Source of the DNA: a virus
Taxonomy: Duplodnaviria; Caudoviricetes
Virus record (IMG/VR): IMGVR_UViG_3300006641_000002
Span: 1-60,638 of that record
Direction: 5' to 3' (one strand)
DNA length: 60,638 bases
Shown: one piece after another, positions 1-60,638 of the stretch
Layout: each line of letters starts with the position of its first letter
Numbering within the stretch: the stretch's first letter is position 1
Notes under the pieces: generated by a model
The model's database searches: none
Seen by the model: the letters and a program-made list of their open reading frames with translations, nothing else
What the model was told of the DNA's origin: nothing
Position numbers and translations under genes: made by a program

Positions 1-120
1 TCCATCCCCCCCTCACACTCTTGTTTCGCCGCCTGGATGATGCATCGTGTTCTCTAAATCAATCTCCGCAACACCAACATGATTTGACCGCCATCGCCCG
101 GTGTACCGCGCATCGACGAC
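1..120. repeat. Terminal direct repeat (copy 1); circular assembly overlap
   Basis: Bases 1-120 are identical to 60519-60638. Minus-strand genes run on across the junction (stop at 13 followed by ATG at 60523). Confidence 0.95.
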
Positions 121-696
121 GAATGGTGACGCCAGAACGAAGCGCGCAAAAAAGATCGGCTGCTCAACGCGCTCCACACGTTCTTCCAAGTCACGAAGAT
201 GCACGTTCATGTCCAGCGTGGATTGTGCGTTGGGATCCATCTCGATACTGCTGACGACGTAGAGCCTTTCGCGGTTTCCCAATTCAAAAACCACCATGCC
301 GACTTGAACGAATGGCGGCGGCCTTCCTGCCGAGATGACGCCATTATGGTGCAACAAATCTTTGAGAACTGAACCCTCCAGCGATGTGCACCGCTGGCAC
401 TGGTCTGCCGATGCAACCTGATCGAACATCCATCGGCCACAACGCTCGCAACGTTGCCCAAACCATTTGCCGAACTCGACAAAGCAAACGTCATCGATGG
501 CGTGCGCGTTTCCCTCGGCCTGCGTGGGTTCACGAAGCTCGCCAATCTTGGCGCGCGCTTCCGCGATGTCTGCCCTCTCGTGTTGCCTCCGAAGGCATGC
601 GATCGCATCACGCTTGTGCACCTTACACCAAGGCTCAAGGTATCCGTTCGCCCTGTCGCTATCGGCAAACAGGCAAGTCATAGACTCGTCAGTCAT
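13..696 (-). CDS. Hypothetical protein with CxxC pairs (possible Zn finger)
   Basis: 227-aa ORF coupled to the upstream ORF by an ATGA overlap; CERC and CQRC motifs. Confidence 0.6.
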   Translation of the reverse strand: MTDESMTCLFADSDRANGYLEPWCKVHKRDAIACLRRQHERADIAEARAKIGELREPTQAEGNAHAIDDVCFVEFGKWFGQRCERCGRWMFDQVASADQCQRCTSLEGSVLKDLLHHNGVISAGRPPPFVQVGMVVFELGNRERLYVVSSIEMDPNAQSTLDMNVHLRDLEERVERVEQPIFFARFVLASPFVVDARYTGRWRSNHVGVAEIDLENTMHHPGGETRV

Positions 697-881
697 AATC
701 CCCCCTCGATCGCCGTATGCCGTCCACGAACGCGAAGCGCGTCAACGTAGGCCTGTTTTACCGCTTCATGTTCCGACAGGCCCGCATCAAACATCATGAT
801 GGCCACGCGCTCCTCAAACCGGTGACGCCAATCATCGTTCCACTTCTCGACGATTCGCAAAATCGCATTCACGTCACTCAT
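693..881 (-). CDS. Small conserved phage hypothetical protein (FEERxAIMxFDxGLS motif)
   Basis: 62 aa, overlapping both neighbours; this motif recurs in phage replication regions. Confidence 0.65.
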   Translation of the reverse strand: MSDVNAILRIVEKWNDDWRHRFEERVAIMMFDAGLSEHEAVKQAYVDALRVRGRHTAIEGGL

Positions 882-1147
882 ACCGCCGATTCGTTATCGG
901 CACCGTCGTCCAATAAAGTCAGCACCTCGCGCGCGTGGTCGCTCAGTAGCGTCGCATCAAAACGCATCTCGCGAATGCGACAGAGAATTTCATACGCCGA
1001 CCCGCTTACGGTCGCGCGCTCCGCCCAGAATTTCTCCGCCGCATCGAGTGACGTTTCAACGTGCACGAACGACTGAAGAACCAGCCTTCGTAGGCTATTC
1101 ACGTATTCCAAATCCCGACGACTCAATTCCATGTTTGCGCTCTTCAA
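878..1147 (-). CDS. Hypothetical protein
   Basis: 89-aa ORF overlapping the dnaB stop and the next start. Confidence 0.55.
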   Translation of the reverse strand: MKSANMELSRRDLEYVNSLRRLVLQSFVHVETSLDAAEKFWAERATVSGSAYEILCRIREMRFDATLLSDHAREVLTLLDDGADNESAV

Positions 1148-2622
1148 TCAAATTCGTACCAATGCCGCGGCTGCGACGGTTGCTCACGCTTTAGCGCAAC
1201 GTTGGCCTCGTGCAACACGCTATCGGGTGCAACTTCGTCGCGTTCTGATGGCTCAAGACCGCGCCACGCCATGTGATTCGCCACGAACATCAACCGCACG
1301 GTGCCCGTCGGCCCGCCTCGGTTTTTTGCGACGATGATTTCGTGCTCCTTTGCCTCCGATTTTTCGCCGTCTTCCTTGTCGACGCGATGAATGAACATCA
1401 CCACGTTCGCATCCTGCTCAATGGCGCCTGACTCGCGAAGGTCGCTAAGGCGTGGCCGTGCGGCTTTGCCCACGCGCTCCTCCACCGAACGATTAAGCTG
1501 CGCCAAGGCAAGCACCGCGCAATCAAGCTCTTTTGTGAACTTCTTGAGTCCACGCGACAGCCTTGCCACCTCGTTCTCACGCGTCTCGCTTTTGCGCCGG
1601 TCGGGCGAGTCGATAAGTTGCAGGTAGTCGACCACGACGAGGGCCAGTTCGCCGCCGCTCCGCTCAATGTCCGCGCGTATCTTCCGCGCCGCCGCTCGCA
1701 TTCCGTAAAGCGACACGTTCGGATCGTCGCACACGTGCATGGTAACGGGCATCATCTCATTGACGGCGTCCGTCAAACTGCCGACGTCATCGCCACGTAG
1801 GCGAACCTTTTGCACGCGCATGTGGTCAACGTTGCCAATGGTGCTCATCGCACGCGTAGCAAGCTCCTCGCTGGTCATCTCGAGCGAAAAGAAAATGACG
1901 TGCTTTGGCTTGCTGGACGCCTCGCGCCTTCTCGCCACGTGCATGGCAAAGTTGAGTGCAAGCGCCGTCTTGCCAACGCCAGGGCGCGCGGCAAGCACGT
2001 AAAATCGCCCCCGCTGAAAGCCCACGATGTACTCGTCGAGGTCAGCGAATCCCGTTGGCTCAACATCGCTGCTTTCTCCGTTTTGTTGGCGCAAAATCAT
2101 CGACTGCAAAGCCCGCTTCGCCACGTCACCAATGCGTTCGCACGTTCGCTCTTTTGCGTTCGTCTGCTGGCAATCGAAAATCGTTTGCGCCGACCTATCG
2201 AGGTAGCTTGCAACATCTTCGGCGCCTCCCTCGAGAGCGTATCCCTCGGCGGCGATGCGATGCCCCGCCGTGATGGCCGTGCGTAGCACCCATTTCGTAT
2301 CAACGATTTTGGCGTAGCCCTCGGCGTTGCCAAGATGTTGTGCGGCGCCAAGAATGTCGGTCAGGTACGACGACCCGCCGACTTGCGCCAGCCGCCCCGT
2401 TGTCCGTAGACGCGCAAGTGTTGTGACGATGTCGACGGGCGCCCCCTCGCGATGAAGCGAAAGCATGGCCTCGAACACGCGACGATGCGCTTCGGAGTAG
2501 AATTTCTCGGGCGCTAAGAGCGACCCAAACGCGTCGATTTGCTGGCCTGTTCCCTCGATTAGAATCGCCGAAAGCACGGCGGCCTCCGCGTCGAGGTCAT
2601 GCGGTGGAATAGCGTCAACCAT
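1144..2622 (-). CDS. dnaB: Replicative DNA helicase DnaB
   Basis: N-terminal IPPHDLDAEAAVL, Walker A ARPGVGKT, FFSLEM, VVDYLQL, LAQLNR, SDLRESGAIEQDA, IVAKNRGG. Confidence 0.96.
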   Translation of the reverse strand: MVDAIPPHDLDAEAAVLSAILIEGTGQQIDAFGSLLAPEKFYSEAHRRVFEAMLSLHREGAPVDIVTTLARLRTTGRLAQVGGSSYLTDILGAAQHLGNAEGYAKIVDTKWVLRTAITAGHRIAAEGYALEGGAEDVASYLDRSAQTIFDCQQTNAKERTCERIGDVAKRALQSMILRQQNGESSDVEPTGFADLDEYIVGFQRGRFYVLAARPGVGKTALALNFAMHVARRREASSKPKHVIFFSLEMTSEELATRAMSTIGNVDHMRVQKVRLRGDDVGSLTDAVNEMMPVTMHVCDDPNVSLYGMRAAARKIRADIERSGGELALVVVDYLQLIDSPDRRKSETRENEVARLSRGLKKFTKELDCAVLALAQLNRSVEERVGKAARPRLSDLRESGAIEQDANVVMFIHRVDKEDGEKSEAKEHEIIVAKNRGGPTGTVRLMFVANHMAWRGLEPSERDEVAPDSVLHEANVALKREQPSQPRHWYEFD

Positions 2623-4177
2623 GAGAAGCCTCCGCCGTCACCTCAGGCGACGAGGACGCCGCCACCCGATGCACGCCGCTGCCATGACGTTCCGTGTACG
2701 CCGCCTCCGCCCGCGCCAATCGGTCGCGCGCTACCTCGATGGTGATGCCTTGAAAGAACGGACTGTCGCTACCACGGGACACGTGCTCGAACATCGTTTG
2801 CGCCGCCTCAAGCTCTTCGGTCAGCGGGTCGAAACGTGGCGTTTTTGCCGCCTCCGCCCGCGCCTTTTTCGCCTTGGCTTCCGCGATAATTTTTCGCACT
2901 CCGCCGTCATTGGCCCACTTCAAAAAACCTCGCGGGTCGTAGCCGTGGCGAAAGCGCGTAGCGTTTTCTTCATCCGCCCGAACCTGGCGAGCAAACGCCT
3001 CCGCCGCACCCCTAAGCCACTCGACGCGACCCCCCAAACCGCCACGAGGCCCATGCTCGTCGAGGGCGTCATCGAGAACCGCCACCTGCTCGCGCGGCAC
3101 CACGTAACGGCCACCAGTGACCGCCACGATGGCCTCCTGGTACGCCGCCGCCACGAACGATGCCTCGAACCGCCGTACCGCCTTCGGTCGCTCATGGCGA
3201 CATAGCGATTGCGGGGCCGGCAAGGGGGTTTCCGGCGCCCCATTCTCTTGAGACGAGGCGTTGCCCCAACCGGAAGGCGTCCCGATGTTCTTGCCCCCGT
3301 CTCGTGTCACGGCGAGGCCTGTCACGTTGTTGGCCTCCGGCAACGTTGCCGCTTCACCAGATTGGTCAGCTAGGTCGTGCGTGTGTTGCGCGTCTGCGAC
3401 GACTGCCGGCGTAGCCTCGACCGGCGAACCCTCGATGGTCCCGGATGCCCCCAGGGGGGCAAGGGGGGTTTTCTCTCTCTTCTCTTTCTTCTCTTTCTTC
3501 TCTTTCTTAACGTCACTCGGCGTCACGCGTGACGTCACGCTTTCAATTCTCCGCGAAACACTTGTTTTCTCGTGACTTGATGAATCCGCGACATGGTCCC
3601 CGTCGCATGTCGCGACATGGTCGACATGCATGTCGCGACACGTGTCGTTTGGCATGTCGTGCATGTCGGTGACGGCGTGACGTAACGTGTCGCATGTCGC
3701 GACCATGTCGCGTGTCGCGACCATGTCGCGTGTCGCGACCATGTCGGTCACTCGCCGGCGTTCTCGATACCGTCGGCATCGGTCGGCGTTGCCGCTTCGG
3801 TCACCCGTGACCGGCGTTGTGACGTCACGATCTTCTTTCTGTCGCTCCCGGTATCGGCGTTGACGGTCTGCATGGTTGGACGGCGTTGCCTGACGGTCGA
3901 CGAAGGTGATGTCACGCACCACGCGGTTGACCTCGTCGAGCTCAATGACGTGAGCTTCGATAAGCGCATCCATTCCCTTCTCGACGACGTCAATCGGCAA
4001 GCCGAGCAACGTTGCAAGCATGGGCATGGGATTAGGACCGAGACGCAACTCGCCGTCATGGTCAAACCGGACCACCATCGTCAAAAAGACAATGGCGGCG
4101 TCACGCGACAAGGCCACAAGCCATTCCACATCGCGCTTGTAAAGTTTGATCCAACCTTCTCGCTTGTAGTCGATCAC
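2615..4177 (-). CDS. Phage replication initiator (replisome organiser-like)
   Basis: Lies directly upstream of dnaB. GWIKLY N-terminus, winged-helix-like segment, ADRQRRYRER motifs, internal DNA repeats and a KKEKKEK linker typical of lambda O-like initiators. Confidence 0.75.
   Translation of the reverse strand: MIDYKREGWIKLYKRDVEWLVALSRDAAIVFLTMVVRFDHDGELRLGPNPMPMLATLLGLPIDVVEKGMDALIEAHVIELDEVNRVVRDITFVDRQATPSNHADRQRRYRERQKEDRDVTTPVTGDRSGNADRCRRYRERRRVTDMVATRDMVATRDMVATCDTLRHAVTDMHDMPNDTCRDMHVDHVATCDGDHVADSSSHEKTSVSRRIESVTSRVTPSDVKKEKKEKKEKREKTPLAPLGASGTIEGSPVEATPAVVADAQHTHDLADQSGEAATLPEANNVTGLAVTRDGGKNIGTPSGWGNASSQENGAPETPLPAPQSLCRHERPKAVRRFEASFVAAAYQEAIVAVTGGRYVVPREQVAVLDDALDEHGPRGGLGGRVEWLRGAAEAFARQVRADEENATRFRHGYDPRGFLKWANDGGVRKIIAEAKAKKARAEAAKTPRFDPLTEELEAAQTMFEHVSRGSDSPFFQGITIEVARDRLARAEAAYTERHGSGVHRVAASSSPEVTAEASHG
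3470..3750. repeat. Iteron-like repeats; putative origin inside the initiator gene
   Basis: 18-bp tandem TGTCGCGACCATGTCGCG at 3695, 3713 and 3731 (last partial); many CATGTCG/CGACATG copies at 3588-3670; pyrimidine tract at 3470-3508. Confidence 0.65.
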
Positions 4178-4521
4178 AGTGATTCCCCTGTTGCTCGCTT
4201 GTGTTGAAGAGCATCCCGCTCGTCGATGTGCTCAATCCACTTCACGGCTACCGCCGCCACCTGCACCAGCTCCGCTCGCAACGCCGTAACGTCGCTTTCG
4301 GCGAGTGCTTCGAGAACTTCCTCCATGAGGACGTCGGCCCACGTCACAACGCCTGCCTCTGTTCGTTCGTCGCAACGTTGCCGTGCGATGCTGGCGTAGA
4401 GTTGCGCGGTCGCATCCCCAGTGCCGTCAGGCAGGTCACGATTGCCGTGCTTGGCGTTTTGTCGTCTTCGCTCGCGCACGATTGCCGCGCACGCAATAAG
4501 CGTCCTCGTCGTGTAAAGCAT
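4174..4521 (-). CDS. MazG-like nucleotide pyrophosphohydrolase
   Basis: WADVLMEEVLEA...LRAELVQVAAVAVKWIE has the EExxE...ExxQ helical pattern. Confidence 0.65.
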   Translation of the reverse strand: MLYTTRTLIACAAIVRERRRQNAKHGNRDLPDGTGDATAQLYASIARQRCDERTEAGVVTWADVLMEEVLEALAESDVTALRAELVQVAAVAVKWIEHIDERDALQHKRATGESL

Positions 4522-4617
4522 GGACCACCCGCACCCGAAAAAAAGGTCTCGCGCCCCGTTGCTGGTTAGCGTAGTCTCGTCTTGTTCATTGCATTCCCCC
4601 CCCCGCGTGAACCTGAG

Positions 4618-4648
4618 ACCGGGGCGCTCACCGCGCTCCGGTTTTTTT
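4618..4648 (+). terminator. Intrinsic terminator-like hairpin
   Basis: ACCGGGGCGC-TCACC-GCGCTCCGGT followed by a T run on the plus strand. Confidence 0.6.
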
Positions 4649-4653
4649 ATTCG

Positions 4654-5190
4654 TCACGCAACGGCAAGACCGTTCACCGCGGAAGGCGCAACGGTGTTGG
4701 CGCTCTGTGGTTTGCGTCGCACGACACGGGTAAGGTGTTGCGGCTCCGACTTGGTTGGCGCCGCGGTATAACGAGCCCCGCGGGTAGTGCCCTCGACGGC
4801 GATCAATCCCTGCTCACGCAACCGGCGCGCAACGACTCGAAAGCGCGGAGTGGAGAGCCCTGTTTTCGTCCGTAGCTCTTCAGCCGTAAGACCGTTGGAG
4901 GATTCGCGTACCGCGTCCAGAAAAGTCATGGTTGCCGAGTCAATGTCCGTCTTCGAGGGCTTCGTTGGCCGTGGTCGTCGAGCTTTGGCGGGTCGCCCGC
5001 GCTTAGCTTTTGGCTCGTCAGCCTTCGCTGTCACGACCTCGTTTTGTGCGCGCTTCGACAGTACGCGCTTCACCGTTTGGCGAAGTGCTTGCCTTGTCGG
5101 TGGCTGCACGGTGTTCGTTGTTGCCTCTGCCTCCGATTTGATGAGATCGGCAAGAACACTCAGGAAGAGTTCGATGTTGCGTAACTTCAT
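4654..5190 (-). CDS. Basic winged-helix DNA-binding protein
   Basis: K/R-rich linker with KRGRP, followed by GLTAEELRTKTGLS...LREQGLIAVEGTTRGARY wHTH pattern. Confidence 0.65.
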   Translation of the reverse strand: MKLRNIELFLSVLADLIKSEAEATTNTVQPPTRQALRQTVKRVLSKRAQNEVVTAKADEPKAKRGRPAKARRPRPTKPSKTDIDSATMTFLDAVRESSNGLTAEELRTKTGLSTPRFRVVARRLREQGLIAVEGTTRGARYTAAPTKSEPQHLTRVVRRKPQSANTVAPSAVNGLAVA

Positions 5191-5475
5191 AAATGCATAC
5201 TCCGATGGTAGTGATCACGATGCGTCACAACCGCGCACGGTGCCTGATGGGCGTTAGGCACCGCGCGCTACGCCTCAAAAGAGGGAGGCCTGCGTCGGCG
5301 GCTGACAGTGTGGCGAAAACCAAATGCGCTCACGGTAGCAATTGGCTTTCCCGCGCGTCTTGCCTTTGCCGATGTGTGAGTAGCCGCCGCTGGCTTTCCA
5401 TTCGACGACGTGCCAATCGTTGGGCAACCTGCGACTTGCCACCAAACCACGGGAACGGCGCTTTTAAGGTCGCGG

Positions 5476-5703
5476 TCATGACGGCTCCCTACGGAGCACC
5501 TTCGCCCGTGGCGTCTCGGCGTGCGTGTCCTCTCCGACCGAGATGCCCATTCGTTGCTCAAGCTCCATGAGCGTGTGCATTCGATCGGCAATATCGCGAT
5601 GCAACTTTTCCGCTCGCAACGCGAACAAGACGGCCTCACGCACGACGTTCCGCCGCTCGTCGGTCAGAACGCGCCACGCGTCTAAAAGGTCTTGCTCATT
5701 CAT
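5476..5703 (-). CDS. Hypothetical protein
   Basis: 75 aa, ATGA overlap with the integrase stop, AAGGAAGG RBS. Confidence 0.6.
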   Translation of the reverse strand: MNEQDLLDAWRVLTDERRNVVREAVLFALRAEKLHRDIADRMHTLMELEQRMGISVGEDTHAETPRAKVLRREPS

Positions 5704-7403
5704 GGCGCCACCTTCCTTTCGAGGAGATGCGCATGCGGCTCCAAAGCGGCGCCGACCATGTTGGCCAACCTAAGCGCCTCGCGAGTCATCACGATTTGAC
5801 TCGCTGACTTCACCCGCTCCGCCTGTGACTTCAGCGCCTCATCACTCGTCAGCGTGGCGAACACAATCGCCAGCGTCGCAAGCACTTCGGCGGCGATGCG
5901 AACTTGCGTTTCGTCGTCGCAACCACCCAACACAAAAATAGCGGCTTCCCTAATTGCGTTCAGCGCAGTAAGCCAGTGGGGAAAATATGGGGACGACGAC
6001 ACCCCCGAAATTGCACTTAACTGTTTGAAATCATTATGGGTCCCTAGGCCTTCGTAAACCGCAGGTCTGGGGTTCAAATCCCCAAGGCGGCTCAATGATT
6101 TCAAGCACTTAGGAGAGTCCAGCGAAGCGCTTGGGGACGGTTTTGGGGAAAGGTCGATCATATTTCTCGGGTTTTTTAGGTTGTCGATTTGTTCGTCATT
6201 TTTCAAATCCGCCATCTCCTGAGCTGCCAGGGTGAGCATCTCCTCATCCCCATGGAGATACCGTTCGGTTGTTTGAGGGTCGGCGTGACCAAGCATCAGC
6301 TGCACCTCCTTCACACTCCAACGGCGACCCCACCACCCACGCAGGAGCGACGTCGCGCAAGTGTGACGGAGGTCGTGCACGCGCACGTTCTTCCCGAGCC
6401 TTGCCCTCGTCTTAGCCGCGCGCCAGCACTCCGACTTGATGAGGTGGATAGGGTCGCGCACGCCTCCCTTCTGGCGTTGGAACACAAGCCGATGTTCGTT
6501 TCGGAGACCTTCCGCGTCGAACCATTCTTGCGCTTCGGTGTGCCACGCGTGCAGAGCCTCGATGGCTTCGGCGAACAGGGGGATGCGCCTCGGCGTTCCG
6601 CCCTTCGTAGGGGGCCAAACGTATTGACCACGTTGGTCCATCGATGGAGGTCCGCCGTACCGTATCCACGCGTGAGGTTCGTCGCCCGTCGTCACCACGT
6701 CACGCCAGTGAAGGCTCGCGGCCTCGCCGGCACGAAGGCCCGTGTAAGCGATGAAGCGGAACATGTGCTTTTCGGGACCGTCGACGGCGTTGCAAAACGC
6801 TTCGAGCTCGTGGGGCCTCATAGCCCATCCTACGAGGTGCGTTTTCTTGCGACGCTTCCAGGTCAGCTTTTGAGTGGGGAGCAAATCGCCCGATGTGATG
6901 CCCTTTTCGCGCGCGTAACGGAAGATCGTCGAGAGCAAGTTGACGATGTTGCGAACCGTTTGATCGGCAAGCGTCTTGTCCAGGGTGACACTATCCCGCA
7001 CCCACGCGTTGCCCTTTTTCTTTGTTTGTACGCGCGTAACCTTCTTTTCAAAAAGGCGCGCTTTGAACGCCGAAACCTCCGGCGGTCCAACGAGGCGCAC
7101 GTCCATCTTGCCGATGATGTCAGCTTCGATGTGTTGAAACACGCTTCGGCGTTGCCTGCCGGCGTTCTCCTCATCCAGCATCTGCTGACCAATTTCGATG
7201 ATGCTTTTTCCAGCCGTCGCAAGGCGGCGGGTTGGGCGAGCGGCGGCTTTTTTGTTGTCGCGGCACAAGTCGGCGGCGGCTCGCGCCTCTTCTTCGGTGT
7301 CGTAGGTGCCGATAGTCTTCTTCAGAACGCGACCATCTTCCGTAACCTTGCCACGCACGCGCCACTTGTGGCCGTGCGCTTCGACGTAAATCCCCCGCAT
7401 CAT
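5700..7403 (-). CDS. int: Tyrosine integrase with attP inside its 3' coding region
   Basis: TGLRAGE (R), PTKGG (K), HDLRHT (HxxR), LGHAD (H), TERY (Y). Start taken at ATG 7403 with a GAGG RBS; the ORF extends to 7436. Confidence 0.93.
   Translation of the reverse strand: MMRGIYVEAHGHKWRVRGKVTEDGRVLKKTIGTYDTEEEARAAADLCRDNKKAAARPTRRLATAGKSIIEIGQQMLDEENAGRQRRSVFQHIEADIIGKMDVRLVGPPEVSAFKARLFEKKVTRVQTKKKGNAWVRDSVTLDKTLADQTVRNIVNLLSTIFRYAREKGITSGDLLPTQKLTWKRRKKTHLVGWAMRPHELEAFCNAVDGPEKHMFRFIAYTGLRAGEAASLHWRDVVTTGDEPHAWIRYGGPPSMDQRGQYVWPPTKGGTPRRIPLFAEAIEALHAWHTEAQEWFDAEGLRNEHRLVFQRQKGGVRDPIHLIKSECWRAAKTRARLGKNVRVHDLRHTCATSLLRGWWGRRWSVKEVQLMLGHADPQTTERYLHGDEEMLTLAAQEMADLKNDEQIDNLKNPRNMIDLSPKPSPSASLDSPKCLKSLSRLGDLNPRPAVYEGLGTHNDFKQLSAISGVSSSPYFPHWLTALNAIREAAIFVLGGCDDETQVRIAAEVLATLAIVFATLTSDEALKSQAERVKSASQIVMTREALRLANMVGAALEPHAHLLERKVAP
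6051..6093 (+). other. attP core: 3' half of tRNA-Thr(CGT)
   Basis: TTCGTAA anticodon loop, ACCGC, AGGTC, T-arm TGGGG-TTCAAAT-CCCCA and acceptor strand AGGCGGC-TC. No 5' tRNA half is present. Confidence 0.88.
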
Positions 7404-7422
7404 GGTTGTCCTCTTCTTGGTC

Positions 7423-7776
7423 TCACAACATCCCAAGGTCTTCCATCTTCTTGCGTAGCTTGTCGCGGTCGACAGTTGACGACACTTTGCTGTCAGCGTT
7501 GGTTCGACGCTTCTCCGCTCGAATGGCCATCGCCTGACGATAAAGAGCCGGGTTTTCTCGCTTCAATATGGCGCGCGCTCGAGCTTGAGTCACCTCATCA
7601 ATCACGAGTCGACCTTGCGCGTTGTCGTTTGTTGGCTTGGTTTCAAGCGCGGCCAGTAAACGGCGGGCGCAAATTTGCGATACTTGCGAAACGAAATCCG
7701 TTTTCGCCCGGTCCATGGCGGTCTCGACGCAACGGAACCACAGGGCTTGTAGCTCGTCAGGTAATCCGTCCATCAT
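7423..7776 (-). CDS. Hypothetical protein (excisionase position)
   Basis: Internal ATG at 7776 overlaps the stop of the upstream ORF, with a GGAGG RBS; lies directly upstream of int. Confidence 0.55.
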   Translation of the reverse strand: MMDGLPDELQALWFRCVETAMDRAKTDFVSQVSQICARRLLAALETKPTNDNAQGRLVIDEVTQARARAILKRENPALYRQAMAIRAEKRRTNADSKVSSTVDRDKLRKKMEDLGML

Positions 7777-8153
7777 TGTTCGGACCTCCACCATCGCGTG
7801 AACGCATGCCGGATGCGCGATGGTTTCCACGCGGCGGCGATTCGTTGTTCGTACCGTTCGGCGTCGATGATTCGCAATCGGCCAAGATCGTAAGCGTCGA
7901 ACGTGTTCCAGCGTCGAAGCGTCGCGATGATGTCGCCGTCGCCAGCGAACGATTCCAGCGGCACCCATGCGGTTTGCCGATAGGCGCCCCACACGCCGGC
8001 GGTGACAACCGTGCAGAAACTTGGGTAGCACTCGCCGTGCAACACAACAACGCCCTGCGCGGCACGCTTGCCAAAAGCGTAGTCCCCAACGCTCCACGCG
8101 ACGCGCGCGGTGTTGGGCGACGTGATGTCCTGATCGCAACCATCGCAGTTCAT
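7773..8153 (-). CDS. Hypothetical protein with N-terminal CxxC and HxxC
   Basis: 126 aa, coupled overlaps, GAGG RBS. Confidence 0.6.
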   Translation of the reverse strand: MNCDGCDQDITSPNTARVAWSVGDYAFGKRAAQGVVVLHGECYPSFCTVVTAGVWGAYRQTAWVPLESFAGDGDIIATLRRWNTFDAYDLGRLRIIDAERYEQRIAAAWKPSRIRHAFTRWWRSEQ

Positions 8154-8287
8154 AGTCTCAACCTCTTTTCCATCTCGGCGCGGACGCGCTTTTTACGCCG
8201 CGCATTGACCATCCAATTTTCCAATCGCATGAGCACACCAACGACCATTTCCGCCGCCGCGCGCACAAACCATCCGTCAGCGCTCAC
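8150..8287 (-). CDS. Small hypothetical protein (45 aa, below the ORF-track cutoff)
   Basis: GTG 8287 to TGA 8150 fills the gap between the Cro-like gene and the next gene, overlapping both. Confidence 0.4.
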   Translation of the reverse strand: MSADGWFVRAAAEMVVGVLMRLENWMVNARRKKRVRAEMEKRLRL

Positions 8288-8549
8288 GCGACGGGCTCGC
8301 ATCGGTTACCCACGCATCGATCGGAATCCGGTACAGATCCCGCAAAATGACTGCAAAGTGCACGCTCGGGATGGTTTGGTCGCAAGCCCATCGCCAAACG
8401 GTCGACCGTGCGACGTTGATTTCCTCGGCCAAATGCGTCAAGCCAAGCTCGTCCAGTTTGGCTCTCAACATACGAGCGCCAACGCTTGTAGGATCCTTAG
8501 GGTGTTGCACGCGCGCCAGGGTGTTGCGCACCAGCAAATAAGTCAACAT
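8277..8549 (-). CDS. Cro-like XRE HTH regulator
   Basis: LTHLAEEINVARSTVWRWACDQTIP HTH pattern; divergent from the CI-like gene. The true start may be ATG 8471. Confidence 0.75.
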   Translation of the reverse strand: MLTYLLVRNTLARVQHPKDPTSVGARMLRAKLDELGLTHLAEEINVARSTVWRWACDQTIPSVHFAVILRDLYRIPIDAWVTDASPSRER

Positions 8550-8572
8550 GCAATTTTCTTAGGAAGGCCACA

Positions 8573-9082
8573 ATGGGGGAAAAGGCCGTGAAAACCATCA
8601 ACGAACGAGCCGCGTGGGCGTTGCGCTCCTGCGATCTGTCGGCTCGCGAGATAGCTAGGCGCATCGGAACCGACGCATCATGGGTGTCGCGCCTCACTGC
8701 GGGAGAGACCGGTGCCCCTGACCCTGTTTTTCTAGCGCGGTTTGCCAAGGAAACCGGCGTGAGCTTGATGTGGGTGATTCTTGGCGAAGGTTTGCCGAAG
8801 GCCACCGAGTCCGCGGAAATGGGACCGTTTGACGTAGGCGCCGCCGCCGCCATGCTTGACGGCGCAACGGTGGAGGACGTGGACAACGCTCGTGCCAATA
8901 TGGGCAACAAGGTTGGAATCACCTGGCAACAAGCACGCGACGAAGTGACCTATCACCGCATCGCGCGTGAGCATGGCGTTACCGATGTGCCGTTTGACGA
9001 ATCGGTCATCGATGCGGTTAAAACTTTGACCTCGCACCTACAACGCGCTGGCCTTGCCGACCCAAAGAAACGCCGCCGCTAG
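8573..9082 (+). CDS. CI-like XRE HTH repressor
   Basis: LSAREIARRIGTDASWVSRLTAGE...GVSLMWVILGEG pattern; no recognisable S24 peptidase domain. Confidence 0.8.
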   Translation: MGEKAVKTINERAAWALRSCDLSAREIARRIGTDASWVSRLTAGETGAPDPVFLARFAKETGVSLMWVILGEGLPKATESAEMGPFDVGAAAAMLDGATVEDVDNARANMGNKVGITWQQARDEVTYHRIAREHGVTDVPFDESVIDAVKTLTSHLQRAGLADPKKRRR

Positions 9083-9473
9083 TCTGTTGGCGACTGATTG
9101 CGCGCGTGCCTCCACGCAACCATGACAAGCTCGCGCAACGCGCGAACACGAATGTCCTCTGTTTTGACGTGCACGATTTCCGTCATAAACCGCGCACAGG
9201 CGCGCGCTATCACGGCCCAGTCGTTGGAAGAAACACCGTCTCGTGCGCGGATTTTCGACGTCGATTTCCACATTCAATTTTCCCCCGTCGTTGTTAGGCG
9301 GTTGCATTTATCCATCGTCACCAGTGACGATTGTCTCAGTTTTTCCGCTGTTTATGCGCACTTTCGCTCTTGCGTGTTGACTACGTTGTTGATTCGCAAC
9401 AGATTGCGATTCGTCTGACGTACATACATCGGCCATTTGAGGCGATGGTTGCGAGGATGATGGGAGCAGCGCG

Positions 9474-10079
9474 GTGGATTGCGACGATTGCGAGGGGACG
9501 GGGTTTCTCACCGGTGAACACGGTTGGGTCAACGAACCATGCCGAGGCGTCGGCAAACCAGGCGACTGTCATCCGCGCGAGACACGAAAACCGTGCGAGC
9601 GGTGCCAAGGCTCAGGGCGCGTTAGTCGATTGCAGTCGCTTGTTGATGAGCTGCAATCCTCCCCCGATGTTGTGATGGCGCATCGTTTTCTGGCGTCGTT
9701 GTATGCCGCCGGCCTTGCGTTGGACGAAGGGGTGCTGAACGAGCTCGCGCTTCGCAATCTCGACGCGCTTGTGATCTTTGCGTCGTGCGAGGCAAACGCG
9801 CGCGTAGCTTTCAAGATTTGCGAATGCCGTCAAATAGTCGCGAACGCGTACCGCGTGGCTGTGGCCTCCCTGCTTGATGATCGCGCCCCGCCGCTACGTT
9901 CTCTCCTCCGTGAGCTCGATACCCAATGGGCTCACCTGAGCCTCAGCGCCGACGCCGCCGCCGACGAATACCGGCGAGCCATGACGGCACTTGACGGTGC
10001 CCAGATGGATCTCGCTGCCCACGCGGCGCATGCACGCTTTGCAAACATGGCCGTCTACGACGGATTTCAGGAGGCATGA
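9474..10079 (+). CDS. Hypothetical protein with DnaJ-type CxxCxGxG Zn finger
   Basis: CDDCEGTG and CERCQGSG; first gene of the rightward operon. Confidence 0.6.
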   Translation: MDCDDCEGTGFLTGEHGWVNEPCRGVGKPGDCHPRETRKPCERCQGSGRVSRLQSLVDELQSSPDVVMAHRFLASLYAAGLALDEGVLNELALRNLDALVIFASCEANARVAFKICECRQIVANAYRVAVASLLDDRAPPLRSLLRELDTQWAHLSLSADAAADEYRRAMTALDGAQMDLAAHAAHARFANMAVYDGFQEA

Positions 10080-10990
10080 TGTTTACCAAGGCAACCAAGA
10101 AGGAATCGAAGCTACGCCTCTCCCTCGTCGGCCCATCCGGCAGTGGCAAGACATACACAGCCCTTCGCATCGCTCATCGCCTGGCCCAAGGCAACAAAGT
10201 GGCCGTGCTCGATTCGGAGCGAGGAAGCGCCAGCAAGTACGCCGACAAGTTTCCTTTCGATGTTTGCGAGCCGGAGGATTTCAGCCCGCAAACCTACGTG
10301 AAAATCCTCAAAGCCGCAGAGGCCGCCGGCTACTCGGTGCTTGTCATCGATAGCCTTTCTCACGAGTGGATGGGGCGCGGCGGCGCCCTCGAGATGGTGG
10401 ACAAAATTTCCGCTTCGTCGCGAGCCGGCAACTCTTACACCGCATGGCGAAGCGTCACGCCCGCGCACAACGCGCTGATCGACGCCATCGTTAGTTGCAA
10501 GATGCACGTGATTGCCACGTTGCGCGCCAAGCAGGAGTATGTGCTTGAAGAAGATGAACGTGGGAAAAAGACGCCGCGAAAGATTGGCATGGGTGCCGTC
10601 CAGCGTGACGGCGTGGAGTACGAATTTGACGTCGTTGCCGAACTTGACCCCACCAATCGCTTTGTGGTCACCAAGACCCGATGCAGCGCGCTTCAAGGTT
10701 ACGTCGCTACGCCGTGCACCGAAGACTTTGCTGACACGCTTCTCGGCTGGCTTGACGGCGAGAAGGTCGACGATGTGCCAAAGGTTGCGGCCCATCTATC
10801 TGATGAAGCTGTGTCCGTCGCCGACGAACTTCTGGGGCGAATTTATGCCGAGGATGCGAACCTTGCCGAACTTCGCAAGGTCATCAAGGACGCAATCGAC
10901 TCCGGCACCGTGAGCGACGACGATCGCAAGAGACTGCAATTTGCCTACTCAGAGCGCGCCAAAGCGACGCGAAAGGACGCGCATGCGTAG
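10076..10990 (+). CDS. AAA ATPase, Sak4/AAA_24-like recombination protein
   Basis: Walker A GPSGSGKT, DSERGS, Walker B LVIDSLSHEW, EYEFD; adjacent to an exonuclease and an SSB. Confidence 0.82.
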   Translation: MMFTKATKKESKLRLSLVGPSGSGKTYTALRIAHRLAQGNKVAVLDSERGSASKYADKFPFDVCEPEDFSPQTYVKILKAAEAAGYSVLVIDSLSHEWMGRGGALEMVDKISASSRAGNSYTAWRSVTPAHNALIDAIVSCKMHVIATLRAKQEYVLEEDERGKKTPRKIGMGAVQRDGVEYEFDVVAELDPTNRFVVTKTRCSALQGYVATPCTEDFADTLLGWLDGEKVDDVPKVAAHLSDEAVSVADELLGRIYAEDANLAELRKVIKDAIDSGTVSDDDRKRLQFAYSERAKATRKDAHA

Positions 10991-12122
10991 GCCCATCATC
11001 ACGGCGTCAGCGCTTGAGCGCGTTCTCCATTGCCCAGCAAGCGCGGTACTGCCGACCGTTAGCACCACATCAAAAGCCGCTGAACGTGGCTCCGTGGTCC
11101 ACGAGTATTTGGCTCGTGTGATTGGCGGGTCGACGGCTGATGACGCTTTGGTGCTCGTGCCAGAGGAGCACCGTGCGCGATGCAGCCGCATTCCGCTTTC
11201 GCGGCTGTTGACGAAGCTAAACCACGCCAAGGCAGAGCCGGCGTACGCGCTACACGCGCCGACGGGTAAAGCCTCGCGCCTCGGCTACAACATCGGGCGC
11301 AACTACGACGTTGATGATGCGCACGTTGCTGGTTCGACAGATGTCGAAGCCGTCGATGACAGGTACGAAGCCTATGGGCGCCCAATCGTCATTGACTGGA
11401 AGACGGGGCAAGACGTGACGCCCGCGCGCGATAACGCGCAAATCAAATTCGCCGCTGCATGCGCTATGCAAATGCACGATGAGTATGAAGTCGAGGGGCG
11501 TATCGTCTACCTGTTTGACGATGGGGGCATCCGCGTCGATTCGGCCGTGTTCACGGCGCTAGAACTCGACGCATTCGTCGACGACGTGCACACGGCACAC
11601 GCGCAAACGCTTGCAGCGCGCGAACTACTTGCATCCGGCTCCGTGCCGAACGTCAAGATGGGCGACCATTGCCGCTATTGCCCCGCCATGGCGTCGTGCC
11701 CGGCGCACGTTGGGCTTGCTCGTCAGCTTACGGGCACCATCGATGACCTAAAGGCCAAGGTTGCCACGTTGACGCCTCACGAGGCCGGTGACGTGTACAC
11801 GCGCCTGAAAGTCATCAAGCGTCACGTCGAGGTGATTGACGACGGCCTAAAGGCACTTGCGCGCCAAGCTCCCATTCCGTTGCCTCAAGGCAAAGAGTTA
11901 CGGCAATTTACATCCGAACGCCGCAAAGTGGACGTGGATGCGCTGGCAAGCATTGCCGCCGAACGTGGCGCCACTGACGAGGAACTGGCCACCGCCAAAG
12001 TGTTTGACGCTGACCGCGTCGCAGAGCTTGCACGCCGCCTCGGAGCAACCGAGGACGAAGTCAACGCGTGCACTGACGTCATCACGGTGATGACTATTCG
12101 AGAGACAAAAGTGAAGCGATAA
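10983..12122 (+). CDS. PD-(D/E)XK Cas4-like exonuclease (DUF2800-like)
   Basis: ITAS..R...CP N-terminus, GSVVHE, GSTD...IDWKTG, Q..F motif, HCRYCPA...CP cysteine cluster. Confidence 0.8.
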   Translation: MRRPIITASALERVLHCPASAVLPTVSTTSKAAERGSVVHEYLARVIGGSTADDALVLVPEEHRARCSRIPLSRLLTKLNHAKAEPAYALHAPTGKASRLGYNIGRNYDVDDAHVAGSTDVEAVDDRYEAYGRPIVIDWKTGQDVTPARDNAQIKFAAACAMQMHDEYEVEGRIVYLFDDGGIRVDSAVFTALELDAFVDDVHTAHAQTLAARELLASGSVPNVKMGDHCRYCPAMASCPAHVGLARQLTGTIDDLKAKVATLTPHEAGDVYTRLKVIKRHVEVIDDGLKALARQAPIPLPQGKELRQFTSERRKVDVDALASIAAERGATDEELATAKVFDADRVAELARRLGATEDEVNACTDVITVMTIRETKVKR

Positions 12123-12144
12123 AACAATGTAGGAGGGTAAAGCC

Positions 12145-12684
12145 ATGAATGGCTGGAATGAGATGATGACAATGCTGTCGACGTCGACAAAACCTTCAAA
12201 GAAGGAAGGTGGTCTGTATCTAAGGTTGGAAAAGGATGGAGACCGTGCAGACGTTGCATTTGTGGGAAACGATGTGAAGGCTGCATACGTGGTTTATGAA
12301 GAAAACAAATTTGTACCTTTTGTTGAAGGCAAGCACGCCGATAAAGACAAGCGCTTTAGGGTATACGCAAACGTCTATTCGTTTGAGGCTGGCGAAACCA
12401 AGCTGTTTGGAGCATCCCTACAGTTTGCGGAAGAGCTAAAAAGGGCAAACGATGCAGGTAATTTGTGGGGAGGCCTTTGGCGCTTGCAGCGACGTGGCGA
12501 AGGGCCACGAACGATCTACACGTTGGAACACCTCAGAAGCCTAACGCCAACGGAAGGGGCTAAAGCTCAAAGTGCTTCCATTTTTGATCTCAATAGTGCC
12601 GTTGTTCAAAAGTATGAGCGGGTAAAGCCAACTGCCAAGCGTCAAGATACTTATGAAAATGACATCGGCGACATTCCATTTTGA
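12145..12684 (+). CDS. Putative single-stranded DNA-binding protein
   Basis: Follows the exonuclease; AGGAGG RBS; RRGEGPRTIY motif and acidic C-terminal tail ending DIGDIPF. Confidence 0.65.
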   Translation: MNGWNEMMTMLSTSTKPSKKEGGLYLRLEKDGDRADVAFVGNDVKAAYVVYEENKFVPFVEGKHADKDKRFRVYANVYSFEAGETKLFGASLQFAEELKRANDAGNLWGGLWRLQRRGEGPRTIYTLEHLRSLTPTEGAKAQSASIFDLNSAVVQKYERVKPTAKRQDTYENDIGDIPF

Positions 12685-12686
12685 CC

Positions 12687-13796
12687 ATGAAGTTCGTTAT
12701 TTCAAAAAAAGAACTGGTCGAGTCGCTCAATCGCATGAACGGCGTGGCTGAGCCCAAGGCTCATCACGCTCCTTTTCGCATGGTCGTCTTTGCCGTTGAT
12801 GGGCCGTCTACGGTTCGTGTCGGTGCAGAAAACGGCGTGGTGTCTCTCGCGTGCACCCTCACCGCTGACGTTGCCGACAAGGGCGCGATTGCCTTGCCAT
12901 GCAAGGACGTCCTTGACCGCGTGAAGGCCATGCCCGATGGGATGGTGTCTATCGAAACCAAAGACACAAGCGTCATCCTACGCAGCGTCGCAAGCAGCCG
13001 TCGCTACACGCTTGCCGGCATGTCAGCCGACGATGCACCACGTGGGCAAGTTGACGACGAACTTCCGTGGCACGCGCTCACGGCTTCCACATGGCGCACG
13101 CTGACGCGCCGAACCCGCTACGCCATGTCAGACGACGATACGCGCGCACACCTGCATGCCACGCTCCTCGAGTGGCAAGGCTCGCGGATTCGCTTCGTTG
13201 CGACCGACGGCCATCGTTTATCGATTTCCGACGCGGACACGGGGGACGCACAAGGGTCGTTCGCCACCTTGCTCCCGAAGGTCGCGGTTGATCGCATGCA
13301 TGCCATCGTTAGCGCGCTTGGAAGCGACGACGCGGTGCAGGTAGCAAGCACATCGCAGACGTTTTTGGCGAAGGTAGGAAACTACACGCTCACAAGCCGA
13401 ATCACCGACGGAAAGTTTCCACCTTACGAGCAGGTCGTACCCAAACCATCGGAGGCGTTGACGGTGCCGCGCACGATGCTTCTAGATGCCGTTCGTGCCG
13501 TGCTCGTCGCGGCGCACGAAAAGACAAAAGGCATCAGGCTCATCGTCGAAAACAACCTAGTACACGTCGCATCGCAAACGCCCGAAGGAGACGGCGCCGA
13601 TGACGTGACGTGCGACTACGACGGCGAAAAGGCAACGATCGGCCTTTCGGGTGAGTATCTGAGCGACTGCCTTGAGTCACTTGATGATGACGTTGTTCGC
13701 CTTGGCTTTATGGCGTCAAATCCACTTTCGCCAGTCTTGGTGTCACCCAACGAAGGCGCATCTTTTCAATTCGTCATAATGCCGATGCGCATCTGA
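12687..13796 (+). CDS. dnaN: DNA polymerase III beta sliding clamp
   Basis: About 370 aa; MKFVISK start, VATDGHRL, GKFPPYEQVVP, C-terminal VIMPMRI. Confidence 0.92.
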   Translation: MKFVISKKELVESLNRMNGVAEPKAHHAPFRMVVFAVDGPSTVRVGAENGVVSLACTLTADVADKGAIALPCKDVLDRVKAMPDGMVSIETKDTSVILRSVASSRRYTLAGMSADDAPRGQVDDELPWHALTASTWRTLTRRTRYAMSDDDTRAHLHATLLEWQGSRIRFVATDGHRLSISDADTGDAQGSFATLLPKVAVDRMHAIVSALGSDDAVQVASTSQTFLAKVGNYTLTSRITDGKFPPYEQVVPKPSEALTVPRTMLLDAVRAVLVAAHEKTKGIRLIVENNLVHVASQTPEGDGADDVTCDYDGEKATIGLSGEYLSDCLESLDDDVVRLGFMASNPLSPVLVSPNEGASFQFVIMPMRI

Positions 13797-13919
13797 CCGC
13801 TTGGAGAACTTCACGCTGGAACATGGGCGATGAGCGATGCTTATCGCCTTTGTATTTTGCGGCTTGAGATGTCGCTTTCATTGCCAATTTGACGATCGAA
13901 AAAAGTAAAGTGGCCCGTC

Positions 13920-14354
13920 GTGGCGCGAACGCGGAACGTAACTCATCCCATCTACGCCGACCTGCCGGCGCACACTCGGAGAGGCAAGACAATCTCCCGA
14001 CGCGACATGGAACGCGCCAGGGCGCTGCCGTCGCCCTACCCCGACGTGGAAAGGCCGGTGACGCGCGCAGATTGCGAGTACGGGCCTCGGCCTTGCCCGT
14101 GGGTGTCGTGCCGTCACCACCTTTATTTAGACGTGACCTTGAGCGGCGGTTTGCACATCAACCATTACGGGCTCGACGTTGACGAGGTCCCAGCAACGTG
14201 CGCACTTGACCTTACGAAGCGCGAAGGAATGACCATCGACGAGGTGGGTGATGTCATGGGCATCACGAGGGAGCGTGCGAGGCAAATCGAACACCAAGGC
14301 ATTCGCAAGATTAGGCATCTACCGTTGCTTCGTGGCATCGCAAAAGCCGGCTAG
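13920..14354 (+). CDS. Cys-rich protein with sigma70 region-4 HTH (myxobacterial-type)
   Basis: RPVTRADC..GPRPCPWVSCRHHLYLDV...CALD followed by MTIDEVGDVMGITRERARQIE. Confidence 0.8.
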   Translation: MARTRNVTHPIYADLPAHTRRGKTISRRDMERARALPSPYPDVERPVTRADCEYGPRPCPWVSCRHHLYLDVTLSGGLHINHYGLDVDEVPATCALDLTKREGMTIDEVGDVMGITRERARQIEHQGIRKIRHLPLLRGIAKAG

Positions 14355-14536
14355 TGGCGTTTTCGTTCCCGTTTGTCGATGCGTATGCGGGCGGCAATCA
14401 ACGCCGCCTCAAGTTCCAGGTATCGGGGGTCGGTCGGTTCCCATCCCAAGGCGTCGAGAGCGTGAAACGCACGTACAAGGTCTGATCGGCTCATGCTTGC
14501 TAATCGGGCAATCGTGGCAAGTGTTGCTAGATTCAT
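14351..14536 (-). CDS. Small hypothetical protein
   Basis: Internal ATG of the longer ORF gives 61 aa with helical composition. Confidence 0.4.
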   Translation of the reverse strand: MNLATLATIARLASMSRSDLVRAFHALDALGWEPTDPRYLELEAALIAARIRIDKRERKRH

Positions 14537-14616
14537 GGCGACAAAATGAAAAAAACGGCCGGGCGTGAGCCCGACCGTCTTCCGATTCGAACGCAGGAGC
14601 AGTTCCAAAAGGAACC

Positions 14617-15147
14617 CTACTGCATTTCGGTATTTGGCGCGTCTAAAACGGGATAGCGCCGCAGCCACTTCGTCACTTTTTCGAGGCGCCGCCGACTCTC
14701 TCCGACGGCCCTGTCGCAGCGCCCCGACACGTACGCGGCAAGGCGTTCGGGGGCCGGTGCCTTGCGACACTGCACCATGCTTGCCCTAACGCGTTCTAGC
14801 GCCACGCGCGCCGCTTCTTGGCGGTCGGTGCACACCGATTGGTTTGCCCGTTGGAGCTGGAAAAGGCTCACCGACTTGCCCCCGTCGCCGGTGACTTCAC
14901 AGCGGTCCACATCGCCCCGGAGCATGCTTTCGCTCGCCGCAACCGAGGCTAGGACAATGGCGGTTTTCGCTCGCCCGTCGCGGCCACTGTAAAGCGGCTC
15001 CACGCTGGGGTCGCTTGCCACCATCGCGATGTCTTCGGCAATGCTGCCATACCGATCTAGCGTAACGGATACGGGTTCGACGGTTGCGTGATGCGATGGC
15101 GGCACGGCGGAAAGCAGAAAAGCTAAAACGTAATCAATCAAGTCCAT
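14617..15147 (-). CDS. Lysozyme-fold / transglycosylase-like protein
   Basis: ASVAASES...GDGGKSVSLFQL...LAAY motifs; downstream of the endolysin; GGAG RBS. Confidence 0.55.
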   Translation of the reverse strand: MDLIDYVLAFLLSAVPPSHHATVEPVSVTLDRYGSIAEDIAMVASDPSVEPLYSGRDGRAKTAIVLASVAASESMLRGDVDRCEVTGDGGKSVSLFQLQRANQSVCTDRQEAARVALERVRASMVQCRKAPAPERLAAYVSGRCDRAVGESRRRLEKVTKWLRRYPVLDAPNTEMQ

Positions 15148-15260
15148 AGGGTCTCCGTGCGTGAGCACGAAGCGTGAACGCAGCGGTGGCAAATCAAACG
15201 TTTGAGATTTGATTTGTCATGCTGAATGCACGCGGCACACTCACGCGCTAAGGCCCGTTT

Positions 15261-16319
15261 CTAAGGCATGTTGGCGTCGAGGTCGAATCGCAATTTAGCG
15301 CGCGTGATCGGCCCGACGTGGCCATCATCTTCCAGCCCCCGCGCCCGTTGGTAGTCGCGCACGGCTGCCTTGGATTTTGCGCCCCATACCCCATCAATCG
15401 GGCCGGGATCGAAGCCAAGCTTAAGCAGCGCGCGTTGAATGGCGCGTATTGAGTCGAGGCCATCGCTTGCGGCACGAAGGTCCTCGGCAAAGTCAGGCAG
15501 ATTGACGGCAAAGTGAGATTCCAGTCGAGGACGTATGCGGTCGTAACGGTCGGGCCAAATGGCAACTTTGGAGTCGACAACGAACGTGCGCAGCATGTCG
15601 ATTGCCCACGCTTCGCTCCACTTGGGTGCGGTCGACTTGCACGATAGAGCGCACTTGCTAGCGACCGCCGGCAAGTTGATGGCGTAGCTTTGGAACGCCG
15701 CACGGATGGCGCCGTGATAGCCATCATTACCATCGTTGGTGCCATCCCATAGCAGCCGTCGTGCTGGCTCAAGGGCAAACGATTCGATTCGCGAGGCGGT
15801 AAAGTCGACCTGCACACGTTGCGCTTCGAGGGACGTGAAAACGTTGGCAATCGAGGCGCACCAGCGTTTGGCATACGCCCGCTGTTCTGGTCCCCACGTG
15901 CCTCGTAGGCCGGCGCCACGAAGGAATAGGTGGCGCATTTGGTCGACGCCATCGAACCACGCATCGCCTCTGCGAAAGCGCCAAAAGCCGGTGGGCTTTT
16001 TTGCGAACGTCACGCCGGCTTCCTTCATGACGCCGGTAAGATGCGAAAGGGCTTGCGGAGCCTTTTCGGCTACGGCGCCAAGCATGTTGCTGACGTTCTG
16101 ATTTGTCAGTTCGGTGAACTGGATGACGCCCACCGAACAAATCGCGCGGTCGTACATGTTTACGGAATCAAGGTTCCCTTCCGTCGCCGACACGATGTGC
16201 ATCACGCGTTCGTTCCACGTGGCCGTCTTCGGGTCGACGGTGTACGGGCACTTGCCGTAGACGACAGGCCCTTCCCATCGGTCGTAGGAGGACCACAGGA
16301 CGCTTTGCTCAGTGTGCAC
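15261..16319 (-). CDS. Endolysin with C-terminal peptidoglycan-binding domain
   Basis: IQRALLKLGFDPGPIDGVWG...YQRARGLEDDGHVGPIT is PG_binding_1. N-terminal TEGNLDSVNMYD...SVGVIQF is lysozyme-like. Confidence 0.85.
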   Translation of the reverse strand: MHTEQSVLWSSYDRWEGPVVYGKCPYTVDPKTATWNERVMHIVSATEGNLDSVNMYDRAICSVGVIQFTELTNQNVSNMLGAVAEKAPQALSHLTGVMKEAGVTFAKKPTGFWRFRRGDAWFDGVDQMRHLFLRGAGLRGTWGPEQRAYAKRWCASIANVFTSLEAQRVQVDFTASRIESFALEPARRLLWDGTNDGNDGYHGAIRAAFQSYAINLPAVASKCALSCKSTAPKWSEAWAIDMLRTFVVDSKVAIWPDRYDRIRPRLESHFAVNLPDFAEDLRAASDGLDSIRAIQRALLKLGFDPGPIDGVWGAKSKAAVRDYQRARGLEDDGHVGPITRAKLRFDLDANMP

Positions 16320-16516
16320 TACTTGTCCTTGGGCCCAAACTTGTCATCGGCGAGACGGTCGGCGTCTTTGCGTGCCTCGTCGAACGCATCGACATAATCG
16401 CGAACGGTTTGCGCTCCGAGAATGTCGACAAGTTCCGAAATCATGAACGCCGCGCCGTCGCGTGAGCGGTCGAGTATCCACCGTACGAGCGCCTGCACGG
16501 TCGAGGAATTAATCAT
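16319..16516 (-). CDS. Small hypothetical protein in the lysis cassette
   Basis: Internal ATG 16516 overlaps the previous gene; stop abuts the endolysin start. Confidence 0.5.
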   Translation of the reverse strand: MINSSTVQALVRWILDRSRDGAAFMISELVDILGAQTVRDYVDAFDEARKDADRLADDKFGPKDK

Positions 16517-16742
16517 GAGGGTATCCCCATCGAATTTCGACGCCTTCTCGACACGCTTCGTACTCGTCACGGGTGTTGTGCTTGACGCAGGCAAGCATCT
16601 CTTGCCTGAACTTCCATGCGCAGTCGTAGGGCTTTCTGGGCGCGCAGGATGAGAGGACGCAAGCTGCCCACGCCCCCGCCGCAACGCTGCAAACGACAAG
16701 CAAAACGAATCGCACCAGCTCATGGTCAATCTTTAGACTCAT
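16509..16742 (-). CDS. Membrane/lipoprotein-like lysis protein (spanin candidate)
   Basis: Hydrophobic N-region, LSSC lipobox-like motif, Cys-rich C-terminus. Confidence 0.5.
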   Translation of the reverse strand: MSLKIDHELVRFVLLVVCSVAAGAWAACVLSSCAPRKPYDCAWKFRQEMLACVKHNTRDEYEACREGVEIRWGYPHD

Positions 16743-17019
16743 CTTTGCTCATGCCCCACGCGGGCGGTGGCGGGGTTGGAATCATTGGCGCCCTCGGCTC
16801 GGGAGGAATCGGCATATTGCCTTCGTCCATCCATGGTGGCGTTCGCATAAGGCCGACCACGTAAGCGGACGCGCCAACCACGAGGCTTGATAGCGGGGCA
16901 AGGAGCACGCTTGCGCTGGCCTTTCCGGTTTGAATAAGCCACGCAAGCAACACGAGAACAAGCGTCGTTACGAAGAGAATCAAGACGACGATGGGCCAAC
17001 TCAGCTTCAATTCCTTCAC
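16726..17019 (-). CDS. Holin-like membrane protein
   Basis: Two hydrophobic helices, Pro-rich and charged C-terminus; upstream of the endolysin. Confidence 0.6.
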   Translation of the reverse strand: MKELKLSWPIVVLILFVTTLVLVLLAWLIQTGKASASVLLAPLSSLVVGASAYVVGLMRTPPWMDEGNMPIPPEPRAPMIPTPPPPAWGMSKDESKD

Positions 17020-17528
17020 GGCCGAACCTCCATCAGTTTCGTCGTCTTCAGCTCTTGAATGAGCGCAATTGCCGATGCCGTAATTGCCGGGATAAGCACC
17101 ATCGACACAATCATCAGAATCGTGGACGTTTGCCCGCGATGGTTGATGTTGCGTTGCAGTGAACCGATTGCCTCCGCCTGTTTGCGAAGGGAATCGTGAT
17201 GCGCATCGAAGCGTTTCGCGTGAGCCTTCGAGGCCTCAACGCGTGCCTTTTCGGTGCGGTCGATGTGGTTGATGAGCCCCGTGCCCATGGATTGAACTTC
17301 CGTGACCGAGTCCTCGGCTTTTCGCATAGCGCCGTGCGCGGTTTCTTGCACGTGCCCGATGCGTTCTTCGAGGGCTGCGTAACGAGAACGAAGCGTGGCG
17401 ACCTCCGTGCCAATGGTTCGCACGGTGGCTTCGAGCGGCACCATCCGTCGCTCCATGTCGCGGCCAAGCTGCTGAATAAGCAACTCAAGGCGAACGAAGC
17501 CCTTGGTAACGTCATCTTGCTCGGCCAT
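17016..17528 (-). CDS. Coiled-coil protein with C-terminal transmembrane helix
   Basis: Heptad-rich, with ILMIVSMVLIPAITASAIALI. Confidence 0.65.
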   Translation of the reverse strand: MAEQDDVTKGFVRLELLIQQLGRDMERRMVPLEATVRTIGTEVATLRSRYAALEERIGHVQETAHGAMRKAEDSVTEVQSMGTGLINHIDRTEKARVEASKAHAKRFDAHHDSLRKQAEAIGSLQRNINHRGQTSTILMIVSMVLIPAITASAIALIQELKTTKLMEVRP

Positions 17529-17569
17529 GTGCTCGCCTTTCGTGCGGAGCGGCCTTGCGTGGCGTTACG

Positions 17570-17881
17570 TCACCAGTTGCTAGGCAGCTCGGAAGGGGCG
17601 GAAATCAGTGCAAAGGTTGCATCGTTGCGAAGCTCGTCGATGATGGGCGTCGTAACGTCGTCAGCCACGTAAGCGGCAACGTCATCGTGTTTTGAGCTTG
17701 TAGTGACTTCGGAATATCCGAGCGTGACGCCAAACACAGTGCCCGGGTCTTGTCCGGGCTCCGGGAGGATGCATTCGCCTGTATCGTAATGCATTCCGAA
17801 CTTTGGATACCCGAGACGCTTGTGGATCTCGTCGGCGAGAAGCTCGATGGTTTCGCGCGCACCAATGACGTAATGGCTCAT
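17570..17881 (-). CDS. Hypothetical protein (tail fibre-associated)
   Basis: ATG 17881 overlaps the stop of the upstream gene. Confidence 0.55.
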   Translation of the reverse strand: MSHYVIGARETIELLADEIHKRLGYPKFGMHYDTGECILPEPGQDPGTVFGVTLGYSEVTTSSKHDDVAAYVADDVTTPIIDELRNDATFALISAPSELPSNW

Positions 17882-19365
17882 GTGATGGTGATTCCGTAGC
17901 GTCGACCGAGGTAACGCATGACGTGGGCGTTCTCGGTGTCTTCCACTTTTGAGCGAGATAGCAAGATGTGGGCGATCGGGCCGTTCCAACTTCCCACCGC
18001 ATCCGTTAGACGTGACACACCAACTTGCGTGTTTGTTGGCTCGACACCTGACGCCGTGTTGCTCGATAGGTAGCTGGTATACAGGAGGCCGCCCCCAAAC
18101 GTACTAAGCGCAACACTGGCATAAGAGCTAGACGCGTTGGCATAGACACGACTCGTGTTACCGTTGAACAACATTCCGACGACGGTAGGGGCTGCCCACG
18201 TTGCTTCGATGGTTGGCCATGGAGTCGTAGCCGCCTTGCTGTATATTTTCGCCGAACCACTTGCCGTCGTTACGCCGAAACCGTGCGAGTAAGACGCGTT
18301 CAGACCACTGAGCGCCGAAAACGTCGTCCCAGCAACCGCGCTGTTTACGGTATTTTTGGCAACCATCCAATGATTGCATGGTGCATGTATCGGATTGCCC
18401 GTATCGTTCCAAACACCCGAGGCCATCCAATCGTAGGTGTTTGCGCCGTCGCGGTCGAATTGAATTGTGGGGCGACCGTTGAACTCAACGTTGCTGGACA
18501 CAAGTGTTGGTTGCCTGTTCGCGAGCGCTTGAGCGAGATGCCGATTTGTGTCCGTGTTGCCCTCAACGTTTTGCCAAGCGCTAACCCGCGTCGTTCCGCT
18601 TACCACCACAATGCCTCTGTCGGCGCGGTATTCGCCACCAAGCCACGACGGGTTATTGACTGCAAATGTTTTGATTTGGGAATACGCTCCCTCTGCAAAC
18701 ACTTGCACCGTAACCGTGCCGGTTTCGTCGATGGCTTGTTCAGGCACGTAACAAAGTGCGCTTGTTTCCCCGACGACGTCAGCCGTTCCAGTCAACACCG
18801 TACCGTCAGGCAGGATGTAGCGGGCGCTAATAGGCGCGGTGAGAATGATGTCGGTTCCAACGGTGACAGTGTTGGATGTTCCTGAAAAGCGTGTCAACGC
18901 TGCTGGTGTGATGCTCGTTGCGCCCACGCCGACATCGAAGCTGATGGCGTTGCTCGTGCCACCGATAGGATTTGCGCGGCGCACGTTTGGAGTTACTACG
19001 GTGACTTGGCGTTGCCCGTAGCTTGACGTTTTGGCGCTTGGAATGGTCGCTTGCAGGGTGTTGCCGCTCACGAACGTTGTAACCAACTCGTCGCCATCGA
19101 CATAGATTTTCGACGTTGGAAAGAAATCGGTTCCTGTGATTTCAATCGCTACGCTACCGCTGCCTCTAAGAGCTACTGTCGGAGTGATGGCTGTGATGGT
19201 TGGGACGATGCGGGTGACGGCACAATCAATGACAGTGTTCGATAGAGTCTCGCCAGCGTAGGGTCCTGACGGTGGTGAAGAGCTCGGCGTTCCCGTCGAC
19301 GTCCATGTGACATACTCGCTCGATGCTGCGCGGTAGCCGCGCATCTTGTAGACTTTGCGCTTCAT
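17878..19365 (-). CDS. Virion receptor-binding-like protein (IPT/TIG plus LamG-like domains)
   Basis: PTITAITP...IEITGTDF Ig-like repeat; RVSAWQN...RPTIQFD...WNGPIAHILL...YLGRRYGI pattern. Confidence 0.65.
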   Translation of the reverse strand: MKRKVYKMRGYRAASSEYVTWTSTGTPSSSPPSGPYAGETLSNTVIDCAVTRIVPTITAITPTVALRGSGSVAIEITGTDFFPTSKIYVDGDELVTTFVSGNTLQATIPSAKTSSYGQRQVTVVTPNVRRANPIGGTSNAISFDVGVGATSITPAALTRFSGTSNTVTVGTDIILTAPISARYILPDGTVLTGTADVVGETSALCYVPEQAIDETGTVTVQVFAEGAYSQIKTFAVNNPSWLGGEYRADRGIVVVSGTTRVSAWQNVEGNTDTNRHLAQALANRQPTLVSSNVEFNGRPTIQFDRDGANTYDWMASGVWNDTGNPIHAPCNHWMVAKNTVNSAVAGTTFSALSGLNASYSHGFGVTTASGSAKIYSKAATTPWPTIEATWAAPTVVGMLFNGNTSRVYANASSSYASVALSTFGGGLLYTSYLSSNTASGVEPTNTQVGVSRLTDAVGSWNGPIAHILLSRSKVEDTENAHVMRYLGRRYGITIT

Positions 19366-20366
19366 GCAGCTTCAATCCACGCCGCCTTGAGCGTGACAAG
19401 TGCCGACCCGTCCGCGCTTGCGTCGGTCGTCAGGCAAATTTGTACTTCGAGCACGGTCTCCGACGCTAGGGCGTTCAGCGTTGCGTGAACGTTGTACGTC
19501 GTCGGCGATGTGGCGCTCGTCGACGTGGTTGTTTGCTCTGCACCGACGATGGTGTTTGCCGTCTTGTTGAACAACCGGACCTTCGCCGCGTTGCTTGCGT
19601 TACTCGTTTCGAGCATGTAGCGCAGCGAGATGCTTTGGCCGGCGCGTACGTCAAGAAGCGACTTGTCGAACGCTATCGATCCAACAACGGCATAAGTTGC
19701 GGTGTCGTTGGTGGCGGTGCTTCCGAGGATGTTCATCCGCTTTGAAAGCGGGTAAGCGAACGCTGGCGTGCCAGACGCGGCGACGCGTAGCACTTTGCCT
19801 TCGTCGCCCGAAACGGCCGAAGGAACCTCTGAAATGGAACGCCAATCGACAGATAGGGTTCCGCTTGTGTTCTTTACGTAGAGAAACGTGCCGTCTGCAC
19901 CTTGCGGAGTGAGTGCCGCCGCCCCGGTGTTGTCGACATAAAACAGTTTTCGCGCGTCACTACCTGTGATGGCCGGGAGCGCGTAGCTTGGCAGGTAGCC
20001 GGTTTTCCACTCAGCCTCGTTGCTGCCGTAGCCAAGAAACTTGCCTGACGCTCCCCCCGACGGCAACGCGTTGAGGATTTGCCAAGATGGCTCCCCGCTT
20101 GCGACGGTGAGTACCTTGCCATCATCGCCTGGTGCCGGCGCCACGACGATTTTTTGCCAATCCATAGGCGAAACCGTCGTAAGTCGGTACACGCACCCGT
20201 CAGCAATTACGTGCACGAGCATCCCTTGCAGGAGCCTGTAACTTGCGATGCCGTCGCGAGCCGCAATGTTGGCGACAACGTGAATGCCACCTTCCAAACG
20301 GTTGGCGAAACCGTCGGGGAACGCGCCCGCTGCCGTTGGCGTAAACGTCAAACCCTTCTCAGCCAT
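19362..20366 (-). CDS. Tail fibre-like protein
   Basis: Repeated DGKVL/GKFL/GTFL..W fibre segments; within the tail operon. Confidence 0.6.
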   Translation of the reverse strand: MAEKGLTFTPTAAGAFPDGFANRLEGGIHVVANIAARDGIASYRLLQGMLVHVIADGCVYRLTTVSPMDWQKIVVAPAPGDDGKVLTVASGEPSWQILNALPSGGASGKFLGYGSNEAEWKTGYLPSYALPAITGSDARKLFYVDNTGAAALTPQGADGTFLYVKNTSGTLSVDWRSISEVPSAVSGDEGKVLRVAASGTPAFAYPLSKRMNILGSTATNDTATYAVVGSIAFDKSLLDVRAGQSISLRYMLETSNASNAAKVRLFNKTANTIVGAEQTTTSTSATSPTTYNVHATLNALASETVLEVQICLTTDASADGSALVTLKAAWIEAA

Positions 20367-21772
20367 TAGCTAACCTTCACCTGGAATGTGCCAGTGAGCT
20401 TTTCAACGCTTCGCCAAACCGCATAGGTACGCGTCACACCATTACGCGTGATGCTGACAGTCGACCCTTGCGCCTGCATGTCGAAAGCAAAACCGGTGTT
20501 GTTGTCGACAAACGAAGGCGAGGCACTCGTGTACGGCGAGGCGTTCGGCCAAAGGAAATACACGTATTGACTCGACGCCGAAATGGTTTGCGTTTGCGTT
20601 TTCGTCGCCGAAAGCGCCTCGCTAAATCCTGACTGCAAGGCGTTGTTGTACACATCCGTTCCAGCGACTGACGAAGCGGTTGATTTGCCCCAATACACGT
20701 GACTCGTGAACGTTACGCTTAGTGTCTTGCTTGCCGTGACGCCCGTATCGTTGTCGGTCGCCGAAAGCGTAAATGTGACAACGGGGTCTGTTCCGATATC
20801 GGTTCCGAGCCGTGTCAGCGTGCCTGTCGTGGATGCCGAGGCGAACGGCGTTGCGAAGGAGATGGTGAGGTCCGTGTCGCTTCCGTTTGTCGAGCCCGTA
20901 TCCGTCTTGGTGATGGTTGCAGTTTCGGGCACTCCGTTGTTGTACGTTGCCGCAAACGTGGTTCCCGTGAAGAGCGTACCGCGCGCGACTGTAGCGGTGA
21001 GATTTGAGGTGAACGTGGCAATCCCGAAATCGGGAGCAAGATCGCTTAGGCGTAATTGTCGAAACGCCGCACCACCTGAGCCGTTGGTGACGAGCGCTTT
21101 GTTTGTGGCCGTTTCCCCCGTTGTCGCAACGTCATCCTTGGTGACCTTGCGAGAGATTGCCTTGCCGCTTCCATCCGTGCCAAGCACGGTGTTGGTGCCG
21201 CTTAGTTTGATGTCTGCTGGCGTTAGGGAGCGAAACTGAACGCCGCCCGATGTGCCGCCGCCATCTCCTTCGACGAGAGCCGCACCCGCAACTTCGGCGT
21301 AAGCCGGCAACGAAGCGCCGCCGCCGCCGCTACCCGCGCCTCCACGGATGATTTGATTGAGCACGCCGGTCCAACCGTGCTCTGCGTTGTGTTCATAGGT
21401 CTCGTTCGTCGCGAGGACCACGTAACCGTCGCCGGTTGGAACGGCGACCTTGAACGTCGTTCGCAACGTTGGATCGGGCCTTCCGAATCGGTCGGCGCCA
21501 CGGTTTACGACGCTTTCAAAAATGAGCGACTTGCCCGCAAGAGGCGCCGTGAACGTCGCCGTCTTTGCCGCCGCGTTGACGACAAGGTCAGCGTTGATGG
21601 TGTCAACGTTTGCGGTTTCATCGCCCGAGATGCAGGCGATGGACCAAACGTCGACACCGGTTGGGTCGGCGAGGGCGATGGTGACTTCAGCCGAAACGGC
21701 TACCTGCGCAACCGGCGGCGTCGTTTGAGGTGCGCCGCTTCCGCTGCGCACTGTGCATGCTGGTGATGGCAT
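20366..21772 (-). CDS. Tail fibre / virion structural protein
   Basis: Thr/Ser-rich beta domains, Gly linker, VLGTDGSG and LVTNGSG repeats. Confidence 0.6.
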   Translation of the reverse strand: MPSPACTVRSGSGAPQTTPPVAQVAVSAEVTIALADPTGVDVWSIACISGDETANVDTINADLVVNAAAKTATFTAPLAGKSLIFESVVNRGADRFGRPDPTLRTTFKVAVPTGDGYVVLATNETYEHNAEHGWTGVLNQIIRGGAGSGGGGASLPAYAEVAGAALVEGDGGGTSGGVQFRSLTPADIKLSGTNTVLGTDGSGKAISRKVTKDDVATTGETATNKALVTNGSGGAAFRQLRLSDLAPDFGIATFTSNLTATVARGTLFTGTTFAATYNNGVPETATITKTDTGSTNGSDTDLTISFATPFASASTTGTLTRLGTDIGTDPVVTFTLSATDNDTGVTASKTLSVTFTSHVYWGKSTASSVAGTDVYNNALQSGFSEALSATKTQTQTISASSQYVYFLWPNASPYTSASPSFVDNNTGFAFDMQAQGSTVSITRNGVTRTYAVWRSVEKLTGTFQVKVS

Positions 21773-23113
21773 TTATTTCACGAAGTAAATGGTAAGTTTG
21801 CCGCTTCCGCCGTTGCCGCCGTTGCCCCCCGACACATCATCTGCCGCTGTGTATTTGCCAGAGCCGCCCCCGCCCCCACCTCCAGCGCCGCTGGCGAAAG
21901 CTGCTGACTGGCCGGCGAGCCCCTTCATGTATTGCTGGTCTACACCGTTGCCAAAATCCAACAAATCAACATAGCTAACACCGCCACCCGCTCCGCCGTT
22001 GCCTCCCGATCCCGCGCCTCCGCCACCTCCGCAACCGACGAACGTATCGTTAGCGACGAATGTGGTGTTTTTTGCAGGCGCACCACCAGCATAGTTTTCG
22101 GAATCAGTACCGTAATCCGCTGAGATGAAAGTAGCCGGTAGCAAGCCAGCGTCGATGAAGCCACCTATGCCGCCAGACTGCATAGGTCGATGATAATCAT
22201 ATTGGATGTCGGTCGAGATGTTCTGCGCGTCGCCGTGAAACCAAAATTCCCAAGGCACACCAGGCTTGGCGACGAGCGTTCTGTTGCTACGCACAGACGT
22301 GGCGCTGCGTCCGTTTGTGCCGCCTGCGGCACCGCGAAAGCGCACCGATCCAAACAACGTATCACCCCCACGCTTGCTTGCGCGATCGCCACCCAATCCA
22401 ATCGTGACCGCCACAGAGCCGCCAGGCGTTACGCTTGCGCGCTGCCATCGCGCTAAAGCGCCACCGCCACCGCCACCGCCATTCGATAAAATGTGACCTG
22501 TGTCATTCTTTTGCCAACCAACATTTCCTAAACCGCCATCTCCACCAGCTCCTCCGCCGCCGTAACCGTAAAGCAGCACCTCAGTCACACCAGATGGGAC
22601 CGTCCATGTTTGATTTGCGGCTGTACTCGTCAGTTCTTCTTTGCGAAGTTTCGAGCCTTGCGCCTGCTGATAAAGCCGCCACGCGCCCGCTGCAAAGATG
22701 AACGACGCCCACGGACCATCTGCCCTTTGCCCGTTGCCGATTGCGTACGTCGCACCCGATGCCGTTATCGTCACCGTCCAAGCAAAGTTTGGGTCAGCGA
22801 ATATGGATATGACCTCGCCCGTCACGACGCCCGTTGTCGAAAGCGTGAGCGTTCGGTTTGCCGTGACCGTCGCTCCTATCTCGACAATGGTATTGCCGTT
22901 GCCAACCGTTAGCGTCGTGTCGGCATTTGGCATTGCAAATACTGACTGAGCAAACCTCCCGCCGCCCGAAAGCACGATGCGACCGCTAAGCGTGTCGCCC
23001 GCTGGCGTCTTATCAAGCGCCTTGGTGAGCGCCGTGTCGATGGCGTTGGCTTCGTCGTGCGTAAACGTGTCGAGCTGATTCCAGCCCGCCTGCTTGGTTC
23101 GGTTGATGGTCAT
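21773..23113 (-). CDS. Glycine-rich tail fibre protein
   Basis: TWTVPSGVTEV...GGGGAGG...GGNGGSGKLTI glycine-rich domain; follows the baseplate genes. Confidence 0.75.
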   Translation of the reverse strand: MTINRTKQAGWNQLDTFTHDEANAIDTALTKALDKTPAGDTLSGRIVLSGGGRFAQSVFAMPNADTTLTVGNGNTIVEIGATVTANRTLTLSTTGVVTGEVISIFADPNFAWTVTITASGATYAIGNGQRADGPWASFIFAAGAWRLYQQAQGSKLRKEELTSTAANQTWTVPSGVTEVLLYGYGGGGAGGDGGLGNVGWQKNDTGHILSNGGGGGGGALARWQRASVTPGGSVAVTIGLGGDRASKRGGDTLFGSVRFRGAAGGTNGRSATSVRSNRTLVAKPGVPWEFWFHGDAQNISTDIQYDYHRPMQSGGIGGFIDAGLLPATFISADYGTDSENYAGGAPAKNTTFVANDTFVGCGGGGGAGSGGNGGAGGGVSYVDLLDFGNGVDQQYMKGLAGQSAAFASGAGGGGGGGSGKYTAADDVSGGNGGNGGSGKLTIYFVK

Positions 23114-23114
23114 C

Positions 23115-24038
23115 TTATGCCAACTTCAAGCGGTCAAGGTTTTGAGACACATCAAGTCGGAATATGTCGCCGCGTACGACCTCAAACGTCACCCACGCGG
23201 GCAAAACGGAATCAAGAAAGCCGTAAACGCTCGATGCAATGTCCGAGTATTCTGCGTCCTTCATCCAATCCTGCGGCGTTGTGACAACTTGCACGTGAGC
23301 GACCGACGACGTCCATCCATCGACGAGCGCTTTGCATGAGAAGTGCGTGTCGACCGCGTAATTGCCAACGGGGCACGTAAGCGTGAGGCCGGTTTGACCG
23401 ATAGTCACGACGTCATTGGTTTTGAAGACCTGTCGCTCTGTTTGGTCACCAACCGTCCACGCGACGGTTAACTCAGCTTGCGAGCGATCACCCGCTTGCG
23501 TGACAACCATATCAAGCACAACGTCTTGCATCACGAGCCCCGCGACAGTGGGAATGGGAGCGCCAATAACGTCGCAATCAACCCGCCACGTGCCGGGGTC
23601 ATTTCTTACGACGTGGGGGTCGTTCCATTCCTGCGTTTCGATGACGAAGGGAATAGGCGAAAGGAGCGGCGTTAGCTTGTCGGTGATAGCTTGCCTCGTG
23701 GGCACGAAGCCCGTGAGCCGCCGGCGCTCCACGAGTCGCTTGTGACGTTCGCCAAGCGTTGCCGATGGTGACGGTACGATTCCAAAGATGGCTTCCCATC
23801 TCGCAAGCAGCGGCGTTGAGCGAAGGTCGTAGAGCTTTGCAAGCTTCGCGTTGGTGTGCCACACGCTTGCGATAGCGCGCGCGATAGCGTGGTTTTCGAC
23901 CCACACGTTTGTTCCTTCCGCCGCAACGAATGCCGTCCCGCGCGACTGGCCAACGGCTTGTGTGAGCCCTTTGACAATCGACAGCCCAGAGCCTCCGAGC
24001 TTTGCCGGGAACGGTGCGTAGCCGCCAAAGGTTGGCAT
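23115..24038 (-). CDS. Baseplate wedge protein (gpI/DUF2313-like)
   Basis: LLARWEAIFGI...TLGER and C-terminal LPAWVTF; downstream of baseplate J. Confidence 0.7.
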   Translation of the reverse strand: MPTFGGYAPFPAKLGGSGLSIVKGLTQAVGQSRGTAFVAAEGTNVWVENHAIARAIASVWHTNAKLAKLYDLRSTPLLARWEAIFGIVPSPSATLGERHKRLVERRRLTGFVPTRQAITDKLTPLLSPIPFVIETQEWNDPHVVRNDPGTWRVDCDVIGAPIPTVAGLVMQDVVLDMVVTQAGDRSQAELTVAWTVGDQTERQVFKTNDVVTIGQTGLTLTCPVGNYAVDTHFSCKALVDGWTSSVAHVQVVTTPQDWMKDAEYSDIASSVYGFLDSVLPAWVTFEVVRGDIFRLDVSQNLDRLKLA

Positions 24039-24511
24039 TAGCGCGCCCGCACCACGAAGGTCTCGCCCGTGGCGTCCACGGATGCTCCAGCCATGTCAAA
24101 CACGTAGACGGTAATGACGTTGCCCGTTGCCGCCGCTTGCACGTGCCTAGCTTGCGGGCCCGTGGCGCTGCCTAGTGCCGACTTCAAATTGACCGTGTGC
24201 GAGCCTTGCAGCTCGTCTTGCACCGATAGCGGTACCGTCAAGGTAAAGGTGCCTGTTCCAGTTTTGACAATGCTTGGCACCGTCGTCGTTGTCTTTTTCC
24301 AGACGGCCTCAAAGCTCGTAACCGTCGGCGTAGCGCCCGCCGTAAAGGTAACCTCGACGCGGTCGACCATGCGCGAACTCATGGCCACATCGCACGCGAG
24401 GCGATTGTACTCGATTGCGTCGAGGTCGGTCTCAGGGTCGACCGGGGCAATCTCATAATTGCGCTTTGGCGCCCCGTAGTTGGTTATGTTCGATGCATCA
24501 GGCAACGGCAT
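24038..24511 (-). CDS. Hypothetical baseplate-region protein
   Basis: ATG 24511 overlaps the baseplate J stop; the longer upstream extension overlaps J and is unlikely. Confidence 0.6.
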   Translation of the reverse strand: MPLPDASNITNYGAPKRNYEIAPVDPETDLDAIEYNRLACDVAMSSRMVDRVEVTFTAGATPTVTSFEAVWKKTTTTVPSIVKTGTGTFTLTVPLSVQDELQGSHTVNLKSALGSATGPQARHVQAAATGNVITVYVFDMAGASVDATGETFVVRAR

Positions 24512-26013
24512 CAGACGGCCTCGTAGATCGCGATGTGGCGCGGAATGTATATCTTGGGCGCATTGCTCAAACTTGCCGGCACATCGGGCGCCGTCGCTTG
24601 CGTGCGATAGAGGAAAGCGGCGTCCTGTACCTCGTCGCTGCTGACAACAACGGCGCGAAGCATGGCCGCATCCACGCGATAAGGCCACGACTGCGCTGGC
24701 GGTGGATGACGGAACCCACGACCGTAAAGCGGTGAATCCGACGCCAGTTTTTCGCCAGGGCCAAGCGCTGCGAAGGCTTGGATGACGGCGTTGAAGTACG
24801 TTTCGATGTTGGTGGCGTTTGGCGAAATCAAACATCCCGCCGTGATACCGGGAAGCGGCTTGTCGAGGGTGATGGATACCGTTGGAAGGCTGCCGATGAC
24901 CTCCGCCGTCATCACGGTGGCCGTGTACACCTGCCAGGTGTACGGCGATAACCAAGCAATCTGCGTGACGCCAGCGATGGGCACGCTTGGCGCCTGCACG
25001 GTGTATGTCGTGACGTTTGCCGATGGTCCGACGGCTAAAACAGGCGCGGTAAAATCCGACGCACCGTTGATGTTTTTCGGCCACGTTGCGCCGTCGGTCC
25101 ACCCGCCACCAGGCCCAGGCGGCCTCGCCTTCGGTGATGAGGGGATGGCAACGGCAATCGACACGTCGAACGGCACCTCATTCACCGATGTGACGATGGT
25201 GGACACGCCTTCAGGGTAGAGCCCGTCGATGTAAGGTTTGACCGAGTTTGCCACGACGGCGTCGGTGACCCTTCGACCCTTGCTTGTGTCGCTTGGGTAG
25301 CCAACAACCGCTACCGCGAGCGAGCCCGAGCCGGCGACGCCGGGATACACAAAGGCCTTTTGCACAATCGAGTCGGATTGCTCGGCGAGCAGCGCAACGT
25401 GCGCCGCGTTACCAGCGGCAGGAGGGTTGCGTAGCCAATCGTAAATGCGTTGGCGAAGTGTCTCGTCGTCCTCGGCCTCGGCGCCGCCCGTGATGCCTCC
25501 CGTCGCAACGGTGGCCTTCGAGTCGCTGAACGGTGGCGGGTTGACCCACCTGAAAACATCGCCCGCCGGATGATTGGTCGCAGCTCCGGTGTCGAGGGCT
25601 TCGATCGGTATCGTGTCGCCGCTTGCGTAGACGCCGCCTGTCAGCACGCGAAAACGAAAGCCCGCCTGGTCGACAAGCTCGGCGCCAACCGTCACCGTCG
25701 TCTTCGCTGTCGAGGTCAAGATAACGCTACCAGCGCCGCCAACAGCCCCGCGCCGTTCGCTCATGCCTATGTTGTTGGCAATGCCGTCAAGCTCGTCGCC
25801 TGTCGCAGTGTCCGGCATAACCTGGTCGGCTTTGACCTGCGCGTTGGCCATCGCGACCTCAATCTGATCGCCGATGGCTTGCGCCAAAATGTACGTGTCG
25901 GTTCCTTGGCTGACGTTTGGGTTCGCAACGCCAATCCCGACAAGGCCGGCGCGGTACGTGCGCAGGAAATCGTCACGAATGTCCGACGATGATTTGACCG
26001 TAAAATCAGCCAT
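24511..26013 (-). CDS. Baseplate J-like protein
   Basis: PDTATGDELD, EALDTGAATN, GGAEAEDDETLRQRI...PPAAGN. Confidence 0.9.
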   Translation of the reverse strand: MADFTVKSSSDIRDDFLRTYRAGLVGIGVANPNVSQGTDTYILAQAIGDQIEVAMANAQVKADQVMPDTATGDELDGIANNIGMSERRGAVGGAGSVILTSTAKTTVTVGAELVDQAGFRFRVLTGGVYASGDTIPIEALDTGAATNHPAGDVFRWVNPPPFSDSKATVATGGITGGAEAEDDETLRQRIYDWLRNPPAAGNAAHVALLAEQSDSIVQKAFVYPGVAGSGSLAVAVVGYPSDTSKGRRVTDAVVANSVKPYIDGLYPEGVSTIVTSVNEVPFDVSIAVAIPSSPKARPPGPGGGWTDGATWPKNINGASDFTAPVLAVGPSANVTTYTVQAPSVPIAGVTQIAWLSPYTWQVYTATVMTAEVIGSLPTVSITLDKPLPGITAGCLISPNATNIETYFNAVIQAFAALGPGEKLASDSPLYGRGFRHPPPAQSWPYRVDAAMLRAVVVSSDEVQDAAFLYRTQATAPDVPASLSNAPKIYIPRHIAIYEAV

Positions 26014-26468
26014 TAGATTTGAGTGGTCTGTTCGATTTCAGTTGTAAGGTCACGCCAACGAACTTGCGTGTAAATGGGGCGAACGGATGCATCGATCGTA
26101 ATGTCGACGACCTCGATGGCCTTCTCTTTCACAAGGCCCGCGAGTGCTTGGAGGATGGTGGCCCTGCGGCGTGAAACGAAGTTGTTGCCGATAACGCCGC
26201 CGGGCGTGTCGATGCCAAGCGTATAGACGCTCGCACTTCCCACCGTCGTCGTGAGGGCCAGTTGCACGCGCTGTGCAACGGCCGAAACGCCAACGTATCT
26301 CCCGCGCTCGTCGATGACGTATTGCCCGGTGACGGGGTCGATGAGGCGTGTCGATTGCTGCACACCGTTTGCGTCCACAAGCGATGTGCCGGCGTTGGAG
26401 GGTGCTGCATCGGGCACACCAAGCCCTGCCGGCGCTTTGCCAACAGGTGACTTTCCGACACCAATCAC
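26013..26468 (-). CDS. Baseplate wedge/sheath initiator (gp25/gp46-like)
   Basis: AQRVQLALTTTVGS...LGI pattern; directly upstream of J. Confidence 0.6.
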   Translation of the reverse strand: MIGVGKSPVGKAPAGLGVPDAAPSNAGTSLVDANGVQQSTRLIDPVTGQYVIDERGRYVGVSAVAQRVQLALTTTVGSASVYTLGIDTPGGVIGNNFVSRRRATILQALAGLVKEKAIEVVDITIDASVRPIYTQVRWRDLTTEIEQTTQI

Positions 26469-26680
26469 GTGAGGCCACCCGTCCCGGTGCCGGTGACCGG
26501 AGCGGGTCCGGTGCTCGTTGCTGCCGTGCCCGATACGTCGACCGTGACCGTCGCTTGAAGCAGGTAGTCGTGTATGGCTTGCGCCATGCGCGCCATGGCT
26601 TCACGGCCTGCCGTGTCCGTTGCTTGCACGCCCGTCGCCGAAATAAGCGCGGAGGCTAAGGTTTGCGGATTGAGCGCCAT
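26465..26680 (-). CDS. Small baseplate-associated protein (possible spike tip)
   Basis: 71 aa ending PVTGTGTGGLT; coupled overlaps. Confidence 0.55.
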   Translation of the reverse strand: MALNPQTLASALISATGVQATDTAGREAMARMAQAIHDYLLQATVTVDVSGTAATSTGPAPVTGTGTGGLT

Positions 26681-27015
26681 TAGAGCGGGCAGGATGGTTC
26701 GGGAAGCGTGAGCGAAGGAAGTGACGGAAGCGTTGGCAGAGAAGGCAACAACGGAAGCCCCGGCATTCCAATCGACGGCAACGAAAGCGCCGGGTCGAAT
26801 GCGGGCAACGTGATCGGTATGCCGAACGAAAGGGACGGAAGCGTTGGCAACGACGGCAACAACGGAAGGCCAGGCATCGGCAACGTAGGCAACGACAACG
26901 TCGGATCGAATGCAGGCAGCGTGATGGGAATGCCGAAAGCTAAGGAAGGCAAGCTAGGCAAGCTCGGCAAAGTCGGTAAGCCGGGAATGCCTATCGTGGG
27001 GAATCCGCAACTCAT
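26680..27015 (-). CDS. Pro/Leu/Ser-rich repeat protein
   Basis: Coupled to both neighbours; LPSL repeats and two copies of FGIPITLPAFDP. Confidence 0.6.
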   Translation of the reverse strand: MSCGFPTIGIPGLPTLPSLPSLPSLAFGIPITLPAFDPTLSLPTLPMPGLPLLPSLPTLPSLSFGIPITLPAFDPALSLPSIGMPGLPLLPSLPTLPSLPSLTLPEPSCPL

Positions 27016-27692
27016 TCAATTTTGACTTTGACCGACGGCGCCGCTGCAACGCCCGTCGGGCCACGAACAGCCGTCAAGACGGCGGCGTTGCCAATCATGA
27101 CCCCCGAACCATCAAGAAGCGTTGTGCCCGACCCCACAAGCGCGATGTCGCCGCTTGCGCGAAGAGTTAGCGCCGCCTTCCCCGCCGTGATGGTCACGCC
27201 ATCTTCGTCGGCGATGATGCCGAATCCTTTGCCGTTGATGGCTACTAATCGGTTCGCGTTCGAGTCGAGGCTGACCGTCATCCCATCGCCCGAGCCCGAG
27301 TTTCCGGCTCGCGTGTAGAGATGAATCGAGCCGTCTTTTTTCAAAAAAACGCGCCCCTGCGAATTGCCGTTTTCGCCCGGCGCATACATGCACGTTTCGC
27401 CATAATCGAGGCTCGCGTAAAGCCCGTGACAGCGAACGTCACGGCTCCCGATCACGCAATCGCGGTCGCTCGCTCGCAAGATGACCGCCTGCGGGCCGCC
27501 CTTGTCACGCTCCGGCTTTGATGGTCGTGAAGCGAAGCCAATGTGCTGCACCCATTCGGCTTCGACGCTTTCGGTGACGTCGCCATCTTCATCGCCAAGG
27601 ATGGCGAGAATCGTGTTGGTGGCGGCATCGCGAACCGTATTTAGGATCCCGATTCCGCGATCCCAAACCGGTTTGAAGGCTAGAAAGTCCAT
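27012..27692 (-). CDS. Baseplate spike (Mu gp45/gpV-like)
   Basis: QHIGFASRP...GETCMYA...DGSIHL motifs with C-terminal beta-helix repeats. Confidence 0.72.
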   Translation of the reverse strand: MDFLAFKPVWDRGIGILNTVRDAATNTILAILGDEDGDVTESVEAEWVQHIGFASRPSKPERDKGGPQAVILRASDRDCVIGSRDVRCHGLYASLDYGETCMYAPGENGNSQGRVFLKKDGSIHLYTRAGNSGSGDGMTVSLDSNANRLVAINGKGFGIIADEDGVTITAGKAALTLRASGDIALVGSGTTLLDGSGVMIGNAAVLTAVRGPTGVAAAPSVKVKIE

Positions 27693-29038
27693 TAGAGGCG
27701 AAGCGTGTTAGGGCGGATGAGCGTTAGCGTGGTGGTCGTGCCGCCGCTGCGTGACTTGTTGAGCATCACGCCCTTGATCCACATCGTTTCGTGAATGTTT
27801 GCAACGTCATCGCTCACGATCACCGTAGTGTCGACGGCCCACGGCTTTCCGAAATACGTGTGACCAGCAACAACGTACATGCACTCGATGGCGCGTGACT
27901 GACGTGAAGCCATCTCGCGCTTTGTAAAGTTGATGAGCTCTTTCAGATTGTTTGATTCCGGGTCGACCAAAAACATCGGCCTTGCTCGCGGATACGGATT
28001 GCGTGCCTTGGGAACGAGTCCGTCCTCAAAGTCTTTTTCGGTGATGACGTACGCCTTTGGAAAGCGCTTTAGAATTGCTTTCACCGCATCGACGTACTCG
28101 CCATTGTCGTCAACGCCGATGAGCTCGTTGACCATGATGGCGCGAATGGTCGACCTCGAGAACTCACCACCACCCGCGCGACCGCCGGAAATGATGACCG
28201 ATGGCTGGTCAGTGCGAGCGTGACGAACAGCGCCGCTGATAATGTTGTTCGCGCTACCGCGTCCAGGGCCGCGAAGTCTCACTAGGTTGTAGATTGGTTC
28301 CTGATCGAAATCCGGTTTGCCGACCACGACGCCAGTGCCGTCAGCTTTGGCCCAAATATGAAGGCCCGCACGCTTGGCAAGGCGCCCAAGAAATTCGTAC
28401 GCCCCTTCCCTCGGGTACGGCTTGGCTTGATGAACGGCGAATGACGTAGGCTTTGCCGTCTTCTTGCCATGCTTCAAGGCAGCGGCGTTGACGGTAATTT
28501 TCTCCGCACCACCTGCGGCGTTTGCAGACGCCACCTTGCGCTCAAACTTGCTCGTCTTGCTTTGGTTGCCCTTACCCTTTGGCGTTCCGAACTGGTTGGC
28601 TGCGCGAATCGACCTATCTGCGACGTTGTCTAGGGAGATGGTCGTGAGCCCATAAGGGGCGAGCACCTTGCCGATGACGTCGATGAGCGACTGGTCAGCC
28701 GAGAATGTCATGTATGGGTCGATGTTGCTATCGACTACGTCGCCGAGAACGTCACGCCCTGACACTGCGAACACGGTGCCGCTTGACCGCTCCGAGCCCA
28801 TCGCGACTTCGTCGATGTAGCCGGTGCACACGCGTTTGCCGTTCACCAGAAGGCTAACCTTCATTCCCGGCGCGATACGACCAGAAGCGCCAAGAGGAAT
28901 GTCAGGGTCGCCTACGCTAAACGTAAAGCTATCCGCAGGCGTCAGGAAGTCCGTGCGAAATGTGTACTGCGTCCACCTGTCGAGGTTGTAGCCGAGACTG
29001 TCGAGGTGAAGCGTGCACTCGTCGAGGTCGGCGGCCAT
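27692..29038 (-). CDS. Baseplate hub (Mu gp44-like)
   Basis: ADSFTF...TGYIDEV...VSGRD..GDVVDS...E.AYEFL.RLA pattern. Confidence 0.8.
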   Translation of the reverse strand: MAADLDECTLHLDSLGYNLDRWTQYTFRTDFLTPADSFTFSVGDPDIPLGASGRIAPGMKVSLLVNGKRVCTGYIDEVAMGSERSSGTVFAVSGRDVLGDVVDSNIDPYMTFSADQSLIDVIGKVLAPYGLTTISLDNVADRSIRAANQFGTPKGKGNQSKTSKFERKVASANAAGGAEKITVNAAALKHGKKTAKPTSFAVHQAKPYPREGAYEFLGRLAKRAGLHIWAKADGTGVVVGKPDFDQEPIYNLVRLRGPGRGSANNIISGAVRHARTDQPSVIISGGRAGGGEFSRSTIRAIMVNELIGVDDNGEYVDAVKAILKRFPKAYVITEKDFEDGLVPKARNPYPRARPMFLVDPESNNLKELINFTKREMASRQSRAIECMYVVAGHTYFGKPWAVDTTVIVSDDVANIHETMWIKGVMLNKSRSGGTTTTLTLIRPNTLRL

Positions 29039-30012
29039 TAGACCAAAGTGGCCAGCGGCGAGATGCCGCCCGTTACAGCGGCGACAACGCCCGGGTTTAC
29101 GTCAACGCGGTAGTAGCGAACCACGGTGCGACGGTCGATGATGGGCGTCTTCACGATTTCAGGATTGAGCTCAATGAGCGATGTCACCGTAGATTGAAGA
29201 CGTGAGGCTAGGTTGCCAACGGTCGTAGGCTCCGGCACGACGTAAAGGGAAACATCTTTAGTCACGCCGCTTCCGAGCATCTTGAGACGAATGATCGCGT
29301 CCCTCATTCGAAGAACGCTTTGCTTTACGTCCCAGAACTGCGGGTCCATAAGGCCAGTGATGCTTTCGTGAATGCGGTTTAGGCGGTACGTGATGCGGTC
29401 GATGACGGCCACCGCGCGCTTGGCTAATAGCGTCGCAGTGTCGAACACAGCGGCCACGAAATTCATCGCATCTAAGAGCGATGATTTAGGATCTGGGTCG
29501 AGATGTTTTAGGCTCACACCATCAAGCGCATCGTCAATGGTCTTTGCCTCGTCGAGTGCGACGTTCAAAGGTGACCGCTCCGAAAAAAGCGCCTGCGATT
29601 CGTCCTCGAACTCGGAATACTCCATCCACTCCGCGGAAACCGTCTCACCTCCGCGAGAGATAGAGGAGATGCTTGTGGCGCAAGACACTGGCTTGACCTT
29701 GACCGAACCAAACGAAGGGCACACGAGCACGCCCGTTGAACGGTCCGCCATAGCGGCAAGAAAGCGCCGGTGATGAGCCGGATACAGGTCAGGCCAGTTC
29801 TCGGTCACACCTCGAGCTAGGCCCGCGGTGAAAGGAATCGACGCAGAAAACATAAGCGGGTTTCGTCCCGTCGCCTCAACCCGTCCACCGTCTTGGTCAG
29901 GTCGCTTGTGCTGCGCAATGTCGTGCGTGATTTGTATGCGAAAATCAGTGATGGGGAACGACACATCACGGAACTTTGCTTCGAGAAGAGCGACGGTGAA
30001 GATGTCGCTCAT
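29038..30012 (-). CDS. DNA circularisation N-terminal domain protein (Mu gp43-like) with LysM-like C-terminus
   Basis: LLEAKFRDVSF...H..P...VEATGR...GVLVCPSFGSVKV; C-terminal LIELNP. Confidence 0.78.
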   Translation of the reverse strand: MSDIFTVALLEAKFRDVSFPITDFRIQITHDIAQHKRPDQDGGRVEATGRNPLMFSASIPFTAGLARGVTENWPDLYPAHHRRFLAAMADRSTGVLVCPSFGSVKVKPVSCATSISSISRGGETVSAEWMEYSEFEDESQALFSERSPLNVALDEAKTIDDALDGVSLKHLDPDPKSSLLDAMNFVAAVFDTATLLAKRAVAVIDRITYRLNRIHESITGLMDPQFWDVKQSVLRMRDAIIRLKMLGSGVTKDVSLYVVPEPTTVGNLASRLQSTVTSLIELNPEIVKTPIIDRRTVVRYYRVDVNPGVVAAVTGGISPLATLV

Positions 30013-32348
30013 GGCGCAGCCCTTAGCCCTGCCGTCATGGGTATCGATGCATTTACGGGCGGTTGAACTAGAAGCGGGGTGTTATTTCCAAACGGATCGT
30101 CGTCTGAATCAACATCCTTCTTAGTGTTCTTGATGATGCTCTCAAGTCTATCAGCGAAAACCAGTAACGCCGCCGCAGCTTCGTTGTGACTCTTTATTTC
30201 CGCTGCCTTCTCTGCCGGGTAACTACTGTCTGGATTCGCTGACGAAAGTACGTCACGAATCCAACTCCCAGCCTCGTTTGCGCGTTCTTGTTCACTGTCG
30301 ACCATCGAACGAACAAGTTTCAACGCTGACTGAGCGGCCGCAAGTTTCTTGGTTGGGCTTTTGTACTTCTCACCCGTCGGTGATTCATTTTTTTCAAGTC
30401 GATCCACCATCTCCGAAACAACTTTTGGTCGCTCGGTGAGATCCTTTTTCGCCTTGTCGTCTTTGATGTCCGAAACAACCTTCACGCCGAGAGCAGCGGC
30501 GACAACTCCAGCAATCGCAAGACCGATCGGATTGGCAAGCATCGGAAGCGTCGCGGTGATGGCCGGAACCATGCCTCTGGACATGACGCCCGTAGCGGTC
30601 GCAACCGCAGCGTCTGCCGTGGCCGTGCCAATAAGCATGCGCTCAATGCCCTTCGTCACAACGTTACCAATAGCGACGGCGGCGAGCTCTTTCGCGACGC
30701 TCGCGCCTATCATTGTGGCAACGCCCGATAGCGGGTTTTTGATGACCCAATCCACAAAGCCAGCCACTGCCTTGAGCATCTTGGCGAACTGCGGAATAAG
30801 CTCCTTGATGGTCGGAACCATGTCGATGATGACTGGGATGAGCTCGGAAGCAATGCGCTCGCGTAGCTCGTTCATCGTTGACGCAAGACGCTTGTCAATT
30901 TCTTGCATGCGCTTGGCGGCGTCTTCACGCACCGTGGTTTCAGAGAGTGCGGCGTTTTCAAACTTGTTGAACGCCTCATCAACCGCCTTCATGCCTGCGG
31001 CGCCACCTCCGGCTCGGTTGTACACGTCCTGATAACCTGCGACGGCTCGATAGGACATGTGGCCGAACATTTCTAAAAGCAGAGATGGATCGCCCTTCGT
31101 CCTCGCGATCGTCTCCTTGATGATCTCCTTGGGGTCGCGGAGAAACTTCCCCGTCTTGTCCATCGTCTTGATTCCAAGCGCCTCGAACTTGTCGCGCTTG
31201 TTGATTATGTCGGTCGCAAGACGAACCACGGCCTCGGTGGCTTCGGGAGCCGCCGTAGCACCACCGGTTGCGGCGGCTTGCTGTACAATGGCGGACAGCT
31301 GCGAGAACGCGGAACCCTTGTTCTCGAACTGCGCAGCGCCGGAGCTGATACGGCCAGCATATTGGGCAAGCTCACGCATGTCGACCGAGCCCTCACGGCC
31401 CGCGCCAGCAAGAACACGCATCTGCATTAGCGTCTTGCTCATGTCGCCCGTGCCCATGTGCACGATGCCGGCGGTTTGCAGAAGCTCACGCATGTCGGCG
31501 CCGGTCGCGGTCGCCAGCTCCGTAAGCGCGCTAAGTCCCTTGAGGCCGGCAAGAACGTCGCCGCTCTTGGCAACAAATGCGTCTAGGCCTGAGAGAACAT
31601 CGCCCGTGCTCATGCCGTACTGTGTGGCGACGCTTGACGCCCTCGAGCGAAGGTCGTTTGAGGACACTTTGTTGCCAGCCTGGTTGGCGAGGTCAGCGGC
31701 CTTGCCACGGTCCTCAAGTCCCTTTTGCACGGAGTCGGCCACCGAAAAGCCGCCAAGCACACCAAGGGTCATCGTTGCAGCATTGGCGACAGTGCCAAAG
31801 CCTTTCATGATGCCGCCCTTGATGGCACCAGCGGCGCCCGATGTGACGGTCGACGACCCTGGCAAACGTCCGATGCGCTCCGTGGCTCGCCTATGAGCAT
31901 CGACAACGGCGTCGCTTTGAAGGCGCGCCTGTTCGGTGATGTGCTTCGTGGAATCTTCGACCGTGCGGCGGCGGGCCATGTAGAACCGCTGCACTTGTTG
32001 AAGCTGCTTTAGACCCTCGCGCTGCTCAATAAGGGTTTGTTGAGCGGAAGCCATTTCGTGCGTGCGAGTGACCGCGGATGCGGCGGCTTTTTCGTAATCA
32101 GCCCACCTTTTCGTCGCAGCGCTGACTTGCTTCCGCATCTTGGCAGATGCGTCGGTGATGTTCTTGAACGCGTCGACGTTGCTTTTTTCAATCGCTGCGG
32201 CGATGGCTTTTTCAAACCGTTCAAAGCTCTTTGCCGAGCTTAACACCTTGCGCTGCATGGCAGATGCAGCTTCGGTCACGGTACGAAACGCCTCTTGAAC
32301 GTTCTGAATACCGCCGGCTTGAAAGTCGACGCGGATTGGTTCGCCCAC
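30009..32348 (-). CDS. Tape measure protein
   Basis: 779 aa, Ala/Gly-rich and helical; lies between the chaperone and the gp43-like gene. Confidence 0.85.
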   Translation of the reverse strand: MGEPIRVDFQAGGIQNVQEAFRTVTEAASAMQRKVLSSAKSFERFEKAIAAAIEKSNVDAFKNITDASAKMRKQVSAATKRWADYEKAAASAVTRTHEMASAQQTLIEQREGLKQLQQVQRFYMARRRTVEDSTKHITEQARLQSDAVVDAHRRATERIGRLPGSSTVTSGAAGAIKGGIMKGFGTVANAATMTLGVLGGFSVADSVQKGLEDRGKAADLANQAGNKVSSNDLRSRASSVATQYGMSTGDVLSGLDAFVAKSGDVLAGLKGLSALTELATATGADMRELLQTAGIVHMGTGDMSKTLMQMRVLAGAGREGSVDMRELAQYAGRISSGAAQFENKGSAFSQLSAIVQQAAATGGATAAPEATEAVVRLATDIINKRDKFEALGIKTMDKTGKFLRDPKEIIKETIARTKGDPSLLLEMFGHMSYRAVAGYQDVYNRAGGGAAGMKAVDEAFNKFENAALSETTVREDAAKRMQEIDKRLASTMNELRERIASELIPVIIDMVPTIKELIPQFAKMLKAVAGFVDWVIKNPLSGVATMIGASVAKELAAVAIGNVVTKGIERMLIGTATADAAVATATGVMSRGMVPAITATLPMLANPIGLAIAGVVAAALGVKVVSDIKDDKAKKDLTERPKVVSEMVDRLEKNESPTGEKYKSPTKKLAAAQSALKLVRSMVDSEQERANEAGSWIRDVLSSANPDSSYPAEKAAEIKSHNEAAAALLVFADRLESIIKNTKKDVDSDDDPFGNNTPLLVQPPVNASIPMTAGLRAAP

Positions 32349-32355
32349 TCGATAC

Positions 32356-32997
32356 CTATTCCGTTACGTTCTCTGCTTCATTTGGTTTGGAGCTTTCGTC
32401 GTGCGGCAATCCATCCGAGGATTTGTCCGTCCGTGAGTCGTACAGACGGCACGCCATAGTACGCGCCAGGTTCGTCAGCGCGCCCCATGAGAGCAAACCT
32501 AAAGGGTCGGCGCTCCCTCCCTCGGCGAGCACAGTGATCCAGGTTTCGACCTCGTCGTCGGTCATCGTGGCGACGATTGGCCCAAGCTCTTGCTGCACAG
32601 TGAGATACGCGTGAAACATCACGCCAACCTCGTCGCTTGTGAGCCCAGCCTGGATCTCGTGCGGCGTGCGAAATGCGTTTTTTGACGTGTCGTCAACATC
32701 ACGGCACGCTCGAAAAAGAATCTCGATAGCCGCGAGGTTGTTGTACACGTCCGCGTAACCCGCTTGAGCCTCTTCCTTTTTCGGAATGTCAGCGCCAAGC
32801 AACTTGCGGGTACGCCTCTCTGCCTCCGCCGCCGCCGCGTTCATTTCTTCCTGCGTGAGCACGACAAGCGCCACTTCGCCGACGGGTTTGCCGTCAGGCC
32901 CCTTGCGAGGAATCTCGGTGATGCGATGAGGTCGTGTGACGCTTGTGAGCTTGAGAAACAATGAGGACGCGGCGACGTCCTTTGGAGGCAAATTCAT
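32356..32997 (-). CDS. Tail assembly chaperone (by position)
   Basis: Between the tube and tape measure genes. Confidence 0.6.
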   Translation of the reverse strand: MNLPPKDVAASSLFLKLTSVTRPHRITEIPRKGPDGKPVGEVALVVLTQEEMNAAAAEAERRTRKLLGADIPKKEEAQAGYADVYNNLAAIEILFRACRDVDDTSKNAFRTPHEIQAGLTSDEVGVMFHAYLTVQQELGPIVATMTDDEVETWITVLAEGGSADPLGLLSWGALTNLARTMACRLYDSRTDKSSDGLPHDESSKPNEAENVTE

Positions 32998-33008
32998 GTA
33001 CTACCTAA

Positions 33009-33380
33009 TCAAGTCCAATCGGCGAACTCGCCCATAAAGTCGAAAGACAACTTGGCTTCGGCGTTCACCGAATGGCTAAAGTCATCCTTGGTAAAAAAGC
33101 CGTTTGTTTCGAGCGTGCGACCGCCCGCAAAAATGGTCAGCTTCACCGGCTGCATTGCCTTGATGTACCCACCAGGGTTCAACTCAAAGTCAGACGCTGG
33201 CACGGCTGACTCGATGGAAATCATAAGCTCCTTTGCGCCCGGAGACATTCCGGCAAACCCGCGCGCTACCGTGTTGACCGGCTGCGCTTTCGAGTCGCGC
33301 GTAACCTTGACGCTCGCCTCTTCCATGAGCTTGCGACCGTCGACGTAAACTTCGGCGAACGTATAAATTTGCGTGCTCAT
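33009..33380 (-). CDS. Tail tube protein
   Basis: 123-aa beta-rich protein directly after the sheath. Confidence 0.75.
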   Translation of the reverse strand: MSTQIYTFAEVYVDGRKLMEEASVKVTRDSKAQPVNTVARGFAGMSPGAKELMISIESAVPASDFELNPGGYIKAMQPVKLTIFAGGRTLETNGFFTKDDFSHSVNAEAKLSFDFMGEFADWT

Positions 33381-34918
33381 TAGGCCACCTGCGCGATGTC
33401 GGTTGCGAATTGATCGGCAATGTCGATGAAGTCGACTTGTGCGCGCGCGCTGAGGCGCGTCGTCGGCGTGGTCTCGCGCTGCACGACGAGGCTCGCGATG
33501 GTTTGATCGACGTTCTCGATGCGGTCCTTCGCTTCGTGCACACGCAGAAGACCGATGAACGCAGAACGGAAGATGGCGGGTGTGACGACGTCAGGCCCCG
33601 GCGTGCGCTGACCGATCACCGGATCGTTGCCAATCTTCTTTCCGGTGAACTGCTGACTGACGAGCGCGTCCCAATCGTCGGCAAGGAAGTCCGCGAACGT
33701 GACCTTGTGCGCGTCGCGAATGCGGAAGTCTGACAGCACACCGTTACGGCAATACGACGTGATGCGCTTGACGATGTACGTGATGCCTCGAGCGCCTACC
33801 GCTACGGGCGTCACACCGTTGTTGAGGGCAGCGACAATTTCCGCGCGAGTGAGTGCGCGCCCGGAAAGCGGCGCTTTGAGATTCCAGTTTCGAGCCGTTG
33901 CAGCGTCGGAGCCGTAGCCGGAAAAGTTGGCGCGTGGCTCGGCTTGCGATTCCTCGTAGCTGTAGACGCCAACGGCGGCGGCGGCGACTTGTTCTGGCCT
34001 ACGGTCGCTGTCAGGCGCCCAAATCACTTCACATCGGGCGTGGTTGGTTGCGACTGCCGATGCAAGCGTGTTGGCTTGCGTGTCGGTCGAACCAACAAAG
34101 ACGCGTTGACGAATGCCGTTGAGTGGCAAAGCCATCTCATCGACCTGCGCCATAAGGGCGGCAAGGCTTGAATTGCTGCCGTCCGTCGCGCCGTAGGCCG
34201 CGCTTTGCTCGGTGACAATGTAATAGAACCGATGCGGCTTTATCGTCGCGAGCGCGTTGGCGTAGGACACGTCCGTGACGTCTCCGCCCGAAAGGCGCGT
34301 CGCCGTCGTCGGCGTAACCGTGAGGCCGGTGACTTCAAAAAAGGCTGCTTTGAACTTTGAAAAGTGAGCCTGTTCCCCTGCAACCTTGTCGGTGAGAGTA
34401 ACGGTTGCGCCGGATGCGCTTGCTACGACGCCAAGGTGTTTTTTGGCGTTGATGGCTGGTTCCAAAATCGCGGCGACGCTTGCAGCGGTCGCATCCTTGG
34501 CAACGCTGATGTCAATGGTGTCTTCGTCGATGTAGACGCGTAGCGTGCCGGCCTTCGTTGCCGTGCCCGAAAGCGTGATGGTGCCCGTGGCCTTTGCTCC
34601 CGACACATCAGCGGGGCAAACCACGTGCACGTTTGCCGACGGGTTGACGCGCACAATTTCGCGCCACATGCGATGCGCCGGCGAACCAGCTTGCAACAGC
34701 GCATCAGCGTCCGCCTCGGTCGTCAGCGACGGCTGCGACGTTGGACCGTAAATCATCGAATCGACGACGGCCGAACCCGCCGAACCCTTGCGCGCAATGA
34801 TGAGAATATCGCGCACCGCCGACGCTCCGGCGGCTTGGCCTTGGGCAAAGCCAACGTTGATGTACGAGCCGGGGACGGGGTCATTGACGGTGAGCCCCGG
34901 CAAAACAATCGTGCTCAT
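33380..34918 (-). CDS. Contractile tail sheath (Mu gpL-like)
   Basis: VPGSYINVGF, ATGTITLSGTAT.AGTL, ALNNGVTPV...RITSY. Confidence 0.88.
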   Translation of the reverse strand: MSTIVLPGLTVNDPVPGSYINVGFAQGQAAGASAVRDILIIARKGSAGSAVVDSMIYGPTSQPSLTTEADADALLQAGSPAHRMWREIVRVNPSANVHVVCPADVSGAKATGTITLSGTATKAGTLRVYIDEDTIDISVAKDATAASVAAILEPAINAKKHLGVVASASGATVTLTDKVAGEQAHFSKFKAAFFEVTGLTVTPTTATRLSGGDVTDVSYANALATIKPHRFYYIVTEQSAAYGATDGSNSSLAALMAQVDEMALPLNGIRQRVFVGSTDTQANTLASAVATNHARCEVIWAPDSDRRPEQVAAAAVGVYSYEESQAEPRANFSGYGSDAATARNWNLKAPLSGRALTRAEIVAALNNGVTPVAVGARGITYIVKRITSYCRNGVLSDFRIRDAHKVTFADFLADDWDALVSQQFTGKKIGNDPVIGQRTPGPDVVTPAIFRSAFIGLLRVHEAKDRIENVDQTIASLVVQRETTPTTRLSARAQVDFIDIADQFATDIAQVA

Positions 34919-35217
34919 GTTTCAGTTCCTGCCTGCGCGTCGTCCGCGCCTTTGGAGGTCGGTGTTGGTGTCGGGGTCCACGCAACGCCGCACGCGGCGG
35001 CCGTCGCTTCGTCGCAAGGCTCGAGAGCTCCCTCACGCACGGCGCGCACGTACTCAGCGCGAGCCGGTATCGTCGTCGGCTCAACGCGCGCCCGAAGGGC
35101 GTGATTGTTATCGACCTTGCACCACTCGCGCCCGATGTAGATTGGCGGATTGGCTTTCAGGTTTTCAAAGTCGGGCACAAGGCCAGCCTTCGCGCGCACG
35201 CGCAAAACGGTAGTCAT
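34915..35217 (-). CDS. Small protein preceding the sheath (DUF2635-like position)
   Basis: LRVRAKAGLVPD...EYVRAVREGAL; ATGA overlap with the sheath. Confidence 0.6.
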   Translation of the reverse strand: MTTVLRVRAKAGLVPDFENLKANPPIYIGREWCKVDNNHALRARVEPTTIPARAEYVRAVREGALEPCDEATAAACGVAWTPTPTPTSKGADDAQAGTET

Positions 35218-35278
35218 CGCCGAAATGAGTCCCTTCGATTTCAAAGAACGTTGCGTGCACACTGCACGCATCACGTCA

Positions 35279-35333
35279 GACAAACGAAAGGCGAGGCATG
35301 ACCGTGTGGGAGTCATGCCCCGCCTTCGTTGTC
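35279..35333 (-). terminator. Long hairpin, probable terminator
   Basis: AAGGCGAGGCATGAC / GTCATGCCCCGCCTT inverted repeat just after the stop at 35343. Confidence 0.55.
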
Positions 35334-35342
35334 AGGTCGCTA

Positions 35343-36662
35343 TCAGGCGGCCTTCTTGCCCTGGTCGATGATGGAAACGAACAAGTCGCTCGCGTTCATG
35401 GCAAAGCCCACGAGGATGAGGTTTTTTCCAGCGCCGGGCTGCGTGGTGCCGATGCCGCCGCCGTCCTGCACATAGTATTTGTCGCCAGCCGTCGCGCCCG
35501 AGAGCACGCCTGGGCAAACGCCGTGGCTGACGACCTTAGCCGTGCCGGAAGCGAAGGCGCGCACAACGCCGGTCACCCAACGCTTGCTGTCGTCGCCCGC
35601 GTCGGCTTCGCCAACGGCGTCATTGCCGGAGTGGTAAACCGCATCGCCAGCCGCAAGGCCAGAGCCCGAGAAGGCGGCCTCGATGCGCTTGTGCTGGTGG
35701 AGCGACGTGGCATCCGACTCGATGCCAGCGGTGAGGGTGCCGAGGTTGGCGGCGGTGACGTCGGAGGAGACGGCGCTGCCAGCGATTTTGAAAAGCGAAG
35801 GAACGCCAGTGACATCCAAGCCGCTTGAAGACTTCGAGAGGCGGTCGGCGCTTGCGAGCTTGAGGTCAAGTTTGCCAGAGCTGAATTGCAAGCCGGGGTC
35901 GGTAGCGAGGTCGACAACGAGTTTGTTCGACCCGTCAACCGCAATACCGTCACCTTCGAGAACGTTGAGCGTGTTGCCGTTCTTCTCAAGGGCGATGCCA
36001 GCGAGAACAACACCGGCAGACGAGAACTGCACCCAGGTCTGAGCGGTCGTGCCGAGGGTAAAGACCTCGTCAGCCGTCATGACCCAACCGGTGTCATGAT
36101 ACGACGAGCCCTCCTCAACGAAGCAGAACGCGCCGGCGTTCAGCTCGGCGGAGCTGTCGGCGTCTTCCGAGCGCGACCACGAGCCAGCGGCGACAACGTA
36201 GATACCGTTGTCGGCGGCGGTTGTTTGGCCAGCGACGAGAACGCGGTCACCAGCGACGACAGATACGCCGTCGATGGTCTGTGTGCCTGACAGCGTGATG
36301 TTGCTGACGGCAATGGCGCGAACGGACTGCTTGAAGTCGAGGCCGGTCTTGACGGCGTCGACATAGAACTTGGTGGCCGCATCCTGCGCGCTGGCAGGAT
36401 TTCCGAGGTTGGTGATTTTGTACGTGCCGGCGTCGAGAGCTGCCTGAAGAGCGCCCGTGACGGTGAGGTTGACGATGCTGGCGTTCTGGCCCCAGGCGAG
36501 CGCGTCGCCGGAGCTGTCGGCTTGGGCCAGCCCGGTGATCTTGTTGCTCCCCATCGCAATCGCGCCGCTCATGGTGAGCGCGCCAAGTGCAATTGAATCG
36601 CTCGCGGCCATTTCTTCCGCGAAGCCGCCTGCCGTCATGAACATCGGTTTACGAAGCGCCAT
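35343..36662 (-). CDS. Virion fibre/decoration protein (paralog 1)
   Basis: KITNLGNP..AQDAATK.YVD and LSGTQTIDGV..GDRVLV..Q...NGIY motifs; GGAGG RBS. Confidence 0.75.
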   Translation of the reverse strand: MALRKPMFMTAGGFAEEMAASDSIALGALTMSGAIAMGSNKITGLAQADSSGDALAWGQNASIVNLTVTGALQAALDAGTYKITNLGNPASAQDAATKFYVDAVKTGLDFKQSVRAIAVSNITLSGTQTIDGVSVVAGDRVLVAGQTTAADNGIYVVAAGSWSRSEDADSSAELNAGAFCFVEEGSSYHDTGWVMTADEVFTLGTTAQTWVQFSSAGVVLAGIALEKNGNTLNVLEGDGIAVDGSNKLVVDLATDPGLQFSSGKLDLKLASADRLSKSSSGLDVTGVPSLFKIAGSAVSSDVTAANLGTLTAGIESDATSLHQHKRIEAAFSGSGLAAGDAVYHSGNDAVGEADAGDDSKRWVTGVVRAFASGTAKVVSHGVCPGVLSGATAGDKYYVQDGGGIGTTQPGAGKNLILVGFAMNASDLFVSIIDQGKKAA

Positions 36663-36772
36663 GTAACCCTCCGAGGACGTTTTTTTTGAATGTCAAAGAT
36701 CGAAATAACGGCTTTGCCGCACGACCGACGACGACGGGCAGCTAAGGCAAGTAAGGTGAAGCTATTTGCGAA

Positions 36773-38872
36773 TCAGATTGCGCGTTTGCCTTGGTCGATC
36801 ACGCGCACGTCAAGGTCAGTCGCGTTGATGGCAACACCGACCACAACGGCGTTTTCGCCCGCCGCCGGCTGCGTTGCGGTAAGCCCGCCGCCGCTTGCGA
36901 GGTAGTATTTCGTGCCCGCCGTCGCGCCCGAAAGCACGCTTGGGCAGACGCCCTTCGACACGATTTTCACCGTGCCACCTGACGATGCGCGAACGATGCC
37001 GGATACCCATCGCTTGCCATCGTCGGAGGAGTCGGCGGCAACAACCGTGTTGTTTGCCGAGATGTACACGGGAGAGCCGACCGAAAGCGAACCGCTGTAG
37101 GCTGCTTCCACGCGCTGATGTTCGTGCAAGCTCGTGGCGTCACTATCAATTCCCGCCGTGAGCGTGCCGAGGTTTGCCGCCGTTACGTTGGAAGACACGG
37201 AGGTGCCGTCCAGCTTGAACGGCGATGGCAAACCCGTAACGTCAAGGCCAGACGCGTCCTTTGCAAGACGGTCAGCGCTTGCGAGTTTCAAATCCAATTT
37301 GCTCGACGTGAATTGCAGACCAGGGTCAGTTGCAAGGTCGATGACAAGTTGGTTTGAACCGTTGACGGCCAAGCCATCGGCAAACAAGACGTTGAGCGTG
37401 TTGCCGACCTTTTCGAGCGCGACGCCCGGAAGCGTGACGCCCTTTGCGGAGAACTGCACCCAGGTTTGCGAGCTTGTTCCGAGCGTAAACGCTTCGTCGC
37501 CCGTCATCACCCATCCGGTGTCCGCGTAGCTCGTTCCCTCCGACACGAAGCAGAAGGAGTCTGGACCGAGCTTCGCCGTGGTGTCCGCGTCGATTGCCCG
37601 CGACCATGACCCAGATGCAGCGACGTAAATGCCAGAGGCTGCGCCGTTGCCCGCAACGAGCACTCTGTCGCCAGCCGCAAGGCTTACGCCGTCAATCGTT
37701 TGAAGTCCGCTTAGCGTGATGCCCGAAACGGCTATCGCGCGAACGGAATCCTTGAAATCAAGCGATTGCTTGAACTGGTCAACGTACGCTTTCGATGCAG
37801 CGTCCTGTGCAGACGTTGGGTCGGCGATGTTTGTGATTTTGAACGCGCCCGCATCAAGAGATGCACCAAGCGCGCCGGTGATCGTTAGGTCGGCGATGCT
37901 TGCGTTACGGCCCCACGCCAGGATGTCACCAGATGCGGAGGCTTGCGCGATGCCGGTGATCTTGTTCGACCCCATCGCGAGGGCGCCCGTGAGCGACAAT
38001 GCACCGAGCTGAATGCTATCGGTCGCTTGCATTTCCACGGGCTTACCGTCGGCGCCGATGAACAAGGGTTTGCGAAGGTTTCCGCCACCGCCGCCGCCTC
38101 CGCCGCCACCGCCGCCGCCTGCCTCATACGGAGAGTCGGCGACAAATCGACGGAGCAAATCGGGCTCCCAACCCGTATCAATGATTTCAAAACCCGATGG
38201 AAAGGAAAAACTAAGGTCGATGCCGCTCGCAGACGAGTTTGTAAAAGCGGTGTTGTCATCGTCAAACTTAAGCAGCAACTTCGTCGAACCCGCGATATCC
38301 GCGAGAGGCGCCGATGGTGCACTAAAATTAGCCGTGTATACCGGTGCTCCCACCGTCCACCGCAAATCGTCGATTAAGACTCCGCGATGTTCCTGCCCCA
38401 AATTCTGCACCGTGTTGCCGCCAAAGGAAAGCCTCCCACCTCCTACCGACTGGTTTGCGTCGATGGTCGTAGAGGCTGCCATAGCGCCATTCACATAAAG
38501 CTTTAGCGATGTTCCACTTCTGACTAATGCGTAATGTACCCACGTATCAGGCCCAACGACCCAAAACGACTCCGTCGGATGAGTCGTAAAGCTGGCTCGA
38601 TTGCCAGCACCAAGAGCATGCAACTGAGTGCCGTTGTTTGCGATCACTCCACTCATGCCGACGGTAGGGTCGAACATAAATCCGACGCAAACCCCCGAAC
38701 CTGGACTTGTTCCAATTTGGAATACGCCGGTTCTTGTTTCACGCCAATAAGCCCCCCCCTTGATCCATGCCTCTAGGCAAAAATCAGAAGTACTAGCTGA
38801 CAGATCCGCTCCATACTGAGGCCCGCCGTAATTACCTGTTGTCTGCAAACACTTTCCAATAGGCATGAGCAA
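36773..38872 (-). CDS. LamG-domain fibre/decoration protein (paralog 2)
   Basis: N-terminal LamG (DFCLEAWIK, WVHYALVRSG..LKLYVNG, IDDLRWT), poly-Gly linker, then a full copy of the 35343-36662 protein. Confidence 0.8.
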   Translation of the reverse strand: MLMPIGKCLQTTGNYGGPQYGADLSASTSDFCLEAWIKGGAYWRETRTGVFQIGTSPGSGVCVGFMFDPTVGMSGVIANNGTQLHALGAGNRASFTTHPTESFWVVGPDTWVHYALVRSGTSLKLYVNGAMAASTTIDANQSVGGGRLSFGGNTVQNLGQEHRGVLIDDLRWTVGAPVYTANFSAPSAPLADIAGSTKLLLKFDDDNTAFTNSSASGIDLSFSFPSGFEIIDTGWEPDLLRRFVADSPYEAGGGGGGGGGGGGGNLRKPLFIGADGKPVEMQATDSIQLGALSLTGALAMGSNKITGIAQASASGDILAWGRNASIADLTITGALGASLDAGAFKITNIADPTSAQDAASKAYVDQFKQSLDFKDSVRAIAVSGITLSGLQTIDGVSLAAGDRVLVAGNGAASGIYVAASGSWSRAIDADTTAKLGPDSFCFVSEGTSYADTGWVMTGDEAFTLGTSSQTWVQFSAKGVTLPGVALEKVGNTLNVLFADGLAVNGSNQLVIDLATDPGLQFTSSKLDLKLASADRLAKDASGLDVTGLPSPFKLDGTSVSSNVTAANLGTLTAGIDSDATSLHEHQRVEAAYSGSLSVGSPVYISANNTVVAADSSDDGKRWVSGIVRASSGGTVKIVSKGVCPSVLSGATAGTKYYLASGGGLTATQPAAGENAVVVGVAINATDLDVRVIDQGKRAI

Positions 38873-38925
38873 GACTCCAGTTTGTGAAGGGTTAGACGTA
38901 ATTTCAAAGATCGAACAGCTTCGAT

Positions 38926-39426
38926 TTACGACTGAACGGTGATTCGTCCCGTGTCGCCGTCGTAAAGAACCTTTTGAAGATTGACGGCGTATTTGCGCTC
39001 GATGGCCGTTTGCAAATGATGAAGCGCGGCCTCCTTGCTTCTGGCGTTTGCCGTCACCTGCGCAAGCTGATGCGCCATCTGGCGAACGCGTTCTTCAAAG
39101 TCCAACTTGGCCTTTTCAAAATCAGATTTGGCCTTTTCGATTGCCAGCTTGTGAAGCTGGATGTCTTTGAGAGCCGATTGCGCTTCGAGCTGACGTCGCT
39201 CGTAAAAGTGAAGGTCAGCGCGCGTGAAATACAGTTGTCCGTCAAGAACGCTAGGCCCCGAAAGCTCCGTCAAAAGCGATGCAACCTCGGGGCTCGCGGG
39301 CGCCTGCGCGGGCGCTTCGACGTGCGACGGAAGCGGAGCTTGCAAAGCGTCAACCGTAACGCTTTCGGCCTTTGGTTTGCGAGTACGTGGACGAGGCGAA
39401 GCAGAGGAAGAACGTCGTGATGCCAT
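38926..39426 (-). CDS. Hypothetical coiled-coil protein
   Basis: 166 aa with a heptad pattern. Confidence 0.6.
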   Translation of the reverse strand: MASRRSSSASPRPRTRKPKAESVTVDALQAPLPSHVEAPAQAPASPEVASLLTELSGPSVLDGQLYFTRADLHFYERRQLEAQSALKDIQLHKLAIEKAKSDFEKAKLDFEERVRQMAHQLAQVTANARSKEAALHHLQTAIERKYAVNLQKVLYDGDTGRITVQS

Positions 39427-39459
39427 ATCTGTTTGAAATACCGTTTTGTTGATTGCCCA

Positions 39460-40575
39460 TTAGATGAGGCGCACCATCTCGAACGATGGGCGCACAAGGA
39501 GTTGGTCGGCTTGAAAGCTCACGCCGAACACCTGCAAAAAGATTGGGCCTGTCGGCGCCGTGGGCGTAAGGCGACCATCGCGACCGACGAAAAGGCGCCC
39601 GGTCGACGTAAGACCAAGCATCGGCAAGACGCCGAAATAACAGACCGTGCACAGCGTCGAGGCTTGTTTGCTCACCAGCACGCCCACCGCCGGCATCTTC
39701 GCGAAGTCGGTTGGGTCAACGCGTGTGACTTGCTGCATGCCAGCGACAGGAGGCGCGGACACATAGACAAGGTCGCCCGGCACGTCGGTCGCTTGGCAGT
39801 TGGCGAGAAACGTAAGCGGGTCGTCAAGATTCGACGGGTTGGTGTTGTTCGCAGGCCCTAACGTCGACGTGATGAGCGACGTGATGCCGCTGACCGCGCC
39901 GGGCCTTGGGAACTCAACGATTTCCTCTTCGAGCGCCGTGTCGGTGAGGTCATCGAAGGCGTCGAGTTGCGGGATGTCGCGCTCGGTGACGAGAAGCGAC
40001 ATGGTGACCGCTGGGAAGGTCAATCCGCCGCCGGCTTCCCAATCGCCATAGGTTACATCGCTGCACTCGATGCTTTCGAGGTTGGCGTACAAAGGGCCGA
40101 AAACGCGTGCGTTGTTGTTCCACTGCGAATCGCACCCGGCTTCGATGCGTGAGTCGATGGTGCGCGCCACAACCCTAAGCGCGGGCTTTAGCCGTTCGCG
40201 CTGACCTGGTGACAGAGGAGGCAGCACGTAGTGGAGGCGCCACTCGTTCTTGGCGTGCCGATACGAATTAGAGCTCCACCCTTGGCTATCCTTGACCCGT
40301 TCGATGGCAAGAAGTGGGAAGCGCGCTTGCTCTTCGGTGAGGTAAGCCTTGGGCGAGTCAGGTAGAGCGTAAGCAACGGCAAAGTCGACAGGAGCGCCGC
40401 ACGATTCCGCTTCGGCGACGAGTCTTATTCCGACGTACCGGTTGATGACGTGCTCGAAAAAATCCAAGCACCAGTACACCGATGGATCGGCGTCCTTGAG
40501 AAATGTGTTCGTCGTCGACGGCGTGAGCGGAAAGACCGTCGCGCCGTTGCCAAAGGTCGAGTATTCGAGCGCCAT
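39460..40575 (-). CDS. Tail terminator-like neck protein with an extra C-terminal decoration-like domain
   Basis: Position after the gp10-like gene; FPLLAIER motif; C-terminal GDLVYVS...AVGV resembles the ends of the fibre paralogs. Confidence 0.55.
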   Translation of the reverse strand: MALEYSTFGNGATVFPLTPSTTNTFLKDADPSVYWCLDFFEHVINRYVGIRLVAEAESCGAPVDFAVAYALPDSPKAYLTEEQARFPLLAIERVKDSQGWSSNSYRHAKNEWRLHYVLPPLSPGQRERLKPALRVVARTIDSRIEAGCDSQWNNNARVFGPLYANLESIECSDVTYGDWEAGGGLTFPAVTMSLLVTERDIPQLDAFDDLTDTALEEEIVEFPRPGAVSGITSLITSTLGPANNTNPSNLDDPLTFLANCQATDVPGDLVYVSAPPVAGMQQVTRVDPTDFAKMPAVGVLVSKQASTLCTVCYFGVLPMLGLTSTGRLFVGRDGRLTPTAPTGPIFLQVFGVSFQADQLLVRPSFEMVRLI

Positions 40576-41045
40576 TACGCGCCCTGGTTGAACGCGCGCA
40601 CGCGCTCACGTACAGCGCGCTGCATGCCGCGCTCAAGGTGATGGCCACCGACCTCGCCAGCGGCTTTGAAAAATGGTCTCGCTTGCGTTCCAGGATGCTT
40701 GACGATTGGGCCTTTGAACCAGACCTGCTCTCGTTCCCACCAGAAGTACAAATCCTTCACTCGACGTGCAACGATGGGGTGAGGGTCAGTACCGTCCTCG
40801 ATGTACTCTGCATGGAACGTCGTGTTGACGATGGCGCTGGACATGCTTGACGGCACAAACTCCACGCGCGTTCCGCGCCTTAGCGTTCCGGTCTTGTCTT
40901 CGTACTTGTCGGTCCTGTCGGCGGAGCGTTTTGCTACCACCGCGGCGTCATGTACGACTTGATTCGCGACGCGTTCCAGCGTCTGACCCAGTGTTTTTAG
41001 GTCCGCTACGAACTTATCCGCGTCGATGCTGACGACGGGAATCAT
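40575..41045 (-). CDS. HK97 gp10-like tail completion protein
   Basis: KTGTLRRG, AEYIEDGT.PH.I, VKHPGTQARPFF. Confidence 0.82.
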   Translation of the reverse strand: MIPVVSIDADKFVADLKTLGQTLERVANQVVHDAAVVAKRSADRTDKYEDKTGTLRRGTRVEFVPSSMSSAIVNTTFHAEYIEDGTDPHPIVARRVKDLYFWWEREQVWFKGPIVKHPGTQARPFFKAAGEVGGHHLERGMQRAVRERVRAFNQGA

Positions 41046-41500
41046 GGTCTCTCACCGGTACGGCGCACGACTATCTCACTGCGAAAAAGGCCAAAAGGAT
41101 TCGCGTCCACGCGTTTGCAGAACGCTCCCTCGGAAGGCAATCCTGGGCCTTCGAGGATGAAAAACACCTCGCGCGCCGTGGCGCTTCGAGGCGGGTCGAT
41201 GACGGAATCGGGCGTCCCGCCGGTTGCGTGCTCGGGCGTCATAGGGCCTACGCGAAAATCACCCGACGCATACCGTCCGCCGCTTGCGACAACGTCGGCG
41301 GTTGTCACCGGTTTGATTTTTACATTCGCGCCGGCGTTGGTTAAAACCGTATCCACATCGGTGTACGTGCCTACGCCTGGCCTTGGCCCCGTCCACGTGC
41401 GAACGCGCACCGTGACCGAGTGTGGCCGTAGCCCTAGCTGCGTCGGGATGATTCCCCGCAACTTTTCAAGGGCTGGCAGAAGGCTAGTGCGAAGGCTCAT
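41042..41500 (-). CDS. Head closure protein (by position)
   Basis: Beta-rich 152-aa protein in the neck cluster. Confidence 0.55.
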   Translation of the reverse strand: MSLRTSLLPALEKLRGIIPTQLGLRPHSVTVRVRTWTGPRPGVGTYTDVDTVLTNAGANVKIKPVTTADVVASGGRYASGDFRVGPMTPEHATGGTPDSVIDPPRSATAREVFFILEGPGLPSEGAFCKRVDANPFGLFRSEIVVRRTGERP

Positions 41501-41907
41501 CAGTACGCGCTCCTACGTGCGTCTTGCGTGGCCGTGAGGATTGGCGCCGGGCCAAAGGCATCGGACCGGGGGAACGTGTCCAGCATTCGGCTTAGCCGGT
41601 GGACGTACCGTCGCCCCTCGGTGCATAGGCGCTGCTGTTCGCGAGCTGCGTCTAAGCGCAACTCGCCGACAACCTCGGTGGCGGCTTGCTGGTCACGTAG
41701 CGCCTTGATGCGGCTATCGACGTCGGCAAGCTCGGTCAGGATGCCCTTTGCAACGAGCTCGGCGTCATTGGTTGGCCGTGTGCCTCCGTCCGTGACGGAT
41801 TGCAGCGCGGTGATGGCGTTTTCAAGCCGTGGATCGGCTTGCAGGTAAAGCGAGCCAAACCCTAGGTAGAGTCGAATTTGCACGCGGTCGGCTTCCGAAA
41901 ACGCCAC
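41500..41907 (-). CDS. Head-tail adaptor (by position)
   Basis: Helical 135-aa protein with IRLYLGF N-terminus. Confidence 0.55.
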   Translation of the reverse strand: MAFSEADRVQIRLYLGFGSLYLQADPRLENAITALQSVTDGGTRPTNDAELVAKGILTELADVDSRIKALRDQQAATEVVGELRLDAAREQQRLCTEGRRYVHRLSRMLDTFPRSDAFGPAPILTATQDARRSAY

Positions 41908-41915
41908 GGCTTCGC

Positions 41916-42338
41916 CTACTTCTTTTTATCCGCGTCGACGGGTTTAGCTTCGGCCTCCACGGCCTTGGCGGCTTGTGCGGCTCGCGCGGCGGCGAGCATC
42001 ATTTCCTGCTCGGCCTTCTGCTTTGACATCTGCGCCGCCACAAGGGCGGCTTCGGCGTCTTTGCGGGCTTGAAGCTCGGTGTCGAGAAAGTCGGCTAGCT
42101 TTAGCTCAGGCCTGTCAAGGTTGGTGAGTTGTGGAGCCTCACCGCCAAGAATGACGCCGTTGTGCACGCGCTGAATAGCGTGGTCGAACAAGCTATCGAT
42201 GGTTTCCTCGTCGCCCGGCTCGAATCGAAATACGCGCGGGTTGCCGTTGTCGATGAGCGTGAATTGCTGGACGAACGACTTGTTATTTTTCCACCGCGTT
42301 AGTTTTCGTTCGGTGGGTTGTGAAACATTGCGAGCCAT
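41916..42338 (-). CDS. Hypothetical protein downstream of the capsid gene
   Basis: ATG 42338; Ala/Lys-rich tail. Confidence 0.55.
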   Translation of the reverse strand: MARNVSQPTERKLTRWKNNKSFVQQFTLIDNGNPRVFRFEPGDEETIDSLFDHAIQRVHNGVILGGEAPQLTNLDRPELKLADFLDTELQARKDAEAALVAAQMSKQKAEQEMMLAAARAAQAAKAVEAEAKPVDADKKK

Positions 42339-42495
42339 TACAGACCTTTCGACAAAAAAATCCCAAGGTGCCGGAGTCATCGGCACACGCCGTCGAACGT
42401 GCTCGGTTGCAGGAGGATGCGCGAAGAGGGGGGTAAACGCGCGCGCTGCAAACGCTCAGCGGGTGACGAACAACTCCGGCGCCTTGGAACGGCTA

Positions 42496-43548
42496 TCAGG
42501 CTTCGAGCAAGTCCTTGATTAGGACGTGCGCTCCGGGCCTTTTCACTTTGAGCTGAACGTAAATCTCGCAAACGAACTTCACGCCCGAGCCGGTGCGTCC
42601 AAGAGGGATGCATCGGGCCATGAGCGGCGTGCTTTCGCTGTCGAGACCGTTGCTCGATTCAAGACCGCGAGCCATCGACGCGACGCCATCGGGCATCGAA
42701 CCGGGCCACGGCATGTAGACGAGCTCAACCTCGTCGGGGTTGATCATGTACAAGCTACCGGCGGTAGCGTTGCGGTCGCGAACGACCGGCTTACCGCGCC
42801 AGTAAAGGTTGTTGGCAGAGCCTTGGAACGACTGCACGGGGCCTTTGCCATCGTTCACGACGCGAACGATGTCATTGAAAAGCCCTTCGTACTTCGAGTG
42901 AATTGCCGCCGTCGTGAAAAGCACGGAAGGCTCCATGCCGCTGTTGACGAAGGCAAGTTGCTCACCGCCCGCAAGCAAGGAGAGCGACAAAGCGCGTCCC
43001 GTGCCGGCGTTGCTCGACACGTTGCCAGCCCACTCGGTGACCGACGCCTTGTTGATGCCGGCGTAGCTTCCGGTGGATGCAAGGGCGGCATCAAGGCCGA
43101 TGATGCTCGGCGCGCCGTTGCTGGTTCCGGTGCCGGAAAAGAGGTCCAAATTGATCTTGGAAATCAGCTTGGTGATGCTTCCGAGGAATCGCTCTCCGAC
43201 GATGTCCTCGAGAGCCGTGGCGTTGCCAATGTTGTTGGCGGCGGCCAGAATCTCGAGATTCGAGAGCTGGAAGCCCGAGCGATACTGACCCCAAGGGAGC
43301 TGAGCCTTGGTGACTGGATCGGTAGCGAACTCGCCGCTTGAAACGTCGGACCCTTCGGCAAACGCGTCCGCGCTTGCGCCCGAATACTCTACATCCCATG
43401 CGATGTTCTGGCCACCGCCCTGCCCCGTGCCAGGAACGGCGGGGAGCGTACGAGCGAGAATGGCTTGCCTGTTCCACAGGCGAGTGATTTGAGGCGCAAA
43501 CGTCTGAGCAAGAGCGCCGGAAATGGAAGAAAGGGTCTCTGCGGCCAT
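42496..43548 (-). CDS. Major capsid protein
   Basis: 350 aa after the scaffold; LFSGTGT...IIGL..A...YAGINK...W and WRGKPVVRD patterns of HK97-fold capsids. Confidence 0.85.
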   Translation of the reverse strand: MAAETLSSISGALAQTFAPQITRLWNRQAILARTLPAVPGTGQGGGQNIAWDVEYSGASADAFAEGSDVSSGEFATDPVTKAQLPWGQYRSGFQLSNLEILAAANNIGNATALEDIVGERFLGSITKLISKINLDLFSGTGTSNGAPSIIGLDAALASTGSYAGINKASVTEWAGNVSSNAGTGRALSLSLLAGGEQLAFVNSGMEPSVLFTTAAIHSKYEGLFNDIVRVVNDGKGPVQSFQGSANNLYWRGKPVVRDRNATAGSLYMINPDEVELVYMPWPGSMPDGVASMARGLESSNGLDSESTPLMARCIPLGRTGSGVKFVCEIYVQLKVKRPGAHVLIKDLLEA

Positions 43549-43572
43549 AATAGTCGTCTTTCAGGGACGGGC

Positions 43573-44328
43573 TCACTCCGTGCCGGTGCCGTTCGGCCCA
43601 AAGGTCGACATGAGAAGCCGCGACAAGTCGCCGCGCTTCACGCCGTTCCCTTGTGCCGCCTTTGCAGCAACACCTCCGCCTCGGTCGCCCGATCCCGTTA
43701 CCCCACGAGGCGGCATGTAAATCTTTGCGTCGTCGGTTTTCGCCCAACTCCGCAGGCCTGTTTGAAGGTCAATTTCACTGCCGTCCGCGTCGCGAAACAC
43801 GAGGCTTTCGCCGTCGTCTTCCCAACGAACACGCTTCTCAGCGTCGACAAGAAACCCGATGGCTTGCTTGGTGTAACGGCTGTCGATGCCGTGACGAGCA
43901 AGCTCTTCAGAAAGCCGTTGCCGCAAGGCTACGTCACGCGCTCGCGCGCGTTCGGTGTCCCGTTCGGATTGGGCTTTTCGGTTTTGCTCTTCAAGCTCGG
44001 CAAGCTTTTTCTGCAATCCTTTGACAAATGGGTTTTCTTCCAATTTGTCCGCGGGAGATGCATTTGCCGCAGCGTTTGCCGGCAATTTGGCTTGCACAAG
44101 CTCTTCAAACTTCGGAATGAGGCTTGCGACCGATTCCGAAATTTGATTTCCGAATTTCTTTTCAAATGCCGAAAACCGTGCCGTGATGGCGCGGTTGACC
44201 AGCTCGTTCAACTTCCCTTCGGTGACGTAGTTTGGGCCAGACGTCTCGCCCTGCGACGATTGCGGCTCGTCGTTGCCGTCGGTGGTTTCGGGCGCACCGG
44301 TGCCCTGCGGTCTGACGATCAACGTCAC
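43573..44328 (-). CDS. Capsid scaffolding protein
   Basis: Charged coiled coil with a C-terminal GSG motif; directly upstream of the capsid gene. Confidence 0.7.
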   Translation of the reverse strand: MTLIVRPQGTGAPETTDGNDEPQSSQGETSGPNYVTEGKLNELVNRAITARFSAFEKKFGNQISESVASLIPKFEELVQAKLPANAAANASPADKLEENPFVKGLQKKLAELEEQNRKAQSERDTERARARDVALRQRLSEELARHGIDSRYTKQAIGFLVDAEKRVRWEDDGESLVFRDADGSEIDLQTGLRSWAKTDDAKIYMPPRGVTGSGDRGGGVAAKAAQGNGVKRGDLSRLLMSTFGPNGTGTE

Positions 44329-44399
44329 TCCGTGTCACAAGCGCCACTACGCGGGCGCCGTTGCGGTTGCAGACTGCAACGATTGATGAACAGCGAAAT

Positions 44400-45278
44400 C
44401 TATCGCTTCAAAAACGCCGACTTTGGCGCCAGCGGCAAATGCCACCGCGGCGTACGCAGAGGCACGTTGATTGTCATGTCGCTTCGGCGGTACAGGTCAA
44501 CGAGCGACCTCCCGCGGCTACCGCGCACGAAGAACAGAAAGCACCGGCAACGAGGATGAAGCGGAGGGTGCATTTCGACAGCATCGACACGCATTGTGTC
44601 GAACTCTTTGCCGTTCAACCCAGCACATGTATCGCATGTGCTTTTGTCCATGACGGCGCTCCACCGCCACGTCCAATCCGGTTTGACGCCGGCCTCCTCG
44701 AGACGGTCGCGCGTGGCTTGGTCGACCCGAACGAACTGGTCATTGAACGCGTGACACGTCTCGGTCGTCACGTTCATGTCGATTCGCGGCGTGACCGTTT
44801 TCCGCGCGTCCTCAAGTGCCTTGGTGGAAGGCTTGGACGATGCTCCCGCCGTCGCCCGTTTCCAGGCATCACTCACAACGTTGGCGGAGGCCTGTGCTCG
44901 CATCTGGTCGATGACTTGAATACTTTTCCGGTACGCGGCATCAAGCTCGGCCACCTGTTGCACGCGAGCGCGGTAAAGAACGTCGGCTTGCTTGCGAGCC
45001 TCGGCGCGTCCTGCGAGAAATTCGCGCTTTAGTCGCTGCTCAAGCTCTGCCCCGCGGGCCAGCACAAGGGCCAATACCGCGGCCTCACGGTAGGTATCGC
45101 GACGTTCGCGGTCTTGGGCCACCGCCACGTCGTAAGCAACTTGCGCCGTCGCATCACGAACGGCTCGGTGAACGTTTTTCCAAGTCGCCTTTTCGGTGCG
45201 TAAGAGAATCGCGCCGACGGCCATCTCTTCGCGTTCACGTCGCCGCTGCTCATCCTCGCTTAGCTGCGTTTCAGCCAT
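44400..45278 (-). CDS. Head morphogenesis/minor capsid protein (Mu gpF/SPP1 gp7-like)
   Basis: WRWSAVMDKSTCDTCAGLNGK...PPLHPRCRC. Confidence 0.88.
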   Translation of the reverse strand: MAETQLSEDEQRRREREEMAVGAILLRTEKATWKNVHRAVRDATAQVAYDVAVAQDRERRDTYREAAVLALVLARGAELEQRLKREFLAGRAEARKQADVLYRARVQQVAELDAAYRKSIQVIDQMRAQASANVVSDAWKRATAGASSKPSTKALEDARKTVTPRIDMNVTTETCHAFNDQFVRVDQATRDRLEEAGVKPDWTWRWSAVMDKSTCDTCAGLNGKEFDTMRVDAVEMHPPLHPRCRCFLFFVRGSRGRSLVDLYRRSDMTINVPLRTPRWHLPLAPKSAFLKR

Positions 45279-46893
45279 CTTCGGCGTCGTCGTCGTCTTC
45301 GGCGTCAGGGAGGCTTACGTCGCTTGCACTTGGCGGCGGTACGGGCGCATTCGATGCCTCATCGCCTTGCATCAACGCGCTCATCTCAACTTCCGACGTC
45401 ACGCCGGCGAGAATCTCCTGACGGATGACCTCCTGTGTTTGCGGAGGCAAGTTACGAAGAAGCCGGAACGCCATGTCCGTTTTGTACGCCCGCTTCCACG
45501 TTGGGCTTGGGATGGTGACCAGATCCATCTGCACAGCCTCGTTGATGAGGTCGACGCGGTCGTCGAAATCGAACGTCTCGAGCCCGTGCGCCGTCCACAC
45601 AACGCGCTCCCCGCGCGCCTCGGCGATGCACTCGTACACTTCGACGGCGAACGCCCGAACGATTTGCCCTAAGGCTTTGAGCACCACCGTTTCGGCGTAC
45701 CGATCTTGTATCTTCGACTCGCCCGAGCGGCGCATGGTGTTTGAATCGTTGCCGACCGAAGCGGCCATCAAGTGCACAACCCTGAAAAGCTCGTCTTTCA
45801 AACCGTCGATTTGCTTGTCGGTGAGGCCGTAAGCTGTGCCCTTCGGTTCGGCAAATTCGATGCTGTCTTCCTTGCCAATGACGATGAATCCTTGACGCTG
45901 AAAGCGTCCAATCGGGTCATCACCACGGTAAGGGTCTTGCTGCCTGTCGCTTGGCAAGTCGCCACCAATGGCGCTGACTTCGGGGCCAAGTTTGGCAACG
46001 GGAAGGGAGACAAGTGATTTGTTTTGCGCGGCGTTGAGCGCGCTTCGGCGCTGAAAGTGCTCGCGAGCCACCAGCGCAATCTTCTCGCCGACAACGAGGC
46101 CCGTCGGAAGTTCAAACTTGATGATGGGAATGCGCGCGAACGATGTTTCGCCCGCCGCCACAAGCTGCACTTCTTGATTGTCTTTGGGCGTCGTGTCCTT
46201 GCGGTACGTCAGCCGATAAAGCTCCCACGACACAACGCCGTCGGAGCGTTTCCGCCACACCTTGAACTCTTCCCGAACCTCGCCCCGGCTTGCTTCGGGG
46301 TCCGTTCGTTCAACGACGCAGCGGTTTAGGATGGCCCAAACCAGTTGCCCTTCGTCGTTCGTTTGCCAGTCGATGAGATGCTCGTTGGGAAGTTCGTAGG
46401 CGTAGGCGCGCAAGAGCCCCATGCCCTCTTCTTCGGCGAGGCTTTGGGCATCGTTGTCGCTTGCCGGCAAGTCTACGCACACGTACGCCGTGCGCTTGCA
46501 AAGGGCGGTTGCAAGCACGCGACGCAGGAGGTTTGGGAACCTCGTCCCTCGCATGTCGCAGTCATCGGCAAACAATTCGTAAAACTCATCGTTTGGCAAG
46601 CTGCCAACGGTGAGCGGGTTGTCGGCGTCGGAGGCCGGGTTGACGGTCATCTCCTGCGCAAACAAGCTGGCAACAAAGTAGTCGACGATTTGCCCGAAGT
46701 AGTTGATGTAGCTCGTCGACGTAATGCGATCGCGGTACCGGTCGTCGGTCTCGCCGTAAATGCGCGTGATGTGGCGGGTTGCGTTTCGCGCCATGCGAAA
46801 GCCGCCCTCGTACAAGTCATCAAGCATCTCCCATTCGCTTGCGCGGTAGTCGGGCGAGCGTTGGGCAAGAACGCCATAAGGCAAAGATGGCAC
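45271..46893 (-). CDS. Portal protein
   Basis: 540 aa after TerL; LYEGG...ETDDRYRDR...YINY, IPIIKF and SGESK motifs. Confidence 0.85.
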   Translation of the reverse strand: MPSLPYGVLAQRSPDYRASEWEMLDDLYEGGFRMARNATRHITRIYGETDDRYRDRITSTSYINYFGQIVDYFVASLFAQEMTVNPASDADNPLTVGSLPNDEFYELFADDCDMRGTRFPNLLRRVLATALCKRTAYVCVDLPASDNDAQSLAEEEGMGLLRAYAYELPNEHLIDWQTNDEGQLVWAILNRCVVERTDPEASRGEVREEFKVWRKRSDGVVSWELYRLTYRKDTTPKDNQEVQLVAAGETSFARIPIIKFELPTGLVVGEKIALVAREHFQRRSALNAAQNKSLVSLPVAKLGPEVSAIGGDLPSDRQQDPYRGDDPIGRFQRQGFIVIGKEDSIEFAEPKGTAYGLTDKQIDGLKDELFRVVHLMAASVGNDSNTMRRSGESKIQDRYAETVVLKALGQIVRAFAVEVYECIAEARGERVVWTAHGLETFDFDDRVDLINEAVQMDLVTIPSPTWKRAYKTDMAFRLLRNLPPQTQEVIRQEILAGVTSEVEMSALMQGDEASNAPVPPPSASDVSLPDAEDDDDAEDG

Positions 46894-46908
46894 GTCGGAA
46901 GTCCGTTC

Positions 46909-48315
46909 TCAGTACGATGGGAGATTGTTCAAGTTGCGAACGATTTGCGGCGAGCCGTAGCGGGAGAAAATGGCGTAACGAAGCGCATCCATTGTGTGAT
47001 TGTGCTTGTCCTCGATGCTCTCCAAAATCTCCGACTTGTTTCGCGGATTGCGCTTTCGCCGATACAAACCAAATTCGCGAATGGTGTTTCGACACACAGG
47101 ATCGACGTAAAGCCGCGCGTAGGTTTTCAGCCGGTAGATAGGCCGTATCGTCAACCGGTCTTGCACCGCCGCCACGCCAGCCTCAATCGAGTTGTCGACC
47201 TCTTGAGGCCGTATGCCCACCTTGCGGAAGTCCTCGATGCGGTCAGGCCGCGACGGGTCCAAATACCACCGCGCGCCCGGGTACTTGATGGCGTACTCGC
47301 GCGCCACTTGCTGCCACCACGAGGTGTCTTTTCGCGATTCGTAAACCTCGTGAATCACGTGACACGTGGCATCGGCTCCCGACCCTTGGACGCCGATGAC
47401 AAGGATGACGCCAGGGTCTTCCCAACCATGGTCGACGCCGATCAAAACCTCAGTCCACCGCGTTGCAGGGTCAACTTTCCGAACGTGGAACCCCTCGATG
47501 AAGTTGGAGTAAACAAGACCTTCCGCGCTGTCGAAGTCGCATTCCCATTCGCGCTTGAAAATCTCTTCGGGCGTCGTCTGCCTTACCTCTTCAACAAACG
47601 ACTGCGACACGTTCTCCGGCGCATCCTTGTACGTTGCGTGCACCGAATAAAACCCCGGAACTTCGTTCTTTGCCAAGTCGTAGAGCTTGTACAGAAGCCC
47701 ATGACGGCCACGCCGCGGCGTACCGCCCGCAAGGCGCATCTTGAAGCTCCAAGGCTCCGATAGCCACGGCTGGCAGATGGCATCATAGACGTCGGGGTCG
47801 ACGTCATCGCATTCGTCCACGGTGACAAAATCGCACCGAACACCGCGCACCGTGTCGGCGTTTTCCGAACCGAAGAACTGTATCCACGACCCGCCCGGAA
47901 AGTCGACGCGCCACTTGGTGCGGTTCAACTTGCCGTTCAGAAACTTCCACTTCCCGTTGAGCTCCGCATCAAGCCACGACCCGTGCACGTCCACCGCTTG
48001 TTTGAACGTCGGCGCCAAAAGCACAATGCGAATGCCTTTTTGGATGATGTGATCGGGTCGCGGGCGGCCGTCGTGTTGCGCCACTTGGATGTACCAAGCA
48101 ATGCGCTGAAACATCGATTTGCCAACACCGCGGCCCCACGGTGTTGCCACCGTCACACCGGGCTTTAGTAGCTCAAATGCTCGGCTCTGCGGACCGTTCA
48201 AACGCACGTCGACGGCGTTCGTGCGTGGACCTTCTTGGGCTTGCGCTGAGGCCGCAACACGCGCTTCCAGCTCGTCCAATAGGTCGAGGTCGTCGTCGTC
48301 TACGTCGGAATGCAA
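46909..48315 (-). CDS. terL: Terminase large subunit
   Basis: GRGVGKS, LAPTFKQA, RGVRCDFVTVDE, GTPR, GVDHGWEDP, NHTMDALRY. Confidence 0.94.
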   Translation of the reverse strand: MHSDVDDDDLDLLDELEARVAASAQAQEGPRTNAVDVRLNGPQSRAFELLKPGVTVATPWGRGVGKSMFQRIAWYIQVAQHDGRPRPDHIIQKGIRIVLLAPTFKQAVDVHGSWLDAELNGKWKFLNGKLNRTKWRVDFPGGSWIQFFGSENADTVRGVRCDFVTVDECDDVDPDVYDAICQPWLSEPWSFKMRLAGGTPRRGRHGLLYKLYDLAKNEVPGFYSVHATYKDAPENVSQSFVEEVRQTTPEEIFKREWECDFDSAEGLVYSNFIEGFHVRKVDPATRWTEVLIGVDHGWEDPGVILVIGVQGSGADATCHVIHEVYESRKDTSWWQQVAREYAIKYPGARWYLDPSRPDRIEDFRKVGIRPQEVDNSIEAGVAAVQDRLTIRPIYRLKTYARLYVDPVCRNTIREFGLYRRKRNPRNKSEILESIEDKHNHTMDALRYAIFSRYGSPQIVRNLNNLPSY

Positions 48316-48319
48316 GTGA

Positions 48320-48769
48320 CTAATTGTTTTCGCTTGGCAACTTGGCAGTGTGCGCTTGCGCCGTCATCAGCACATTGACAATGTGTTGCGCCTTCTCGAT
48401 ATCGTTTTCGGTGTCGACACTCTTCTTCGCGTCGAGCCCCAGCATGTTTGCACGGCGCTCCAAAATGCGAAGTACGCGATCAATCGCGCGCAAATCGCCA
48501 GTCACCGCCTCGTTCCAGATCGCCTTCACGAGCGCATCAAGGCGGCGGAGTTCCATGCGGATTAAGTGCTCCGCTGGCTCGCGACCAATCTCGGCTATCG
48601 CCTTTTGAATGTCGTTATACGCGTGCGCGCGGTCGTGATAGCCGAGCGCCTTGGCGATGCTCTCGTAGGTGTGCGACGCGCAACGCATCTCCATCGCCTT
48701 TTCGCGACGCTGTGCGGTTTCGATTCTGCGCTTGTCGCGTTTTGCGCTGTTGCCGTCGCCTATGCCCAT
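48320..48769 (-). CDS. Terminase small subunit
   Basis: Upstream of TerL; HTH (TYESIAKALGY) and AIDRVLRILERRANMLGLD. Confidence 0.75.
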   Translation of the reverse strand: MGIGDGNSAKRDKRRIETAQRREKAMEMRCASHTYESIAKALGYHDRAHAYNDIQKAIAEIGREPAEHLIRMELRRLDALVKAIWNEAVTGDLRAIDRVLRILERRANMLGLDAKKSVDTENDIEKAQHIVNVLMTAQAHTAKLPSENN

Positions 48770-49046
48770 GGGAACCTGTTGCGTGTAGTGTGCAAGTGTT
48801 GTGAGGAAAGGTGGGATAGGTGAGAAATTGGGTTGGGTATGGGAAAGGGGGGGCGCTGTTTTAACAGGGGGTCGATGGGATTTCGCCTTACGTTGCGCAC
48901 ACGGTGCGAAGGCGCCCTGCATGTCCGGTCCCCTGCTCCGTTGTCGCGTTACGTAGCGACGCGTCCCCGAAGGTGGCGCGATGGCGGCGCATCGGGGGTC
49001 GACTGGCCAGCTAGGGCGAGGCCGTCGCACACCGCGGGGGCGTCGT

Positions 49047-49147
49047 GCCTATAGACACCCGAGAAACCCCGTAGATTCGCCGCGTCTATTGACGGAACGG
49101 CTTATTTTGCCGCGTGGAATTGCGTCTATAGGCGCCTGTCTATAGAC
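49047..49147. promoter_or_regulatory. Four GTCTATAGAC-type palindromes; candidate res or pac-associated sites
   Basis: GCCTATAGAC 49047, GTCTATTGAC 49084, GTCTATAGGC 49124, GTCTATAGAC 49138. Confidence 0.55.
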
Positions 49148-49261
49148 GTCCCGGCTTGCCCGGGCTGTTCAGTGCCCGTCTTGCCGACGTGTGCGCACGG
49201 GGTCTCACAAATCAAATGTGGCGACGTTGCCAGCTGGCCGGCCCGCGGTCACAACTAGGTC

Positions 49262-49969
49262 ATGAGCAACACGTCATCCGCCGCCGCCGCCAAGACCGTC
49301 GCCATCTATTGCCGCGTGTCGACCGACGAGCAGGCCGCCAGCGGCCTAGGTCTCGAGGCGCAAGAAGCGCGCTGCCGCGCGTTCGTCGTCGCCGCCGGCC
49401 TTGAGGGCACCGTCCGCGTGTTCGTGGACGCGGGCATCTCGGGCAGCACCACCGACCGCCCTGCTCTCACCGAGCTCCGTGCCGCGGTAGCACGCAAGGA
49501 AGTGGCCGCCGTGGTGGTGGCGAAAATCGACCGCCTGACCCGCCGACTTGCGGATTTGCTCGAGCTGACGGAAGCGTTTGCCGCCAAGGGCGTAGCGTTC
49601 CTATCGGCGAGCGAGCAAGTCAACACCTCGACCGCTGCCGGGCGCATGATGCTCTCCTTGCTTGGCACCTTCGCCGAATTTGAGCGCGATACGATTTGCG
49701 AGCGCACCAAGAGCGCCGTCGCCGCCAAGCGCGCGCGTGGCGTGGGCCACGGGTTCGAGCGCCTCGGCGAGCGCCACGGGGCCGATGGGCGCATCGAGAC
49801 GGTGGAGGAGGAGACCGCCGCGGTGGAGATGATGGTCCGCCGCCGCAGCGAGGGCGCCTCACTCCGCGCCATTGCCGCCGAATTGACGGCCGCCGGCTAC
49901 CCGACCAAGCGCGGTGGCGCGTGGCGCGCGTGCACCGTCGACGTCGTGTTGCGCCGCGCTGCTCACTGA
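49262..49969 (+). CDS. Serine recombinase (resolvase family)
   Basis: AIYCRVSTDEQ, DAGISG...RPAL, KIDRLTR, FAEFERDTI.ERT; C-terminal HTH. Confidence 0.93.
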   Translation: MSNTSSAAAAKTVAIYCRVSTDEQAASGLGLEAQEARCRAFVVAAGLEGTVRVFVDAGISGSTTDRPALTELRAAVARKEVAAVVVAKIDRLTRRLADLLELTEAFAAKGVAFLSASEQVNTSTAAGRMMLSLLGTFAEFERDTICERTKSAVAAKRARGVGHGFERLGERHGADGRIETVEEETAAVEMMVRRRSEGASLRAIAAELTAAGYPTKRGGAWRACTVDVVLRRAAH

Positions 49970-49990
49970 GCCGCTACGCGGTCACGCAAG

Positions 49991-50019
49991 GCCCTGGGGC
50001 TCGCGCCCCGGGGCTTTTT
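49991..50019 (+). terminator. Intrinsic terminator
   Basis: GCCCTGGGGC-TCGC-GCCCCGGGGC-TTTTT after the recombinase stop. Confidence 0.75.
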
Positions 50020-51179
50020 CGCTTTTGTCGACCCGAGCTGACGAATCGCGACGGCAACGCGTTACGCGGGCGACGACGCTTTGACGAGCCCAGCGCGCAC
50101 CGTCCCACCTTGCCCACCTTGTGGATGCGACACTGGAATACATTGGAGCTATGCCACGAAAAAAAGGGGGGGGTAGGATGGGGTGCTACCGAATCGAGAA
50201 AACCGGCCTCAGTACGGGGCTGCGGGCACCACCCATCCATCTCCCGCCAGCATCATCCACCCCCCGTCCCTCCGACCCGCTTTGCCGCCCTTCGCCGCCC
50301 CACCATCCCCAGCCTTTCCCGGCCATCTCACCAGTTGGGGGCTCGTCCCCCCAGTCGTTTAGCCTATTTAGTGTTGACACCCTCGAATTTGCCCACCGCC
50401 ATCTCCAACCTATCGCAATCCTTACCTTTTCCGCCTTTTCCATCTTGCCGCTAAACGTGTTGACGATTTGCGGGCTGTTTGGGGGGGAGCTGCCTTGCTG
50501 ATGGGGGGCAGCTACGGCGCTGGTTAGGGGGGAGCTTGGGGGGTAACTTGGGGGGGTAGCTCCGTTACCGCTCGGCGTGGTGTGGACGCTACGTTGTCAA
50601 TCGACAACTGAGGCTCACTGGTGTCTTGACACCGTTGCCGATTCACCCCCCTAATACCCCCCGTCCACGTCAGACATCAGACGACGTTCCGTCTTACTTC
50701 GAGCGTCTAACTAACTTGCCGATCCCTCGTGACGAGCAACGTCACTCGAGCCTGACGAGCTGACCGCTCCGCTAGCTACCGTCACCGCTAGCTAGCTACG
50801 TGGTTGCCGGCTGTACCGTTGCGACACCGCGCAACGTTACCGCCTTACTGGCTTACTTGACGGTGATTGTTTCATTTGCCGTAGGCGTTGACTTGGCGGG
50901 CTTTGGGGGATGGTTGGATGACTGGCTGAGCGGCCTAGTGGCCGTGCTTCATCTTTTCCTTGATGCCTCATCGCGAGGCCTGACACGTCTACCCGATCGA
51001 CCCGGGTTATTGCGCCTACTAATCAGGGGGTGGGTTTGGGAGGGGTTGGAAGAGGTTGGGAGAGCGCACATGGTGGGATGCGCGCGGAAAGGCTAGCGAT
51101 GTTGGCGACTTGCGGGCGTTGCCGATTTGCTTGTGGCGCGTAGGTGGCGCCGCTGACCGTACGCTGGTACGGTGGCGGT

Positions 51180-51401
51180 ATGGCTGCGGCGAATGGGAAA
51201 AAACGCGTGCGGAACGTCGTCACCAGCGGGCCGACCATCCCCCATTCCGAGCGCCGTGGCCGGCGTATCGAACTGTATCTGCCAGACGAGATGGCGGACG
51301 TGCTGACCGACGCCTGCGCCGACCGCGGCGTCACCCGCGCCGAGGCCGTGCGCCTGGCCCTTGCCGACTGGCTACGTGCTGACTTCCCGGGCCGGCGGTG
51401 A
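51180..51401 (+). CDS. Ribbon-helix-helix (CopG-like) protein
   Basis: RIELYLPDEMADVLTDACADRGVTRAEAVRLALADWL. Confidence 0.75.
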   Translation: MAAANGKKRVRNVVTSGPTIPHSERRGRRIELYLPDEMADVLTDACADRGVTRAEAVRLALADWLRADFPGRR

Positions 51402-51630
51402 TGAGACCTGCACTTGCCCTTTGCTTTGCCGCTACTGGCCTTTCTTGGCCTCTCGACAGCGCTTGGCGCCTTAGGTGGCCTAACGCGGCCTTGACGCCGT
51501 TAGCAGGCCTTTACGGGCCATCGTTTGGCGTTGTCCTTATTTGCCCTTGGTTTGGCCTGTTGCCCACCTTGTCGTAGCTATTTTGCTTGGTTGGGTTGCA
51601 CGCTGGCCGGCCCGCTGTCATGCTTTGGTT

Positions 51631-52353
51631 ATGAACGAGACATCGACAGTGCAGTTTGGCAACACCGAGATTGACTACGCCATCGTTCGGTGCAGCCGCA
51701 AAACGGTCGGTGTTGCGGTCTCGCCTTCGGGCGCCGTCGTCATCTCCGCCCCAAACGCGGTCGAGGTTGCTCGTCTTGACCGGGTAGTGTTGGCCAAGGC
51801 AGCGTGGATTGTGGGCAAGCTCAGGCAGCGCGCCGCCTTGGCGCCCGCGCCCGAACATGAGTTTGTTTCGGGCGAAACGTTCCGCTACCTTGGCCGTCAA
51901 TACCGCCTCCGCGTCGTGCGCAGCGAACAAGTTCAGCCCGTTGCGGTCGATGGCAACTTTATCGTCGTTCACGTGCCCACCAACACCACGGCCGCCAACT
52001 CGGCGGCCTGTGTCCGCACCGCCCTCATCGCCTTTTACACGCGCGCCGCTCGCGAGATCGTCGCCTCCGCCGTCAATGCGTGGGCCGTCAAAGCCGGCGC
52101 CGCGATGCCCAAGGTGCTCGTTACCAACCAAGCTAAAAGGTGGGGAAGCTGCTCCAAAGGTGTGATCCGTATCAACTGGCGTCTTATGCAAGCCCCCAAA
52201 GCCCTTATCGACTACGTGCTTGCGCACGAAGTCACCCACCTCGCCCACGACCACCACGACGCGGCTTTCTGGTCCGCCCTCGGTCGCATCATGCCCGACT
52301 ACGAGGCGCGCAAGGCACAACTGAACACGCTTGGCCCCGAACTGACCTGGTAG
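51631..52353 (+). CDS. YgjP/M48-like zinc metallopeptidase (DUF45)
   Basis: FVSGETFRYLGRQY, KRWGSCS...INWRL, DYVLAHEVTHL...H...FW. Confidence 0.9.
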   Translation: MNETSTVQFGNTEIDYAIVRCSRKTVGVAVSPSGAVVISAPNAVEVARLDRVVLAKAAWIVGKLRQRAALAPAPEHEFVSGETFRYLGRQYRLRVVRSEQVQPVAVDGNFIVVHVPTNTTAANSAACVRTALIAFYTRAAREIVASAVNAWAVKAGAAMPKVLVTNQAKRWGSCSKGVIRINWRLMQAPKALIDYVLAHEVTHLAHDHHDAAFWSALGRIMPDYEARKAQLNTLGPELTW

Positions 52354-52416
52354 GTCATGGCGCCAACGGGTTGCGTAGGCGAAACTGACTAAGCCATCAC
52401 ATAGAAGGGGGTCACC

Positions 52417-52893
52417 ATGACAGCACGCCGTTCCATTCGCTTGGTTGTTGCCGCCGCTTGCCTTGCCTCGTCCTTCGCTTGCCCCGCCCTCGCCGACGAC
52501 GATCCATACATCCCCGGCGCTCACATTCCGTCGGTCGTGTGGAAGCTACCAAACGGCGAAATCGTGCTTGCCAATACGTGGCGCTACTTTGCCGACCCGA
52601 TTGCTCGTCCTGCACCCGATGGTCCCCCATTGCGATGCTCATTGGAATCGGTGCAACGTGCCGTCGTGCTCGAAGCGCATGACCTTCTTGCTGGGCGTAT
52701 TGCCGTCACGGGCATGAACCCGCCCACGGAAGTGATCTATGACGCCAAAGAAAAAGTACGCGTTTGCAAAACGCAGGTCGGCAACGAGAACGTCGCCATA
52801 AGCATTGTCTTCATGGTCAAACACGGCCGTCAGGCACCTCAGCAAGTGGTGCGGTTTCTCAATAGGCCCAACGACTACAAGCTCAAGAAGTAG
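52417..52893 (+). CDS. Secreted hypothetical protein
   Basis: Signal peptide ending ALA; GGGGG RBS; downstream GACGGCGC/GCGCCGTC plus T-run. Confidence 0.6.
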   Translation: MTARRSIRLVVAAACLASSFACPALADDDPYIPGAHIPSVVWKLPNGEIVLANTWRYFADPIARPAPDGPPLRCSLESVQRAVVLEAHDLLAGRIAVTGMNPPTEVIYDAKEKVRVCKTQVGNENVAISIVFMVKHGRQAPQQVVRFLNRPNDYKLKK

Positions 52894-53031
52894 TTCGACC
52901 GGTGCTACCGTTTCCCGTTGGACGGCGCTATCGCGGTCGGCGGCGGCGTGCTGGGGTTGCCCGGTGCGCCGTCGTTTTTTTGTGCCTTGTGCCGCCGCTC
53001 CAACCATCCGGCGTCACCGGATAGTTGCCCC

Positions 53032-53427
53032 CTACCCCGCTTTCCGACGCGCCACCTCGCCCCGAACGTCTCGCACGCTTGCGGCAATGGCTTGCGTGCG
53101 CTTGCGGAGGTCCGTTTGCCCGGCCTCTAGTTCTGACACGCGTTCGACGACGCCCTCAAATTCCTCGCGTGCAACAAAACGCGCGTGAAACAGCACCGGG
53201 TGCGCTCGCTTTAGGCGCGACAAATTGATCCATTTTTTGCGTCCATGCCCCGAATCGTGAAGCCAATCGCACCGCCCATGCTCCGCCACGTCAGCCCTCG
53301 CCAGCGCCATCAGCGTGCGGTGCATCGTCGTGTATGCCACGCCACGCATGCGCGCGTAGGCCGGTAGCGACACCAGCCGCTCCGGTCTGCACTTGGCCAG
53401 CCCCGGCGCGTCGTCCGCCGCCGTCAC
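53032..53427 (-). CDS. Hypothetical HTH plus coiled-coil protein
   Basis: VSLPAYARMRGVAYTTMHRTL HTH-like; overlaps the upstream stop. Confidence 0.6.
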   Translation of the reverse strand: MTAADDAPGLAKCRPERLVSLPAYARMRGVAYTTMHRTLMALARADVAEHGRCDWLHDSGHGRKKWINLSRLKRAHPVLFHARFVAREEFEGVVERVSELEAGQTDLRKRTQAIAASVRDVRGEVARRKAG

Positions 53428-54026
53428 AAAAGCCCCGCGCGAAGCTCCGCGTAGTAGGCATCCCGCCTCGTCTTGGCGGCTTGCGCATGGCCGTCCCTGA
53501 CCGCCACGTAGGCCGCCAGCGCCCCGTCCAGCCGGCGCCTTGCCGCTCGGACCAACGGAGCGAACACGCGCGCCCTTGCCTCGGTTCTGGCAAACTCAGC
53601 CAAGTGACGCGCCACCTCCGTGCCGTCACGTGGCTCGCGCTTGCGGCGCTCCACGAACGCCTTGTGCGCTTCGTCGCCAGTCACAACCAGGCCGGCAAGC
53701 GTGCCGTACTCGCCAGCCCTTCCGCTTGCCGACCGCAACGCTGCATCCCACGGCCTCGGTGTGAACGCCGCCGTGATGATGGCAACCGCTTCGGCTGTCA
53801 GCTCCGCCAGCACCGCACGCACCCGTTGCACGCGCTCAATGTCGCGGCGCCGCCCGTGGTCTAGCCGCGACACGTGCAGGCGTTCCAGCGCTCGCGCATC
53901 CCAGATGGTTCCGCCGCTGCTTTCGAGGCTTGCGCCATGCAGGCCCATCACCTCGCCCGCGCAACAAAAATACCATTCCAGCTCACGCTCGACGCCGACC
54001 GTTGCCGCCCTGTTGGTCTTGCCCAT
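53424..54026 (-). CDS. Hypothetical protein
   Basis: 200 aa, GGAGAGG RBS. Confidence 0.6.
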   Translation of the reverse strand: MGKTNRAATVGVERELEWYFCCAGEVMGLHGASLESSGGTIWDARALERLHVSRLDHGRRRDIERVQRVRAVLAELTAEAVAIITAAFTPRPWDAALRSASGRAGEYGTLAGLVVTGDEAHKAFVERRKREPRDGTEVARHLAEFARTEARARVFAPLVRAARRRLDGALAAYVAVRDGHAQAAKTRRDAYYAELRAGLL

Positions 54027-54132
54027 CGCCCTCTCCGATTGGGAAGTTGCCCATGTTGCTTACTGCCAACGGCGGCAACCTTACGGCAAGTCACGGGCGA
54101 TGTGGCGGCTTTTCTTTCGAGCGAGACTGGCA

Positions 54133-55032
54133 CTAGGCCGCGAAATCTTGGCCTCGCGTCGAAAAGGCGTACGTCTTTCGTGTCATCACTTTTGCGAGCG
54201 ATGGTTTCTTTTTATTTTTACGCGCGCTTAGCCTCATTGCCAAATACGCCATAAAGCCCAAAAGCATTTGTTCTTCGTCGTGCGACAGAACGCCTGCGCA
54301 AACAAGATGGTCACACACGTGCAACAAAAGCAGCCTTCTTGGAAAAAGGCCTTGAGCTCGTGCACGCGCAATCCACCGGTCAACGTCTTCTTTGCTCACA
54401 CAAACCCAAACGCATCTTTTGCCATCTAACGGCAACGGCTTGACGTTGCTTGTCGCTACAGAAATCTGCATGTCCTTCGTTAGATGCTGACTAATTGTGT
54501 AACGAAAGATGCTTGAGACCGAACGATGCAGACGTTTTGCGCAAGCGTGAAGGAGATTCGCTATCTCGTTTGGAGTCCAAATCGAATAGCGGAACCCGTA
54601 CTTTTCCAGCCTCTTAGGCAGCGTCTTGTTCACGAGCAGCGGAGATGCACTAAAGCCTGGTATTGTTCGCGCCAACATCAGCCAAGATTCCGTAACCAAC
54701 ACCGGCTCATCAGATCGAAGAAGTATCTCGTATGTCCGCCGAAAGAACGGGTCGGTCGACGCCAACCTACTCGCCCTTGACCAAAATCGGTCCGCATCTT
54801 CGTACGGATTGACCCGAACATAAAAGGAAGGTTCCTCAACCTTGCGACTGACGCGATCGCGCTCCTTCTTTGTTAGGTGCGATTCGCAGTAGCTCATCAC
54901 GATGTGCCGCAGCACTTTGGAACGCGTGGCTCTGCCTTTTTGAGCATTCCACTTTTGAACCAAATTGTCGATAACCGCCCTCTGCTGCTTCGAGACTCGA
55001 AAGAAGACTTGAGGGTCAACGTTCTTTCCCAT
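54133..55032 (-). CDS. Multi-RHH DNA-binding protein
   Basis: Three strand-helix-helix segments (VFFRVS...RSKVLR; YSIWTP...SVSSIFR; VWVCVS...PRRLLL). The start at 55125 would overlap the terminator, so ATG 55032 is preferred. Confidence 0.55.
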   Translation of the reverse strand: MGKNVDPQVFFRVSKQQRAVIDNLVQKWNAQKGRATRSKVLRHIVMSYCESHLTKKERDRVSRKVEEPSFYVRVNPYEDADRFWSRASRLASTDPFFRRTYEILLRSDEPVLVTESWLMLARTIPGFSASPLLVNKTLPKRLEKYGFRYSIWTPNEIANLLHACAKRLHRSVSSIFRYTISQHLTKDMQISVATSNVKPLPLDGKRCVWVCVSKEDVDRWIARARAQGLFPRRLLLLHVCDHLVCAGVLSHDEEQMLLGFMAYLAMRLSARKNKKKPSLAKVMTRKTYAFSTRGQDFAA

Positions 55033-55058
55033 GCTCTTTGCTTTAGTCAAAGCCCAAT

Positions 55059-55106
55059 AAAAAAACCAACCACGGCAACACGTGCAGATTGCCTTGTCGT
55101 GGTTGG
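55059..55106 (-). terminator. Intrinsic terminator closing the TIGR-like operon
   Basis: Minus strand reads CCAACCAC-GACAA-GGCAA-loop-TTGCC-GTGGTTGG-TTTTTTT immediately after array 1. Confidence 0.75.
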
Positions 55107-55109
55107 TTT

Positions 55110-55727
55110 GGGGCGCTTCGACCAAGCTGTCATTCGTTCGTCAACGTTGGCTCGCTTTCGTTCGATGTCATTCGTTCAAGAAGTTTGGCTCGATCGGGGG
55201 GCATGTCATTCGTTCCTCGCAAATGGCTCGCTTAGCGTCTCTGTCATTCGTTCTCGACTGATGGCTCGCTCGATGGCGGTGTCATTCGTTCGGCGCCGAT
55301 GGCTCGCTCGGGTGACATGTCATTCGTTCCGCCCAAATGGCTCGCTCGGGTGACATGTCATTCGTTCCAACACTTTGGCTCGCTTCGGTTTTCCGACATT
55401 CGTTTGCGTATTCTTGGCTCGCTCAAGAAACATGTCATTCGTTCGATCGCCATGGCTCGCTCAACCGGCGTGTCATTCGTTCCTGCACATTGGCTCGTTT
55501 CCATACCTTGTCATTCGTTCCGACAAGGTGGCTCGCTCCGATGCTTTGTCATTCGTTCATCGGCCGTGGCTCGCTCGGAAGGCGTGTCATTCGTCCCATC
55601 GTGATGGCTCGCTTAGGTGATGTGTCATTCGTTCTTGGTGCTTGGCTCGCTTCAGCCTCATGTCATTCGTTCCATCGTGATGGCTCGCTTCGGTTAAGTG
55701 TCATTCGTTCTTCCTATCCGGCCACTC
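55110..55727 (-). ncRNA. TIGR-like dual-repeat guide array 1 (16 units, 38-nt period)
   Basis: Plus strand TGTCATTCGTTC-N8-TGGCTCGCT-N9 at 55128, 55166, 55204, 55242, 55280, 55318, 55356, 55394 (degenerate, 39 nt), 55433, 55471, 55509, 55547, 55585, 55623, 55661, 55699. Spacers are variable. Confidence 0.88.
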
Positions 55728-55734
55728 AAATCCT

Positions 55735-56862
55735 CTATTCCGCCGCGTCCTCCATCAACGCGTCTTCGACGCCGTCGACGTCATCCATCTCGGCGCCGTC
55801 CACTAACTCGGTCATGTCGCCATCGGCGTCGCCTGTCGAATTGAAGAGCGCAAGAGGATGCTCGATGCGGTACTTGCCTACGTCGCCGACAAGGGCGAGG
55901 GCTTCGTCGACACTCAGCATCGTCGGCGCGTTCACGACGATTTTGCCGCCGTGCCCATACCCTAGCTTTGCCGCGTAGTAATCGGGCCACACAGGCAACC
56001 CCTCAATGGCTCTCCACACGGTGTAGAGATCGTTGAGAAACACGCGCCCCGCCGTGTGCCATCCGGCGCTAAATGCGCTGCCCTTGGTCGGCTCACGACC
56101 ACCGGGAGGCGCTTGCCGACTAAGCACGCCGATCTTCTTGTTTGCCCAGACGTCGAGGTACTTACTCGACACGTGCCCGCCGTGTTTCTTGGGGCTCGCG
56201 TTTTTGAAGCTAGCGGTCAAAAACTGGTACATCCGTTTGCGAAGCTCGGAATTGTACCCGTTCTTTTGCCCCTTCGTCCTACGGTCTAGCCGGTTGATTT
56301 TGTGGTCAATCGCAAAGCCCGCGTACTTGATGATCGCCGACGGCTTGCGCGCCCTGATGACGTTGCCTCTGTCATCAGTCGAGTCGTGGATATCAATCTC
56401 ACTCACGAGATACGCGCTCACCACTGGACCGAGGCCGTACACGTGCTTCAGAAATTGGTTGTAGATAGGGACGCTTTTGAGTGCGCGGGCCATGAGCGCC
56501 TCTTTCTTTTTCATCTCGCCCTCCATTGAAAGCGTGAAGCGCGCTTTGCCGTCGTCGATGTACCCGCTTCGCTTCTTTGCCTTGTCGCCATGGCATAGCT
56601 GCTGAATTTCCTCGCGCATCACCATCGGCAAAGGGCTCGGGATGATTTGGCCTTTGCGGTCACCCTTGCGAATCGTCCTGTCACGGCACACCGAATCGAA
56701 AGACTGCATCGTTCGATATAGCGCGTGGTGCTCAAGCGTTAGCTGCCTGAGCTCCGCAATAGGGTCGTCTTTCGGTGGAGGCATCGGTGTCGCCTTGCGT
56801 TTGCGCTCGGCGGCGGCGATGAACTTTTCAGCTTCGGTCTTCTCTTTTTTAATACGTGGCAT
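55735..56862 (-). CDS. TasA-like Nop/IS110-C-terminal-domain RNA-binding protein, no nuclease domain
   Basis: Coiled coil (ELRQL...), FLKHVYGLGPVVSAYLVSEID, PSAIIKYAGF, GYNSELRKRMY, WRAIEGLPV..DY...KLG. Lacks the N-terminal DEDD RuvC and the IS110 catalytic SG motif. Flanked by two arrays. ATG 56862 has a GGGGA RBS; the ORF extends to 56910. Confidence 0.82.
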   Translation of the reverse strand: MPRIKKEKTEAEKFIAAAERKRKATPMPPPKDDPIAELRQLTLEHHALYRTMQSFDSVCRDRTIRKGDRKGQIIPSPLPMVMREEIQQLCHGDKAKKRSGYIDDGKARFTLSMEGEMKKKEALMARALKSVPIYNQFLKHVYGLGPVVSAYLVSEIDIHDSTDDRGNVIRARKPSAIIKYAGFAIDHKINRLDRRTKGQKNGYNSELRKRMYQFLTASFKNASPKKHGGHVSSKYLDVWANKKIGVLSRQAPPGGREPTKGSAFSAGWHTAGRVFLNDLYTVWRAIEGLPVWPDYYAAKLGYGHGGKIVVNAPTMLSVDEALALVGDVGKYRIEHPLALFNSTGDADGDMTELVDGAEMDDVDGVEDALMEDAAE

Positions 56863-56897
56863 TGCATTCCCCGCTTTGGTGTTCACTGATTTGGATT

Positions 56898-57134
56898 TGA
56901 TTCGCTTCACGTCAATGTCATTCGTTCTGGACGACTGGCTCGCTCAGGTGACATGTCATTCGTTCTCGGCAACTGGCTCGCTCCGAAGGCGTGTCATTCG
57001 TTCGGCCGGGATGGCTCGCTCGACCAAGCTGTCATTCGTTCTGCCAGTATGGCTCGCTCTGGTCGCATGTCATTCGTTCTCGAGATGTGGCTCGCTCTAA
57101 TCGACTGTCATTCGTTCTTCCGCATCGGCCCATC
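56898..57134 (-). ncRNA. TIGR-like dual-repeat guide array 2 (6 units, 38-nt period)
   Basis: Same two repeats at 56916, 56954, 56992, 57030, 57068 and 57106. Confidence 0.88.
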
Positions 57135-57141
57135 AACTCGG

Positions 57142-57792
57142 CTATTCCCCGCCGGTAGTCACCTTCGCAAACCTGCCGCCAAATTCCGCCTCAGCCAACG
57201 ATGGCGCCGCCTTGGTGATGCCGGGCCTTGCGATGACTTCGGTATCGTTTGCAGCACTCCGTACGGCCGCGAGTTGCGCTTCAAGAATCGCAATCTTTGC
57301 GGCCTTCTCTTTGCACGCAGGACACTCCACCGTGCGCTTCGCAGTCTTGCCCTTCAAGTATGGCGCAAGCTCCTTGTAGCCCTTCAGCACGCTTACAATC
57401 TTCGGCTTACTGATAGGCGGAGCACCGTGATACTGGCCTATCGTTTCGTTCTTGCACGCAACGATAGCAGTGACGACGTGTGGCAATAGTTCGGTGTCGC
57501 AGTAGCGCCGAAACACAAACGCCGCCGCGTCGTGCTCCAACATCACCGCCACCTCTGGCGTTAGGCCGGAGTAGGCTTCCGCGCGACGACGAAACCACCC
57601 GTACTTATGGCCAAACGTTGCAAATACCCATTTGCGCGGGTCTTTGTAATCAGTCAAATCGCGATACTCCGGCCAATGCTTGACGATCTCTACGATGATG
57701 TTGGCTGCCAACATCGGGCCAATCGCCCCGTCACTCAGACACTTCATCGCCTTCGCAACACGTCGATTAAACTCTTGCTCGTTCACGACCAT
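57142..57792 (-). CDS. Hypothetical protein co-transcribed with the TIGR-like locus
   Basis: 216 aa, GAGGGGA RBS, CPAC followed by a short coiled coil; stop lies 7 nt before array 2. Confidence 0.7.
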   Translation of the reverse strand: MVVNEQEFNRRVAKAMKCLSDGAIGPMLAANIIVEIVKHWPEYRDLTDYKDPRKWVFATFGHKYGWFRRRAEAYSGLTPEVAVMLEHDAAAFVFRRYCDTELLPHVVTAIVACKNETIGQYHGAPPISKPKIVSVLKGYKELAPYLKGKTAKRTVECPACKEKAAKIAILEAQLAAVRSAANDTEVIARPGITKAAPSLAEAEFGGRFAKVTTGGE

Positions 57793-57833
57793 TACTATTC
57801 CCCTCTCGCTTGCGGTCTCGCTTGTGGCGGCGT

Positions 57834-57862
57834 TCTATATTCAGAACGTTGGCCAATAGCAA
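57834..57862 (-). promoter_or_regulatory. Candidate sigma70 promoter
   Basis: Minus strand TTGCTA-17 nt-TATAGA, about 40 nt upstream of ATG 57792. Confidence 0.45.
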
Positions 57863-58056
57863 CCCGCCACCAGGCGACGGCGGTGAACGGCAACACATCA
57901 AAAACGTCGAGAAAAGTCGATGGTGCGGCATGTCACAAACACGTATGTCTACGCCGGCTCCGCTTGTTTTTGGCTGCAATCAAGCAACGCCCAAGAAATC
58001 GACACGAGGGTCGTTTTTTTTTGCGTAGCCCATCACGCAAGTTGCCAGTCGCCACA

Positions 58057-58536
58057 TCACATCGACGCGGCCACCTTCGGCGCCACCGCTCGCATCGACG
58101 CCCATACCGCTATGCCCGTAGCGTCCCGCGTGTGCACGTTGCCCTTCTGCAAACACTCGACAACCGACGGCAATAACCTCGCTATCACCTCGTCATAACT
58201 CTGCCCGCGCTTCAACGTGCCCATCACGGCCTTGCGCCATGCCTGCGCGCTCGTCGTTACGACCTCGATGCCTTTCGCCGCCGCAAGCCCCGCTACAACG
58301 CCGCCGGCATACTGCGCGGCCAAGAGATGCTTGGCACGAAACGGCTGAAACACGCCGCCCTCGGCGCACTCGACGGCCACCAGGCTCGGCCCTATCGTAT
58401 CGAGAAGCACCCCGATGGCGTAGGCGGTCGACGGCACCATCGCCTTGCCAATATGGCGCACCCGCCCGGGCCGTATCGGCGTTACCCACGACACGGCGGT
58501 CTGCACACTCCCAGGGTCGACGCCTGCGATGACCAC
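58057..58536 (-). CDS. RuvC-like Holliday junction resolvase
   Basis: AGVDPG, VAVE, AQAWRKAVMG, RDATGIA acidic catalytic pattern. Confidence 0.82.
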   Translation of the reverse strand: MVIAGVDPGSVQTAVSWVTPIRPGRVRHIGKAMVPSTAYAIGVLLDTIGPSLVAVECAEGGVFQPFRAKHLLAAQYAGGVVAGLAAAKGIEVVTTSAQAWRKAVMGTLKRGQSYDEVIARLLPSVVECLQKGNVHTRDATGIAVWASMRAVAPKVAASM

Positions 58537-58571
58537 GCGGTCATGGTTTCACGAGATAGCGTCATCGGCGA

Positions 58572-59081
58572 CTATCTCGCGGCCATGCTTTGAAGCAGCT
58601 GTCGCCACCGATCCACGTCGCACGGGTCGCCAGCGTCGCCATCTTCGAGGGCTCGCGCGATGTCCCGCCGTATCACGTTGACGCTGTTGTCGTTTAGAGC
58701 GTCGATGTTGCGTTTCACCACGTCGCACACGTCGGCGACGGCGTAGGTCCGCCGGCCTAGCGCGTAGCGCACGGCGTAGACGGAGAGCGTGTCGATGTCG
58801 CGCTGAAGTTGGGCGACGGTTTCGTTTCCAGTCGCCTTCTTCGGTTTGCGCTTCGGTGCTGTCATCGCCTCGCCCCCCGACCTCGAACGCATTTGCTTAT
58901 GCGACACAGACCGCGCCTTGCCCGAAGTCAGCGACCACGACCACGACCAAGAATAAAACCAAGGCTCAGGCGATAAACCGAACGCATACCGATCCCCCCA
59001 CCCTGAACAGGAAAACAACTCCGACGACGCACCGGATTTGACTCGTTGCGACCTGACTTTTTGTCTCGACCGCCGCCTCAT
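58572..59081 (-). CDS. Hypothetical protein: Ser/Arg/Trp-rich N-terminus fused to an AVRYALGRRTY domain
   Basis: ATG 59081 overlaps the upstream TGA; alternative start at 58865. Confidence 0.55.
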   Translation of the reverse strand: MRRRSRQKVRSQRVKSGASSELFSCSGWGDRYAFGLSPEPWFYSWSWSWSLTSGKARSVSHKQMRSRSGGEAMTAPKRKPKKATGNETVAQLQRDIDTLSVYAVRYALGRRTYAVADVCDVVKRNIDALNDNSVNVIRRDIARALEDGDAGDPCDVDRWRQLLQSMAAR

Positions 59082-59233
59082 CGCCCTTTCAACCCCGACC
59101 ACGACCGCGACACCGACCGCGACCCCGACCGCGACCCCGACCACGACCCCGACCACGACCACGACCGCGACCAAGGCTTAGACGGCTCCCCCGACCTCAC
59201 TCGCGACATTTTGCCATATCGCTTGATATGCAT
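59078..59233 (-). CDS. Small Ser-X (SR/SW/SG) repeat peptide, 51 aa
   Basis: MHIKRYGK...WSRSWSWSGSWSGSRSGSRSVSRSWSGLKGR; coupled to both neighbours. Confidence 0.5.
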   Translation of the reverse strand: MHIKRYGKMSRVRSGEPSKPWSRSWSWSGSWSGSRSGSRSVSRSWSGLKGR

Positions 59234-59342
59234 ATCTCACCCTTTCGACCCCGACCGCGACCCCGACCACGACCACGACCACGACCGCGACACCGACCAC
59301 GACCCCGACCACGACCCCGACCACGACCACGACCGCGACCCA
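59093..59342. repeat. Two blocks of CGACCN hexamer repeats
   Basis: Runs of CGACCA/CGACCC/CGACCG at about 59093-59174 and 59246-59342. Confidence 0.9.
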
Positions 59343-59371
59343 AACGAGGAATAGTATTTTTTGCGGCGCAT
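59237..59371 (-). CDS. Small Ser-X (SR/SW/SG) repeat peptide, 44 aa
   Basis: MRRKKYYSSFGSRSWSWSGS...; starts right after the stop of the Sm-like gene. Confidence 0.5.
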   Translation of the reverse strand: MRRKKYYSSFGSRSWSWSGSWSGSWSVSRSWSWSWSGSRSGSKG

Positions 59372-59372
59372 G

Positions 59373-59615
59373 TTACCGCTCAACCGCAAACGCGCTCTCA
59401 ATCTGCGCCGCGCCAACAAAGACCCAACTCGTCGGAAGCTTCTGCGCATCCGACCAATTCTCCGCGTCCCACGGGCCGGTGTCATAGACGATGCTCGGGT
59501 CTTCAATCTTGATGCCGTGCTCGTCCACTGCGACGAGTTTGCCAGCGTAAGCGTAGCTGGCGGCCATGACGTAGACGGTTTTTCCGATGAGGGTCTTGAT
59601 GATTTCGAGGTTCAT
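59373..59615 (-). CDS. Small Sm/LSm-like fold protein
   Basis: LIGKTVYV.....YAGKLVAVDEHGIKIED matches the Sm1 pattern; FVGAAQIES resembles Sm2; GGAG RBS. Confidence 0.6.
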   Translation of the reverse strand: MNLEIIKTLIGKTVYVMAASYAYAGKLVAVDEHGIKIEDPSIVYDTGPWDAENWSDAQKLPTSWVFVGAAQIESAFAVER

Positions 59616-59923
59616 GTTCTCTCCGCTTGTTTCAGATGATTTATCAACTCGGCAAAAGCTTTAGATAGCGCTTCGCAATCCTTGGTGGAAAACCGAAGAC
59701 GAAGCACATCACCTGCGATTGGGTGCACCCAAGCCATTTCAACGAGGTCCATTTTCAAATGAATCGCGTTGCAACCTAAAGACCGATTTATGACGTAAAG
59801 CGCATCGTTTAGGGCCGCGACCTCACCGTTCTTCTCCTCCTCTTCTGTCAGTCTCACCGATCTTCTCCTCCTCTTCTTCCAGTTGCTTCGCCAAATCCAG
59901 CCACGCGTTGCCGAGTATTTCAA
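59612..59923 (-). CDS. Hypothetical protein (start uncertain)
   Basis: C-terminal DCEALSKAFAELINHLK motif shared with neighbouring genes. Confidence 0.45.
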   Translation of the reverse strand: MKYSATRGWIWRSNWKKRRRRSVRLTEEEEKNGEVAALNDALYVINRSLGCNAIHLKMDLVEMAWVHPIAGDVLRLRFSTKDCEALSKAFAELINHLKQAERT

Positions 59924-60026
59924 CGTCTTTGCTAAGAGAGTCTGTATCCTCGCAAAACTCTGTCACAAGTGGCGCGTCGCGCCGAAGGTAAACATCGAAG
60001 CGCAAAAGACGTTTGATGAGGTTCAT
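59823..60026 (-). CDS. Hypothetical protein
   Basis: ATG 60026 overlaps the upstream stop; contains DVEILGNAWLDLAKQL. Confidence 0.5.
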   Translation of the reverse strand: MNLIKRLLRFDVYLRRDAPLVTEFCEDTDSLSKDVEILGNAWLDLAKQLEEEEEKIGETDRRGGEER

Positions 60027-60523
60027 GTTTTCTTCGCTTCTTTCAGTTGCTTCGCCAAATCCAAGAACGCATTGCCGATGACTTCGCAGTCTTCGGCGTC
60101 CAGCGCGAGCAACCAATTTCGAGGCAAGCCGTATTGGTTACTAATTTTGTCGGCTATTGATTCGCGAATCTTGTCCATTGGGTCAACCGTCTGCCGTTCA
60201 AGCTCAGCCAGCCGTCCAAGCTCAGCCAGCCGGTCAAAAGCCGCCATCCCAACGTAAACTTGCCCATGGCCCTCGCTTGGTTGTTTGCGCGATTCGTCAC
60301 TCATATCCCAATCACCTTCGATCACTTCGACTTCGGCGTTTCGTAAAGTCTCGGCAACTATAAACTTTCGCACACCTGACTTTTTGATCCAAACGCCACT
60401 ATCGGTCACCTCCGCCACGGCTCCCTCAACCATGATGCCGTAACGAAAGCCGTGACCGATTTCCTGCGGCACAAATATGGAAACGGTCTGACCAAGCAAC
60501 GCCTTGAAGGATTGGACGTCCAT
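60023..60523 (-). CDS. Hypothetical protein with possible N-terminal Sm-like domain
   Basis: LLGQTVSI...VEGAVAEVTDSGVWI; C-terminal DCEVIGNAFLDLAKQL. Confidence 0.6.
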   Translation of the reverse strand: MDVQSFKALLGQTVSIFVPQEIGHGFRYGIMVEGAVAEVTDSGVWIKKSGVRKFIVAETLRNAEVEVIEGDWDMSDESRKQPSEGHGQVYVGMAAFDRLAELGRLAELERQTVDPMDKIRESIADKISNQYGLPRNWLLALDAEDCEVIGNAFLDLAKQLKEAKKT

Positions 60524-60638
60524 CCCCCCCTCACACTCTTGTTTCGCCGCCTGGATGATGCATCGTGTTCTCTAAATCAATCTCCGCAACACCAACATGA
60601 TTTGACCGCCATCGCCCGGTGTACCGCGCATCGACGAC
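60519..60638. repeat. Terminal direct repeat (copy 2)
   Basis: Identical to bases 1-120. Confidence 0.95.

What the first reader, a model, noticed from the sequence alone, without database searches (positions are those of the whole stretch)
55119..57067. Half-spacers are reused in the same slot with different partners
9-nt slot: CGGGTGACA occurs in two adjacent units (55309, 55347) with variant CAGGTGACA at 56945. CGACCAAGC occurs in both arrays (55119, 57021). CGGAAGGCG (55576) and CCGAAGGCG (56983) differ by one base. 8-nt slot: CATCGTGA occurs at 55597 and 55673. The neighbouring spacers differ each time. This suggests guides diversify by recombination between repeats plus point mutation rather than by Cas1-like acquisition (inference).
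Basis: partly seen in the sequence, partly recalled or inferred. Interest (0 to 1): 0.7.

Follow-up and report, generated by a model that had tools for sequence, protein, structure and literature searches.

The report
Reused half-guides in phage TIGR arrays
A freshwater phage carries two arrays of split RNA guides (a TIGR-Tas system), and the same guide halves recur with different partner halves, which suggests that such arrays make new guides by copying and recombining at their own repeats.

Summary
All nine reused strings lie at the stated coordinates. In the 9-nt slot, 5 of 231 pairs differ by at most 1 base, against 0.09 expected (0 of 20,000 simulations reach this). In the 8-nt slot there is 1 exact pair of 171, against 0.007 expected. 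Contigs from four metagenome runs of four studies reproduce the sequence, so it is not a misassembly.

The locus is a dual-repeat TIGR system. Two arrays, of 16 and 6 units with a 38-nt period, flank a nuclease-less Tas gene of TasA type (Z 18.9 to TasH, 17.5 to TasR). It sits in a complete 60.6-kb phage genome.

Same-slot reuse recurs in three related phages with the same repeats and in one with different repeats. It never crosses slots or strands (0 of 6,716 comparisons). Same-array exact copies are local (7 of 7 within 3 units). In one relative the copy carries mutated repeats, which shows copying at the DNA level.

The best reading is repeat-mediated duplication, slot-preserving exchange and point mutation (confidence 0.6). 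The claim "rather than acquisition" is not shown, and the source of wholly new spacers and the targets remain unknown. The system is a new member of a known kind. The evolutionary inference bears on a question that two papers call open.

The parts
55111..55727 (-). Array 1, downstream of tas: 16 units with a 38-nt period. RNA sense is the minus strand. The 9-mer repeat AGCGAGCCA alternates with the 12-mer GAACGAATGACA, separated by 8-nt and 9-nt variable slots. The first and last 9-mers are degenerate.
56899..57134 (-). Array 2, upstream of tas: 6 units of the same two repeats. [quoted passage not shown]
55735..56862 (-). tas gene, 375 aa. It has a Nop-type RNA-binding core and no nuclease domain, so it is of TasA type. 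Y302 is nearly invariant (at least 90%) and H304 invariant; both lie in a low-confidence loop.
55056..55109 (-). Intrinsic terminator after array 1: a 12-bp stem followed by a run of seven U (-35.5 kcal/mol, z -4.3).
55309..55317 (-). Reused 9-slot half-spacer, family 1, copy a (CGGGTGACA on the + strand), unit 17.
55347..55355 (-). Family 1, copy b, in the adjacent unit 16. It is identical to copy a.
56945..56953 (-). Family 1, one-base variant (CAGGTGACA) in array 2, unit 5.
55119..55127 (-). Family 2 (CGACCAAGC), last unit of array 1 (unit 22).
57021..57029 (-). Family 2, identical copy in array 2, unit 3.
55576..55584 (-). Family 3 (CGGAAGGCG), array 1, unit 10.
56983..56991 (-). Family 3, one-base variant (CCGAAGGCG), array 2, unit 4.
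55597..55604 (-). Reused 8-slot half-spacer (CATCGTGA), unit 10.
55673..55680 (-). Identical 8-slot copy two units away, unit 8.
57142..57792 (-). 216-aa gene upstream of array 2. It is conserved next to tas in four related loci. Its family is unknown.
54133..55032 (-). 299-aa gene after the terminator, conserved in locus L013. Its family is unknown.

Best explanation
The two arrays are dual-repeat TIGR arrays that serve a nuclease-less TasA-type protein of a temperate freshwater phage. Each 38-nt unit would give one guide RNA carrying two short spacers.

The reused half-spacers are DNA-level copies made by recombination or replication slippage at the 9-nt and 12-nt repeats. Three processes appear to be at work:
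1. Duplication of units or blocks, mostly over 1-3 units.
2. Slot-preserving exchange or short-patch conversion, which leaves one half copied and the other unrelated. This includes transfer between the two arrays.
3. Point substitution.

Together these produce new spacer pairings from an existing repertoire.

Shown here: the copies are real, slot- and strand-specific, local, recurrent in relatives, and in one relative carry mutated repeats.

Inferred: the molecular route (unequal crossover, slippage or conversion), that chimeric units are used as guides, and which repeat is the edge. I favour the 9-mer as edge, at about 70%.
For: System identity:
- The structure model (pLDDT 79.6) aligns residues 30-329 to TasH 63-306 (Z 18.9, rmsd 2.9, 223 aligned) and to TasR 112-321 (Z 17.5), in both cases after their nuclease domains.
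- The top 10 Foldseek hits are all TasH or TasR.
- phmmer gives E 1.4e-7 to chain 9mty_A.

Reality of the reuse:.

Recurrence and controls, pooling the window with loci L015, L013 and L012, which share the same repeats:
- 9-slot pairs with at most 1 mismatch: 9 of 811 within a phage, against 1 of 2,270 between phages (Fisher P 4.5e-5).
- 8-slot pairs: 6 of 790 within, against 2 of 2,213 between (P 0.0055).
- Cross-slot and reverse-complement matches: 0 of 6,716 comparisons.
- L019, which has different repeats, also shows reuse with different partners. L020 has a whole-unit tandem copy.

Copying at the DNA level:
- L013 carries the same 46-nt block twice, 114 nt apart. It includes a 12-mer with 4 substitutions and a variant 9-mer.
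- L015 has an exact 38-nt tandem copy whose breakpoints must lie in the 9-mer.

Locality: 7 of 7 exact same-array copies lie within 3 units, against a 40% background (P 0.0018). These amount to about 5 independent events.

Half-only copying: the partners of the window's 9-slot copies share 0-4 of 8 bases on either side.

Duplication followed by mutation: unit pairs at least 12 of 17 identical number 9 of 846 within phages and 0 of 2,394 between phages. Window units 17 and 20 are 13 of 17 identical.

Age of the inter-array copies: they differ at 2 of 27 positions. Four-fold sites of tas differ by 39% from L012 (133 sites), and L012 lacks these spacers.

No Cas1 is encoded in the phage.
Against: - No recombination event was seen directly. 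The contigs covering the window's own strain are identical where they overlap, and X3 is dated 2025 against 2017 for X1, X2 and X4. So the arrays look stable rather than actively shuffling.
- Three separate transfers between arrays, all confined to the 9-nt slot, would each need exchange points in two repeats only 9-12 nt long. That is demanding for homologous recombination and looks more like selection on that slot.
- The sample is small: four phages with the same repeats, plus a few others.
- Shuffling cannot explain the origin of the many spacers that have no relative anywhere.
- Breakpoints fall in both repeat types, so the copies do not settle the guide register.
- Contigs drop rare variants, so population-level chimeras could not be looked for.
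Confidence: 0.6

Rival explanations
1. The reuse is kept, or arose repeatedly, because the natural targets share a half-site, for example a repeated motif in a host or rival element. On this reading, which halves recur is set by selection on guide content and not by the copying mechanism.
For: - Three of the 6 units of array 2 share their 9-slot spacer with array 1, while none of the 8-slot spacers is shared.
- The shared halves are far better conserved (2 differences in 27 positions) than neutral sites.
- In TasR, a site fully matched to one spacer and matched 6 of 9 to the other was still cut on one strand (PMC12045711, section 6).
- The two spacers engage their target asymmetrically (10.64898/2026.08.11.744272, section 6).
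Against: - No target of any kind was found, so there is no positive evidence.
- This rival does not explain co-copied mutated repeats, the strict locality of same-array copies, or whole-unit tandem copies.
- It is compatible with DNA copying as the source, so it is partly a complement and not a pure rival.
Confidence: 0.2
2. An unknown acquisition route inserts spacers or half-spacers. It could be Tas itself, a host factor, or host Cas1 acting in trans. Duplicates would then come from repeated sampling of one source sequence.
For: - Four interior units of array 2 have no counterpart in L012 (Tas 88% identical), and unit numbers differ, 6 against 12.
- Both L012 and a contig of run X4 (46 letters in place of 8 at 57118-57125, net +38 nt) have one extra unit at the leader-proximal end of array 2. 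That is a CRISPR-like polarity.
- Most spacers have no relative in any array seen here.
Against: - No Cas1 is encoded in the phage.
- Both papers I read say that no adaptation machinery is associated with TIGR loci.
- No spacer pair matches the phage itself or 1.78 Mb of the candidate host above the mispaired controls.
- Co-copied mutated repeats show copying from the array itself.
- The extra unit rests on one low-depth contig and one relative.
Confidence: 0.12
3. The reuse is a chance coincidence or an assembly artefact.
For: The shared stretches of 19-32 nt are short. In addition, k=31 contigs break at the 32-nt repeat at 55299-55330.
Against: - Simulations give P of 5e-5 or less for the 9-slot.
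- The bridging contig is present in 4 of 4 runs, and the repeat node has about double depth.
- The same phenomenon appears in independent assemblies of other phages.
Confidence: 0.01

Closest known systems
Dual-repeat TIGR-Tas systems, TasA type (Faure et al. 2025, PMC12045711)
   Same: - A Nop-domain Tas protein without a nuclease domain.
- Arrays of two alternating short repeats (12 and 9 nt) with short spacers in between.
- Arrays both upstream and downstream of tas.
- Truncated terminal repeats followed by a terminator.
- Phage-borne, with no adaptation genes.
   Different: - The period is 38 nt. The described guide is 36 nt, and Xu et al. call it uniform for dual-repeat systems.
- Both repeats start GARCGA instead of UG. 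They end GCCA and GACA, where TasR repeats end CCA.
- Processing and DNA binding were not tested here.
- Half-spacer reuse is not mentioned in the parts of the papers that I read.
tasParB-tasA operons (PMC12045711, section 44)
   Same: A conserved gene sits upstream of tasA with a TIGR array between the two genes. The gene is conserved in four related loci.
   Different: The 216-aa protein shows no ParB signal: 0 Pfam families at E up to 0.1, 0 PHROGs, and only a chance-level PDB hit at E 1.2. I did not fold it.
CRISPR arrays
   Same: Repeat-spacer arrays that encode guides. Spacers can be lost by recombination between repeats (stated in PMC12045711, Discussion, citing Garrett 2021). Duplicated spacers in CRISPR arrays are known to me from recall only.
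   Different: No Cas1 or Cas2 is present here (Cas1 tested). There are two repeat types and a split guide, so exchange at a repeat can create a new guide from two old ones. That cannot happen in a CRISPR array.
Box C/D snoRNA clusters and IS110 bridge RNAs
   Same: A Nop-type RNA-binding protein with a two-part guide. The model also matches IS621 and ISCro4 recombinases (Z 13.3-13.7) and, weakly, a box C/D RNP (Z 6.3). That clustered snoRNA genes grow by tandem duplication and divergence is recalled, not tested here.
   Different: There is no fibrillarin or L7Ae partner and no DEDD recombinase domain. The guides sit in a regular array.

Membership tests
TIGR-Tas | Tas protein with a Nop-type RNA-binding domain | tested here: met
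   The model aligns to TasH (Z 18.9, rmsd 2.9, 223 aligned) and to TasR (Z 17.5). The Foldseek top 10 are all TasH or TasR. phmmer gives E 1.4e-7 to 9mty_A. Pfam itself gave no hit above cut-off.
TIGR-Tas | Array of two distinct alternating 8-12-nt repeats separated by spacers of about 9 nt, next to tas | tested here: met
   A 12-mer and a 9-mer alternate with 8-nt and 9-nt slots. There are 16 and 6 units on the two sides of tas.
TIGR-Tas | Array begins and ends with truncated edge repeats and is followed by an intrinsic terminator | tested here: met
   The first 9-mers keep their 3' half and the last keep their 5' half. This holds in all 8 arrays of the 4 phages. The terminator after array 1 has a z-score of -4.3.
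TIGR-Tas | Box D (UG) at the start and box C (CCA) at the end of both repeats, covarying between edge and loop | tested here: inconclusive
   Both repeats start GARCGA and end GCCA or GACA, so the two repeats resemble each other, but not in the TasR consensus. The paper says these motifs can diverge.
TIGR-Tas | Processing into discrete guide RNAs of about 36 nt | not testable with these tools
   None of the 5 listed runs is on record as RNA. The period here is 38 nt.
TIGR-Tas | Y/H processing loop of dual-repeat Tas proteins (Xu et al. 2026 preprint, Discussion) | tested here: inconclusive
   Y302 is nearly invariant (at least 90%) and H304 invariant among 41 relatives. Both lie in a loop at 298-304 with pLDDT under 50. 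I did not check their equivalence to the published dyad.
TIGR-Tas | Tandem-spacer recognition of both DNA strands | not testable with these tools
   Only target searches were possible. Their outcome is given under Tried and rejected.
TasA subtype | No HNH or RuvC nuclease domain | tested here: met
   The alignment starts after TasH residue 62 and after TasR residue 111. Only about 29 residues precede the matched core. Pfam finds no nuclease family.
CRISPR-Cas | Cas1 adaptation integrase | tested here: not met
   PF01867 gave 0 matches in the complete 60,638-bp phage record, while the control rang in 7 of 14 genomes.
tasParB-tasA operon | ParB-like protein encoded in the operon with tasA | tested here: inconclusive
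   The 216-aa neighbour had no ParB signal in Pfam, PHROGs or PDB sequence searches. It was not folded.

The most novel reading that the evidence does not exclude
TIGR arrays are self-diversifying guide libraries. New guides would arise inside the array, by duplication of units, combinatorial exchange of half-spacers at the two repeat types, and point mutation. They would not be captured from invader DNA. TIGR spacers would then not be records of past encounters, and the split guide would itself be what makes combinatorial diversification possible.
Probability: 0.25. Interest if true: 0.8.

Novelty: new member of a known kind. Interest (0 to 1): 0.55.

Why it matters
Two papers state that how TIGR arrays arise, expand and gain spacers is unknown (PMC12045711, Discussion; 10.64898/2026.09.09.750476, Discussion). 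My four full-text searches found no paper that describes half-spacer reuse or recombination within TIGR arrays.

The data give a concrete, testable route. Units are copied at the repeats, halves are exchanged within their slot, and copies drift by point mutation. If this holds across the thousands of catalogued arrays, three things follow:
- It would explain array growth without adaptation genes.
- It would caution against reading every spacer pair as having a natural target.
- It would predict that engineered multi-guide TIGR arrays are prone to scrambling.

The case also offers a complete phage genome with a candidate host lineage in which to test it.

Tried and rejected
Closest relatives:
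I could not fetch the contigs of the closest relatives: P0043 (61 kb), P0042, and a second 63.6-kb contig that encodes P0001.
- A scan of genome contigs with the Tas alignment found no relative.

Family and motif searches:
- Pfam gave nothing above cut-off for Tas or its two neighbours.
- Rfam gave only two chance-level hits in 54900-57300.
- The promoter and terminator scan gave nothing above shuffles and missed the large-loop terminator, which I then folded.

Targets in the phage itself:
- With the 12-mer as edge there were 0 sites with at most 1 mismatch. In the geometry spA+rc(spB) there were 5 sites at 2 mismatches, against 1.1-1.3 for mispaired controls (P 0.007). The sites are scattered, and I do not rely on them.
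- With the 9-mer as edge there was 1 site at 1 mismatch (3271-3287, inside ORF 2615-4177 on the minus strand), against 0.05 expected. At 2 mismatches or fewer the total was not above the controls.

Targets in the candidate host, using 1.78 Mb of the 3.4-Mb MAG (its 20 largest contigs):
- With the 12-mer as edge: 0 exact, and 1 and 3 sites at 1 mismatch in the two geometries, against 2.7 and 2.5 expected.
- With the 9-mer as edge: 1 exact site with a 2-nt gap, against 0.10 expected, and 4 and 3 sites at 1 mismatch, against 2.2 and 2.3.
- None of this is significant, and the other 1.6 Mb was not fetched.
- The host MAG holds no prophage. The only match was a 40-nt low-complexity stretch.

Sharing between phages: 1 of 2,270 9-slot pairs had at most 1 mismatch, which is about chance. 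The collinear alignment of array 2 with L012 was not significant overall (P 0.08). Only the two end units reach 10-11 of 17.

Other arrays:
- L016 showed no tandem array at the thresholds used.
- L017 and L018 were only partly parsed.
- phiRSL1 has a degenerate array that I did not parse.
- Microcystis phage Mvi-JY20 has 9 units with no reuse and no close relative in the phage collection.

The 216-aa gene: only 2 word-based homologues. It was not folded.

Limits of the read evidence: contigs cannot show rare variants, parts of the arrays are uncovered in X3 and X4, and the 46 inserted letters of the X4 contig were not shown.

I dropped the argument that spacer A engages first, because the slot-to-spacer assignment depends on an inferred register.
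Full report
**Observation.** Window 55111-55727 and 56899-57134 hold two arrays with a 38-nt period. On the + strand each unit reads TGTCATTCGTTC, 8 variable bases, TGGCTCGCT, 9 variable bases. I tested chance against a null that keeps position-specific composition.
- The 9-nt slot has 2 exact pairs among 231, against 0.004 expected (P 5e-5). It has 5 pairs with at most one mismatch against 0.093 expected (0 of 20,000 simulations reach 5).
- The 8-nt slot has 1 exact pair among 171, against 0.0066 expected (P 0.007).
- The pairs form three families in the 9-nt slot and one in the 8-nt slot, touching 8 of 22 units.

**Reads.** Five runs hold the stretch. I laid four of them, from four studies. 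They are kept as k=31 contigs.
- In all four runs, a 66-68-nt contig joins the two adjacent CGGGTGACA copies through the intervening CGCCCAAA with no difference.
- In X1 the 32-nt shared node has depth 31.5, against 19.8, 14.9 and 13.6 for the flanking and bridging contigs (records 1, 4 and 5).
- The other reused sites are covered without difference in two to four runs.
- X1 may be the source sample. X3 is dated 2025 and the other three 2017.
- So the copies are not a misassembly, and the arrays of this strain look stable across samples.

**What it is.**
- The window is a complete virus record of 60,638 bp with direct terminal repeats.
- The genes of the locus (the two array-flanking genes and tas) lie on the minus strand.
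- The 375-aa ORF between the arrays has no Pfam hit above cut-off. By sequence it matches the solved TasR chain 9mty_A (E 1.4e-7).
- A model built on 41 relatives has pLDDT 79.6. Its ten best Foldseek matches are TasH and TasR structures.
- The model aligns at residues 30-329 to TasH 63-306 (Z 18.9) and to TasR 112-321 (Z 17.5). Both alignments start after the nuclease domains of those proteins. It is therefore a nuclease-less, TasA-type protein.
- After array 1 there is a 12-bp hairpin with a run of seven U on the minus strand.
- The phage encodes no Cas1.
- These features fit the published description of dual-repeat TIGR arrays (PMC12045711, section 4). The differences are a 38-nt period instead of 36 nt, and repeats that start GARCGA instead of UG.

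**Register.** In RNA sense the repeats are GAACGAAUGACA (12-mer) and AGCGAGCCA (9-mer), usually preceded by a purine.
- In the window and in three relatives, all eight arrays start and end with a degenerate 9-mer. The first keeps its 3' half and the last keeps its 5' half.
- The paper says arrays begin and end with truncated edge repeats, and that the TasR loop repeat has an A-rich centre.
- I therefore take the 9-mer as the edge and the 12-mer as the loop, at about 70% confidence. That gives 16 + 6 complete units.
- None of the conclusions below depends on this choice. I report both registers.

**Recurrence and controls.**
- Scans with the repeat pattern found the same two repeats in one other viral contig (L001 = L011 = L015, Tas about 39% identical).
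- They also found them in metagenome contigs L013 = L010 (Tas 49% identical) and L012 (Tas 88% identical, 99% to cluster members P0042 and P0043).
- Each of these has same-slot near-duplicates.
- Pooled over the four phages, 9-slot pairs with at most one mismatch number 9 of 811 within a phage and 1 of 2,270 between phages (P 4.5e-5). 8-slot pairs number 6 of 790 and 2 of 2,213 (P 0.0055).
- No 8-slot spacer matches a 9-slot spacer, in either orientation, in 6,716 comparisons. Same-slot reverse-complement matches are also absent at one mismatch or fewer.
- L019, with different repeats and a 37-nt period, has one exact and one near copy with different partners. L020 has a whole-unit tandem copy. 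The 9-unit array of Microcystis phage Mvi-JY20 has none.

**Nature of the copies.**
- L013 holds the same 46-nt block twice, 114 nt apart. The block includes a 12-mer with four substitutions and a variant 9-mer. That can only be a copy of array DNA.
- L015 has an exact 38-nt tandem copy whose two breakpoints must lie in the 9-mer.
- All 7 exact same-array copies lie within three units, against a 40% background (P 0.0018). These amount to about five independent events.
- In the window, the 8-nt spacers on either side of the copied 9-nt spacers share only 0-4 of 8 bases (background mean 2.1). These are half-only copies, not diverged whole units.
- The CATCGTGA pair is different. Its 9-slot neighbours on one side share 6 of 9 bases, so it looks like a diverged block bounded by 12-mers. 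Breakpoints therefore occur in both repeat types.
- Whole-unit relatedness is also enriched within phages. With the 9-mer as edge, pairs at least 12 of 17 identical number 9 of 846 within phages and 0 of 2,394 between. In the other register the counts are 5 of 846 and 0 of 2,394.
- Window units 17 and 20 share 13 of 17 bases, which fits duplication followed by point mutation.

**Turnover.** Between the window and L012, four-fold degenerate sites of tas are 61% identical (133 sites).
- Only the two end units of array 2 find a partner in L012 at about that level (10 and 11 of 17).
- The four interior units have none, and they include the three that share a 9-slot spacer with array 1.
- Unit numbers are 6 in the window and 12 in L012.
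- The three inter-array families differ at 2 of 27 positions, and L012 lacks them. So these copies are much younger than the split between the two lineages, unless selection or conversion keeps them alike.
- L012 has one extra unit at the leader end. One X4 contig has 46 letters in place of 8 at 57118-57125, a net gain of one period at the same end.

**Targets.** Section 7 of PMC12045711 and the passage from section 8 shown give conflicting wording on which side of the paired nucleotide is cut, so I tested both geometries with gaps of 0-2.
- Neither the phage itself nor the host DNA shows an excess of matches over mispaired controls that I would rely on. Details are in Tried and rejected.
The 43-nt tRNA-Thr(CGT) 3' half at 6051-6093 matches exactly one genome among 185,579 species, and there it lies in an intact tRNA-Thr gene.
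- That record is titled a MAG of Nannocystis exedens. Its 3.4 Mb holds no prophage. The 1.78 Mb that I fetched has GC 0.585, against 0.589 for the phage.

**Literature.**
- PMC12045711: I read the outline, sections 4, 6 and 7 in full, and found passages from sections 5, 8, 9, 10, 44 and the figure legends.
- 10.64898/2026.09.09.750476: I read the outline with abstract, and sections 5 and 13.
- 10.64898/2026.08.11.744272: I read the outline with abstract, and section 6.
- The first two papers state that the origin of spacers and the expansion of arrays are unknown, and that no adaptation machinery is associated.
- Searches found no text on spacer reuse or recombination in TIGR arrays. I saw the other papers only as search listings. 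Supplements were closed and may list arrays that show the same thing.

**Mechanism and verdict.** The best reading (confidence 0.6) has three steps.
1. Units or blocks are copied by slippage or unequal exchange at the repeats.
2. Halves are swapped within their slot, including between the two arrays.
3. Copies drift by point mutation.

- The copying and its slot specificity are shown. The molecular route, and the use of chimeric units as guides, are inferred.
- Selection for shared target half-sites (0.2) could explain why all three inter-array copies sit in one slot.
- An unknown acquisition route (0.12) is still needed, or at least not excluded, for spacers with no relative.
- The system itself is a new member of a known kind. 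The evolutionary pattern is, as far as my searches reach, not in print, and it makes a stated open question testable.

Noticed in passing
That genome is a 3.4-Mb MAG titled Nannocystis exedens, and the match lies in an intact tRNA-Thr gene. The 1.78 Mb fetched has GC 0.585 against 0.589 for the phage. The MAG holds no prophage.
   Followed up: partly
window 57142-57792 (-): The 216-aa gene upstream of array 2 is conserved next to tas in L012 (80% aa), L013 (30%), and weakly in L017 and L018. It has no Pfam, PHROGs or PDB sequence match. It could be the counterpart of the published tasParB, but I have no evidence for that.
   Followed up: partly
window 57118-57125: One contig of run X4 (193 nt, depth 2.2) has 46 letters in place of these 8, a net gain of one 38-nt period at the leader-proximal end of array 2. 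L012 also has one extra unit there. The inserted letters were not shown.
   Followed up: partly
window 55060-55112: A minor contig in run X1 (355 nt, depth 3.6) shares the terminator with 6 differences, then continues into a different last spacer and a 12-mer repeat. A co-occurring relative therefore has another array end.
   Followed up: no
window 55699-55734 and 57106-57141: Both arrays start a few bases after a stop codon with a similar degenerate 9-mer (GAGTGGCCG and GATGGGCCG in RNA sense) and an 8-nt slot ending GGAA. L012 has GATTGGCCG there. The first 9-mer resembles the second repeat of the L019 family, GAGTGGACG.
   Followed up: partly
L022 (Microcystis phage Mvi-JY20, PP438412.1, about 22103-22406): This cultured cyanophage has a 36-nt-period dual-repeat array of about 9 units and a terminator hairpin, directly after a Tas-like hypothetical protein (XAI95461.1). 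The array overlaps an annotated small CDS on the other strand.
   Followed up: partly
L021 (Ralstonia phage phiRSL1, NC_010811.2, 13180-15642): ORF034, annotated as a transposase, is a distant Tas relative (27% identity, E 1e-10). It is followed by 1.4 kb without annotated genes, in which AG[TA]CACCC recurs at spacings of about 36 nt. This is probably a degenerate TIGR array.
   Followed up: partly
window 3271-3287: With the 9-mer as edge, unit 10 carries both a reused 8-slot and a reused 9-slot spacer. It has a single one-mismatch site inside ORF 2615-4177 on the minus strand (0.05 expected). With four register and geometry combinations tested, this is not significant.
   Followed up: partly
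window 58057-58536 (-): A RuvC-like Holliday junction resolvase (PHROGs, E 4e-5) is encoded about 1 kb from the arrays. It is a phage recombination function that could act on repeats.
   Followed up: no
L013 versus L010: All 16 units that my parser caught are identical between two metagenome contigs with different record names. This is another sign that these arrays change slowly.
   Followed up: no
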